A stretch of DNA of 63,861 nucleotides, the filler included, from Hyphochytrium catenoides (taxonomy: Eukaryota > Protista > Hyphochytriomycota), in NCBI GenBank assembly GCA_900088475.1. It is 16 parts of 16 records of this genome, joined end to end, with 100 filler letters (N's around TTAATTAATTAA, not from the genome) between each part and the next. Parts side by side here need not be neighbours in the genome. Positions count along the whole stretch, not along the records: positions 38,732 to 40,290 come from FLMG01004259.1; 15 more parts are not named here. One strand, 5' to 3'. The stretch's first letter is position 1; each line of letters starts with the position of its first letter. Below the pieces are notes generated by a model, which was not told the DNA's origin, made no database searches, and worked only from the letters and a program-made list of their open reading frames with translations. Made by a program: the position numbers and the translations under genes. Positions 1-63,861 of the stretch are shown here, piece by piece.

Positions 1-264
1 TAGTCTTCATGGGCCCAAAGGGGCCAATCGGCGTTGGAGGGTTAAGCCAGACAGAGAGACATTGAAAAAAAAGCGAGAGGAGGGGACAGAAGAGAACGGA
101 GAGAGAGATACACACACAGAGAGAACAAGACAATGGGAGAGACAGAGAGAGGTAGAAAGAGAAGAAGCGAGAGGTTAATGTGAGAGAGAGAGAGAGAGAC
201 ACTAGGACTATTACTACCAGTCGTAGAACTAGTACAAAACAGTAGTAGAAAACCAACGTCATCA

Positions 265-369
265 TCATCCATCATCATCACTTTCTCTCGTCAGTTCAGA
301 AGAAGAGGAAGAAGAAACTTCTTTGATGAGGACCGAGGAAGACTTTCTGCTGATGAAGTACTGAGAAGA

Positions 370-429
<60 letters not shown>

Positions 430-1073
430 AGTTACGAGCGGGCACATTGAAGCTTCGCTAGCCATTTTCTATGAAGAATAAACAGAGAAGAGGAGAGAGA
501 CACTTATTATTGGTGCTCACAATCGTCCTCAGTAACTTGGGATGGTGAACTAGGGAAGGTCAAAAACGAGAGAAGGAGAAGAAAGAGAAACAACTAAGGA
601 AGAGGAACGTAAAGATAGCAGACACAGGAGATTGATAATAAAGAAGGAAGAAGAAGAAATGAAAGGCCGAGAAGAAGTCAGTCTTCTTTCTTTCTTCCTT
701 TTTACTCTGATGCTTTGCCGAAGAAGAGAAAGACGACAGACGGCTGTTGATGATGGCAAGGAAAGACAAGAAAGAACTGCTGTTTAATACGTAGGAACTT
801 TGTTCTCTCTCTCTTTATTTAGCTCTTTCAGAAAAGAAGAAAGATTTCTCTCTTCTTCTTCGACCCTCAGTTCCTTCCTGAAGGCAGCAATTTTCTTGCC
901 CTAGAAAGAGCCGTGCGCTTCGATCGTTCAGGAGGAAAGAAAGGAGAAGATACGGCTAATAAAGTGATAACACTGATGGGAGCCTCTCCTTCTCTTTCTT
1001 CTTCTCCTGCTCCACAAAGGAAGAGACCACATTCAGAAAGATGACCAGCTGGATCTGCTCTTCTCTTTTGGCT

Positions 1074-1074
<1 letters not shown>
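265..1074 (-). CDS. 3' exons of an intron-rich hypothetical gene
   Basis: GT-AG-bounded segments splice in frame to ...HHPKLLRTI|KMASEASMCPL|YFISRKSSSVLIKEVSSSSSSELTRESDDDG* (last exon 265-360). Upstream exons are uncertain and no domain is recognised. Confidence 0.35.
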
Positions 1075-1138
<64 letters not shown>

Positions 1139-1640
1139 AATGCATGTCTTTCTTTTCAAAGAAAACAGTGAAAAGTCCATCGTTGTGCCTTCTTTCCCCT
1201 TATCTTCTCTCTCTTCCTCTTATGTACCTAGTGCTTGAGGGCAATGTCTCCTCTACTAGCTAAATATTATGGAACGCTAGCTGTTCCTCTTTCATAATCT
1301 CTGGCGACGACCAAGGCTTTCGGCTGTCTCTCTTCTTTCTTTGCTTCTCTCTTTTCGGCCGTGAATTCTTCAGTGGCTGTCGTTTATTTTTATCATCAGA
1401 GGAACAGAGTAACTCTTAGGGCTAAGAGAGTGAGAGCAACCATTAAGAAGAGAAGAAAGAGAAGAAGAGAGAGAAAAAGAATCATCCATCAGGAGAAAGG
1501 AAGGGTAGAGAGACGAGGAAGAGATAGTGAAAGAGACTAGCAACGTGGAGAGAGCTGTCTCTCGCTCCTTGCTTTCCTCGCGGGAAAAGGAAGAAGGCAT
1601 CATTGTTGAATATCCTCAACAAATAAGTGTAACAATCAAG

Positions 1641-1689
<49 letters not shown>

Positions 1690-1821
1690 AGACTGCCCAT
1701 CCGCGTCTTCCACATGGGAGAGCACATTCTTCTTGTCATCATGGATGGCAAAAACGTGACAGGAAGTCCAGCCATCGCCGTTGCCTTATTAGCAGGCCTG
1801 GTTCAGCATCTTTTCACTTTA

Positions 1822-2631
1822 TTAAGATGAGAAGAGAGAAACGATCTCGTCTGCTGGTAAGTGTTGTCTCTTCTCACTCTTCCTCTCCCTCGGGAAGATC
1901 CTAGCTTGGCTGTCCTTCTTTGGCCCTTCTTCAGCACCACGTAGTTTCTCTAGTTGGTCGGCCAAATTTTTCAGTTCTGCGCGCGTGAGAGTGTCTGCCC
2001 CTGAGGTCTCTCCCGGCTTTACTTCTTCCATCCGGAGATACTTATTCACTTCTCTTCCTCCTGTTGCATCTGCTGTTTCTCTCTTCTCTCCTGATTCTAC
2101 ATTCTCTCTTCCTTTTGTCCTTTTAGACAAAGCGCTCTTGGCTTTCCTCCAGAAGAGAGAAGACGCGATCATCTTCTGCTTGGTGTTTTTCCATAGACTA
2201 CTGGCCTTAGCCTGAACGTAGGATCTGGAGAGAGAGACGAACGAAGAAATTTTCCCACGCTGCAGGCTTCTCCTCCTCCGTTCTGTCCTAATCTCTTCTT
2301 CTTCTTCTCTCTCCTCATGGTGTTGTCGCCCGTGATTGATGGAGGAGAGAGAGAAAGAGGGAAGAGAAGAGACAAAGAATCTCTCTTGATTATCTTCTTG
2401 GAGGAGAGAAATGGGGAGAGATTGTGATGATGATTTGACTATTGAAAAGAGAGGCCGTTCTCTCTCTCTCTTTGTCGAAGAACTAGCAGACCAGACGTGC
2501 TGGCTACCATCCGGGCGAAAGAAGACAGGAAACGGGAGAGATTGCTCTCTTCTCTCTCTCCTGAGAAAACTGTCTGCGTGCACCGTAGTGAGAATGCAAA
2601 GAAGCAAAAAAGAGGATTTCGTTCCTAGCAT
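1822..2631 (-). CDS. Hypothetical protein with signal-peptide-like N-terminus
   Basis: 269-aa ORF from ATG. MLGTKSSFLLLCILTTVHA resembles a signal peptide. The C-terminal half is non-repetitive and there are several basic clusters. Confidence 0.4.
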   Translation of the reverse strand: MLGTKSSFLLLCILTTVHADSFLRRERREQSLPFPVFFRPDGSQHVWSASSSTKRERERPLFSIVKSSSQSLPISLLQEDNQERFFVSSLPSFSLSSINHGRQHHEEREEEEEIRTERRRRSLQRGKISSFVSLSRSYVQAKASSLWKNTKQKMIASSLFWRKAKSALSKRTKGRENVESGEKRETADATGGREVNKYLRMEEVKPGETSGADTLTRAELKNLADQLEKLRGAEEGPKKDSQARIFPRERKSEKRQHLPADEIVSLFSS

Positions 2632-2867
2632 CTTCCTATCTTTTCTATCGCTCTCTTTCTCTTTCTCTCTCTTTCTGTGTATTCCTCTTTTCTCTCGCGC
2701 TCACTTTTTCTGTTTTTTAAGCGTCTTCTGTTCAGGGTCTGGAGGAGAAAGGGAAGGAAAGGAAATTGGGAAGTGACAGGACTATTGCGTAGTCTCCCAT
2801 GGAGGAAGAGAAAGGAGAACCAAAAGAGAACAGAGAAGAGTGGGAGAAGAGAGAAAGACCACGAAGT

Positions 2868-2904
<37 letters not shown>

Positions 2905-3371
2905 AGAGAGCTCTAGCTATCCCTGTATGGGATGCGAAACTAGGAGTGAGGATCGCGCCCGTCAGAGAAAGAGGAAAGAAGTGAATACGTTACCCTGGAG
3001 ATGAATAATGTTTCAAAGGGGAAGGAGATACGAGAGAAAGAGAGAGCGAAAGAGAGCGAGAGAAAGACGGAAAGGGAGAGAAGAAGAGACCAAAATAAAA
3101 AGAGGAGGCCTGCCATTGATCTCTGCTGGCAGGCGGGGCCATCATCAATTTAACGACGGTAGGCACAGAGGCAAAGGACAAGAACGAAGGGAGAAGAGAG
3201 AGAAGATAGAAGGGAGATAGGGAGACAAAGCGCGGCAGAGCGAGAAGAAAGAAACAGGTTGTTTGAGAGAGAGAGAGAGAGTGTCGTGAAAGGGAAAGGT
3301 TAGGGAGAGAAGAAGAGGTTAAGAAGGAGGAGGGAAAGAGTGGAAGGTGAAAAGAGAGAGAGAGAGAGAGG

Positions 3372-3411
<40 letters not shown>

Positions 3412-3719
3412 CGGTGTGAAGAAGAGACGGAGACTTGGGTGATCGAGGGAGGAGGAACGGAGGATAAACGGGATTTGAGAGCCAGACCAGCAAGACAGTG
3501 ACGCCAAGAGGTAGTAGTCGAGAAGGAAGCAAAAGAGGAAGAAAGGGAGAAAAGAGAAAGAGAAAAAAGAGAGAGGGAAGGAGAGAAAAGAGAGAGAGAC
3601 AGAGAGACACGAAGCCCTGTTCAGACATACACAGGGACACCAAAAGGTATTCGAGAAGAACGCAGAAGACGAAGGAGAGAGAAGCGAGAGAGAGGAACAG
3701 AGAGCGAAACAGAGAGAAC

Positions 3720-3751
<32 letters not shown>

Positions 3752-4576
3752 CGGAGAGGCACGAAGTATTAAATTGATGATGAGATAACTTTTACATTAT
3801 GCGAGGCAAGAGTGCACCTTGTCATGGCGTCATGTCCGTTTACTTTTCTCTTTATTTCCCATCTCGCGCTCGCTCTCTTTCCTCATTTCATCATCCTTTT
3901 GATGTGTGAGATAGAACTACTCTCTCCCCTCCATCCCGACCCTTCTTTACCACTCGTTTCTCTTTCACTTTTCTCTCTCCTCCACGTACTTCCAGTCTCT
4001 TTCTTCCTCGCTGTTTCCCAGAGTCAGCGTTAGAACCATGATGTTCTATTCCTCCGGGGATTGGGCTACACGCTCGATTGACCTTCAATAATAAGCAAAC
4101 TCTCTTGCTCTCTCATTTATTTCCTTTTCTCTCTCTCTCTCTCTCTCTCCCCAGTTCTGTCTCTTGTAGTGCTCCGTCTCTCTGTCTCTCCTTTTCCTCT
4201 CACTCTCTTTCCTTTCCTTTGAATTTACACAGAGAGCCGGGAAAAGAATAGGTTTCTACAATTGCTCACGATCTTCATCTTAGTCTCCCCGTAGCAGCCC
4301 AACAACATCAATCAGCCGTTGTAGACCAACCACCGAAAGTGGGAGAAGAGAGAGAGTGACAGGGAGAAAGACAGAGGAAGAACGGGCAACCAGTACGGGT
4401 CATTTGTGAATGGGGAGAAACAAGTTGTACCATTATTAACGAGAGAAAGACTTTTTTTGTTCATAATATAAAACAAAGTGGAAAAGTCGGAGTCCAAAAC
4501 TGGCAGCGAATGAGAGAGAAAGAGAGACAAGAGAGAAAGAGAGAGAAGAGAGAGAAAGAGAGAGAAGAGAGAGAAA

Positions 4577-4615
<39 letters not shown>

Positions 4616-4619
4616 GAGA

Positions 4620-4679
<60 letters not shown>

Positions 4680-5212
4680 CTATGGCAGAGTCGGGAGAAA
4701 GAGAGGGAAGAGTGTAGAGAGCCGTAAACTTAACCCTAAGTCGCACAGGCCCATTGTTATTTTTATATAGATAAAAAACGTATTTTATAGACTTTTCATG
4801 ACCAGTAAGTAAGTATTTAACGTTTTCATGACCAGTACCTGTCAAATCGCCATTGTTTTATTAATGAAGCGCTTAGGTTTACTAGTTTTTCCAAGTAATA
4901 CCTTCCTATCATTACCTGTAGTACTTTATAGTTATAAGTTGGGTAACAAATAAGAAGGTGAAGTAACAAGTAAGTACTTAACCTCCGTAGTTTTTGACAC
5001 TACTGTTTTACCAGTCTCCCCGATGAAGTACTTGTACCCGTAGTACCGTAGTTTGCAATACTGACTCCTATCATAAATAACTGTAGGAATAGGGGATACC
5101 AGTTATCAAGAGCAGAAGATCTCCACCGGTTCGTGCTGGTGTATTCCGGGCTATAGGGCTGCAAACGGCTACGATAACTCAAGCTCTGATCTATTGACTG
5201 AGGGTGACGCGC

Positions 5213-5233
5213 GTTAGGGTTAGGGTTAGGGTT
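5213..5233 (+). repeat. Interstitial telomeric repeat (TTAGGG)3
   Basis: GTTAGGGTTAGGGTTAGGGTT directly abuts the LINE truncation point. Confidence 0.9.
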
Positions 5234-6130
5234 CTACGCCCTACCATTCTCTATGGCACTCAACTCTTCCCTCTAAGGAGTAAAGCGGAGAAGTTCCAGA
5301 AGAAAGTAGCCAGACTGATTTGCGGGGCTTTCCAAAATACGGAAACCAGCAAGGTGTATGAGGTCCTCGGTTGGTGGAGATTAGAGGCACACGCTGATAA
5401 GTCCTGTTTGTACTTTGCACAACGGGCTATCAACTCACCCTATAAGTTGGCTCGTGATTGCGCTAGAGATCAACTAGAGCTTGGACTCTCTTGGGGATCG
5501 CGAGTGCAAACACTATGTGCAACTTATGGTATTTCTCTCCAACAACTAGAGGATGTGTCCGACCAGAAGAATCGGGAGTCGGCTTATCAGGATCTGAAAG
5601 AGGCTTTACTCTCTGCTTTAGAACGTAAAGAGCTCGAGTACCGTCATGAAAGCCAATCTCTGGGGGAAGTTGTTCTCCACCAAAAGGAGCACCCTTCCCT
5701 ACTTCTACGGTATGGAGGTGACTTGGTTCGTTTCGGCTTTCATGTGGTATCAATCGATATAACCCACGTGATGTTGGTGACCTACCTTGTCATCTCTGTG
5801 GCAAATCTTGGGACACCCCTCAACACCTTCTATTTGAATGTCATGGAAGAAAATCGACATCAGAAGAGCTCTCAACTCTCCAGCAGAAAATTGCTTGTAT
5901 ATGGACACGCCTCCCAGCCGAAATGCAGCTGGATTGCACTATGGCGGCTTTCAAAGCTCTTTTTTTGAAGGAGTTAGACTCAGTCGACCCTTCCCTAATA
6001 AGAGAATTCCTTAAGGTATTGCAGGAGATATATCACCTTCGTGCAAGACATCGTAAGTAGACAGTCTAACGGGGACAAACTAAGAAGAGGTAGGCGTTTA
6101 CCTAATTGTCTTAAATAAACAGTAGTTCTC
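5231..6130 (+). mobile_element. 5'-truncated non-LTR (LINE) retrotransposon: RT C-terminus plus CCHC zinc knuckle, frameshifted
   Basis: VLRPTILYG...FQKKVARLICGAF...VYEVLGW is the typical post-RT LINE region. After a frameshift near 5740 the frame reads PCHLCGKSWDTPQHLLFEC (CX2C-X8-H-X4-C) and stops at 6060. Confidence 0.8.
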
Positions 6131-6157
6131 GGTTAGGGTTAGGGTTAGTAACCCTAG
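6131..6157 (+). repeat. Interstitial telomeric repeat with a short inverted copy
   Basis: GGTTAGGGTTAGGGTTAG followed by TAACCCTAG, about 70 bp after the LINE stop codon. Confidence 0.85.
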
Positions 6158-7429
6158 ATAGGTAAAAGAGCCTGTACGCTTTTTTAAAGTAGCCTATATT
6201 CCAGGACCTCACGGTTCATAAGCTCGCTAATGAACTGACGGGCTAACGCCAACGTCTAGACTCTTCTAATAATATATAAAGAAGAGGAGCTCAGAATGAA
6301 TGATCCTGTACAGGTGGATAATACTTTTCAGAATAACCTAGCAACGCGGTTAGGAATGTAAAACAAGACTTCAGAAGCTTATTAGGGTTATCTTTTTATA
6401 AGACAGCATGAAAATAGGAAGAGAAGAAGACCATTTCTCTTCTTTCCTCTTCTGCACGATGAACAATTTTGGGGATAATCAATAGTCAGTCTCTGTAATA
6501 TGTGAGACTGCTGCAAGTCTCCAGAGAGTGAGAGAAAGAAGGTGCTCTGTCTGCACCTTGGCTGGCCAGGCCTCAGTTCAGACAAGCACCACGCAGGGGG
6601 GGAAAGACTTCACGGGAACACACGTAAGTAGCAAAGGAGTGTTTTGTACTTCAGAAAGAAAGAAGCTTATTAACTGAGATATAGAGGATAAGAGGGAGTC
6701 TCCCTTACGATGAGAGAGTCAGTCTACCACCTGAGAAATACAAAGATTGATAAAGAAAAAACATCCAAGAGAAGTAGTGTCGACAGGCTATTCTAATAGT
6801 TAACATGCAAAGAGAAAGAGGGAAGAAAAGGAAAAGGAAGAAGAGAGCACCCTTCGTCAGAGCCATTAGTTCGTTGTTGCCGACTCTAGTCGGGACTACA
6901 ACCCGCCCTAACGGTACTCTCAAAGAGGAGAGGTCACATCCCATACACCGGTCGATCCGTGTCCAGGGCGCAATCAAGTGGTTAGCAGCCGTCAGAGGAG
7001 ATACACATATATAACAGGTTCATTAGAGCTCAATATTATTGTCTCTCCTCCTGACGAGTTCAACTTCTTTTTTCTTCTCTGTGGCATCGAGTCCTCATGT
7101 TCTAAAAACATCACCTTCTTCTTCAGCCAAGCTCCTCTTCTACTGTTGTCACTGATTCGTCACGCTCTATCCCTCAGCATTAACATGCAAAAAAAGTCTA
7201 CGGCTATCAGCAACTTTTTTTTTCTCTTCTTCTCTTTCCCATCTGTGAAGTGAGGCGCGTTCTCTTCTTTCATAGGCAGAAGCATAAAGGCAGCAATTGC
7301 TTAGGAAGAAGAGGGAGATTTCCTGCACGGTTTCTATGATTGGCGCCCGCCATTTGAAGAGTACGGAGAGAGAGAGAAAGAGCAAACCGCGTGGTGCTAT
7401 CAAGAAAGAGGAAAAAATGATGAGAGAGA

Positions 7430-8860
7430 GAGAGACGCGGACAACAAATGAGCCCAGTGGTGGAGAGATTGAGAGAGACACAGAGAGAAGACGAAAAAAG
7501 GAGAGAAGGAAGGCCGTAAGAGACATAGATAAAGAAAGGGGAAGAAGGGAAGAGAGAGAGAGAGAAGCGAATGAGGGTGAGCCCCCTCGTGGAGAGAACG
7601 GGTGAGACTAAGAGAAGAAAGGGAGAGAGAGAATCTTTCTTTAAGCACCGCAGGGACAGCCGGAAGGCGTAAGAGACAACATAGATCAAGAAAGAGGAAA
7701 AAGGGAAGAGAGAGAGAGAGACGTGGACGAGAGTGTGCCCAGTGGTGGAGAGATAGATAGATACACAAAGAGAAGAAGAGAGAGAGAGAGGGATTCTCTG
7801 CTCAAGCACCACAGGGACAACCGGAAGGCGTAAGAGATATAGAAAAAGGAAGAGGAATAAGGGAACAGAGAGAGAGAGACGTGGACGAGAGTGTGCCCAG
7901 TGGTGGAGAGATAGATGGAGACACAGAGAGAAGAAGAGAGAGAGAGAGAGAATCTCTGCTCAAGCACCACAGGGACAACCGGAAGGCGTAAGAGATATAG
8001 AAAAAGGAAGAGGAATAAGGGAACAGAGAGAGAGACATGTACGAGAGTGTGCCCAGTGGTGGAGAGATAGATGGAGACACAGAGAAGAGAAGAGAGAGAG
8101 AGAGAGAATCTCTGCTCAAGCACCACAGGGACAACCGGAAGGCGTAAGAGATATAGATCAAGAAAGAGGAGAAAGGGAAGAGAGAGAGAGAGACGTTGAC
8201 GAGAGTGTGCCTAGTGGTGGAGAGATAGGGAGAGACACAAAGAGAAGAAAGTGAGAGAGAGAGAATCTCTGCTCAAGCACCACAGGGACAACCGGAAGGC
8301 GTAAGAGATATAGAAAAAGGAAGAGGAATAAGGGAAGAGAGAGAGAGAGACGTGGACGAGAGTGTGCCCAGTGGTGGAGAGATAGATGGAGACACAAAGA
8401 GAAGAAGAGAGAGAGAGAGAGAATCTCTGCTCAAGCACCACAGGGACAAGGCGTAAGAGATATAGAAAAAGGAAGAGGAATAAGGGAACAGAGAGAGAGA
8501 GACGTGGACGAGAGTGTGCCCAGTGGTGGAGAGATAGATGGAGACACAGAGAGAAGAAGAGAGAGAGAGAGAGAATCTCTGCTCAAGCACTGCAGGGACA
8601 ACCGGAAGGCGTAAGAGATATAGAAGATGGAAGAGGAAAAGGGGAAGAGAGAGAGAGACGTGGACGAGAGTGTGCCCAGTGGTGGAGAGATAGATAGATA
8701 CACAGAGAGAAGAAGAGAGAGAGAGAGAATCTCTGCTCAAGCACCACAGGGACAACCGGAAGGCGTAAGAGATATAGAAGAGAGAGAGAGACGTGGACGA
8801 GAGTAAGCCCAGTAGTGGAAGAGAACGGGAGACCCAGAGAGAGAAGGCAGGCGTAAGAGC
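7430..8860. repeat. Tandem satellite, ~157-bp unit, ~8-9 copies
   Basis: The core GGACAACCGGAAGGCGTAAG (one copy shortened by 6 nt) recurs at 7815, 7973, 8129, 8286, 8444, 8596 and 8750 (period 152-158), with degenerate flanking copies. Confidence 0.95.
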
Positions 8861-9825
8861 CAGAGATGATGTGAAAAGCATAATGATAAAGAAAATATTA
8901 TAAAGCTTAGATAAATAGAAGGAAGTTGGTGGCCTAGTAAGAGGTAGTCGTACAACGATCAAGAAAATAAACTTATAAAAGACTCTCAACCCATCAGAAA
9001 AGAGAGAGAGAGAGAGAGAGAGAGAAAGAAAGAGAGAGGCCGACACAGAGAGAGAGAGAGAGAAAGAAAGAGCAACAAGGATAAATTTGAATTTAACTAA
9101 GTGGCACGAGGAAGAGAAAACAGGATGATGCCGCATAATATAAAATGAAAAGAAAAGACGGAAAAGAAGGGGAGAGAAACGGCATCATATTCATCGTGCC
9201 TGCTCTTCTCTTCCCTTTCTCCATATGAATCGAAAAGGAGGGAGAGAGAGGGACAAGAGGAAAGAAGAGAGACAGGATCCTCTCTCTTTCCTCTTCCTCC
9301 TATCCCTCATCTCCTCTCTTCTTCATTTGATCCTCCACGCCACCAATCGCAGCCTTGAGGTTATAGCATTGCCACTGGCGATAGGAGGAGAGAGAGCAAG
9401 AGAGAACCGTAGTAGGAAAAGAGAGAGAGAAAGTGAAGTTAGTCATCGCTGCAAAAATGAAGGATCTTGGTCTCTCTCTCTCTCTCTTGCGTCGTTCCTC
9501 CTCCGGACAATTAGCGGAGGGTCCGCCCTATCTCTCTTATGTCCTCAAGCATTAATATTATCGTCTGCTCAACTGCTCAAGGAGGGAGAGACCCTCTCTT
9601 TCTCTATAATTCGTTCCCTGCCTATAGCTCTCGTTCCTCTATCGCGTTTTTCCTCCTCTTTCTCTCTCTCTCTCTTGTTCTGTCTCTCTCCTAGCCTTTC
9701 CCCTCTTCCCCCATCTTACCGCCCCGTACTGTTTTCTCTTTAAGGCTATCTGGTACTACGTCAGCTCCCGATCACTCTCTTCTCTTTACAATCTCTCTCC
9801 TCTCTGTCACCTCACTAACTCCTTC

Positions 9826-9868
<43 letters not shown>

Positions 9869-9885
9869 CTTTTTTTTCTTCTTAC

Positions 9886-10959
9886 CTCCGGCACTATTGA
9901 GTTCTGCTCCATATCCCATGCCTGTTGGTCTGCTTCCTTCGAGAGGACTGGAAAGAAGAGCATACGACTCTCTCTTTCCTGCTACTTCTCCTCCATTTCC
10001 TGCTTCTTTCTCTCTCATTTCGAGAAGGAGAAGGCCGTCTTCTAGTATTGTGCTGGACGCTCTGTCTTCCTCCTCCAATTTTCTTTGCTTGCCTCTTCTT
10101 CTCTCTTCCTCGTGCTGATGAGGAGCTTGGAAAGAAGAAGAAGAGAAAGAGGAAGAAGTATCGAAACTGTCTCTCTCTCCACTCTCACTCGATCTTTCCA
10201 GCACCGCGCCCAGCGCTTGTCCACCATGGTGCGTTGGAGGAGGACGACCGCGACCGCCGCTACCAGACTGTGAGATGGTGAAAGAGAGAGAGAAAGAGAG
10301 AGAGAGAGAATGAGGAAGGCGGGGAGAGAGAGAGAGACGTCAGTCATAAGGTTGAGTAGCTTTTGCGAAGAATGAGAGAAAAGGAAGATCCTGTAGGACG
10401 TTCCTTTGCCCCTCTCTCTCTATAATTCGTACCACCTCTCTCCCTCTTCTCTCTCTCATTTTCTCTCTCTCACTGTCTCTCTCTCTATATATATATATAT
10501 TCATCTGTTTCACACACTCTCTCTTTCTTTTCTTTCTCTCTCCCACTCACCTCGTCTCCTGTGGTGGTAGTCTTGAGGACTCCTCTTGCTCTCTTTCTGG
10601 CTGACTGGCAGTTTATGAGGTTGAACCCAAAGATAAAGGTGATAAACATCTGAAAAGGAGAGAGGGAGAGAGAGAGAGAGATGCAAAGAATTAAAGAGAG
10701 AGAGAAAGAGAGACAGGTTAAGAGTTAAAAAGAGATAGAAATTAAGCTACTTTGGCTCGTAAGTCACTTCTTCCGTTACGCTATCCTCACTCTGGGGGGG
10801 GGTTCGTTCTCTCTCTCTCTCTCTCTCTCATCTTTCTCTTTCCTCTGCCTTTCCCTCTTGGTCCACTTACCCCCAGACATGCAATGCTGACTCCAGAGGC
10901 TGTACAGTACGCATAGCTGCCGAGGACGAGACAGAGGGAGGGAGCAGAGACACACGAGG

Positions 10960-11006
<47 letters not shown>

Positions 11007-11656
11007 GGCAAAAGCAGAGAGAGGACGACAAAGATGTGGGTTAGAGATTGTGGGGAGACACGCGGAGAGAAAATGATAAAAGGAAAAAGAGGCGGAGAGG
11101 AGAGAAAGAGAGGAAAAAAAGAGTGAGACAGGAGAAAGAACAAGAACTCGTAAGAGAGAGAGAAAGGTACAAAAGAGAGAGAGGCAGAGAGAGAGATGCA
11201 CGCTGCCGGGAAATACACTCATAGCTGGAAGAGGAGGGAAACCAGAGAAAGAGAGACACAATAATGAAGACACATACAACGGCCGGCGGTAAGAAGAAAG
11301 AGAAGAGAACACAAAGAGAGACAGAGGAGAGAGAGAGAGAGCAAGAGAGAGAGAGAGAGAGAGACCTTGTGTCTGCTGCGTAAGTGAGATGCTGGGGCCA
11401 GTAGCGGGCGATGAGAGAGTTGGCAGCGTAGAGCCAAGTCGAGATCATGAACCAGAAAAGGAACACCGTGAAGCACAGGACCTGCAATGGAGAGAGGAGA
11501 GACAGAGAGAGAGAGAGACAGAGAGAGAGACAGAAACAAAGAGAGAGGGAGAAGGTAATATAAGCTTAGGCTGAAACGAGAGAGAGAGAAAAAAAAAGAC
11601 GGAAAGAGAGAGTGAGGGCCAGAGTGAAAGATAGAAAAAGGAAATTGACGAGAGAA

Positions 11657-11725
<69 letters not shown>

Positions 11726-12043
11726 ACCTGCATAATGTACGCCTTAGAAATTCTTCTGCAGTGCTCTGTTGCCCCTTCTGAGCTCGCGGCGCCTCTCAGA
11801 GTCTGAAGCATGCGAAGAGAGAGATAAAGCCCGAACAACCAGACCACAGGGTACAAACAGTGTAGGAGGAAGAAGCTGTACAGACAGAGAGAAGAGAGAA
11901 AGAGAGAGAAAGAGAGAGATGAAAGCAAAGTCAGAAGACCCTTTTTTCATTGTTCCACTCTATTTTTTCTCCTATCCTTCTCTTTTTAGCCCTGCTCTCT
12001 CTTTCTTTCTCTCTCTTTCTTCTTTCTCTCTCTCTCTCTCCTT

Positions 12044-12076
<33 letters not shown>

Positions 12077-12148
12077 TTTCTCTCTCCTTTCTCTCTCCTT
12101 TCTCTCCCTCTCTCTCTCTCTCTCTCTTTTCTCTCTCCTTTCTCTCTC

Positions 12149-12180
<32 letters not shown>

Positions 12181-12657
12181 TTTCTCTCTCCTTTCTCTCT
12201 CCCTCTCTCTCTCACTCTCTCTCCTCTCTGTGTGTGTCTGTCTCTCTCTCTGTCCCCCTTTCCCACTCTCGCTTGCTCTCTTTTCCAGACATTCCCAATT
12301 AATCTCTCCGCCTCTCTCTCTTTACTTTTTTCTCCTGTTGTTCTCTCTGTCTAGCTCTCCCTCTCTCTCTGTGTCTCTATTTATCTATATGTATATATAT
12401 ATACCTCCTGACCACACAATCCCCAGGTCTCTCTTTCTCTCTCTCTTCTCTGTCTCTCTCTCTCTCTTTCTCTCTCTCTCCTACCTCCAGATCACATTCT
12501 CGAATCCTATCCAGCACTGGAAGGCGTTAGGGAGCGGCCCCACCCGGTCCGAGGCCCAGAGAATGATCGCCGTGAGAAGAGGAACAAACGCTGTGCCGAT
12601 GAAATAATAGGAAGAGCGAGACCGAAGGAGAGAGATTGACCGCTGGAGAACGAGGAT
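9886..12657 (-). CDS. Multi-exon 7TM GPCR, cAMP-receptor-like (partial; 5' end lost at contig edge)
   Basis: Spliced exons give TM4-loop NAFQCWIG (12485-12657), TM5 SFFLLHCLYPVVWLFGLYLSL (11728-11875), TM6 VLCFTVFLFWFMISTW, TM7 SGVSIACLG|MFITFIFGFN and a long charged tail. One 1-bp frameshift near 12530 is needed. Confidence 0.65.
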
Positions 12658-12664
12658 CTGAGGG

Positions 12665-12699
<35 letters not shown>

Positions 12700-12812
12700 G
12701 AGAGGGAGAGATNNNNNNNNNNNNNNNNNNNNNNNNNNNNNNNNNNNNNNNNNNNNTTAATTAATTAANNNNNNNNNNNNNNNNNNNNNNNNNNNNNNNN
12801 NNNNNNNNNNNN

Positions 12813-13646
12813 TACCCAAGGCAGACTCTCTCTCTACATTGACTTCTGAAGAGGAAAAAAATTACTCAAGATACCGTCGTACAGGAATGCTGTTGGCAGT
12901 CTTATGCATCATCTGATGGTAGCCTCCAGGCCAGATATAGCCTTCGCGGTACAATCGCTTAGCCAGCATATGACTAACTATAGACAGACTCACTGGACCG
13001 CTGTGAAGCGGATACTGAGATATCTGAAAGGGACTGCAGATCACTTCTTATGTCTAGGAAGAGAAGCAACCCCAGACATCATCAATCAGAGTCCAAGACT
13101 ACAACTCTTTGTTGCAGATGCAGACTGGGCGAATGATCCTATGGACAGGAAATCCATTTCAGGCTACTTTCTTCCACTGGGGACTGGTGCTTTCAGTTGG
13201 AAGGCTAAGAAGCAAGACATAGTGGCTTCTTCAACCACTGAAGCTGAGTGCATCTCACTGTGGACCGGAGTAAAACATGCAGAACACATCTCTTATTTCT
13301 TACAGGAGCTTCAGTATCCATTGAGTAGACCGTTCCTCGCACATTAAGACAACAAGAGCACAATAACAGTGTGCGAGATGCCGAGACCAAAATCGAAATA
13401 TATTGATGTCTAACACTGTGTGGTTAGAGACCAGGTGAATCGCAAAGTCTTGGAATTGCGACACTGTCCAACCAAGAAGATGACTGCTGACATTCTCCCG
13501 AAGGCATTACCAGCACCTCAGTTCCGAGAACTCCTTCCCCAACTCGTGATTGTCCCGTCCACATCCGTCGTAAGACAAAGTCTACTTTCCGAGGAGGACA
13601 AGGCGGAGGCCGACGGACACTCAGGAAGTCTGGACCTGCGGGGAGG
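12813..13646 (+). mobile_element. Ty1/Copia pol remnant (RT C-terminus and RNase H), degenerate
   Basis: SRPDIAFAV, HWTAVKRILRYLKGT, DADWA..DRKSISG, SWKAKKQ..VASSTTEAE and ADILPKAL motifs with in-frame stops, followed by a PPT-like GCGGGGAGG. Confidence 0.95.
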
Positions 13647-14097
13647 TGTTGAGAGCAGAAGCTGACAAGAGCTCTAAAAGGCTCACAGTTCCAGACTCTA
13701 TCTGACAAGAGGAAGAAGGCACAAAACAAAGTGTTTCAGAGTTATAATAACTAGATTATTATCATAAGGTAAGTCATCATACGACGACAAGAAGTAGTAA
13801 CTGGGTCTAGTAGTTTATACGAGACACAGTTACTCTCCAGAGCAACTAGACAACGTGATAACTAGGAAACAGGGTCCCATAAGCTCTTCATACTCACTTC
13901 GAGCATATCAGTAGACCACATAACCTAAATAAGAGTGTCTTCAAATCCCATATATTATAACAGGGCTTATAAGTAGAGCACTCTCATCGAATGACATTGT
14001 CCAATCATCCCATATAATTCAACGCCTTCTTCCTCTCGTCAGATAGAGTCTGGAACTGTGAGCTTTTTAGAGCTTTTGTCAGCCTCCTCTCTCAACA
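13647..14097 (+). mobile_element. Copia 3' LTR (TGTTG...) followed by an inverted 74-bp copy of its own 5' end
   Basis: Starts TGTTGAGAG right after the PPT. 13647-13720 matches the reverse complement of 14024-14097 with a few mismatches. Confidence 0.75.
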
Positions 14098-14670
14098 GTG
14101 TTGTTAACCGCACGGGAGATGCAGCCTTCCTGTTGTAGGCGGTTTTGCAGCAGTGGGATACGAGAGAGTTGAATGGTGATAGGTGGAGAGAGAGAGCGTT
14201 CTTCTCCGAGATTAGCACTGGGCTGTCTAATCNNNNNNNNNNNNNNNNNNNNNNNNNNNNNNNNNNNNNNNNNNNNTTAATTAATTAANNNNNNNNNNNN
14301 NNNNNNNNNNNNNNNNNNNNNNNNNNNNNNNNAGCAGTCAGGAGATGTGAGGTAAGAGAAAGAGATGGCGCGAGAGATAGAGAGAGAAGAGAGAGAGACA
14401 GTCGCACCTCCAGCAGACACACTAAAGTTCCTATTCCTTGGGTAAGCACAGAGGACAAAACATCCGACCGGCCAGTAACCCTAGGAAACGATAAGAGAGA
14501 GGGTGCGTGAGAGAGAGAGAGAGAGAGGAAGGAAGAGAGAGAGGGAGAAAGGAAGAGAAAATGTCAAAGAAAGCAGCCAGGTCCATGGAGTAAGATTTAA
14601 TCTAAGGCACTCAAACTTAACCAAGAAGACGGAAGACTTAACGGAAGAGAGAGGGAGGAGGGGACACAGA

Positions 14671-14740
<70 letters not shown>

Positions 14741-15120
14741 ATAGAGTACAATTGGATGAAGGAAGAATTAACAATCAAAAAACGCCTTGAAAGGACTAGG
14801 AGACCTCTCTCGCATCCGCGCCTCCATCGCAAAATGACCGCCAACTAGCACCTTTCCTATCAAGAGATTGATGTGAGTCTTTTTTGCTACATCTCTCTCT
14901 CTCTCTCTCTTATTTCTCTCTCTGTGTCTACGTCTCTCTACCTAGTGATTTCTTTCCTCCCTCTCTGCCATTTTTGCAGCCTGAGTTGACATACTTGTCT
15001 CATGTTTCCATCCTTCTCCTTTCTCTATATATTTCTCTCTTAGAAGAGATTTGCACTCTCTCCCATAACTTGTCTATTTCCGCTCCATTGTACGCTTAAT
15101 AATCCAAAGCTATTTGTGCC

Positions 15121-15167
<47 letters not shown>

Positions 15168-15703
15168 NNNNNNNNNNNNNNNNNNNNNNNNNNCCATGGA
15201 GCGACGGAAGTTGAGATGTTTCGTTGAGTCATCGAAGGTCACGCGGCCGTCAGGGTGAAAGGAAAGAAACATCTATATGGGGAAAAAGAAAGAGAGAGAG
15301 AGTGAGAGAGAGAGAGAGAGAGAGAGTGAGGGAAAGAGAGAGAAAGATGGGAATACCAGGGAAGAGGAGCGTAGAGAGAGGAGAAGGACAGCATAAAGCG
15401 TGACGAATGAACGACAAGGCATGGCCCTGGCAGGAGCCGAGACTATGTATGGATGCCACACGCGACTCTCTCTCTCTTTCTTATTGTCTTTCCTCTGTTC
15501 TCTCTCTTTCCTGTACTGGCTTTTTCTTGCGCTTCCTGTTTCTTTTCCTTTCATTGTGTTCCTTTGCCGATTCTCTTCGCCTTTCCCGTTGTCAACCTCT
15601 CTTTCTTTTTTCCGATCATCATCTCTCTGGTCCTATCCTCAAGATGCTTTCTTCTTTCTCTCTCTCTTGCTCTCTCTCTCTCTCTCTCTCTCTCTGACTC
15701 TTA

Positions 15704-15919
15704 CCTCAGGGAGCTGCGGAAGAGTTATGGCGAGAGCTGGATGCCAGGGCCTCGCGGCGGCCGCCTGCGCTCGCAGCTCCTTCCCATGATGGGAGACAAA
15801 CTCCAAGGCTGCCTCTTCGTTGAGAGACAGAGAGGGTACGTGCGAGGAAGAGTGGAGTAACGCCTGTTTGATATTAGGGGAGAATAGAAAGATTTGAAGG
15901 TCAGAATGAAGACAGGGAA

Positions 15920-15968
<49 letters not shown>

Positions 15969-16445
15969 AGAGAGAAGAAGAGAAGAGAAAGTGAGAGAAG
16001 TGGTCAAATGAAGGTAAGAAAGAAGAAGAACTGTGTTTTAAGTCTTGACTTTCTTCATCGGTTCCCTCGTCTCATCACCCGCCTCTCTCTCTCTCTCTCT
16101 CTCTCCTTCTTCTCGCTCCTCTTTCTCTATTTTTGTTTCGGGCTCCATCTTTATCCTTCTGACCTTCTCTCTTCTTCTCTCCATAAAGACCTTCCATCGA
16201 TTCCAGGCACTGGCTATCTTTTTGTTGGCCAAGAGATTGAGGAAGAGAAGGAGCAGTGATCGTCGTCTCTCTCCCTTGTCCGCCCATCGCTGCATCTCTT
16301 CTTTCGATGCGAAGAAGTGAATGCCATCACAACTATGGAGAGAACCAGAGGAAGAGAAAGAGAAGGAGAGGAGAACGGGGAAGAGACATTTTCGTAGCAC
16401 ATCCGCAGAGTGAAGAGCAACGTAAAGAGCGACACAGAAGAAGAG

Positions 16446-16495
<50 letters not shown>

Positions 16496-17174
16496 ACATG
16501 GACTAGAAGACTTGCTAGCAGGCCATTCTCTCACTCCATATTTCAGAAATGTCTGGCTTCTTTGTTGCCATCAAATTGCTTTCCTCATTGTTATCTCTCT
16601 CTCTCTCTCTCTCTCTCTCCCTTTCTTACTATTTATACTCTCTCTCTCTATGATCAGAACAGGTTTCTCTCTCCTCACTGCTCATGAGCTACCTGAAGCC
16701 GTACTGGGCGAGCCTCCTCATCTTCTTGGCTTCCTATAAAAGGGAGAAAATCGGTGAGAAGAGAGAGAGAGAGAGACGTTACACTGCCTGCTCTCTTACT
16801 CCTTATAGCACAAGGTAGTGTTCCTCTTTCTTTTTCTCCCCTCTTTCTGTCTGTTCTCTTGGCGGAGTTGGCGCTGAAATCCTGTCTGAACGGTTTCCCT
16901 CTCCCCCTCTTCTATTTCCGCTGTCTTTCTCTTCTTGCTTTCTCTCTTTGTTTATGCGGCCTCTCGGCCCTCCATTTCTCCCTCTTTCTTGCTTCTAATT
17001 CGTACATTTCTCTCTTCTCTCTCTCTTTCTCTCCCTCTTTCGCTCCCTTCGAGCTCCTTGCCTTTCTCTCTCTCTGTACCCCTCTCTCTTCTCTCTTCTC
17101 TTCTTCCCTTCTCCTTCTCTGTTCAACTTCCTCTGTATCTCATAGTCGACTCTGTTTCTCCCTCTCTCTCTCTT

Positions 17175-17229
<55 letters not shown>

Positions 17230-17475
17230 TCTCTTCCTCACCTGTATTCTATCCTTCCATCGTGTTTCCTCAACCTCTCGAAGCGCTTCCGTCATCTCCT
17301 TCACCTTCTGTTCTCGACTCGCTTTTGCGCGAAAGAAAGACTGACGGACGCGCCAACACTGCAGAGAGAGAGGGACACACACACATAGAGAGAGATAGGC
17401 AGTGAGAGAGAGCAACGAAAGAGAGAGAGAGAGAGAGAGAGAGAGNNNNNNNNNNNNNNNNNNNNNNNNNNNNAG

Positions 17476-17530
<55 letters not shown>

Positions 17531-18238
17531 GGGGAGCGAAAGAGCGAGAGAGAGCGAAAGAGAGAGAGAGAGAGAAAGGAAGTAATCTAATAAGGATGAG
17601 CAAAGTTGAGAGAGTCTTGACTGGCGATGCAAGTAGAGAACGCCTTACCCTGAACATTCCCTGGATCTTTCTTGCCGCCACTTCCTCTTTCTCTTCTTTT
17701 TTCTTCTTCCAATACTAACCCAGAGAAAAGATAGAGAGAGAGAGAGAGACACACACAGAGAGAGAGAGAGAGACAGAGAGAGAGAGAGAGATAAAGAGAG
17801 AGAGAAAACAGGAAGGCGAGAAGGGACCGAGAAAGAGATTATCAAGCAGACTCATGGACAACAGAAAGAGAGAACTAAATGAAGAGAGAGGGAAAAACAG
17901 AAAAGAGAGAACGAAAGAGAGAGAGAGAGAAAACAAGAGAAAGAAGATGGAGATGTTGATAGAAGAAAAGACATACGTTCATCCTTACCTCGTCCACTGC
18001 TCGTTTTAGGTGAGCCATAACTCTCTTCTTGCTTCTCTCTCTCCCTCGATTAACTAGGAGAGAGAGAAGAGAGAAGGCGAGCCCTTCGGGAGCTTGTAAT
18101 TCCTCTTCTCTCTTTAAAATTGTCAGCGTCGAGGGAACGATGGGCAGATCGGGAGAAAGAGACGAACATTTGGGAGAGAGAGAAGGGAAAGAGTCCACAA
18201 GCTTGCCGTCTCTCGTAATGTGTGTCACAATAGCTAGA
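15704..18238 (-). CDS. Exon fragments of a hypothetical coiled-coil-rich gene
   Basis: Non-repetitive frames, several ending at GT donors: ...HLKRAVDE|, ...EETRWKDRIQ|, ...ASAWNRWKVFMERRREK..., ...ITLPQLPE|. The full structure is unresolved. Confidence 0.3.
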
Positions 18239-19168
18239 GANNNNNNNNNNNNNNNNNNNNNNNNNNNNNNNNNNNNNNNAGAGAGAGAGAGAGAGAGAGA
18301 CGCCCGAGGGAGAAGACAAAAGCGACGGAGGGAGAGAGAAAAAGCGAAATGGATAAAGAGACAGAGAGAGATGGAGAGAGTGACGGCAGATTAGCAGGCG
18401 GAAGAGAAGAGGGAAACGAGAGAGAGAGAGGTAACAAAGGATAAGAAAGTTTAGGAAGCTGGAGAGATATCAAAGAAAAAGAGGGAGAGAAAGGATAGCA
18501 ATAGAAATGGAGGCAGCAGATGGAAGAAAGAATCAGGACAAAGCGGGGGAAGATAATCAGTAAGNNNNNNNNNNNNNNNNNNNNNNNNNNNNNNNNNNNN
18601 NNNNNNNNTTAATTAATTAANNNNNNNNNNNNNNNNNNNNNNNNNNNNNNNNNNNNNNNNNNNNTCTCTTTCTCTCTCTCTCCCTTTCTCTTCCCTCATC
18701 GGCTCGCTCGCGCTCTGTTTCTCAAACTCTCTTGCTATCGTCTTTCGTCTCTTGTCTCTGTCCGTTTTCCGTCCGCTGGCCGCTGAATCTGGTTCAATCC
18801 TGAAGCACGTTTTGTACCCGAATCGTCGTTGGTCTCTCTCTCTCAGCCTCTCTCTCTCTCTCTCAGCCTCTCTCTCTCTCTCTCTCTCTCGTAGTCTCTC
18901 CTACGTCTACAGCGTTCTCTCCGCTGCAGCGTGTCTTTCCTTTGCCTTATGTCCGGCGGTCTCCAGGCGGTCTGTCTATCGTCTGTCTCTCTTCTTCTCT
19001 CTTCTAGGTAATCTTCTTGCCTCCTGCACCTGTCTACATCGAAGAGATCAGACTTACGGAGAAAGGTGAGGAGAAAGAGAGACAAAAGAGAGAAGCAACT
19101 CGTCAAGAAGAGCCGCCTTTCTTCATACTGGTACACCTTTCTCTAGGTCCCACGCCCTACTCTAATTC

Positions 19169-19246
<78 letters not shown>

Positions 19247-19529
19247 AGCATCTCTCTCCCCCGCGTTCGCGCCCTCTTCTCTTGCTTGCCTGGAAGACAA
19301 GAAGAGTTATTGATCGCAAGAAAGAAGTGTGAGCAGAACGGAGTTCGTCAGGAGGAAGAGAGGAGAAACGTCAGAAGAGAGAGAGAATGAGAGAAGACTC
19401 TGCCAAGCTGCTGGCCAAGTGTAAGGAAGAGAGAGATGAAAAAGGAGAGTAGCTTTACTCTCTTCTCCTTCTTTCTCTTCTCTCTCCTTGGTTGCGTCCT
19501 AGAACAGCTGCCCAGAGCTCCTACTTCGG

Positions 19530-20888
19530 GTGTTACAGGAGGAAAATTTTGAAAAAGAGAAGAGGATAGACACACAGCAGAAAGAAGAGGGACAGAGGAG
19601 AGAGAGAGAGAAAGAGATGAGGAAGAAGGTGGATGGTACCCTTAGAACAATGAAAGACAGGAAAAAAGCTTCAACCATGGCACTTCTCTCTCCCCAGAGC
19701 AAAGTTGCCATCTCTCTCTCTGCGTCTCTCCTCAGCTTGCTTCGGAACCAGTCTTCCGCCCTGGGAGGAGAGAAACTTTGTCTGCATCTCACAGAACTAA
19801 GAGAAGAGATAGACAATCTACTTCTTCTCTCTTCTTCTCTTTCTCCTCCTCAGGATCAGGACAAAAAGAGAGGAGACGAGGGCTTGAAAGAGAAAGACAA
19901 AAAGAGAGAGAGAAGCATGGAAAGCGGTACAGGAGGAGAGAAGCGCCTTTCTCTCTCTTCTGTTGGATCCTCTTCTCCTCCTCTCTCTCTCCTTTCCTCC
20001 TCGTCTTCTTCGCCAAGAAGGCAGACCATAGCAGCAGCAGCAGTAAGAGGAGAAGAGGGAGATGGGCAAGAAGGAAGCGTGGGCGGGAGAAAGAGCCTTC
20101 CTTTTCCCTTCTCTTCCTCTTCACACTTCTCCCCGCCCCCTCTTCTTCCTCCCTCTTTTCCCCAGCCTCTTCCGTCTTCTCTCTCTCCTGTCCTCTCGCC
20201 GTCTACGCCGGCTACCAGCTCTTCTCTCTCTCCTCTCCCGGAGAGGCGGCAGTCTCTCCAGACCGTGCAAGTAGGAAAGGCAGGAGGAGAAGAGGAGAGA
20301 GAGAGAAAGAGAAAGAATGGCGAAGAGAAAGAAGAGACAAAACCAGTCAAAGCTCTCATCGCTATGGATCCTTACCTCGAACTGACAGAGAGAGAGGCTC
20401 GGACTTCTCTTCTCTCTTATTTTCTTGGTCCTTCTTTCGCTTTTGCTTGGCGTCGACGGTGGAGCAAAAGACTTTTGCCCTTTCTCTTTCTCTCCATTCT
20501 CTTCTTCTCTTTCTCTCTCTATGTTCTTCTCCTCAGATTACCTCTTTTCTCTTCTTTCTCTCTTCATCTCATTGCCGGAGGAAACCTCTTCTGCGTGTTT
20601 GTATGGGTTTTCTATTGCTCTTCCGTGATCAACTACAAGCTCTTTATGACGGGCTTACGTGCCTTCGACACTCTCTTCTTTCTGGGAGAGATCTTTCTCT
20701 TTTCTCTCTCTCTATGGGGCGTTCTCTGCTTTGAGTTGCCCTCTTTTCTTCTCTGTCTCTCTCTCTCCTGTGCGTGTATCTCCTTCATCCTTTATGACAG
20801 TATTTATGTGAGAGTGAGGCGGTCTATGAGAGGATTTCTCGTTCTCTCCGGAATGTGCTTTGTCTGCATCATGTTCCTGGTCTACAGG
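19530..20888 (+). CDS. Large exon of a multi-pass membrane protein
   Basis: 453-aa open frame with a low-complexity N-half and about 5 hydrophobic segments in the C-half. It ends at a CAG|GTGAGA donor. The start is uncertain. Confidence 0.55.
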
Positions 20889-20900
20889 TGAGATTAGGAA

Positions 20901-20935
<35 letters not shown>

Positions 20936-21310
20936 AACAAGGGGAGAGAGACAACAGGGGAAGAGACAAGTGAAAGAAGAGCGAGAACGGTGGAGGAAAA
21001 CCGAAAGAGACACAGAGGGAGAGAGAGAGCGAGAGAACAGAGAGTATGATGGTCTCCACTCCTCATAAAGGCCAAAGGTTGCCTACCTCCTCTCTCTCTC
21101 TTTTCTCTAAACTCTAACTGCATATCTTCTGCCTCGTCTCTTTCTCTCTCTCGTTTTGATGTTCTTCTGCTCTCTTTCTTCCTTCCCCCTCCCTCTCTCT
21201 CTCTCTCTCTNNNNNNNNNNNNNNNNNNNNNNNNNNNNNNNNNNNNNNNNNNNNTTAATTAATTAANNNNNNNNNNNNNNNNNNNNNNNNNNNNNNNNNN
21301 NNNNNNNNNN

Positions 21311-22179
21311 GAAGCTGGGCCGAGCAAAAGATCTCGAGTCCAGACCAGGCTCTCAGGACTGAGTGATCATTCAGAGAAATCTCCATATACATCAATACCA
21401 AGTCCCTTTGTTATCATTGCATCTAGATTGTGCTGATACAGAGCTGGGTGGGTTAGGGTTAGGGTTACCCATGTCCGTCCAAGTGCAAGTGCCTCCTGAT
21501 GAACTTTACAGAGCTGGGTGGCAATGCCTGAAGCTTCTGTATGAGCACAATCTAGATGCAATGATAACAAAGGGACTTGGTATTGATGTGTGTGGAGATT
21601 GTTGAGTGCTACTATGTTCGTTGTCAGTAGTACAGTAGTCACTCTCTATACACACCTAGCTCTCAGGGACATAGACGTTACGGGTACACCTGTGTTATGG
21701 GAAAGAGGGATGTGAGAAGAATTTCCAGAAGAACACAGGAGCAGCAGAGGAGAGAGAGATGATGAGGGAAGCTGGGCCGAGCAAAAGATCTCGAGTCCGG
21801 ACCAGGCTCTCAGGACTCAGTCATCTTTCAGAGAAATCTTCACACACATCAATACCAAGTCCCTTTGTTATCATTGCATCTAGATTGTGCTCATACAGAA
21901 GATTCAGGCATTGCCACCCATCTCTGTAAACTTCATCAGAGATTTCTCTGAATGATCACTCAGTCCTGAGAGCCTGGTCTGGACTCGAGATCTTTTGCTC
22001 GGCCCAGCTTCCCTCATCATCTCTCTCTCCTCTGCTGCTCCTGTGTTCTTCTGGAAATTCTTCTCACATCCCTCCTTCCCATAACACAGGTGTACCCGTA
22101 ACGTCTATGTCCCTGAGAGCTAGGTGTGTATAGAGAGTGACTACTGTACTACTGACAACGAACATAGTAGCACTCAACA
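21311..22179. repeat. Nested fold-back of LTR-like sequence with an internal (TTAGGG)2
   Basis: Arms of ~240 bp at 21600-21839 and 21940-22179 (TGTTGAGTGC...GCACTCAACA) surround a ~100-bp spacer. A second inverted pair lies at 21378-21442 / 21536-21600. 21311-21440 is a direct copy of 21768-21900. Confidence 0.9.
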
Positions 22180-22499
22180 AAAAGTGCTCACCACCAAATG
22201 ATAAAAACCTAACAGTTATTGACAAACAGGTCTTTCTCTCCAGAGGTGGCGGTCGTGGATTCAACCAGCACTTCTGCTGAGGACAGCGACACGGATTCTG
22301 CTAGCGAGCTAGAGTTTATAGAAGGAGATGCAACCACCATTGCGGAAGGGAAAGCATTCTTTAGGGAGAAGGAGGTCAAGCTCAACACGATCAATGAGCA
22401 GGATAGCGAGAAGGACAGCGGAGCCAGAGACTATGACAGAAGGGCATACAGACGAGGACCAATGCTTTAATGCTCTCCCATCTAGTTTCTCTTCGGGAT

Positions 22500-23400
22500 C
22501 ACCTTTCGACTGACTCTAGGGAGCTGCTATTCATCACGGTCCAGCTCAACGGGCGGAAGCACCTAGCTATGGTGGACTCTAGGAGCTCGACAAGCTACCT
22601 GGATGTGGCGACAGCAGGGTTGTTCTCGATACCAGGGGAGAGGGCGTCGCCAAGGAGAGCGATGGTAGGTTCTGTGAGACTTTTACGCTTGACCAGCGGG
22701 CCGAGGTTGAAGTCTCAGTACGCTTCAGAGTGGGAGGTGCTCCATGCAGCAGCATTGTAGATCTCGTACTACATTCGCGGTAGCCGCAAAGACCTCTTTC
22801 CTGATCATACTTGGCATGAATTGGCTGGAGAATAATGGTGTTACTCTGGACTGCGAAGGAAAATCACTCAAGATCAAGGTACGCACGATAAAAGGGGTAG
22901 ACCCTTACGACTGAAAATATGTGATGTCCTTCACCCAGCTGAGTAATCTCCTGGGCCGCGACGAAGAGCCGGAGCTGCTTTTGTTGTCCATGCGCCCCGA
23001 TGAGGAGGATGCAAAGTAACAGAGTTGCAATCTCCTGAAGCGAAGGAAGTGATAGGCCAAGTTTAAGGAGCTCTTTCTTCCCGAAAACTTGCCATATGAG
23101 GCACCTAAAGAGGGGCGGCTCTGTACGCTAAGTACTCTCATCTCTTCCCCGAAGGACCCCTGCCACCCCAGCTACTTCCGGAGCGAGTGCTTGATTGTAC
23201 CATCCCCATCACTCCAGGATCAAAGTACCTCTTCGCCCTGCATACAAACTTGGGCCCGAACAATTGGAGGCACTACGAAAGACGCTGAAGAAACTAACGG
23301 GGAAGGGCAGGATCAGGCCCTCTCTCTCCTCTCCCTATGGCCCAGTGCTGATGGTGAGGCAGAACGGCAAGTTCCGCTTCTGCGTGGACTACCTGTTGAA
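22500..23400 (+). mobile_element. Ty3/Gypsy pol remnant (retropepsin and RT N-terminus), degenerate
   Basis: LAMVDSRSSTSYL (protease), LILGMNWLE, and PAYKLGPEQLEALRKTLKKL..KGRIRPS.SPYGPVLMVRQNGKFRFCVDY (RT start), with frameshifts and stops. Confidence 0.9.
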
Positions 23401-24175
23401 GTCTGAGGGCACAGCTATGTGGCCTACAAGCTGGCAAGNNNNNNNNNNNNNNNNNNNNNNNNNNNNNNNNNNNNNNNNNNNNTTAATTAATTAANNNNNN
23501 NNNNNNNNNNNNNNNNNNNNNNNNNNNNNNNNNNNNNNGGGAAGAGAAGGTAGGAGAAGTAGGACAATGAAGAAGGAGGCACAAGAGATGGATCAGGTTT
23601 TTGATGAGGATGAGCAAGAGTTAGCGCTTCAAGAGAGATGAGAGAGAGAGAAGTGTTCATCTCCTCGACCGGATGGGGTAAGATTCACAGAGAAAGAGTA
23701 AGAAACAAGCTGGAGACCGTAGAGGCGACTGATGAGTCCTGACTGTCTCACTGCGTCTGATACGATCACCGTTGTGTCAGACCATTGCCTCAGCTGTGGT
23801 TGGCGTCAGCTTCTCCTGTAGGACCTGGACCACTCTCTCCTTTTGGCGCCGGCGGAATTCCAGAGCGTCGGTCGGATGTGGACATCTCTGCCTGTAAATC
23901 AGCCTGCTTCCTCGCCGCTGCTCTCTCCACCTTGCGGCAAGACCGTTGAAGGGATATTTGGTCTAAACCTAACCTTCTCTTTGGCCTTCCTCATCTTTCC
24001 TAGCGAAGCTGCAGCAGACCATCGCCACTCTTCACAAGGAAAGAGAGCATCGAGCCACACAGAGCTCAGGAGAGTTGAGCTTAGCGGATTCAAGAGGCGG
24101 CGAGGAATGCGCTCTTGAAAGTCGACTGCAGACTGCCAAAGAGGTGGAGATCGGCCCGTCGTAGTAGGCTTCCCC

Positions 24176-24968
24176 TTGTGCGGGAGGACGGTCTTCGAGA
24201 TGAAGTCCGCCACCGGAGATGACATGCGCAAAGAAGCTAACCTTCGCAGTGCGGATCGGATAGCACTGCTGACTAATACGCTCCGTGCAAAGGACAGAGA
24301 CCTGGGATATGCCAAGGGAAACCTGCAAGCATACAGGGCCGGGTTGCGGGTACTGCAGAAGAAGGTGCAGGACTTTTTTGGGGAGGCGAAGCAAAGGCTT
24401 CAGCTCGATCTCAAAGAGGCACCCGTAGATGCAGAGCGCCGACTAGGATACAATCTGGCTGCGTTGGTCAGGAAGGACAAGGAGAAGGGACCATGGCAGG
24501 TGACTGCTCCCGACCTACAGCAGCTATGTCTGGCTCTGGAGACCGAGGCTCAGAAGCTGTCAGAGGCCAATACTCAGCTCGAGAGCAGCACTGTACGCGG
24601 CGAAGGAGGCGGAGCGCCGATTAGCAGCTATCTTGGCCGCTATGGACAAGTTGCAAAAGGACTACAAGAGCAAGGAAGAGCTTGTTCGACGATGAGAAAT
24701 GGCGTTGAANNNNNNNNNNNNNNNNNNNNNNNNNNNNNNNNNNNNNNNNNNNGCCAGACATCGCTGCTGCAGTGTGGCAGCAGTCTCCTGCCACCGTCCC
24801 TTCTCCCTGTCCTTCCTGACAAGGGCAGCCAGAGTATTTGCCAGTCGCCGCTCAGCATCTACCGGGGTCTCTTTCAAATCGAGCTCTAGCCGTTGCTTCG
24901 CCTCCTCCAGCTCCTGCACCTTCTTCCGCAGCGCTCGCACCTCCGCCCTGCATGTTTGCAGGTCGTCC
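24176..24968. other. Two inverted paralogous fragments of a coiled-coil ORF, probably repeat- or TE-derived
   Basis: + strand EAKQRLQLDLKEAPVDAERRLGYNLAALVRKDKEKGPWQ versus - strand EAKQRLELDLKETPVDAERRLANTLAALVRKDREKGRWQ, across an N gap. Confidence 0.6.
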
Positions 24969-25139
24969 NNNNNNNNNNNNNNNNNNNNNNNNNNNNNNNN
25001 NNNNNNNNNNNNTTAATTAATTAANNNNNNNNNNNNNNNNNNNNNNNNNNNNNNNNNNNNNNNNNNNNTTCTGGGGTAATTCCGCTTGCTGGCGCCCTCG
25101 TACCTGGTGCTGGTTGCTATTGGCTCATTAATCTGGCAC

Positions 25140-25826
25140 ATGGAGACAATTAATGCAGGACCGAAGCGCAGTCGAAGGTGGAAACGCTGTGAGGTGGAAG
25201 GATGCGGTAAACGGCAGCAATCTCCAATTACAAGGCGCTGCATGCGACACAGCGGAGAACTTCCAGAGTATGGTGGTCTAAAGTTGAAATTCTGCGAGAT
25301 TGAGGGCTGCACAAAGCAAGCCAGACCACGAATCAGCACTTGCTATAAGCATGCTAAGCCGGAAGATCTCTATCCACCAAAACTATGCACTGCTAAAGGT
25401 TGTACGAAACAAAGCAGGGGCAAAGCAAGGCTTTGCATCCATCATGGACGTAAGCAGACTGATGCGCAAGCAGCAGGGCCACAACAGCCAGCAGCAGGGC
25501 CACAACAGCCAGCGGCAGCGCCACAACAGCCAGCAGCAGCGCCACAACAGAAAGCAGCAGGGCCAGAACAGCCAGCACCACAATCAGATGAAGGCCAGCA
25601 ACACCACGCACCGCGAGGAGGACCAGCCGGAGGTATCAGTCAGCAGCAACGCACTTTCCAATCTAGTGGATCTGTAGCGGACTTCCTCAACATCGAAGAC
25701 TTTCTCATGTTGTCTTCCTTGCTGGAAAGACCCTTCAAGCCCATCTCAGAGAAGGAAAAGACTGCAGTCGCCAAATACCTGTCAGTCCTGCTATCCGCCT
25801 TATTGCAGCAATGTGGCGGCAGCTGA
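25140..25826 (+). CDS. WRKY19-like Cx4C...Cx2H zinc-finger repeat protein
   Basis: Three repeats: CEVEGC..RCMRH, CEIEGC..TCYKH and CTAKGC..LCIHH. Intronless, with an AAGPQQP repeat tract. Confidence 0.75.
   Translation: METINAGPKRSRRWKRCEVEGCGKRQQSPITRRCMRHSGELPEYGGLKLKFCEIEGCTKQARPRISTCYKHAKPEDLYPPKLCTAKGCTKQSRGKARLCIHHGRKQTDAQAAGPQQPAAGPQQPAAAPQQPAAAPQQKAAGPEQPAPQSDEGQQHHAPRGGPAGGISQQQRTFQSSGSVADFLNIEDFLMLSSLLERPFKPISEKEKTAVAKYLSVLLSALLQQCGGS
25470..25580 (+). repeat. 21-bp coding minisatellite, ~5 copies
   Basis: GCAGCAGGGCCACAACAGCCA units encode AAGPQQP. Confidence 0.9.
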
Positions 25827-27456
25827 ATAATAAGCGAGCGGCACTTCTGGTCGGCTCCAAAGGAGAAGCAGCGGTGATGGATAGGGGCGAAGATTGTTCT
25901 AGTTTTCACTGAATATTGCCGCACACCACGCGGGGTATAAAAGTACCATGTTGCTATTTTCAAGTCAATATTTCGTTCTGTTAATACCCAAGGGGCGATT
26001 GTTTGGAGAGATGCCCAGCAGTTTTGACCCATAAATAACCTTCCGTTTGTTCTGCCTCTCGGGCCCTACCTGATAATAACGGAGGACCAGCTCGATGGAC
26101 CAGGCTGAGAGAAGCAGAGTTGTTCTTATGAGTCTGATGGGAAGGACGGAACAGGCTCACTTGTCTACTGTCTAACTATCTGGTCTCTTCTAGCACCCAG
26201 GCACTCTGAGGATTAAATATATCCCACCTTCTCCTGCCGCCTCCCTCTGGTTCTACATTCTAAAGAAGAACCAACTCCAAAACGGACCGGTCTGGGTCAA
26301 GAGAGTTCATTGCTTGTTGAGGTAGGCCAGCGGACACACTGGCTCACTTGTCTCTTTCTGGTCTCTTCTGTCTTGTCTGTTATACGGCCCAGCCGGTCTG
26401 ACTAGTAAATATATATCCTATGTTTCTCTGCCGCCTGTCTCTGGTTCTCCCCTATGATGTACCAACTNNNNNNNNNNNNNNNNNNNNNNNNNNNNNNNNN
26501 NNNNNNNNNNNTTAATTAATTAANNNNNNNNNNNNNNNNNNNNNNNNNNNNNNNNNNNNNNNNNNNNGAGAGGACAAAGAGAAAGAGATGAGAGAGAGAG
26601 AGAGCGGGGGAGGTAAAGAGAATGCTGTTACTACCTGCGAGAGAACTCTTTAAAGTCATCGAATGAATGTTTCTTTTCCCTTCTGCTCCGTTCCATTCGT
26701 CTCTAGACAGAGGAGAGATAGAGGAAGACGCTGCTGCTATTATGCCCAAGAAAGATGACGAAAGAGAGAGAAAGCAAGAGCGAAAAGAAGGGCTAATAGT
26801 ACGAGGAGAAAAGAGATCCTTTGTTGGAGAAGATCACGCTGCGGAAAGAGACCAACAACGCTATGTGAAGAAGGACAAAGAGAGAGAGAGGGAAGAAGAG
26901 AAGAGACAAATGGATAAAGTGATTAGTGATCTACGAAGAGAGAGAAGCCAAGAAGAAAGGAGGAGAGAATGTCAGTCAAGAAAAGAGGAAGGATCATCGA
27001 AGGCTGTGCAGGCATCATAATCGGTCAGCCCGGGAAGGAAAAGAGAGGAGGGTTAAAGAGAGCATTACTTGGGGAAGGGAAGAGAAGAGAGAGAAATGTA
27101 GAAAGGGAAGACGCCTGCCAGGGTTAGAAGGGGGCGGTCTTCTCTCTCTCTCTCTCTCTTCTAATGCGAGCCTTTCATGATCATCAACATTTTATTTAGA
27201 CTTTCTCGTTTATTTATTCTCTCTTAGGTTGTCCGAAGTTCAAGACAGAGGCGAACGTAGAACCCTGTGAACACTGAATAGATGGTGAAGATAGATACAG
27301 AAGAAAAGAGTTCTAAAGAGACTCTCCTCCGGTTTAGAGGAGAGGAAGAGAGAGAGAGAGAGCACTTCTTCTTCGTGCTTCAATCTTCTCTCTTTCTCTC
27401 TCTCTCTGTCTGTCATCACTTTCTCCTCACTCTTTTTCTCTCTTTACCTAGGCTTT

Positions 27457-28683
27457 TTAGAGCGCCTCAACGAGGAGAACAGGGACGTTGGAATACTCAG
27501 CAGTGCCCTCAGAAGCCTCGCAGTTAGAGTACCGCGAGTCATAGCAGATCGGACCAGCGCCAGAGCAGTAGTCGGTGATATCGCATCCATCTTTCTCCGC
27601 TGCAGCTCTGCAGAGCGTCTCCGCACCATAGAAACTGTCTCTTGGGCACTCGTTGATCTTCCCATCGCAGACTTCTTCCTTGTCACACGGCCCCGAGGCA
27701 GGGCGGCAGACGCCAGTAAGCTTACGGTCAGGGCAGGAAGGCTCGTTGGCCTGGCAGATGTCTTGCTGGTCACAAGTGCCATAAGCAGGGCGGCAGACGG
27801 TGTTCTGAAGGGGCCACGTCTCAGCTGGGCAGGCCGCAGACGTCCCATCGCAGGTCTCAGCAGTGTCACAAGGACCTCTGGACGGTCTGCAGACAGTGCC
27901 CTGAGGCTTGACTCGGACGGGACACACGAAAGACGTTCCATCGCAGAAAGAAGCTGCAGCACAGCCATTCTCTCCCGCGCAAGGTGTTCCTTCTGACTTT
28001 GGAACGATAGAGCAGCCATTTACAGAGTCACAGACGTAGTCTCCGCATGGGAGAGCGACACTCTTGCTCTCTCTTACGAATTGGAGCACATCTGCAGGGG
28101 CGGAAGTACCGAAGAGACTCTGGAACTCTGCGGCGTCCTTCGGCGTGCAAGGACAGTTGCTAAGCTTCTTATCACTAGGGCAGAACGCCGAGCCGCCCGT
28201 GCAGTACTCAGATGGGTCACACTTCGCCTTTCTAGGATCAGTGCTCGCTGCGTTGCAAACCGTCGTGGGAGGAAGATACTTGGGCTCAGGGCAGAGCAGA
28301 CCGCCGTTGCAGAAGTTACCGGTGTCGTCATCGCAGGTTCCTCGCTTGGATCTGCATCTCTGCGCGTCTCCAGGAAGGTAGAAGCCGTCTGCAGGGCACT
28401 TCACGCCAGTTCCTAAGCATGTCTCAGGCTTATCGCAGACGCCAACGGCAGGACGGCAGACGACGTCCTTGGCGGCAAAGATATCGGGAGGACAGGTCGG
28501 GTTGACGCCGTCACAATATTCTACGGCGTCACAGACGTCGCAGGCTGGGCGACAGATTCGGCTTTTGCCATACAAAGTACCGTCTGGCTTGCAGCAGAGA
28601 TGCGCGGGGTTGTTAATGTCGCAGACTCCAGCGGCAGCAGCGGCGCCGATCGAAGCGGCGAGAAGAAAGAGAGAGGCGCGCAT
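27457..28683 (-). CDS. Secreted cysteine-rich protein with ~9 tandem disintegrin-like repeats
   Basis: Signal peptide MRASLFLLAASIGAAAAAG. Repeats of CRPxxGxCDxxExCxGxxxxCPxD. 408 aa, intronless, no HExxH motif. Confidence 0.85.
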   Translation of the reverse strand: MRASLFLLAASIGAAAAAGVCDINNPAHLCCKPDGTLYGKSRICRPACDVCDAVEYCDGVNPTCPPDIFAAKDVVCRPAVGVCDKPETCLGTGVKCPADGFYLPGDAQRCRSKRGTCDDDTGNFCNGGLLCPEPKYLPPTTVCNAASTDPRKAKCDPSEYCTGGSAFCPSDKKLSNCPCTPKDAAEFQSLFGTSAPADVLQFVRESKSVALPCGDYVCDSVNGCSIVPKSEGTPCAGENGCAAASFCDGTSFVCPVRVKPQGTVCRPSRGPCDTAETCDGTSAACPAETWPLQNTVCRPAYGTCDQQDICQANEPSCPDRKLTGVCRPASGPCDKEEVCDGKINECPRDSFYGAETLCRAAAEKDGCDITDYCSGAGPICYDSRYSNCEASEGTAEYSNVPVLLVEAL

Positions 28684-28878
28684 TGTTTCTCTCTTCTTGG
28701 GATTGATTGTCAAAAAGAAGAGAGAGAGAGAGAGAGAAGCTCGAGTTTTAAGTGAGCGCCGCTGGGAGAAAGAAGAAGGGAGAAAAATGAGGTTGAGCGG
28801 CGGAGATCCGATTGGGAAATGAACGTCTGTCTCTCCAGGCGGGCAGGGGGTAAAGTAGGGGAAAATGAGAGGGAAGGA

Positions 28879-28917
<39 letters not shown>

Positions 28918-28988
28918 TGAGAGAGAGAGAGAGAGAGAAAGAGGACAGGAAATAGGAAAGGATAGAAAATACATGTAGCGCTGCAGAC

Positions 28989-29021
<33 letters not shown>

Positions 29022-29844
29022 GCAACAGAGAGAGAGAGAGAAGGAGAGAAGGTGGGACGCAAAGAGGCGACGAACAGACGAGAGTAAGAGAGAAGAAAGC
29101 CAAAAGATCTTCTTCGAGCTAGGATGACAACGGCCAGGGACACCACAAGGCAGGGAAGAACTGACCAGGTTGCTGGTGATGGCGATGGAAGGAAGAGAGA
29201 AGAAGGAAAAGAACATCAATAGGAGAGAGAAAGAGAGAGAGAGACACAGTGGACACAAGTGGTACAGACAGGCTGAGTTCGGTGACTCAACCAACATCAT
29301 CAGCCGCCGTTGCTGTCTCTTCTTCTCCTAGTTTTTCATGTTTCTTTGGTCTCATGAGCTGACCTGTGGCGAGAAATGTCTCTCTCTCTCTCNNNNNNNN
29401 NNNNNNNNNNNNNNNNNNNNNNNNNNNNNNNNNNNNNNNNNNNNNNNNNNNNNNNNNNNNNNNNNNNNNNNNNNNNNNNNNNNNNNNNNNNNNNNNNNNN
29501 NNNNNNNNNNNNNNNNNNNNNNNNNNNNNNNNNNNNNNNNNNNNNNNNNNNNNNNNNNNNNNNNNNNNNNNNNNNNNNNNNNNNNNNNNNNNNNNNNNNN
29601 NNNNNNNNNNNNNNNNNNNNNNNNNNNNNNNNNNNNNNNNNNNNNNNNNNNNNNNNNNNNNNNNNNNNNNNNNNNNNNNNNNNNNNNNNNNNNNNNNNNN
29701 NNNNNNNNNNNNNNNNNNNNNNNNNNGCCAAAGAGAGGGAGACCAAAGCGAGATCGAACCACAGAGAGACCAAAGAGAGAGAGGAGAGACCGTAGAGACC
29801 AAAGAGAGAGAGAGAGAGACCGTAGAGAGAGAAGCCCAGGTGAC

Positions 29845-30278
29845 CTTGAGGTTAATCCTCTTGAAGGTATTCATGAAGTTCAGACCTTCTGCCAGCGCCT
29901 CTGCGAACTTATCTCCGATCTTATAATCTCTGATTGGCAGTCCGGCGATGGAGAAAGAGGGAGAGAGTGAAAAGGACGGGAAAAGCGAAGAGAGAGAGAA
30001 AGATGGAATATGAGGATTGTATGACGAAGGGCCAAACCCTCAGCGAGAGGAAGACAGGAGAGGGAGAAAGAGAGCCAGAAAGAGCCAGCGAGCCATAGAG
30101 AGAGAGAGAGAGAGGTAGAACGATAGAAAGATGGAAAAAGAGAGAGAGAGAGAGAGAGAATGAGAGAGAGAGAAAGCTAGAAGGGCGGAGAGAAACCCTT
30201 TGAACCGAGACTGTCACTGTTAAGCAGCTGAATAACGGAGGAAGCAAGAGCTCGGATGCAGGGCGTATCACATCACAT

Positions 30279-30315
<37 letters not shown>

Positions 30316-30509
30316 CTCTTTCTCTTACTCTCTCTCGTTGTCAATCTCTCTCGGAGTCTTACCTGAGATCAATCTCATCTCTAGAGTCCTGGAGCTTGGC
30401 GATCAGAGGCTCAGGCAGCAGCTGCAGCTCGTGGCAGCGCTGAAGGTAGGCGGACGTTGGAGTGCGGGGCCGCTCGGAAGGGAGACAGAGCCGTCGTTCA
30501 CTCTCCCGA
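29845..30509 (-). CDS. RNI-type leucine-rich-repeat protein fragment (LRRC74-like N-terminus)
   Basis: Exons 30363-30509 and 29845-29929 splice to SAYLQRCHELQLLPEPLIAKLQDSRDEIDLR|DYKIGDKFAEALAEGLNFMNTFKRINLK. Confidence 0.6.
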
Positions 30510-31021
30510 CTAGACAGAGAGAGAAGCGGAATCGAGGGAGAAAGACATGAGGGAGAGAGAGAGAAGTGCAAGAGATGAAGAAGAGAGACCGAGAGAGACA
30601 GAGGAGAATGAGCGAGAGAGAGAGAGAAGAGAAAGGGCGAAAGGAACAGAAAGAGACTCTAAAGTGGGAAGGGAGGAAAGGAAAGAGGATAACTGGAGAA
30701 GTGAGAGAGATAGACCAGAGAAGAGAGGGGGAGAGACTAGAGAAAGAGAAGTGGGAGAGAGAGGGATGAAAAGACAGTGACAAGAAGAGAACTATAAATT
30801 CAAAAGAGAAAAACAGGAGAGACATTGGTAAAGAGAGAGACACAGAGAGAGGTCGGGAGAAAGCGAGAGAGAGAGAAAGAAAGAACGCAGATGGAAAGTT
30901 ACTAAGTACCTAGCAACTCTTCGCTTCAGCTCACTCTTTTGCTGTCTGCAAATGAGAAAAGAGAGAGAGAGAGAGCTGAGTGCAAAGGCAAAATGACGGC
31001 AAACCTAGGTGCCAACGACAG

Positions 31022-31169
31022 GAGAGAGTAAGGAGAAAGAGAGAGAAAGAAAGAGAAAGAGGAGATGCACACGAATAAGAGATATAACTCTGGCCGAGAG
31101 AGTAAGGAGAAAGAGAGAGAAAGAAAGAGAAAGAGGAGATGCACACGAATAAGAGATATAACTCTGGCC
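31022..31169. repeat. 74-bp tandem duplication
   Basis: 31022-31095 is repeated at 31096-31169. Confidence 0.9.
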
Positions 31170-31202
31170 AAGCACGGGGACAAGGGCAAATAATTATGCC
31201 TC

Positions 31203-31241
<39 letters not shown>

Positions 31242-31500
31242 NNNNNNNNNNNNNNNNNNNNNNNNNNNNNNNNNNNNNNNNNNNNTTAATTAATTAANNN
31301 NNNNNNNNNNNNNNNNNNNNNNNNNNNNNNNNNNNNNNNNNAGAGAGAGAGAGAGAGAGAGAGTACAAGAAAGAACAAGAACAAGAAAGAATGGGGAAAG
31401 AGCGAGAGACAGAGGAGCAAAGAGTAGTAAGAACCAACACTAAGGAAACGCTATGCAAAGCGCCAAAATTGTCTTCTGGAAGAGGCGGTCTTCTTCTCTA

Positions 31501-33257
31501 TCAATTAGATCTTCTCTGTCTCTTGCTGCTCTTCATCTCCTCAAAAAAGTTCTCAATGTCTCTCTTGCCCACTGGAGCTCCGGAGCGGCTGAAGTCAGAG
31601 AGAAACACCTTCAAACGGTCAGACAGAGCGCGGAACTCCAGCGCTGCGTCCACCTGCGCAGCGTGAGAGAGACGGGAAGAGAAAGCTCGGGCAGCTTTCT
31701 CCATTGGGTCAGGAGAGAGAGAGACAGCGTGTGCTTTCTCATAGGAAGAGATGGGATCCGTTGCGTCAGGCAGGAAAGAGACTTCTCTTTCTTTATAGAG
31801 ACGCAGGCAAGAAGGACACGTGCAGAGAGTCTCTCGCCAGCCCGCGGGGAAGAAGAGAGGAAGGGGAGATTCTTTCTGTCTTTCCTCTTGTTCTTTCTTC
31901 TCCCTCTCCTGCGACAGTTCTTTCAGCATTGCAAGTTTGCACTCTGTCTCTCTCTTCCCCTTCTCGTCCGTCTTCTTCTCTGTCTCTCTTGAGGAAGAAG
32001 AGGCATGTAGCGTCCTCTCGTGTGCCTTATAAAGCTTAAGGAAAGGAAGCTTGACGACACAGGCCGGGCAGACCACTTCGTCGTACTCTTCTTCTTCTTC
32101 TCTCTCTCCCTCCGTCGTTGTCCCTTCTCCCAAATGCTCCTCGTGGTACCAATCCTCGCACACGCAGCACTGGATCATCACCTGCAACAGAGATTTCGTT
32201 TGCCTTTGAGCTTCTCTGACTCCAACGCCCTGTCTTCTCTTTCTCTCTCTCTCTCTCTTCCTCTTTCTTTCTTTCTTCTCCTCCTTCATTTTCTTCCTCT
32301 TCCCTCACCCGCCAGAGTCTGACAGAGAAACACATAGTGCTCGTCTTCCTGCCTGGTTCTCTGTCAGATCTAACGGTCATTCCCCGCTCTCGCTGTGTGT
32401 CTCTGATTCTCTGTGTCTCTCTCTCTCTCTCGTACCTCTCGCTGTCCCTGGTAGCCCTTTGCTGTGGGAACACTGTCTTTTCTCCCTCGTCTTTTCTCTC
32501 TCCCGCATCCTCTCCCAACTTACCTCCTCTTCTTCTCTCTCAGGGTCGGGGTAGGGTCTAGCACAGCTGCAGTATTTCCCTCTGAAGTTCTGATTGTATC
32601 TGTTTTCACTGTTGAGAGGCTGCTTGGAGGGAGAGAGAGAGCAAGAGAAAGAGGAAGGAAACTTTGTGTTTCCACAGTCACAGCGGAAATGTCTCTTCGT
32701 GTAGAGTTCTACCAGCTGGTGGTCGCTGTGGCAGCGAAGAGAGCAGCCCTGGACGGGTGAAAGGGCAACAGACAAAAGAAAGAGAGAGAGAGCTTGATTA
32801 GACGGGAAGAGAGAGAAAATGCCAAACCCCAAAAAAGAAGAGAGAGAGAAAGAGAGAAAAGAGAGAGACGGACAGAGAGACAGAGAGACAAATTGCACTG
32901 TTTGAGGAGACACCATGCAACAGATCTGTGCAGTGGTCAAGGCCTAGGAGAGGTTGGTCAAAGAGTCAAAGAAGGGAGAGAAGCAGGCGTAAGAAGAAGG
33001 GAGAGAGTAGTTCAGTTCTTACCACGCAAACTCCGGCAGGCTCCGCCCCTTCAGGCGTGCAGGTGAGACAAGAATAGAGCGCCTGAGGCACCAGCGAGAG
33101 GATCCGATCCGGGAAACGGAGAGATAACATAGGGAGGAACAGCGACAAAAGGAGGTTTTGAGGAAACGAGACATAGGGGAGGGAGAGAGAAAAGGGGAGG
33201 GGTGAGAGAGAGAGAGAGAAAGAGAGAGAGGGGTCGGGGGGCGGGAAGGGGGAGAGG

Positions 33258-33341
<84 letters not shown>

Positions 33342-34231
33342 CAGAGAGTTTAGCTTGGATGAAAGAGGAAACCCGTTCGCGTTGATATCCATCAAAGCAC
33401 AGGAGAGTAACAACGTGATCAACATCTTGGGTGTAGACTAAGAAAAACGGAAAAGAGTGAAACAGGAGAGAACGAGTGCGCTAATTGTAGAAAGAGAGGC
33501 AAAGAAAGACATAGCAGTGAGACAAAAGGAAAAGAGACGCCGAGAGTTGGGGATGAGAAACAGAAAGAAACCCTGAGAGAGAATAATGTAGAGATCTAAG
33601 AAGGGACAGGAAGAAAGAGAGAGAAGAGAAGAGGGAAAGCAAGTAAAAGAGAGAAAAGAGAGAAAGCAAATAAAAGAGAGAAAAGAGAGAAAGCAAGTGA
33701 AAGAGAGAGAAGGCAGACAGCAGTGGCACCCAGTGCCTCCTCATAAAGCTATGAAAGACGACGACAACATGTCTCTAACCTGGCGCTTATATCCCATATC
33801 ATACGAGCAACTGTTCTCGTCTGCATCACCTAGAACCTAGGAGAGGAAAGGATGTAAGGGCCATCAAAGGCTGCTTACTGTCTGTCTACCTCTTCTCTGT
33901 CTCTCCCTTTCCTCTCTTTTAGTCTCTCTTTTCTCGCTCGTCCGTCTCTTTATCTATCGATAGCCTTCGCTCATCCATGCGGTAACTCCTATCGTCTCTC
34001 CTCCATCTTGTTTCTCAGAGCTTCTCGTTGACTTTGACCGTTACCTACCGCGTTCGCCTGTGCTATCATCTCCTTCTCTGCAGAGATGACATCTTCCATG
34101 GTGACCAGCTCCTCAGTCTCCTCATCCTTTTGCTCTTCCTCAGCAGCAGCCGAAGCCTGGCCTGTCTCTTCGACGTTGTCCTTGTCGCCACTAGACGTCA
34201 GCTTCGTGACACCTTCCTCGGCCATGCCCAT
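31501..34231 (-). CDS. UBR7: E3 ubiquitin ligase UBR7-like (UBR-box plus PHD), 5 exons
   Basis: Spliced: ...AQANA|VLGDADENSCSYDMGYKRQ|ALYSCLTC..AGVCV|GCSLRCHSDHQLVELYTKRHFRCDCGN..YNQNFRGKYCSCARPYPDPE|VMIQCCVCEDWYH..IENFFEEM. All junctions are GT-AG. Confidence 0.93.
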
Positions 34232-35005
34232 TGTCTATATATTCTCCACGACTGCAGCGTGAGCTCACGTGAGCTCCGTCAAGACTGGTACCTTTAAGCG
34301 ATCGTCGCAATAAGGTTATGCCTCCTCCCGCGGTCAGCAGCTCTTGGCAACTCAACTAAAAGAAGACCTACACGATGGTTAACTTCTTCTTTTTTCAACT
34401 AGCTCGTGTGTCCCTGGCAAGGCCTTCCTTTGCCACTACTTTCCGTCTAATGCTGTCGAGGGCATCTATGGAGCTTGAGAAGACAGCATCAGGCGGGCGT
34501 ATGCACTGATCGTTGAGACCGATCGATGATGGAGCCCGATGATGAGAAGAATCTTCGTCTTCCCAGCAGAAATCTTTTTTGCAAAGAAATGCACTTGCAC
34601 TCAAAAATTTTCGCGCCAAGTGCCGCCGTCCCGTGAGAAATTCCAATTTTAGCGGCTGTACGACGCACAGAACTGGACGCACGGCACTAACAACTACGAC
34701 ATCGGTTGCTTCAAGCTTGAATCTTTCAAATATTGCCTTCAGAAAGGTAGGGCCCAGTTCTGTTACATATACTGGCAAGCGCTGTAGAAAATTACAGAAA
34801 GGCACTCCTTGATTATTTCATAAAAAAACAAATATAATCTTTGACTTCTCCTGGAGGAAACCTGGAAGCACGTAGAAGGAAAGGGGGGTCCGTGCCGTCG
34901 GTTGAGCCGTTTCGTCACAGCGCCAAAAAAGTGCCAGTCCAGCTGCTTGACCGTCTCTCTCTCTCCTAACTGATTCTTATCTCTCTCTCTCTCTCTCCCC
35001 CTCTT

Positions 35006-35042
<37 letters not shown>

Positions 35043-35138
35043 TTCTCTCTCTCCTCTCTCTCTCTTCCTCTCCCCTCTCCTCTCTCTCTCTCCTCTCTGT
35101 TTCTGTCCTCTCGCTCTCTCTCTCCTAACTGATTCTTA

Positions 35139-35170
<32 letters not shown>

Positions 35171-35839
35171 CCTTCCTTTCCTGACTCTCTTCTCTCTCTC
35201 TCCTCCTCCAGTCTCTTGTCTCTCTTCCTCCACTAGTCTCACTCTGGCTCACTCTTTCGTGCCCTTGTGCCACACCCTCTCTCTCTCTTCCTCCTGGTTG
35301 TCCCATGGCCTGTCTGCCTCATAAGCTCATAAGCTTCTAGTTGGGTCTCTCTCTGTCTTTGTCTCTCTCTCTTCTCACTCTCTTTGGCCCACCGCACGCG
35401 CTTATTGGAGGATAAACAAGAGGAAACTTGTCCGCTTGTCTCTCGCATTTCTTCCCACCGGCGGCCCGCCATCCCTTATCATCCATATCTTCAAACCTCA
35501 CGACCCAGTGACAAAAGGGAGAAGCTCTTCCTCAGGAGCAACGGAGCAGTAGCGAAAGAGAAGAGGAGAGAAAGCGCAAAAAGACCGTAGAAGTCCTCAC
35601 CATCTCCTCTCTCGCCCCAGCTCCTCCGGAAAGCAGTCCAAGAGTTTCTCTCTCAGGTTCATCTCTCACCAGGCCTACCTGTCCCGCAATACGGCGAAAG
35701 AGAAAGAGAGAGAGAGGAGAGAGAAAAAGAGAAAGTGAGAAGAGACGACGGAGAAGCAGATCCGAGCTCAAGAAGCTCTGTCATTGCCTCCTTTCAATCC
35801 CAGCTGCTCCCAGTTGTTGCCCTTCTTACCTCAAGAACG

Positions 35840-37333
35840 ATGGGAAGAAAGGATGGAGCTTCTCTCTCCAAACGCTTCTCCCCCTTCACCGTCTCTCTTC
35901 TCTTTTTCTTCTTCCTCTTCTCTTGCCGCACGTCTGACGCTGCTATTCAGCCGATGACTCTCGGCCGCGTGAGCCCTAACAGCGGCTTCGTCCCGCGCAG
36001 TTTCAACTCAATGATGAAGCCAAGGCACGTCGAGTTCCTTAAGAATTATAGAGGCATCGCGTACTTCAGTACAAAGTTCTCTCTGGGCGGCCAGACCTTT
36101 GATTTCCTCTTAGACACAGGCTCAGCCGACGTCTGGGTCACAGAGGCCGTGGCAAACCGCTCGCTCTTCCGCTCTGTCGGTGCGGAATGTTGTCAGAAGG
36201 CCGTCTGCTGTGCATCGGAGTTTCTGTGCACGATTGAACGTACCGGCGTGGACCGATCGAGCTGTGAGTTCGCCATAAAGTACGCTGATGTCTCCAACAA
36301 GGGCCTCATCGGCCGGACAAGTCTCTCTCTTGGCTCTGTCCAGCAGGAAGAGATGCAGGCCGGGCTCGTGGCTCACGATCCTGATCTCACAGCGATGATG
36401 GGGCTCGGCTTCTCAGCGTTGGCAGTGTATACGAGCCCGGCGCCGGCCAGTATTCTGAAGCTCTTTACCTTTGAGTTCAATGAAGATCGGGGGGCTCCAG
36501 AAGGAAATAGTCTTCGCCTTGAACAGGACGCTGAGGTCTCTCTCCCTTCTTCCATGCGATGGCAGACCTTCCCCGTGAACAAGATCCAAGGCGCGAGCTC
36601 TTTCCTTTACTGGAGCCTTGAAATGGTACAGGTTCGCACAGAAGAGCGTGTCGTCCTTCCCGCGGCAGGAAAGGCAGCTCCTTCTCTCATTGTCGACACT
36701 GGCTGGACGCGGGGCCTTGCGGTTAACACGAAGGAAAATTATCAGGCAGTGCTGTTCTCCATCGGCGTGCTCCAGGCGTGCAAATATGCTGGAGAGTACG
36801 ATGTTTATCTCTGTGATAGGATCGTGATCAACGAGCTAAAGCCGCTGACTCTTGTCCTTCAAGGGGCGGAAGGTCCTGTCTCTCTCTCTCTCTCTCCGCG
36901 GATGTACCTGGTTTACATTCCATCAGAAGATCTCTACCTCGTGGACATAGAGAGACACAGTCTAGGTGCTTCTATCTGGGTGATGGGGCTAGGAACGCTA
37001 AGATACTTTCCCTTCGTGAAGTTTGACGGAAGAGAGAGAGAAAGACCTCTCGTCAGCTTTGCCTCCTGCAATTCTTCCTCTTCCTCCCTCTGTTCCCCTT
37101 CTTCCAGTGCGGAAGAGTTGACAACAGGAGGAGGAGGGAAGAGACCTTCGCAGGATGAGCGTGGAACGGCAGCGCCAGAGGGACAGCCCTCTCTCTCTCC
37201 GGCTCCATCATCGTCTCTCTCTTCCACTTCTTCTTCGTCTCGGCGTGCTCTTTTCTCCTCTCTCTCTCCAGCGGCAGTGACATTCCTGGCACTCGCACTG
37301 GGTCTTTCTCTCTCCTCTCTTTGCTCCTCTTAG
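35840..37333 (+). CDS. Pepsin-family (A1) aspartic protease, secreted and possibly GPI- or membrane-anchored
   Basis: N-terminal hydrophobic signal, FLLDTGSADVWV, MMGLGF, LIVDTGW, WVMG, a Ser-rich linker and a hydrophobic C-terminus. Intronless. Confidence 0.85.
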   Translation: MGRKDGASLSKRFSPFTVSLLFFFFLFSCRTSDAAIQPMTLGRVSPNSGFVPRSFNSMMKPRHVEFLKNYRGIAYFSTKFSLGGQTFDFLLDTGSADVWVTEAVANRSLFRSVGAECCQKAVCCASEFLCTIERTGVDRSSCEFAIKYADVSNKGLIGRTSLSLGSVQQEEMQAGLVAHDPDLTAMMGLGFSALAVYTSPAPASILKLFTFEFNEDRGAPEGNSLRLEQDAEVSLPSSMRWQTFPVNKIQGASSFLYWSLEMVQVRTEERVVLPAAGKAAPSLIVDTGWTRGLAVNTKENYQAVLFSIGVLQACKYAGEYDVYLCDRIVINELKPLTLVLQGAEGPVSLSLSPRMYLVYIPSEDLYLVDIERHSLGASIWVMGLGTLRYFPFVKFDGRERERPLVSFASCNSSSSSLCSPSSSAEELTTGGGGKRPSQDERGTAAPEGQPSLSPAPSSSLSSTSSSSRRALFSSLSPAAVTFLALALGLSLSSLCSS

Positions 37334-38253
37334 GCTTCTCTCATTCTGTAGGTTTCGACGGTCGATCAGCTTGAAAGTAGAACAGACACAGAGAGAGAGA
37401 GACTTAGAGAGAGAGAATGACATAGAGAAGGTAGCAGCATCACTTTTATCTTCTTCTTCGCTTAAACTGCCGCGCAAAATATTCTTTTCAATATTTATCA
37501 GACCGATGATTGCTTCTATCACTGCCTCTCTCTCTTAGCGCAAAGGGACATTTGAACTTGGCAGGTGCGGGAGAGAGGGAAGCGAGGGATTGGCTTGAGA
37601 GAGAGAGAAAAAAAAGGTAGCAAAATACACGGGAGAAAGACATTCTATAAGGAGAGAGAGAGAGAACTAGGAGCAACTGACTTAGTGAGGGTCCATAGGT
37701 GGAAGGTGGGGGCACATAGAAGAAGAGGCGGCAGTGCTTTAGAGAGGAGATATGGAAGATCTTCACTGAAGAAGAGAGAGAGAGAGATGCAGAAAAGAGG
37801 GAGGAAGAGACAAGGAAAGGAAGGAAAGGAAATGGTACGTAGCATAATGTTCATCAAAGGATGATGATAACTCCATCGTTGGATGCATAGAAAAGTAACA
37901 AGGAGCCCGCCAGGCAGAGGGTGGGACTACCAGGGAGCCAGGAGAGACAGTGTCACGCTGCGAGAGGGAAGAGAAGAAAAGGCAAGAGAGTGAAGAGAGA
38001 GAGAGAGAAAGAGAAAGAGAAAGAAAAAAAAGAGAGAGAGAGAGAGAGAGAAAGGCTCATGGTCACGAACAAATATTGTATGCTTGCGCGATAGATATAG
38101 AGTCTCTATAGAACTTAGTAGAATCGGTGCAAGACAGAGTGAACTGCGTGTAAAGTTTTGTAACGGCCAAGCCATCCTATTGCCCATCCAGGTAGTAGGG
38201 GGAGACAACGAGAAGAGAGAGAGAGAGAGAGAGAGAGANNNNNNNNNNNNNNN

Positions 38254-38290
<37 letters not shown>

Positions 38291-38446
38291 TATCATTAGG
38301 GATAGAGGGAGAAGCATCATTAGCGAGAGAGAAATGAAGAGAGAGAGAGAGTTGAGCCACTGTAGAAGCCGAAGAGAGAGTGTGAGAGCGACGATTTACC
38401 GTTGTTCCATCATCATCTCTCGCCTTTATGATGATGGCTGGCTCTC

Positions 38447-38486
<40 letters not shown>

Positions 38487-38951
38487 CCAAGTCCGCAGCA
38501 GCAGCATCTCTCCCTCCGATCCGTCGATCACCCTCGGTAATATGCTTCTAAGGGAAGAGGGACTTTCCCATCCTCCTGCTGTCCCTGCATGCTGCTCTCT
38601 CTCTTTCTCCCCCTCTCTCTTTCTCTCTCTCNNNNNNNNNNNNNNNNNNNNNNNNNNNNNNNNNNNNNNNNNNNNTTAATTAATTAANNNNNNNNNNNNN
38701 NNNNNNNNNNNNNNNNNNNNNNNNNNNNNNNAGAGAGAGAGAGAGAGAGTAAAAGAGAGAGAAAGAGATAAGGGAGGGGGAGCTACCATAGAAGACAATA
38801 GTCTACAGAGGAAATGGGAAGGGCGGCAAAGGCAAGAGAGTGAAAGGAGGCAGACAGAAAAAGGGAAAGAGGTGGAGAGAGAGAAAATAAAAAATTGGCA
38901 GAGAAAAGAGAAAGAGAGAGAACACCCTCAGCTAACATAATACCAGCGTAC

Positions 38952-39228
38952 CTCAAGAAAGTTCCTCTGGTAGCCTCTGAACGAGAAGAGAGAGAGAGGG
39001 AGAGCATGAGAATCCCAAAATATACGAAAGGAGTCAGAGAACAAGGGAGAGAGACGAGGAATGCTGTCCATAAGAAGATAAAGGGGACACAGACGCGATA
39101 AAGCAGCAAAGCCAGCAGAAAAGACAGAAAGAGGCAAAGAAAGGACAAAGTGACGACGAGCCTATGAGGCCAGCAAATAGAAAGGTTAAGGGCTGAACGA
39201 TATAAGCGAGTAAACAGAACCTCGGCCA

Positions 39229-39264
<36 letters not shown>

Positions 39265-39850
39265 AAGAGACAGAGAGAGAGAGACAGAGAGAGAGGGAGG
39301 GGAGAGACAGAGAGAGACAGAGAGAGAAAGAGGGAGAGAGAGAGAGACAGAGAGAGGGAGAGAGAGAGGGAGCCCGAGCGACGAGAGAGAGAGACACACG
39401 GAGCAAAAGATAGAGAGGGACAGACAGAGAGGAAGTGAGAGAAAGTGAAAGAGAGAGACACACGAGAGAGGAAGAGAGAGAGCGCGAAAGAGATAGTTAA
39501 AGAGAGACAGAGAGAGAGAGACAAAGGTTATGTTACATCCAATTCCGGTGAAGGGTCTCACCATGAGGAGCAATATGAGACGTAGACTTTGCTGTTATTG
39601 GGATCTTCCACCTTCTCCATAATCCCAAAGCCTGTGCTCTTCCTAGAGCCATCTGCAACAACAGCCAGCCGTGAGGGGAGGAAAGAGCAAGAAAGAAAGA
39701 GAAAGAAAGAAAGAGGGGGGAGAGAGAGAGAGAGAGAGATAGAGAGAGATTCTGGACACGAAAGATAGAAGAAAAGAGAAGGGAACAGAAAGAGCAAGAG
39801 AGAGAAGGAGAGAAGTGGCATAGGCCCCTCCACACACACAGACAGGGAGG

Positions 39851-39895
<45 letters not shown>

Positions 39896-40021
39896 GAGAA
39901 CTAGAAGTAGGAGAGAGAGGGTAGGAGAGAGATAAAGATGCGACGTACCTGCCAAGAGCAAACAACAGATTAGCAGCAGGAATGCCGCTCCGAGCGACCT
40001 CAGGAAGGAAAAGCTCCCCAT
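38952..40021 (-). CDS. SELENOT: Selenoprotein T-like (Rdx family, CxxU), first three exons; 3' part lost at contig edge
   Basis: Exons 40021-39949, 39652-39562 and 38976-38952 with canonical GT-AG splice to MGSFSFLRSLGAAFLLLICCLLLADGSRKSTGFGIMEKVEDPNNSKVYVSYCSS-U-GYQRNFLE. The TGA is formed as TG|A. Confidence 0.8.
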
Positions 40022-41562
40022 GAGACCCCTTCACCTGCTATTCCTTGGCACACGCTCTCTCTCTCTCTTTCGGTTTCTCTTTCTTTCTTCTGCTCCTACA
40101 GGGAAAGAAATATGTGAAGAGCAGGATTCAGGGTTTCGGAGCAATCTTGCGTTCAGGACGAGCTTCAAGGTTGGAGCTCAACTTCAGAGGAGAGAGAGCG
40201 AAAGAAAGCGAGCGAGAGAGAGAAGGCAAGAGAGAGAGAAGGCGAGAGAGAGAGAAGGCAAGAGAGAGAGAGAAAGAGAAAGAGAGAGAGNNNNNNNNNN
40301 NNNNNNNNNNNNNNNNNNNNNNNNNNNNNNNNNNTTAATTAATTAANNNNNNNNNNNNNNNNNNNNNNNNNNNNNNNNNNNNNNNNNNNNAGAGAGAGAG
40401 AGAGAAAAGAAAATAGATAAGAAATGGGGAAGAGGGCGAGAGGGAATCAGGCTTGGAGAGAAATGAGAGAGTGACAACGCGAGAGAAAGAGAGAGGCAAC
40501 CAGAAAAAGACAGGAGAGAAACAGAAAGGAGATGCTTCAAAGCGCCAAAGAAGAGTCCCGCGTTCGCTTCGCTAAACGTTGTCTCTCTCTCTCTCTCTCT
40601 CTTCCCCTCTGCCTGCTCTTTCTCCCTCTACTCACACCCTTTCTTCTCTTTCCTTATTCCCTTTCACATCTTAGCGTCCAAGAGAGACGAGGGCGCAATC
40701 TTGAAGAAGATAATTCAACAAGAGCAGAGAGAGAAGCAAGCAGCAACGTATGGCATTCCTCTGTCCCTCTTAGACCAGAAGGAGGAAGAAGAAGAGAAGA
40801 GAATGCTCCACAAAGAGAAGATGAGCGCCATCTCCACGTCAGGGACCGAGAGTGGAAGGAGGAGGGAAGAGAGAGAGAGTGGTCAAAAAGAGAACGAGAC
40901 AGGAGAGAGGAGCCGTTGTACTATCGCTTAATGACTGAAGCGTCATACATTATCTATTGACAAGAGAGTCAGAGCAATAGTACCGCCAAACGTCTCGGCA
41001 TCCTGTCCATCTTACGCTCTCCCTCTGGTCTTTTCTTTCTTTTCACAGGGACAGTCAGCCTTATTTCTTCTCCGCTGTCTCTCTATCTCTTTCCCATGCT
41101 GTCCCTCACTTTCGAGGATGATGAAAAGGCCACATAGGATTTGTCGAAGCAGTATGCCGAAGGACATAGATTTCCACCCTACGATTTATGGGTTCTAACT
41201 CCTGTCTCTTGGCGCAAAGACCTCTATTTATCGCCTGGCAACGGGAATCTATTGAATGGCAAACGCAATGACAGGCTTCGAATGCAGATGAAGAAGCTTT
41301 TACCGATGGCCGATGATGAAGATGCAGATTCTCATCTCAATATCTATATCACCCTCTTCCTCAACCCCTCGTATCTCCCTCCACTAGAGATATGATTTAA
41401 CTTGCACTAAGAACGCTCTGTCTACATACTTTTGTGACTCCTGCACGCTCTTCTTGTCTACCTTAGGCCACTATCAGACAGAGTCCAGGGGGAGGGCTGG
41501 CTGTTCTAGCCATCTCCCTTGTATCTTGGCTGGACAGAAAATCAGCAGAGCGATACCAAGAG

Positions 41563-41601
<39 letters not shown>

Positions 41602-43315
41602 ATAGAGAGAGAGTAGCAGAGAGAGAGAGGGAGAGAGGGAGAGAGAGGGGGAGAGAGAGAGAGAGAGCAAGAGAGAGAAGAGAGAGAGTAAGAGAGAAGT
41701 AAAGACGAAAGAAGCCCGCACGGAGAGAGGAGAAAGAAACTGTAAGGGAGCAAGCTTCCAATAGCAAGAGAGAGGAGAGAAAGCGCAGATCGCGAAAGGG
41801 CATTCTCTCCAGCTTCCCATTCCTATCTTCATCCCTTCTCCTGCTCTCAGACTTGCTCTCTTTCCCATCCCCAGCTGAATTATCAGAAATCCGGGCAATT
41901 CTTAGAGCTTCGCGGGCGATTTGACACCCGAAGAACAGGTGGGAGAGAGAAGAAGAGAGAGAGAGAGAGAGAGAGAGGGAGAAGAAGAGAGGCGAGTACG
42001 AGGTGGTGCATTCCTCTCTTTTTCTCTGGTGGTGATGGATAACCCTAACAGTGACGCACCACCTAAGAAGGCGGACAAGAAAGCGGAGAAGNNNNNNNNN
42101 NNNNNNNNNNNNNNNNNNNNNNNNNNNNNNNNNNNTTAATTAATTAANNNNNNNNNNNNNNNNNNNNNNNNNNNNNNNNNNNNNNNNNNNNGCAGGAGGC
42201 AATGCTCCTGCCGCAGGTGAAGGTGAGACCAGGACTTGACCCCTGGTTGACTGTTAATGCAGCCCTGATGTCTTTGTAATGGCAGGAAGCCTTAGGGAAG
42301 AAGGTTAGCAGGGAGCGGATAGGGATTGAGGTGGAAGGCATGATCACTGGTGTGAAAGCTCAGAGTGTGCTTCCCTTTTGCATTGGCCAATCTCTCTCTC
42401 TTTCTCTCTCTATCCTCTCTCGCTTTCTTTCTCCCTCTCTCTTTGGAACAGTCAGTGCAATGTCAGTCTTCTGGTTTCTTCTTCTCCTTCTCGCTCTATC
42501 TTCTCTCTCTTTTCTTTTCTTCTTTCCTTCGTCGGCGGGCTTTAACGTCTATACCCATCGTAGGGAAGCTCGCATCTCCGCCTATTGCCTTCGAGCTCTT
42601 GAACAGCTGCTGGCTCATGGACTTGGTCTTCCTGCATCCGCCCAGAAGGTGAGTAAACCACATCCTGCTGCCAGCAACCACTACTTCCTCCTCTGCTTAC
42701 TAACTGGTCTGTGAGGCAGTGAGATGTTCAAAGCGCACGAGTCCGTTAGAGCGGATGGGAAGGTTCGGCTGCATCGCTCGGCGTCAGGTAGGGCGTGTGA
42801 GGCTAAGACCTGTGGCCGACTAAGTGTCTGATAGTCCTTCCTGCCGCATGATCTCTCCACTCAATCTGGCCTTAGATCTCCTCGGTGCGCACTCGACCGT
42901 CTACATCCTCTATTGGTAAGCTCTTACTAGTCATGGTCGCCCGGTCTCCCGCTGTCTTTTTCGATCCTTCTACACACGATTTCGTCTTCTTTCTTTTCAT
43001 CCGCATCCCTTGTTTGGTCTCTGCTATCTTCTTATCTGTTTCACATCAGCCCCATTTGCCCAATCGCTGGTGGTAAGACGTCCCCTAACTCGCCACTATT
43101 TACAAGGGTGCTGCATCGCTTTCCTTCCCTCTTGGCCGACTTTCAGAGCGACAAGAGCAGCAACAGGATCCTGGTGGAGGTACTGGCTGTGAGTCTTCTC
43201 CCCTTCGGCGGTCTCNNNNNNNNNNNNNNNNNNNNNNNNNNNNNNNNNNNNNNNNNNNNTTAATTAATTAANNNNNNNNNNNNNNNNNNNNNNNNNNNNN
43301 NNNNNNNNNNNNNNN

Positions 43316-43544
43316 AGGAGAAGTGAGGCTCAGTGAACGAGCGAGACGGATCTCGTCCTCATCGATGACGCCGTCTCCGTCGATGTCTATCGCTGTGACA
43401 TTGTGAAGATTGAAGGTCGCGATAGTCTCCTCTTTCTTCGCGTTCTCTGTCCAGAGAAGACAAAGACAAAAAGAAGAGAGAGAGACAGAGAGACGGTTAG
43501 TGATCGAGAGAGAGGGTGGGAAAGAGAGAGAGAGAGAGAAAGAA

Positions 43545-43579
<35 letters not shown>

Positions 43580-44372
43580 TATGGAGAGAGAGAGAGAGAG
43601 AGAGAGAGACAAGAGCGATGAGAAAAAGTGGTTAAGTGACGGAGTGAGTTCAAGTCTGCGGAGGGTGTAGTCTAGTCATGAGGCAGGACAGAGCGGAGAG
43701 AGGGAGAAACATCAGGAAGAGACACGAGACTTAAGACAAAAGTACCACGTTCACTGTGACTACACGGTAAAAGAGAAAGAGCGAGTGATTGGTAAGGGGG
43801 AAGACGTTAGGCGAGAGAATGCGAGCCCCGGGAGAGAGCGCGCGAGATATATATAGAGAGAGCGCGCGAGATATATATAGAGAGAGCGAGGAAGAGAGGA
43901 AGAGCGCGAAGAACAGAGAGAAGAGAGAGAGAGGCAAAAAGAGAAAGAGAGGAGACAGAGAGAGAGAGAGAGAGAGCGGGTGGAAAGGGGAGACAGCCAA
44001 AAGGTTGCGCTTTTAGCGGCCTTTTCTCACCTGTGTGCTCTGCTTTAGGCTTTCGTGCGCTAGGACTCGCAGTGGGAGAGAGAGAGTTGAGACCAGTTTG
44101 CCGCAGAGGAGAATGACTCTTTCTCCCTGTGTTGACTCTCTCCCTCCGGCGACTGGTACTCATCGTGGCGCCTGCGTCTCTTCTCTTACTATCTACCAAG
44201 GAAAGCAGTGGACCATGGGCGCAGATAGGGGAAGCTTCTGAACCGCTATCTTCTTCGTCTTCTCTCTCTCTCTCTCTCTTTTTCCCCTCTTCCCAGTTCT
44301 CCCACTTCTTTTCCCTTTTCCCAGGGTCCTCTGTTTTGTCCTTCTTCAAGGCTTCATAAGGCGAGGGCAACT
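43316..44372 (-). CDS. EF-hand-containing protein, exon fragments
   Basis: Canonical EF-hand loop DIDGDGVIDEDE in exon ~43316-43450. Linkage to the upstream exon 44031-44372 is inferred. Confidence 0.5.
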
Positions 44373-44746
44373 GCAGAGGGAGAGAGAGAGAGACAATTGC
44401 GTCTTTGTAAGGAGAGAGAGAAAAAAATGATGCAGGTTCTTAGAGGGAAGCGCGGAACTGGTAAGAGGAGAGCAAGAGAGACGGAAAGAGAGAGAGAGAC
44501 AGAACGAAAGGAATAGAAGAAAGGGCGACAGAGAGGGGAGACGAGAGAAATCGAGGAGAGAGAGAATGTTTGAGCGGGAAGCATAAAGGAGACAGAGTCT
44601 GAGAGCAAGGAGAAAGCAGGAGAGAAGAGTAGCCAAAGAACAAGAAGCGAGGAAGATGATAGGCGGGCTATTTTATGACTTGTTATTGAAGGAGGTGGCG
44701 GGTCCTCCTAAGCAGATGGAGAGAGAGGAGAGAGAGAGAGATAGGG

Positions 44747-44789
<43 letters not shown>

Positions 44790-45264
44790 AGAAGAGGGAC
44801 AGAAAGAGAGAGAGAGAATGCCCACGCAGAGGGAGAGGAGAGAGAAAGAGACAGACAAAAGCAAAAGAGTACAAGGGAGACAGCAAAGAACAACTACGGG
44901 ATAAGAGAGAGACAAGGAGGGCTTGGAAGGCAGATTAAGGGGTTGGCACCAGAAGCAAGAGCAGACATTCTAGGGGAGAGAGGAAGAGGAAGAGAGGAGA
45001 GAGAGGAGAGAGAGAGAGAGAAACAGAGAGAGAGATAGAAAGAGAGAGAGAGAAAGAGAGAGATAGAAAGAGAGAGAGAGAGAAAGAAAAGGAGAGACAA
45101 GAAAAGGAGAAGGGAGAAGAGCGAGGAGACCAAATGATAGAGAAAGAAAAAGAAAGGCGAGAAGAGAGAGAAAGAAGGAGAGAGACTTGGCCAAAGACGG
45201 GAAGCGGTACTTAGAAACCTCTTCTCTGGAAAGAGAGAGGGAGAGAGAGAGAGGGAGAGAGAGA

Positions 45265-45303
<39 letters not shown>

Positions 45304-46042
45304 CCATCACTCTTCTTTGGGCGTTACATATTCCAGAGGGAATTAGTTATCACAGCTGCATAACTAAATGATTTCTCTGAAGATATTCGGTAGGCGAGTG
45401 AATGTATTGCTGAACAAGGTCCACGGGTGATGACTCCAACCAAACTAAGAAAAAACAAAATGATCCTTCAAGCGCACATAGAGCGCTCAAGGATTGGGCG
45501 CCCTGTCCTCGTGGAAGGCTGATGTGCTAGTGCCACGCACAATCGGGGTCCTTTCCAAGTTGCTCCTGTACGAGTAGGGTTGGGAAGTCCACTCCAGTAT
45601 CCACCCAAAAATAGCTGACGGTACCGGAAGCTAAGGCTTCTGGGTCTTTGTTGTGCCCTACCCGCTCTTAGCAAGACCGGCTGTAATGGCTCAACCTCCG
45701 AAATACCACACCTACGCCCGAGAATAGCAGGAGCATTTCGAAGATACCCAGTGTTCTGAAAGGAGCGAACGGTACGAGTCTTCTTCTCTCCAAGACAGCA
45801 GCAGCTCTCACTCTCCCCTCACCTTGTCCTCCTCCTTTCTCTCTCCTTGTGTCTCTCTCCTTGTCTCTCTCTCCCTCTCTCTCTCTCTCTCTNNNNNNNN
45901 NNNNNNNNNNNNNNNNNNNNNNNNNNNNNNNNNTCTCGCGCGCGCGCTCTCTCTCTCTCTCACTCTCTCTCTCTCTCTCTCTCTTTTTCTCTCCTTGAGT
46001 GTGTCTCTCTCGTTGTGTGTGTCTCTTTCGCTCGTGGGTGTG

Positions 46043-46075
<33 letters not shown>

Positions 46076-47016
46076 GTCTCTCTCTGCCTCTCTCTGTCTC
46101 TCTCTCTCTGTCTCTCTCTCTCTTACTCTCTCTCTCGCTGCCTCTCATCTCTCTCTTCCTAGTTCTATCATCTAGTCAGAAGCTCGAGCTCTGTCGCCTG
46201 GTTGCGGGTCCATCTTATCCTTCTTGCGGTCGCTGTTTGCTTGACAGTCGCTGTTTGCTTGACCTCTCCTCCTCACTCTCAGGATCTCTTTGTCACGGCA
46301 ACCTAAAGACCTTATGCCCCGTCGATCAAAGTGTTCAACAGGCAGCAGACACGCCGAGAGCGCGAGAGCAAGCGAGAGAGAAAGAGAGCGAGAGAGAGAG
46401 TCGAAGGCTTAGTGTTAGAGTGTTAACTCTCAGCAGGAAAGCGTGCGAGTGGCATGGCCATCACGGCTCCCCTGATGAAGACATTAAGCTCTGGTCAACT
46501 GTTCTCCTGTCGAAACTGACGCTGGGAAATCAGGAATTGAGCTTTCTGAGTCGGCTCTCTTATTGCTGGTTGCTCTTCTCCCTCCCACGTGTCCATCTGC
46601 TCTGATAGGTCCGTGCTAGAACCTCAATAGAGCCGGCACAGAAAGAGAGAGAGAGAGAGACAGAGAGAGAGAAAGAGAGCTCAAGGCTTACCTGGGGCGG
46701 TGGTCTGCTTAGCCAAGAAATCTGACGGAGATGATCGAGGAAGTTGGAGCTTAGGTCCGCCCTTGAGAGCATACCCCGGCCGCCCATTCCGCCTTCCGTC
46801 TTTCTAGCCCTCTCTCTTCTCAGTCTCTCTTCTTCTCTCCTTCTCTTTCGTTCTCCCCTCCACGTTCGGCTCTATTTTCTAGAAGAGAGCATATTAGACC
46901 AGCAAGACCGCCCGATTCCCTGCCTAAAGTGGCTCTCGCTCTCTCGCTCTCTCTCTCTCTCTCCGTCTCTCTCTCTCCCGGACTATCAACTCGAAAGGGG
47001 GAAAAGGAAGAAGCAA

Positions 47017-48633
47017 ATGAGCCTTCATTCAAAAGAGCCTGGTCGTTCTTCTCTCTGTTCTCAGTCCGTTGAAAGGACTGTCCACGGCTATATGAGAGCT
47101 CTGCAGGGCTATCAACAGCCAGGAACAAGCAGCATTAGCCCCAGCGTCAAGCGTCTTACCTCTCTCTGGACCTTATCCTCTTTGATCCACTCGTCTCCTA
47201 GCTCCTCTTCTCTCTCTTTCAGTTCCTTCCCTGTCACTGCCATCACATTTGGCGAAGAAGAGAAAGAGAGGAGGACAGACAGTGCACGAGATAGCAGCTC
47301 TGCTAGCTCTTCTGCAGATAAACAGCCAGGAAATGACTCGAAGGCACACAGAAAGAGAGCAAGACATGAAGGCGCTGAAGACGAGGAAGCGTCGCAGCTG
47401 AGACCTTTCCTACGTCGCTCGACCCTTGAGAGAGCGACTTTAAAAGAGGAGAAATCTCAGACAGAGATGGAGACGGGAAACAAAGAACTAAGAAGAGCTC
47501 AAGAGGAGGTAAGGGCCGCGAAGAACAAAGATAAGCAAGCGGAGAAGGTGCCTGGCGCGCAGGCTGTCACAAGTGATAGGAATAGAGAGCAAGCTGCTCC
47601 AGAGAAGGGCACAAACGAGGCTCAGAAGCCTTGTAAGGAGTGCGGTAGGGTGTCTGTGGCTCATCTGCCACCTAACAAGCGCTGGTGCTCTGTGGCAGGA
47701 TGTGCCAAATATAGGGTCCAAGCCGGCGTTTGCATTGCTCACGGAGCCAGGCGCCTCTGCCGGGCTGCTGATTGTTTCACGCGGGCAGAACGAGGTGTCT
47801 ATTGTCCATTGCATAAGAGACCCCGGATAGAGCGCAAAGTAGCGCAGAAGGGGACGCTGCCCAAGAAGCAGGGAGAGATTGCTCAGGAGAGCGAGAAGAG
47901 GACCATCGCACTGTCATCGTCCAGCGGCGGACACCCGGAGCATGAGAAGAAGAAGGGACAACATAGCATCCTATCTGCTTTCCAAAGACAGAGATACACT
48001 CTACATCAGCAGCCGCTTGGAGAGCGCGAGGACAGCGGTGGCACTCCCAGAGAAAGACAAAGAAGACCTTCCCAGGCGGCTCCCGCCAAGCGTAGCTCTT
48101 CTGCTCTTCTGCGAGCCCACCGGGAAGAGAGAGAGAGGAGAGAAGGAAATAGCCGTGAGAAGTCATCTAACTCGTCTGTGGAGCTGATCAACCTTGCAAG
48201 TGACTCTTCTGATGATGATAGCACAGGCAGCACCACCGAGACCGAGGACGAGTATGAACAGAGAGGAAGAGTGATAGCACAACTGGACCACGACCTCCTT
48301 GGCGATGACTCAGAGGAAGACAAGAACACCGTCAGGGCACCGCTCCTCGTGCAGCTAGAGGAACAGAAAGAAACGGGAGAGGAGGCAAAACAGACGGCAA
48401 TAGACGAGAAGGATAGGATAAACAAGGCGACAGATGTACCTCCCACATCCAGAGACGAAATGAAGAGGTTCGAGACTGAGAGAGAGACTACGCAGCAAGG
48501 ACAGATGTCTTTTTCTCTCTCTAGAGAGCAAGAGAAAAGGACAGAGACCGAGCTACACTGCGGTAGGAGGAAGGAGAGAGCACGAAGATGGCCAATGACT
48601 TCTTTACAGGCCGGGCTCTGGCTGGAAACGTAG
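47017..48633 (+). CDS. WRKY19-like zinc-finger protein with long disordered regions
   Basis: WCSVAGCAKYRVQAGVCIAHGARRLCRAADCFTRAERGVYCPLH within a long open frame. First ATG is at 47017. Confidence 0.7.
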   Translation: MSLHSKEPGRSSLCSQSVERTVHGYMRALQGYQQPGTSSISPSVKRLTSLWTLSSLIHSSPSSSSLSFSSFPVTAITFGEEEKERRTDSARDSSSASSSADKQPGNDSKAHRKRARHEGAEDEEASQLRPFLRRSTLERATLKEEKSQTEMETGNKELRRAQEEVRAAKNKDKQAEKVPGAQAVTSDRNREQAAPEKGTNEAQKPCKECGRVSVAHLPPNKRWCSVAGCAKYRVQAGVCIAHGARRLCRAADCFTRAERGVYCPLHKRPRIERKVAQKGTLPKKQGEIAQESEKRTIALSSSSGGHPEHEKKKGQHSILSAFQRQRYTLHQQPLGEREDSGGTPRERQRRPSQAAPAKRSSSALLRAHREERERREGNSREKSSNSSVELINLASDSSDDDSTGSTTETEDEYEQRGRVIAQLDHDLLGDDSEEDKNTVRAPLLVQLEEQKETGEEAKQTAIDEKDRINKATDVPPTSRDEMKRFETERETTQQGQMSFSLSREQEKRTETELHCGRRKERARRWPMTSLQAGLWLET

Positions 48634-49398
48634 CGCAGGCTTCCCACTTATCCATGCAATGCCACGGCTTCCCCATGTCTTTAGCGCTTGCGGCCACTGA
48701 GAGAAGGAGGGTTCCCTGGGGCCTACAGCAGGACAAAGCATTGGGCGCAGGCAAGACCTTCAACGACAATGTTGGCAGCACAGTACAAGGCGCTATTTTA
48801 TGTCCAGAAGGGAAGAAAGAACAAGACATACGGTGCTCCTCGTTTCTTCTAATCTAGACGAGGAGACACTTCGCTTTCCCATTTAATGTGCAAAGCGAAG
48901 GGGTTGCGAGCCTTAGCCAAAGAGCTAGTGATCTCGCTAGCGCTGAAGAGAGGGAGCGTGTGGCACGAAGGCTATGTTTATTATGTGTTGATTGTTATCA
49001 ATGTAGTGCTTGTTCATGACTTAGGCGCTCCTTGCAGGGCGCTGATGGGGAGAGTGTCTCTACTGCTGTCAGACACAGGCAAAACTTGTCCCAGCTTTCT
49101 GTTTCTCTCATTCCACTGCCTTCTCTTATCCTTCCCTATTAAGTGAGCACTCAAGCAGTGGTGGAAGAATGAACTAGAGGAAGGGAAACAACCAGGACAG
49201 TCCAAAAAAGGTAAGAGCTACAAGGAGAACACGGTGTTGGATAGACGTGAACCTCCAGAGCGAGAAAGAGGAAAGGAAAGAGACTCTTCGACCTAGAAAG
49301 AAAAGGAGGAGGCGAGTACCCCCAAAAACCTAGGGAGCAGAGGCAGACAAGGCGACCTTTCTTCCTCTGCAGTTCCATAAAGGAGAGGCAGGGATATC

Positions 49399-50145
49399 TT
49401 ACTCTGACAATTTCTTGGCAATGAACTGGAGAATCGCATCTGCAGCCGCTTGCGCTGAGAGCTCTGTCACATTGAGGTCCAGACGATGCGGCATCTCCTC
49501 CCGCAGCAATGCATCTCGGCCTTTAACTTCCCTCAACGGATGCACCTCCGTCAGCTTCCCATGGCCTCTCTCCTTTGAGACGATACGTCGCTCGTTTTCA
49601 GAGTGGCTGCACTCTAAGAAAACAGTGAGGAAGGTAGCCCCTGAGCGGTGAGCACAGTCTTCAATCTCTGCAAAGATGCCGCGATGCCTCTCGGAGGTGT
49701 TTAGACCCCAGGTGATAATAAATAGAGGGCCAATGGCCCCCTTCCTCGTGCCCTGGGGCCCTTCTTCGCTGTCTGACTCTATCTCTGTCTTTCCTAGTAA
49801 GGTCACAGGCCTTAGGCTCTCTTTCTTAACCTCGGAGCTTGACACTGCACTGCAGCTGCTCTGTCCCTCGACTTCGCTGAAGGGCGAGCGTTGTTGGCCA
49901 TCGATGATCTGGTTCTTATGCGTCATAACGTTATAAAGAGCTTGAAGGGCAGTTCTGCGCACCAGTGCCCTAGTCTCCCAGTATAAGGGATGTTCTCGAG
50001 AGAGAAGGCAGTCGACAGGGTTTATAAAGACGGTGTGATTGTCTAAGACGTGCCCACCCTCCACCGCTGCAGCAATCAGCCGGGCGATAGTGAGCTTTCC
50101 CGTCCCTGGCCAACCGTTAATGAAGAGGAGAGTAGGACCCATCAT
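49399..50145 (-). CDS. P-loop NTPase, nucleoside/chloramphenicol-phosphotransferase-like kinase fold
   Basis: LLFINGWPGTGKLT Walker A near the N-terminus, LDNH, and lid motif VFLECS.SENERRIVS.ER. Intronless, 248 aa. Confidence 0.8.
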   Translation of the reverse strand: MMGPTLLFINGWPGTGKLTIARLIAAAVEGGHVLDNHTVFINPVDCLLSREHPLYWETRALVRRTALQALYNVMTHKNQIIDGQQRSPFSEVEGQSSCSAVSSSEVKKESLRPVTLLGKTEIESDSEEGPQGTRKGAIGPLFIITWGLNTSERHRGIFAEIEDCAHRSGATFLTVFLECSHSENERRIVSKERGHGKLTEVHPLREVKGRDALLREEMPHRLDLNVTELSAQAAADAILQFIAKKLSE

Positions 50146-51558
50146 GAGATAGCGGCTTTGTTATAAAAATGCTGCAGACCAGAGCCGAAGACTTCAAAAT
50201 TGTCTGTTAGGGATGGAAGGCAACCCCAAGTACTCGTTTGGGGAATAGAAGAATGATGTCTGACGGGAGCTAGCTCGAGGCGACTCTACGAACGGCGTTG
50301 GTCAACGGCACCTCCCGAGAGAACGAAAAGAGGAGTTGAGCAGCAGATTGAGTGACAAGGTGGAGGAGAGGTTGAAGATAATAGTGTAAGAGTGAGAGTG
50401 CTCTCAGCTATCAAGGAGGAAGAAGACACCAACAGGACAGGGAGGACAGAGCTGCAGCTCGAACTGACGCAGATAAAGGTCCCACTGATGGCCTTCCTGG
50501 CAGGCATCTGCGCTGCTCCCAACAGGAGAGAGCTCGGGCTGACAAAGGAGAAGGTGCTGATGAGCAGCGGCGCCTGAGGAGGAGGAGCAGGAGGAGGAGG
50601 AGGAGGGAGGAGCAGGAGGAGGAGGAGGAGGAGGAGGAAGGAGGTGGTAGTGCACTCAATCATCGTCCTGGAGCGGGCCATCACCGTTGATGGCAAGGCA
50701 TCCTAGAAGATGTCACAACTTAACTGTAAACCCTATTTCGTCGCTATATCTCTCATTGTGAGAGTCTTTACAGGCTGGTTGGGAATGTTTGGTCAATTTT
50801 ACAAGGATTAATATTGGACACAGTCACTAGACCGAGAATAAATCTTTGTCGTATGAGTATTGTTTGTACAATGATCGAGTTCTTGCCATCGTAGTGTCGA
50901 AATACGGATTACATTGTAACGGTTTGGGTCGTTATTGTGTTGTGGTGAGGTCGTTGTGATGTTGGACCAGAAATCCCGGGTCACTGTCTCGAGCCAACCT
51001 GTATTGAACAGTATTGTAACCTTACAACACCAAGTGGTATACCCGAGTAAAGGCTTTAACCCGAGCCCTCTTGATTGGGTTGGCCACCATTAGGAATAAC
51101 AGCTCTGGAATGACTCACATTCCTAATGTTACTGGCCAAGAGGAAAGTCAACATCATCTCTTCGTCTCAACTCTTCCCTTTTCAGGTCTTCTCCTCCTCC
51201 TTCGGCCGCTGCCAACATCATTTCTTGCCTCATCACTCATCCGGGCAGCGGGACAGGCGTTGCTCCTCTTTCCCACCGCTCCTCCCTCTCTTCTTGGCAT
51301 CTCCTAGAGCTGGCATCTCCTAGAGCTCCTGCCGTAGCATGTATGTCGGTCTCCTTGTTGGTACGAATCATTGATCTATTGTTGGCTGGGTTCGGTTCAG
51401 ATCTCTTACCTCTAGCGGCTACTGTTTGGTTGCTGTCAAGGCGACTGATGAAGAAGGTAGGGTCATCGGTGCCATAGCCTCCTTCGGATACCGCTCATCA
51501 AGGATTAGCGCCAGCTGTTTATAAGAGAGCAGAGAAGCGTTAGTACTCAGAAGCAGGT

Positions 51559-53454
51559 ATGGAAGCTTCTGCTGAAGCAGTTCTGTCCGTTCAAGATGAC
51601 TTTCAACAGTTACCGGCCACCGCAGGGTTTTCTCTCCATAAGGATCCATGGAACCTGTTCAATGTTCCGAAGACAGTGATGGAACTCAAAGTGCTGAACG
51701 TGCTGGGCGCCATCTACCGCAAGGCCCAATGGATGGACAAAATTGAGCGCCCAGAACTTGTCGAGAAGTGGAAGACAGAGGCAGCGGCCCAAAGTGTACC
51801 GTCAGAAGCCATAGCTTATGCTATTGACGAGGCAAAGTACGTCTCTGCCCGCCTGAAGGCCCTATACGGTTCCATTCGTAGCGCTCCTTCTGGGGAGATC
51901 CTGTTTGCTCCTGCTGGGGCGGAATCCGCCTATGCCTCATATGGAGACAGCTTTCTCCAGTTCTGCAAGGAGCACGAATGGCCCGATAGCAGTAGACTGG
52001 CCGAGGAAGGACGTGCACAGAGCTCAAGAGGAGAGGGCCTAACATTGGATCAGGTCTTCCGAAGGGCAGTAGAGGAATTGCAGGAGCATCCTGAAGGTGG
52101 GAAACCAGACTGGCATCCCAACAGTGACGAGCAAGTGCTCGACCTTGTGCATCCTTCTCTCTATTGCTATGTGAATGGCGTCACACCTAATATTAAGCGC
52201 GATGAGGGGCAGAGCGCCTCTAAGAGAGAGACTCTCAGGTGCTTGGACACATGGAGATCTTTGCTGTTAGAGCCCAGTACTGAGGTACAGAAGAAAGACC
52301 CACCCAGTAGGTCGTCGGAGCACCGGTATTTTTATGATGACGACAGGTTATTCAGCAACTTTCAGTGGCTGCCGGCCGATGTGGACATCAGCTCTACGGG
52401 CAAAGTGCGTTTCACCTCATACATTAACAACCTTCATCCAGAGAGGCACCGAAAGATGTACTCCTGCCTTGAGCAAATCTTTGCTGCTGCCCTACCAGGC
52501 TTTGAACGAGTGCTAGGCGGCAGTGCCTCCCCTGTAGACCGGGGAATCCATCCAGCTCCGGATGGCTGGTGGGGCGATGATGACTTTAGCTGGAGCAATC
52601 ACGAGGAAGATGAGGACCAGGGTAACGCGGCGTATGAGGAATGGCTGGAGAACCGTCCGTTCGTCCCACCTATAGTCCCTGACTTTGGCAGTACGCTATC
52701 GTCTCCTTCGTCTTCAACGGCCAACGTGGGCTACTCTACCTCCAACTGCCTTCCAAAGCGAATTTCCCTCAAGGATCGCCAACTCAAGGTCATCGTGAAG
52801 CTAGCCAACATTATCCTGACCCCAGAGAAGCCTTCCTATCCTGGAGGAACTTGGCACTTGGAAGGCACCAAGAATGAGAGGATCATCGCTACTGGGATCT
52901 ACTATTATGATATTAAGAACATTACGGAGTCAAAGCTCAGCTTCCGCCAGGCGGTTAGCTCTATGAACATTGACTACGAGCAGGATGATAGGCGAGGAGT
53001 GGAGCTCATGTATGGACTAGTGGATGATGAACCAGAGAACCAGCCCTTGGGTCATATCGTAGCAGAAGAAGGCAAATTCGTAGTGTTCCCCAACACCCTG
53101 CAGCATAAGGTGGAACCTTTCGAGCTGATGGACAAGACAAGAAAGGGCCATCGGAAGATCCTCGTCTTCTTTTTGGTGGACTTCACGAGTGAAGAAGTTG
53201 GGGTGAAATCTACCTCCACGGTGCCTCCTCAGCAAAGTGAGTGGGTCCTAAGAGAGATCTTCAGATCAACGCCAGCGCTAAGAAGGCTCCCTGAAGGCAT
53301 AGATAGGAAGATTTGGCAGTTTGCGGACGACTATCGGATGTCGCGAAAGGACGCGGAGCAGTATCGGTTGGACTTGATGAAGGAGCGGATGGTGACGCAG
53401 GAGGCGGTCAACTCAGTGGTATTCGAGGTGCCATGCAGCCTTTGTGAACACTGA
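51559..53454 (+). CDS. DUF4246-family protein (putative 2OG-Fe(II) oxygenase-like fold)
   Basis: DWHP.S.EQVLDLVHPSLY, FQWLP, SYINNLHP, VIVKLANIILTPEKP.Y.GG.WHLEG, FPNTLQHKVEPFEL.D...GHRKIL.FFLVD and C-terminal LCEH. Intronless. Confidence 0.9.
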   Translation: MEASAEAVLSVQDDFQQLPATAGFSLHKDPWNLFNVPKTVMELKVLNVLGAIYRKAQWMDKIERPELVEKWKTEAAAQSVPSEAIAYAIDEAKYVSARLKALYGSIRSAPSGEILFAPAGAESAYASYGDSFLQFCKEHEWPDSSRLAEEGRAQSSRGEGLTLDQVFRRAVEELQEHPEGGKPDWHPNSDEQVLDLVHPSLYCYVNGVTPNIKRDEGQSASKRETLRCLDTWRSLLLEPSTEVQKKDPPSRSSEHRYFYDDDRLFSNFQWLPADVDISSTGKVRFTSYINNLHPERHRKMYSCLEQIFAAALPGFERVLGGSASPVDRGIHPAPDGWWGDDDFSWSNHEEDEDQGNAAYEEWLENRPFVPPIVPDFGSTLSSPSSSTANVGYSTSNCLPKRISLKDRQLKVIVKLANIILTPEKPSYPGGTWHLEGTKNERIIATGIYYYDIKNITESKLSFRQAVSSMNIDYEQDDRRGVELMYGLVDDEPENQPLGHIVAEEGKFVVFPNTLQHKVEPFELMDKTRKGHRKILVFFLVDFTSEEVGVKSTSTVPPQQSEWVLREIFRSTPALRRLPEGIDRKIWQFADDYRMSRKDAEQYRLDLMKERMVTQEAVNSVVFEVPCSLCEH

Positions 53455-56400
53455 CAAGGACCGTGGGATCCATTTATTGACTGTATGAAGGAAAAGCAGG
53501 ATCACACAGAAGGAGATTAGGAGCGAATATCTCCCTGACGGGGCTTTCCAGTGCCCAGTAGAAAGAGTCTCTAGGTCTGTGAAAGGCACAGACTATGGAG
53601 CTAATATTAGCACCCTCACTAGGCAGAGCTACTGCTGACTAAAGTAACCGCTAGCTGCTTGTCTGTCACTCAGGCCCTTCTCTCTCTCTCTCCGCTTCCA
53701 AGCCTCCTCTCCCTCTTTTTCAGATTGTAGCTCTCATCATCCAATGCCTCATGAGCTACCAGTCAATGCAATGATGCAGATCCTTCTTACTTGCTATATT
53801 TGCGAGATGGGGATCCCAACTGGCTAATCTTCGGCAGGACTTACATGAGGATGCCCGTCTCACCTTCAAGGCAAGAGAACCTTAATGTTTACTGACATTT
53901 TATCTAGGACGCCAAGAAGGAGAGCAGTTCGACGCAGTCGAAAGACTGTTGTCACCACTGAAAATGGAAGCGTCCCTACTATGAACGACGCTGTAGCAAG
54001 TCAGCCTTCGCCTAGTCTTCTCAAGATATGAGCTCCATGACACTGCGAGCTAAGAACCCTAAGGATGCTGCAGGAGTGATAGCCATAGCCAAAGCTAATA
54101 ACGACCTCTATGGCCGGGCTGGTAGACGCCGCGGTAGACGCAATAAATGGCGGAGATGACGATGAAGTAGTAGTAATTCTTCCTCGTGTGTGTTATTGGT
54201 AAGCAGAGAAAATAGAAGATGCCATCGATGGAGGTGGCAGGAGCCCACATTATAATAGAGAAAAGCAGCAGAAAGCAGCGGCGGTGGAACTTGGCTTCCT
54301 TCGCAGCTCGACTGCAGCGCCCTTCTCGTTGCCCTCTCGATGCCAGTTTGAAGGAGACGATACCAGAGATTAGAACTCTTTGTCTTGGGTGCTGATCGTG
54401 CGACAGACCCAGCAGCCTGGGCAGCAGCAGCGGCGCTTTCTTTCTGTTCTTCTTCCACACAGACTCAAGGCTCCATCACCGCCGCTGCATCTTCACAAGC
54501 TTTGGAGACATGATGCTGGAGACGAAGCCGCGCAGCTACTTTTAGGCTTTCCTCCCACTCTAACTTGGGTTATAGTTTTTAATTTCGGAATACCCCAAGC
54601 TCTAGTATTGTTTTACAATGGGCAGTTTTTACTGTGGAGGTACCGTAAGTAAGGTTTTGTCGGTGTTATTGAATACGGGTTTCTTCTAAAGATTTGTTTT
54701 CGATAAAGCCAGAAAGAAGANNNNNNNNNNNNNNNNNNNNNNNNNNNNNNNNNNNNNNNNNNNNNNNNNNNNNNNNNNNNNNNNNNNNNNNNNNNNNNNN
54801 NNNNNNNNNNNNNNNNNNNNNNNNNNNNNNNNNNTATTTCTCACTTACAGTACTCGTAGTCTTATCCAGGCCATCTCACAGCTCACACTGCTATCAAAAA
54901 GTCTGTGTCTCTGTCATGATGAAGAGCTTTTTCTTTTTCACAATGCCTCCATTTGCATCTGGTCTTTCCTGAAAAGCTCTGGTCCGCTATCTTTTGGCGT
55001 GCCCCAAGCCCCAACATCTCCTTGACATCTGAGCATCTGAGCTTGGTACTTCTATACAGTCAACAGAATAAACGCTGCATGTCTAGTCATCATTCCTCCG
55101 TCTCTCAAAGCATTCTGACTCTCCCATCAGCGTCAGAAGTCCTAATGTTCTTGTAACTCATCAGATCTCTGTCTCAATGTTCAGACCCCTGCTCCTTGCA
55201 GTCAGTAGAAAATCTTATCTTCCTTTGGCCCTTGTTGAGTCTTACAGAGCCTTGACTGGCTCTCTTCCTCTTTCTATCATCAACATCATTCTCCGTAACT
55301 CTTTCCTATATCTCTTCGCTCTGGCGCCCATGTTGACGAGAGGCATCAGCTACCTTGACATGATATTAGAGCGCTCTGTCTTGTGATTCCCCACTCTGAC
55401 TCGATCCAAGAATCTCTGGTTCTTTTCTTTCAGCTCGAAATGAGGCTCTTTCTTTGATCTTCTGCTGTGGCCACCAGCACCCACTCCGTCAGGATTCAAA
55501 CCTGGCCACAAATTCTAAGGTGAGCAACGTCAAACCCATGGCCGTAAGAGGCCTTTCCCTCCATCTATCGATAATATATCAAGGGCTACTACACCCAAAG
55601 AGGTTATCCCCGTCATTGTAAAGGGGGAGCGCTCCTCCAAGAAGATCTCAGGGTGGGTGGGGCTGAAGTCTTTGTCTCTGGAACGTTCCNNNNNNNNNNN
55701 NNAAGTCTTTATAAAGGTAATACTCTCGTATTCTTTTTGTACCCTTAAGTCCAGCAGGCAACAGCCAATCGACAGGCTTTCTAACCCCGTAAAAATAGTA
55801 GTTTCTATCTCTTGGAGACCTCTCTACCATCTAGCCCCTTTGATAATAGCGAAATGGAAGTAATAATATCTGGGAAATGGACCAGTCAGCGTGTGGCACG
55901 ATCGCAGTGTAATAGTAGAGGCAATCATTTCAAACATTTCTGGTGCTGTCTTAGTAGAGATGCGCAGTAATAATACTGCGGGGGACAGCGACCTCCTTAG
56001 AGTTTGCCACATTGGCGGCTCTCCGGCTGCGGCACAAAATCAAAAAGCACCCCCAAAAGAAGGAAATCCCTTCGAGATTAATGTTTGAATTGCGGATTAT
56101 AGGTCCATACAGGCTATTCGCTTGCTAGTCAAAGCTCGGCCAGTACGGATATAGAGTGAGGATACGAATATAGCTAGAGTCAGGTTGTTGATCCTTGTGC
56201 GTTATTGCGTAGTACTAGTTTCGGGAGGAGGGCTGATTCTATGGTGACCGTGGACCATGATCTTTGTGGCGCCACTATCTGGAGATTTTCTTCCCACAGG
56301 AGAGAGAGAGAAAGAGAGAGAGAGAGAGNNNNNNNNNNNNNNNNNNNNNNNNNNNNNNNNNNNNNNNNNNNNTTAATTAATTAANNNNNNNNNNNNNNNN

Positions 56401-57741
56401 NNNNNNNNNNNNNNNNNNNNNNNNNNNNGCCTGTCGGGGTAACGTACTTCACACTATAGCTTAGTCCGACAGAACAAGGATAAGAACAGTGCAAGTGTAT
56501 GGACTAATCTGTAGACGAAAGAAAAGTCTAGAGACCAACAGCAGGTGCCATGGAATTGGTACCGGTTAGCATGCAATGAAGAAGCGCAGTAAGGAGCACA
56601 GATATGTATGGTGGTAGATCAACGAACGACCAGTAATGTATCAACCGATCGCTCCGTAATAGCTGCTCCTTCCATGTCACAAATTGGCCAGCGCTGTCGT
56701 CAGGTCCTCATCATTTAACTAGACTACTAATCGATCCATACAAGTAAGATTCTCCGTCAGTAGCTCTTGTTTGGGGCAGAGCCATCACATCATGTGAACG
56801 ACTTTTACGTTTTAAAGGCGGCTGAGTAGTTAAGGGAGATTGAAAATAATCAGAGCAGATAGACATCATTGAGGGAGTAAGGGGAGGGAAAAAAGAATTG
56901 AGGACCAGAGCCAGTTCCGGCAGAAGAAGGAGCGCACACGAGACTTGCTGTAAGCTGATACCAGGAAGGCGGAAAGGAGTGTGTTCTGTTGAAGACGTTG
57001 TCGGCCCAAGGGATGGCAGATCGAGACCTTACCAAGAGAAAATTCGTCAGAAAGAATCTCTTCTCTATGAACAAAGACAAAGTCGGGAGAGTGTTTAGCT
57101 TTCTCCTGAACAAGAGAAGATATCGTCTTCTCCGTGTGCTCTGGAGGATGAGGCACTTCTTGCTTTTCCAACAGCAGCCTCGTCGAAGAGACATATGGCT
57201 CACCATCCTTCGCTTTCTTGTAAGCCTTTCCTACATCCGACTGCCCCCTTGAGCTTCGCTTTCTCTTCTTGCGTTATATTGCTTAGCCTTGATTGCTGTC
57301 CTAGCTGGCCGTACTCTTACGATCTATTCAGCCCTCCTTCCCTTCCACGCTGCTGCTTTGCGGATCATAAAAGGTAGAATATCCGTAGGATGTTAAGGTT
57401 TCCTGGGCTGTGGAGGATGGACCTGGCCTCACTCTCTAAGTTACCTGAGGCCAGGCACATCCCCCCCCTTACGGGGCAGCGCATGTACTTGCGCTCAGGG
57501 CAGTCAGTTAGCAGGCCCCGGCTGCCTGCTGGTGCCTCAAAGCATTTCTTTGCATTCTTTGCACTTTGACTTTGTCTCTTTGAAGCTAATCGAAGGATTG
57601 GACAATAATAAATCACACGTCTCATTTTCTTGTTCCACTTCATTGATGTTGAACCGTGACTCCTTATTACTTAGAGGGTCAGCTGACCTGTTTGTATCGA
57701 GGTGTACTCCGTTAGCCCATGAGTGACGCCAGGCGTAGGTC

Positions 57742-58410
57742 TCTGGCCAAACCATCTGTGTGGTCTTTGGCCAAACCACCTGTGGTCAGCCAAACCGTCT
57801 GTGGCTGTTAGCCCTTCAATCCATCTGTGGCTGTTAGTTAGCCCTCAATCAATCTGTGGTTGTTAGCCCTTCAATCCATCCGTGGCTGTTAGTTAGCCAT
57901 CAATCTATCTGTGGCTTTTAGCCCTCCATCCATCTGCGGCTGCTGTTAGCCCTCAATCCATCTGTGGCTGTTAGTTAGCCCTCAATCTATCTGTGGCTTT
58001 AGCCCTCCATCCATCTGCGGCTGTTAGCCCTCTATCCATGTGGGACTGTCAATCCATCTGGGACTGTCAATAATCCATCTGCGACTGTTAGTTAGCCCGC
58101 CCTCAATCTATCTGTGGCTTTAGCCCTCCATCCATCTGCGGCTGTTAGCCTGTGCCTTCGGCCAAAACATCTTTGTGCCTTAACCGTGGCAAACCATCTG
58201 TGTCTATGAGCTGTGTGACTCCTGTTGTTAGCCTTCAGTCCATTTGCGTCTGTTACCCTTAATCTCTATGGCTCTTAGCCCTCAATTCATCTGTGGCCGT
58301 TAGCCCTCGATCCACGCTAAGGTGTACGCCTTTAGTCCTCAGTTGTTGCCAAGATGTTAGCCCTTCAATCTATCTGTGCCTTCAACAACCGCCAGTGGCC
58401 AAACCATCGG
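57742..58410. repeat. Degenerate ~25-29-bp minisatellite (ATCCATCTGTGGCTGTTAGCCCTCA), ~20 units
   Basis: Repeated core with an internal GGCT..AGCC palindrome and partial higher-order periodicity. Confidence 0.9.
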
Positions 58411-59399
58411 TGCCTGGGCGCGTCAGAATATGAGGAGGAAGTCCTATCATGTTATCTGGGCTAATAAGGGGAGAAGAAGTTCCATCAACCTATGCTTTGG
58501 CCACCTAATAACGCTTAGCCTACCCATCTCTATCTTCGGAGGCTATGCTCTGGTCAGCTAACATTCAGCCTACCCATCTCTATCTCGGAGGCTGGGGGAA
58601 GGCTGTCTCTCTCCGCGGCGGTAGGGAAGGCTAGCAAAGGCGGTACCGTCGCTATCTCGCATCCTTTCCGGCGCCGCCAATTCGCCGGCATCATTCCTGC
58701 GCCGATCCTGCGGCCAACGAGCAGTCACTCCGGTTGTCACTCAAATTGGTTTCTCGGCCTCGCTTGTCGTTTCAATTGCTCCTCGCTTTACCCGTTCTTT
58801 CGATTGCTCCTCGCTTTACCGGGTTCCACCTGTTCGCATCCAATGGCACCTACTCGGAATACCAAGCAATGTCTGCTTCTTCGACCCGGAGATCTTGATG
58901 GTCTCCCGGACGGATACTGTTATGTGACGCTCACCTCAATCCCGGAGGATGGGCAGGAGTCCGTGGCCGGTTTGGGCAATGGCCCTGACGGCAACTGCTT
59001 GGAGCTTGTTGCGAGCCCGAAGGGCGAAGCTACTAGTGAGTGTGCCTGAAAAAGAAGTGAAAGGCGAACCCAATTTTCTGTGCCTGTCTGTCTGTCGGTC
59101 ATGCGTAGATGCGTCACGGCCTGTGTAACAATGACAAGGGCTGAAAAGGATTCAATATGGGCGGATACGCGTCGTCACTGTTGAGAAGGATGGGTGTGCA
59201 AAGCCGGACCAGTGATTACCTCCCTCCGTTTTCGCTACTGCTTGTAAGGCCTACACACAACAAGCTTGTACAGCCTGAAAAGTATTTTGTCCTTGTACCT
59301 GTTGTTAGCTCATGTACGTACCGTTGTCGCTTACTAAGCAGGAGCTGCACAGAGCTGGCGATCCTGGTTGTTTTGATTATTGAGAGTTGCTTTTTACTG

Positions 59400-61090
59400 C
59401 TTGCATGCTAGCTGCTGATGATGAGCTGATGAGGCTTCCCACCTTCATCAAGAAGGTGCTGGATGGAGAAGATAAGAGTCTGGAAGAGAAGAAGAAGAAT
59501 AGATCTTCCCTTCACAGCATCCTGCTGTTTATTATGAGGATGACTGAAGAAGGTCCTACTACCGCAGCAGCAGGAGGAGGAGGAGGAGGAGGAGGAGGAG
59601 GAGAAGAAGTACCACCGCTGCTAGAAACTTCACCTTTCCCCAGGACGGGTGGAAGGAGGAGGCTGCTGCCTATAGACACCCCGGCATATGAAGAGACTCC
59701 GAACTCCAAGCGTCGTCGAGTAAATAGACGTCGAGCACGGAAGTCTCGAGCGAATCGCAGCCCAAGGCGTGCTGCTAACACCCGTCAGCAAGATGCAGCA
59801 GGTCGTCCATGCTTTGCTTTAGTAGTACCTACCTCCTCCTCTATCGATCGTCCGTTGCAGCTTGTTGCCGATCCTGTGCAACGCCCTTTGTTGTTGGCTG
59901 CTTGTTGTTGGTGCAATTACTGTCTTGCTGCCCTAACCATTCTTCCTCCTAGCTACTACTAGCTCCTTTACACACTCCTCTCTCTGTGGTGTTTAATCTC
60001 TCATCTTCTTCTTGCTCCTTTTTTCTGCATGTTATTAGCTAGACTATTTTCTAATAGTCAATACATAGCTAGAGAAGACTCTTACTCAGTCTCATTCTCC
60101 CTTCTTCTTTATCAAGTAGTCAGGATCTGCATGGTGTCCTTACAACTCTACAGAGGCATAATAAATCGTATCTCTTCTATCTACTACTTTGAGACTCACC
60201 ATTACTTGCCCCGTTGATGACTGAGTTGATCTACAATACTACTTTGCTTCTGAGCGCGTATCTTATTTAGCTCACATTTCAAGCTTGCTCCTCTGCCCCT
60301 CGACTACTGTTACTGATGGTCCTCTTCCTTACTATTATAGGCGCCAGTGCTAGGCGTGCAGCAGAAAGCGCTGATCAGACTCAACCAAGCCCGACGAGCT
60401 CAAGATGCAATGGGTATGATTGGTACCAACTTCCTTCGCAGGCAGTCCGTGCTACTTATTAAATATTGTAACGAACCGTCCGCCACCTTCTTCTCTTTTG
60501 TGCATCAAAGCCACCGCCACTCGTCGCCGACCCGAACTGCAGCGACAGAAGAAGCGCAGCGGGCTTCCTCGCTCCTCTTCTGTCCCTTGACTGTTGTTGT
60601 TACTGATGGTCCTCGCTCTTCCTTATTGTAGGCGCTAGTGCTAGGCGTGCAGCCGAAAGCGCTGATCAAACTCAAGCCCGACGAGCTCAAGATGCAATAG
60701 GTATGATTGTTATCAACTTCCTTCCAAGGCAGTCCGTGCTACTTCTTTAAAATGTAACGAAGAGTCCGTCACCTTCTTCCTTCGTGCATCAAAGCCACCG
60801 CCGCTCGCCGAACTGCAGAGACAGAAGAAGCGCAGCGGGCTGCGGTGCAGGCTCGAGACGGGGACGCACCACGAAGAACAGCGATCAATGCTACGGCGAC
60901 TGATCTTCGGAACGTTGCTTTGTCCAAAGATGCATACCTAGAGAGCTTTGATGCAGCCGCCAATGGTCCACTTCACGAACAACCCTGGTGTAGGGAAGCG
61001 ATGCGCAAGTTCCATAAGAATATGGTCAAATACAATCAAGGCCATTGTTCCAATTATCATGAACTATGGCCTACTACTGACATGTGTTGA
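59400..61090 (+). mobile_element. Helitron-like Rep/helicase N-terminal region, intron-split and degenerate
   Basis: STPR-like units (RRAAESADQTQARRAQDA, RRTAETEEAQRAA) followed by GPLHEQPW...MRKFHKNM...CSNYHELWP, recalled as the region preceding DUF6570/Rep in Helitron-type proteins. Core Rep and Pif1 motifs are not in this contig. Confidence 0.55.
60305..60841. repeat. ~290-bp imperfect tandem duplication of an exon-intron cassette
   Basis: GTTACTGATGGTCCTC...GAAGCGCAGCGGGCT is present twice, from ~60307 and ~60597. Confidence 0.85.
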
Positions 61091-61316
61091 GGATCAAACT
61101 TTTCTCTCACGTTCCTTCATCTGACTCTTTGTGNNNNNNNNNNNNNNNNNNNNNNNNNNNNNNNNNNNNNNNNNNNNTTAATTAATTAANNNNNNNNNNN
61201 NNNNNNNNNNNNNNNNNNNNNNNNNNNNNNNNNTACCCCTTACTGCCCAAGCTACTTTCTCTCTCCCGTCTCTCTCTCTCTTTCTTTCTCTCTCTCTATG
61301 TCTTCTTACTTACGTT

Positions 61317-62110
61317 ACTTCCACTGGCATGGTCTCTCCTGCTTCTTCCTTTTCATGCTCGTCGCCGTCTCCTTTGGGCGTGTCAAACATCTCGAACTCG
61401 TTGTCAGGGAGATAGTCCACGCCTGTCACGTCGATCTGCACAGCTCCGTCACCTTCTTCTCCCTCCTCGTCCTCGCCCTCGTCTTCCTCCACGGCGCCGC
61501 CCATCTGTTCCCGTTGTTTCTTTCTTACGAAGCGAGAGAAGAAGTTGGCACTTCTCTTTCCTTTCTTGAGCCCTTGCGCCAGCTTACGGCAGTGGCACTT
61601 CCCGTTCATCATATTCAGGCCGAAGCCCGTCGCTGAGAGGAAGGAGAAGAGGACAATGTAAGAGAAGGAGAGAGAAAGAGAAGAGAAAACTGACCAACAA
61701 GACGACTCTTGGCAGGCAGAGAGATAAAAATGAACAAAGAGGGCCAAAGAGAGAGAGAGAGAGAAACGAGGAGAGAGAGAGCCAGAGAGAGAAGAAGAGG
61801 CTCTCACCATTAGTGGTATGGGTGTTGGTCCCGCTGAGGACGTGAGAGGAGAGAACGCCGCTGCTGGCGCTTCTGCTTCTGGTGGTGGCAACAGCAAAGC
61901 CAGAGTCTGACTCGTTCGCTGTGTCTCCATCATACTCTCTGTCCTCCACCACTTGCTTCACATAGCCATTCACATAGCGATTGATAGAACTGTTCCTGTC
62001 AGAGAATGGAGAGTGAAAAGAGAGAGAGAGAGAGAATGTCAGCAAATTTTGAGCAGACAATGCGCGGCTCCCACCGTCATTCCAATAGCTACGGGTCGCC
62101 GTAGACATGC
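61317..62110 (-). CDS. Exon fragments of a hypothetical acidic protein
   Basis: AG/GT-bounded non-repetitive frames: ...NSSINRYVNGYVKQVVEDREYDGD...TTNG| and TGFGLNMMNGKCHCRKL...ETMPVE|. Confidence 0.35.
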
Positions 62111-62635
62111 TTATGATTCTCTCCCCCTCTCTCTCTCTCCCCCCACATCTCTCTCTCTCTTTCTCCTCCCTTCCCATGTCTTTGTCCACCAACGATCCTC
62201 GCTCTTCTTCCTCCTACCTGGGAGAGCCATCAAGGTCTGCCATTGTNNNNNNNNNNNNNNNNNNNNNNNNNNNNNNNNNNNNNNNNNNNNTTAATTAATT
62301 AANNNNNNNNNNNNNNNNNNNNNNNNNNNNNNNNNNNNNNNNNNNNAGAGAGAGAGAGAGGGGAAGAGAGAGAGTGGGAGAAAGAGAGAGAGAAACGCAG
62401 AGAGATGTCGTCTATCATTCCCCATCAAGAAAAAAGAAGGTAGAACTACAGTTTTAGTAGTTTTGATGAGAGAGAAAGAGAGAACAACAGGCAGAAAAAG
62501 ATAAGAGAGAGAGAGACAGGGAGAGAGAGAGGTGTGGGGGGAAGATAGCCGGCTAGGTCAGAGAACTAGAAAGTGAGTGTAGAGAGAGAGAGAGAGGTGA
62601 GGCGGGTTGGTCAAAAGAACTAGACAGTGAGTGTT

Positions 62636-62668
<33 letters not shown>

Positions 62669-63661
62669 GAGGCGAGTTGGTCAAAAGAACTAGACAGTGA
62701 GTGTTGAGAGAGAGAGAAAGAGAAAAAGAGAGAGACAGAGAGAGGCAGGTTGATCAATCTTCGTTCCCACAAGGAACTATAACCGCTCAGACAGGCGGCG
62801 CACCTAATAAGACGGAGAAGAAATTGTTGCAGAATAGAAAGGCGAGAGACGGTGAGAGAGAAAGAGAAAGAGAGAGAAGCGCGAAGAAGGTCACTCTTTC
62901 TATGCCAGGAAGACAACCACCCAATATTTTGTACGTCCATCCTGGGGAGAGAGGTAGCTTTCCTGGGAGTAGAAGACGCGTGGATCACGTTGTTTCCTGT
63001 TGCCATTTCTCTGCGCGGAGAGGATAGAGAGAGAAAGAGAGAGAGAGGATGAGCGCCAATGAGACAGCTGCTGCACAGAGAGAGGAAGAGAAGACTATGG
63101 TCCTTTGAAGAAAGAGGAAAATGGTGTATGAGAGAGACAGAGAGAGAGAGACAGAAGATAGAGAGAGAGAAGAGAGAAGGGGCGAAAGACAGAAGAGAGG
63201 AGCGGCGTTCATGAGAGAGGTGTACAGAGAGAGAGTAAGGGAGAATGCTGCTCTAAAGGAGAGAATGAGCGTGCCGGTTTAGGAAAGAGAGCTTGGGAGT
63301 GAGAGAGTGGACGAAAGAGAGAGAGAAAAAGTCGGGACAAGCTTTCTTTAGTAATCGACAGTGAACTTTTCCTTAGCGGAAGGTCTTCTCTCTCTCACTC
63401 TCTCGTTTTTTTTTTACTCTCTTCCTACTGCTGAGAAAGGCTCGATGGAGGAAAGGGAAAAGAGAAAGAGACCTCTTCTCTTTATCTTATAAATAACTAG
63501 CCGAACCGACGAGTCTCTCTTCCTCCAAATGTCTCTACACGGAGATGATAAGGGTACTACCCGATAGGAAGAGAGAGAGAAAAGAGAGACGATTGCCGGA
63601 AGAGAACCGCAAGGGCCAAAAGCGGAAGGAGGGGGAGGAATGTTGAAGAGCGAGAGAGTGG

Positions 63662-63696
<35 letters not shown>

Positions 63697-63808
63697 AGGC
63701 ACCTAAGAATGCGCAGCGTGGAGGAAGAGAGCGAGAAGTAAAAAGTCTTCATCGCGTCTTCATTTCCGTTCGGATCTACAGTGTCAAGCGAGGATAAAGA
63801 CAGCAGAA

Positions 63809-63846
<38 letters not shown>

Positions 63847-63861
63847 TCAGCTATCTCATGC

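What the first reader, a model, noticed from the sequence alone, without database searches (positions are those of the whole stretch)
38952..40021. Hidden selenoprotein: Sec UGA codon assembled across an intron (TG|A)
Seen: three exons with canonical GT-AG ends and consistent phases give a signal peptide plus VYVSYCSS-TG|A-GYQRNFLE, while the unspliced read gives TGG TGA. Known: CxxU followed by GY is the Rdx-family signature (SelT/SelW/SelH), and SelT has an N-terminal signal. Inference: this protist has Sec-recoding machinery. The gene is invisible to the ORF track and likely to be mis-annotated, and exon 3 is only 25 nt.
Basis: partly seen in the sequence, partly recalled or inferred. Interest (0 to 1): 0.75.

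Follow-up and report, generated by a model that had tools for sequence, protein, structure and literature searches.

The report
Start of a selenoprotein T gene
This piece holds the first three exons of what is most likely an ordinary selenoprotein T gene of an intron-rich protist; its one oddity is that the selenocysteine codon UGA exists only after splicing, because an intron sits inside it.

Summary
On the minus strand there are three purine-balanced islands in CT-repeat DNA. They have canonical GT-AG borders and compatible phases:
- Exon 1, 40021-39949: ATG plus a 24-residue signal-like peptide.
- Exon 2, 39652-39562: ends ...VYVSYCSS + TG.
- Exon 3, 38976-38952, 25 nt: A + GYQRNFLE.

Splicing gives C-S-S-UGA-G-Y-x-R-x-F. 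The unspliced read gives TGG TGA.

Here the Cys is at about residue 52. One snail SelT has the same CSS-U-GY.

Scored exon by exon against a SelT matrix, exon 3 has P about 2e-5 and the end of exon 2 about 1e-3.

No whole-exon search gave a significant hit (Pfam, PDB, word search, 1.84-billion-protein search, hhalign). About 90% of the Rdx domain, the SECIS element and the Sec machinery lie outside the piece.

Verdict: a probable new member of a well-known family (confidence about 0.75). A split Sec codon is a gene-model curiosity and an annotation trap, not new biology.

The parts
40022..40290 (-). 5' flank / 5' UTR. It contains a CT-repeat tract (40290-40190) and a purine-rich tract (about 40100-40030) just before the ATG. 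An acceptor-like CCCTGTAG|GAGCAG near 40097 suggests a possible 5' UTR intron.
   Evidence: In-frame stop three codons upstream of the ATG.
39949..40021 (-). Exon 1 (73 nt): ATG plus 24 codons of a signal-peptide-like segment (n-region with Arg, Leu/Cys-rich core, ...LLLA) plus the first base of a split GAT codon.
39653..39948 (-). Intron 1 (296 nt), GTACGT...TTGCAG, CT/TC-repeat rich, phase 1.
39562..39652 (-). Exon 2 (91 nt): a linker, then the beta-strand-like KVYVSY, then C-S-S, then the first two bases (TG, 39563-39562) of the Sec codon.
   Evidence: hhalign places VSYCS on the family columns FLYCY (not significant).
38977..39561 (-). Intron 2 (585 nt), GTGAGA...GTTCAG, phase 2, lying inside the Sec codon. 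It holds a 290-nt imperfect (GA)n/(TC)n array.
38952..38976 (-). Exon 3 (25-nt micro-exon). Its first base A (38976) completes UGA, followed by GYQRNFLE, the start of helix alpha-1 of the Rdx fold.
   Evidence: PSSM P about 2e-5. Family invariants G, Y, F.
38732..38951 (-). 5' part of intron 3 (donor GTACGC), cut by the end of the piece. No convincing exon 4 is present; the only AG with a good tract (38802) is followed by CT-repeat translation.

Best explanation
The piece carries the promoter-proximal part of a nuclear gene for a selenoprotein T-like member of the Rdx thioredoxin-like family, in an intron-rich protist with CT-repeat introns.

Exon 1 encodes an ER signal peptide. Exon 2 encodes a linker, strand beta-1 and Cys-Ser-Ser of the redox motif. 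A phase-2 intron then interrupts the next codon, so the UGA that specifies selenocysteine is formed only in the spliced mRNA (TG from exon 2, A from a 25-nt exon 3). GYQRNFLE follows and starts helix alpha-1.

Shown here: the exon anatomy, and that the motif fits genuine SelT genes.

Inferred: the UGA is recoded to Sec by a SECIS element in a 3' UTR outside the piece, together with tRNA-Sec, EFSec and SBP2. The product would be an ER-membrane CxxU oxidoreductase like animal SELENOT.

The split has no mechanistic consequence for decoding, because recoding acts on mature mRNA. It does hide the gene from ORF and genomic-TGA scans. An unspliced transcript would read Trp-stop.
For: 1. Anatomy: canonical sites, compatible phases and exons as composition islands.

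2. The motif is diagnostic in the right context. A metagenome scan for Y-C-x-S-TGA-G-Y-x-R-x-F returned 86 loci. The only five with long open frames on both sides of the TGA all match Pfam Rdx PF10262, starting at profile position 11-12, right after the TGA.

3. A profile of these five found 1092 SelT-family proteins. In 33 of the full-length ones listed the motif is C-x-S-(TGA, printed as W)-G-Y-[KRQN]-[KR]-x-[FY], or C in one case, with the Cys at index 30-74 (44-74 in all but two shorter entries) behind a hydrophobic N-terminus. Here the Cys is at about residue 52 behind a 24-residue signal-like segment.

4. The Lymnaea SelT gene reads C-S-S-TGA-G-Y-K-K-V-F, the same CSS-U-GY.

5. Exon-by-exon PSSM scores: exon 3 P about 2e-5, and the last 12 residues of exon 2 P about 1e-3.

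6. Animal SelT genes also carry a phase-2 intron in the redox motif, in the Cys codon, so introns in this spot are usual for the family.

7. SelT is already known in protists. Examples are the Toxoplasma gondii SelT SECIS used as a tool (PMC11411131, citing Novoselov 2007) and trypanosomatid SelT (PMC1557815).
Against: - No significant homology for any single exon: Pfam none, PDB none, word search none, phmmer against 1.84 billion representatives none, hhalign E = 0.2.
- The upstream PSSM score (-2.4) is far below the family range (31-45). The conserved GPTLKF of the animal-like SelTs is absent.
- Only about 17 residues of the Rdx domain are visible.
- No SECIS, no transcript evidence and no Sec machinery could be examined.
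- 81 of the 86 pattern hits in metagenomes were chance, so the motif alone is not proof.
- A 25-nt exon is unusual. Alternative donors 8 and 15 nt downstream remain in frame.
Confidence: 0.75

Rival explanations
1. A real secreted Rdx-family selenoprotein that is not SelT proper, for example a SelW-like or lineage-specific Rdx protein with a signal peptide.
For: CxxU-GY is shared by SelT and SelW. A SelW-like hit, L039, reads IEIRYCGS-TGA-GYKSQF. The SelT-typical GPTLKF before the Cys is missing and the upstream PSSM score is low. The SelT-specific hydrophobic insertion cannot be seen.
Against: The signal-like N-terminus and the Cys at about residue 52 fit the SelT range of 44-74. From general knowledge, SelW and SelH carry the motif near the N-terminus without a signal peptide. 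The x-R-x-F after GY matches SelT.
Confidence: 0.1
2. A real gene, but the mature mRNA does not carry UGA. One route is another acceptor: 39063 gives TG|C, i.e. Cys, plus 29 extra codons that stay in frame with exon 3. The other is intron retention, giving Trp-stop and a 56-residue product. On this reading it is a Cys or truncated form, or a decaying pseudogene in a lineage that lost Sec.
For:: acceptor GGACAG|C at 39063 restores Cys and is in frame with GYQRNFLE. The unspliced frame reads TGG TGA. No transcript data are available.
Against: - The 39063 acceptor has a weaker tract (0.75 against 0.95).
- The 87 extra bases have intron-like composition (purine 0.1-0.3). Open frames are expected by default in CT-rich DNA.
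- The insertion would separate CxxC from GY, which are adjacent in all 33 family members seen.
Confidence: 0.1
3. There is no gene; the match is a chance pattern in low-complexity DNA.
For: The piece is largely CT/GA repeats, in which long ORFs and AG/GT sites are frequent. No exon gives a significant database hit.
Against: Three composition islands coincide exactly with the proposed exons. The phases are consistent, two donors are near-identical, and a start codon follows an in-frame stop. The combined motif probability is about 1e-8 or lower per junction.
Confidence: 0.04

Closest known systems
Selenoprotein T (SELENOT; Pfam Rdx PF10262) of animals and marine or soil protists, as recovered here (L001, L008, L010, L019, L064; P0001-P0120)
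   Same: Hydrophobic N-terminus. Cys of the CxxU motif about 50 residues in. C-x-S-U-G-Y-x-[KR]-x-F, with an aromatic residue before the Cys and alternating hydrophobic residues in beta-1.
   Different: The conserved GP[TS][LI]KF[LM] before the Cys is replaced by NNSKVYVS. After the motif it reads Q-R-N-F-L-E instead of [KR]-[KR]-V-F-E-[QE]. The rest of the protein is unseen.
Toxoplasma gondii / Neospora SelT (Novoselov et al. 2007 PNAS, cited in PMC11411131; the paper itself is not held)
   Same: A protist (apicomplexan) SelT selenoprotein. The CT-repeat intron style of this piece is reminiscent of coccidian genomes; this is my impression and was not tested.
   Different: No T. gondii-like protein shared words with exon 2, so this is not Toxoplasma or a close relative. 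Its gene structure could not be compared.
Animal SelT gene structure (Lottia L087, Lymnaea L088, Cordylochernes L089)
   Same: A phase-2 intron placed after a TG inside the redox motif.
   Different: In the animals the intron splits the Cys codon (TG|T or TG|C) and the TGA is intact in the next exon. Here it lies 9 nt further 3' and splits the Sec codon itself.
Selenoprotein W / other Rdx proteins
   Same: CxxU followed by GY at the beta-1/alpha-1 junction.
   Different: From general knowledge, SelW has no signal peptide and carries the motif at residues 10-13. After GY it has K-x-K-Y rather than x-R-x-F.

Membership tests
Rdx family (Pfam PF10262: SelT/SelW/SelH) | CxxU or CxxC redox motif directly after a hydrophobic beta-1 strand | tested here: met
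   KVYVSY-C-S-S then TG|A. Read from the sequence, with the codon completed across the intron.
Rdx family (Pfam PF10262: SelT/SelW/SelH) | Gly-aromatic immediately after the Sec, opening helix alpha-1 | tested here: met
   Exon 3 reads GYQRNFLE. G and Y are invariant in 26 full-length SelTs and in the 5 seed loci.
Rdx family (Pfam PF10262: SelT/SelW/SelH) | Significant match to the Rdx profile HMM | tested here: inconclusive
   Exon 2 alone gave no Pfam hit at E up to 10. The profile starts about 6 residues before the Cys, and positions 11-74 lie after the Sec, outside the piece. The joined model was not searched, by rule.
Selenoprotein T | N-terminal signal or hydrophobic segment, with the redox Cys about 45-75 residues from the N-terminus | tested here: met
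   24-residue signal-like exon 1. Cys at about residue 52, against index 44-74 in full-length SelTs.
Selenoprotein T | Sequence similarity of the region flanking the Sec to SelT | tested here: inconclusive
   PSSM: downstream 8-mer P about 2e-5, upstream 12-mer P about 1e-3. hhalign puts VSYCS on FLYCY but at E = 0.2.
Selenoprotein T | Hydrophobic insertion inside the Rdx domain and the C-terminal STGAFE...PVWSK...GR(I)P blocks | not testable with these tools
   These exons lie beyond position 38732. Attempts to recover a longer contig failed.
Eukaryotic selenoprotein gene | SECIS element in the 3' UTR | not testable with these tools
   The 3' UTR is not in the piece. Rfam on the piece found nothing relevant, as expected.
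Eukaryotic selenoprotein gene | Genome encodes tRNA-Sec, EFSec, SBP2, SecS, PSTK and SPS2 | not testable with these tools
   Only 1559 bases of the genome are available. No tRNA in the piece.

The most novel reading that the evidence does not exclude
Creating the Sec codon by splicing could be functional rather than accidental.

The UGA exists only in correctly spliced mRNA, and intron retention gives Trp-stop. The 25-nt micro-exon also puts the next exon junction 24 nt downstream of the UGA, about where an exon-junction complex would sit. Splicing or EJC status could therefore gate Sec recoding, or NMD, of this mRNA.

If the split is conserved across a protist lineage, it would also mean that genome-based selenoproteome surveys miss this gene systematically.
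Probability: 0.06. Interest if true: 0.55.

Novelty: new member of a known kind. Interest (0 to 1): 0.3.

Why it matters
SelT is one of the most widespread eukaryotic selenoproteins, so finding it in a protist is expected. If confirmed, it would mark the organism as Sec-using.

The practical point concerns annotation:
- The in-frame UGA of the mRNA is not a contiguous codon in the genomic sequence.
- The exon that completes it is only 25 nt.
- ORF tracks, standard gene finders and methods that start from genomic TGA codons (such as the i-exon approach described in PMC2874816) would all miss or mangle the gene.

The session also showed how badly SelT is represented in protein databases. Entries are truncated just after the Sec, carry W at the Sec position, or have invented residues replacing CxxU.

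Tried and rejected
**Searches that found nothing**
- Pfam on exon 2 and on the 158-aa unspliced ORF: nothing.
- Rfam on the piece: only noise.
- Word search with exon 2 as a region of the ORF: no candidate.
- PDB sequence search: none.
- ESM Atlas: only anonymous low-score clusters.
- The search for related loci: query too short.
- Exact look-up of four unspliced ORFs, to recover a longer contig: not on record.
- Degenerate 13-codon exon-2 pattern in metagenome, genome and viral collections: zero hits.
- phmmer of exon 2 against 1.84 billion representatives: zero hits.
- hhalign of exon 1 and exon 2 against a 26-sequence SelT alignment: not significant.
- Novoselov 2007 (PMC1876537) is not held.
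- Literature searches found no explicit precedent for an intron inside a Sec codon. This does not show there is none.

**Readings rejected**
- An exon 4 in 38951-38732: only CT-repeat translation follows the one good acceptor.
- The Cys-giving acceptor at 39063: intron-like composition, and it would separate CxxC from GY.

**Not done**

Full report
**Observation**

I read the piece 38732-40290 on the minus strand and translated the three proposed exons by reference.

- Exon 1 (40021-39949) starts at the first ATG after an in-frame stop three codons upstream. It encodes MGSFSFLRSLGAAFLLLICCLLLA, which has the layout of a signal peptide. One spare base is left before the donor AG|GTACGT.
- Exon 2 follows TTGCAG| (39652-39562). 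It ends ...NNSKVYVSYCSS plus a spare TG before GTGAGA. This is the only GT at the end of the open frame.
- Exon 3 (38976-38952) follows CTCTTCTCGTTCAG|, the acceptor with the best pyrimidine tract of all 13 downstream AGs. It reads A + GYQRNFLE before GAG|GTACGC, a donor nearly identical to that of exon 1.

Tandem Repeats Finder, the skew profile and a 21-nt purine track show that the introns are CT/TC-repeat DNA with 0-20% purine. The three exons are the purine-balanced islands.

**Searches with single exons**

I never searched the joined spliced model or a read through the UGA.

Exon 2 alone (29-31 aa) gave nothing in:
- Pfam;
- PDB sequences;
- the ESM Atlas;
- the word-index search, using the unspliced 158-aa ORF with region 119-158;
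- phmmer against 1.84 billion representatives.

Attempts to recover a longer contig also failed. These were exact look-ups of four unspliced ORFs and a degenerate 13-codon pattern in three collections. Neither this species nor a close relative is represented, and the organism remains unidentified. The failure of the word search argues against Toxoplasma, Hammondia or Neospora themselves.

**Is the motif diagnostic?**

I scanned the metagenome collection for Y-C-x-S-TGA-G-Y-x-R-x-F and got 86 loci.

- Most are chance matches in bacterial DNA, with short frames around the TGA.
- The five loci with long open frames on both sides of the TGA (L001, L008, L010, L019, L064) all match Pfam Rdx PF10262 with their post-TGA piece. 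E-values are 1e-10 to 4e-13, starting at profile position 11-12. They are genuine SelT mRNAs.
- Two other long downstream frames are ordinary bacterial genes, PmbA/TldD and a phosphoribosyltransferase.

So the motif alone is weak evidence, but the motif inside an open reading frame is strong evidence.

**Comparison with the family**

A profile of the five post-Sec pieces (A2) found 1092 family members, of which 120 were listed.

- In 33 of the listed entries that span the motif it reads C-x-S-(W or C)-G-Y-[KRQN]-[KR]-x-[FY]. The W is the TGA read as Trp by the gene caller.
- The Cys lies at index 44-74, behind a hydrophobic N-terminus, in all but two shorter entries where it is at index 30-36. 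In the present gene the Cys is at about residue 52, behind the signal-like exon 1.
- The snail Lymnaea has exactly C-S-S-TGA-G-Y.
- A position-specific matrix built from 30 non-redundant members scores exon 3 at P about 2e-5. It scores the last 12 residues of exon 2 at P about 1e-3, against random peptides and six-frame translations.
- The upstream score is far below the family range, because the conserved GPTLKF is absent.
- hhalign puts VSYCS on the right columns (FLYCY), but at E = 0.2.

This is therefore a divergent member, recognised only through the roughly 17 residues around the Sec.

**Rivals**

- Acceptor 39063 would give TG|C (Cys) and stays in frame with exon 3 through 29 extra codons. 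Those 87 bases have intron-like composition, and open frames are the default in CT-rich DNA. The insertion would also separate CxxC from GY, which are adjacent in every family member seen.
- Intron retention gives Trp-stop.
- A SelW-like or other secreted Rdx protein cannot be excluded, because the SelT-specific insertion and C-terminus lie outside the piece.
- Pure chance is very unlikely, given the phases, the composition islands and the combined motif probability.

**What could not be tested**

The SECIS, the transcripts and the Sec machinery (no tRNA in the piece; no relevant Rfam hit).

**Comparison with what is known**

- SelT is a widespread, well-studied selenoprotein. It is known in protists, including Toxoplasma (PMC11411131, citing Novoselov 2007) and trypanosomatids (PMC1557815).
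- Animal SelT genes (Lottia, Lymnaea, Cordylochernes) have a phase-2 intron inside the Cys codon of CxxU. The intron here has the same phase but lies 9 nt further 3', inside the Sec codon.
- I found no explicit literature precedent for a split Sec codon in the held library. Nothing in the recoding mechanism forbids one, since decoding acts on spliced mRNA.
- Methods that seed on genomic TGA codons (PMC2874816) would miss it.
- The annotation survey PMC12822975 documents how often Sec codons are mis-annotated. My own hits illustrate this: entries are truncated at MFEQY..., carry W at the Sec position, or have invented residues, as in the Cordylochernes SELENOT entry.

**Verdict**

A probable (about 0.75) new member of a known family, with an unusual but mechanistically inconsequential gene structure. 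Interest is modest.

Noticed in passing
L087:5990-6010, L088:5990-6010, L089:8480-8500: In three animal SelT genes (Lottia, Lymnaea, Cordylochernes) a phase-2 intron splits the Cys codon of the CxxU motif (TG|T or TG|C). The TGA then follows 6 nt into the next exon. This is the same phase as the intron in this window, 9 nt upstream of its position.
   Followed up: partly
P0001-P0120: Most database SelT entries are mis-annotated around the Sec. About 70% start just after it (MFEQY.../VFEQY...). 32 of the entries that span the motif carry W where the TGA is. NCBI/UniProt models such as P0042, P0044, P0074, P0018 and P0053 replace C-x-x-U with unrelated residues.
   Followed up: partly
window 39063 (minus strand acceptor GGACAG|C): An alternative 3' splice site would turn the split codon into TGC (Cys). 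It stays in frame with exon 3 through 29 CT-rich codons. This is probably meaningless, but it is the one route to a Cys isoform.
   Followed up: partly
window 40030-40100 and about 40097 (minus strand): A purine-rich tract (AGAAAGAAAGAGAAACCGAAAGAGAGAG...) lies directly upstream of the ATG and is preceded by an acceptor-like CCCTGTAG|G. This suggests a possible 5' UTR intron and an upstream non-coding exon.
   Followed up: no
L039:530-661 (minus strand): A metagenome contig has a SelW-like Rdx start, ...IEIRYCGS-TGA-GYKSQFDRIAKAVEADYPGT. The frame is broken after 20 codons, by an intron or an error.
   Followed up: no
L004, L005, L007, L013, L014, L017, L018, L020, L024, L026, L030, L036 and others: More than twenty gut and other metagenome contigs share one nearly identical stretch that fits the search pattern in a short frame (..AVSAFPYCHS-TGA-GYCSFFPESHF). 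It looks like a highly conserved bacterial element read out of frame, and is unrelated to selenoproteins.
   Followed up: no
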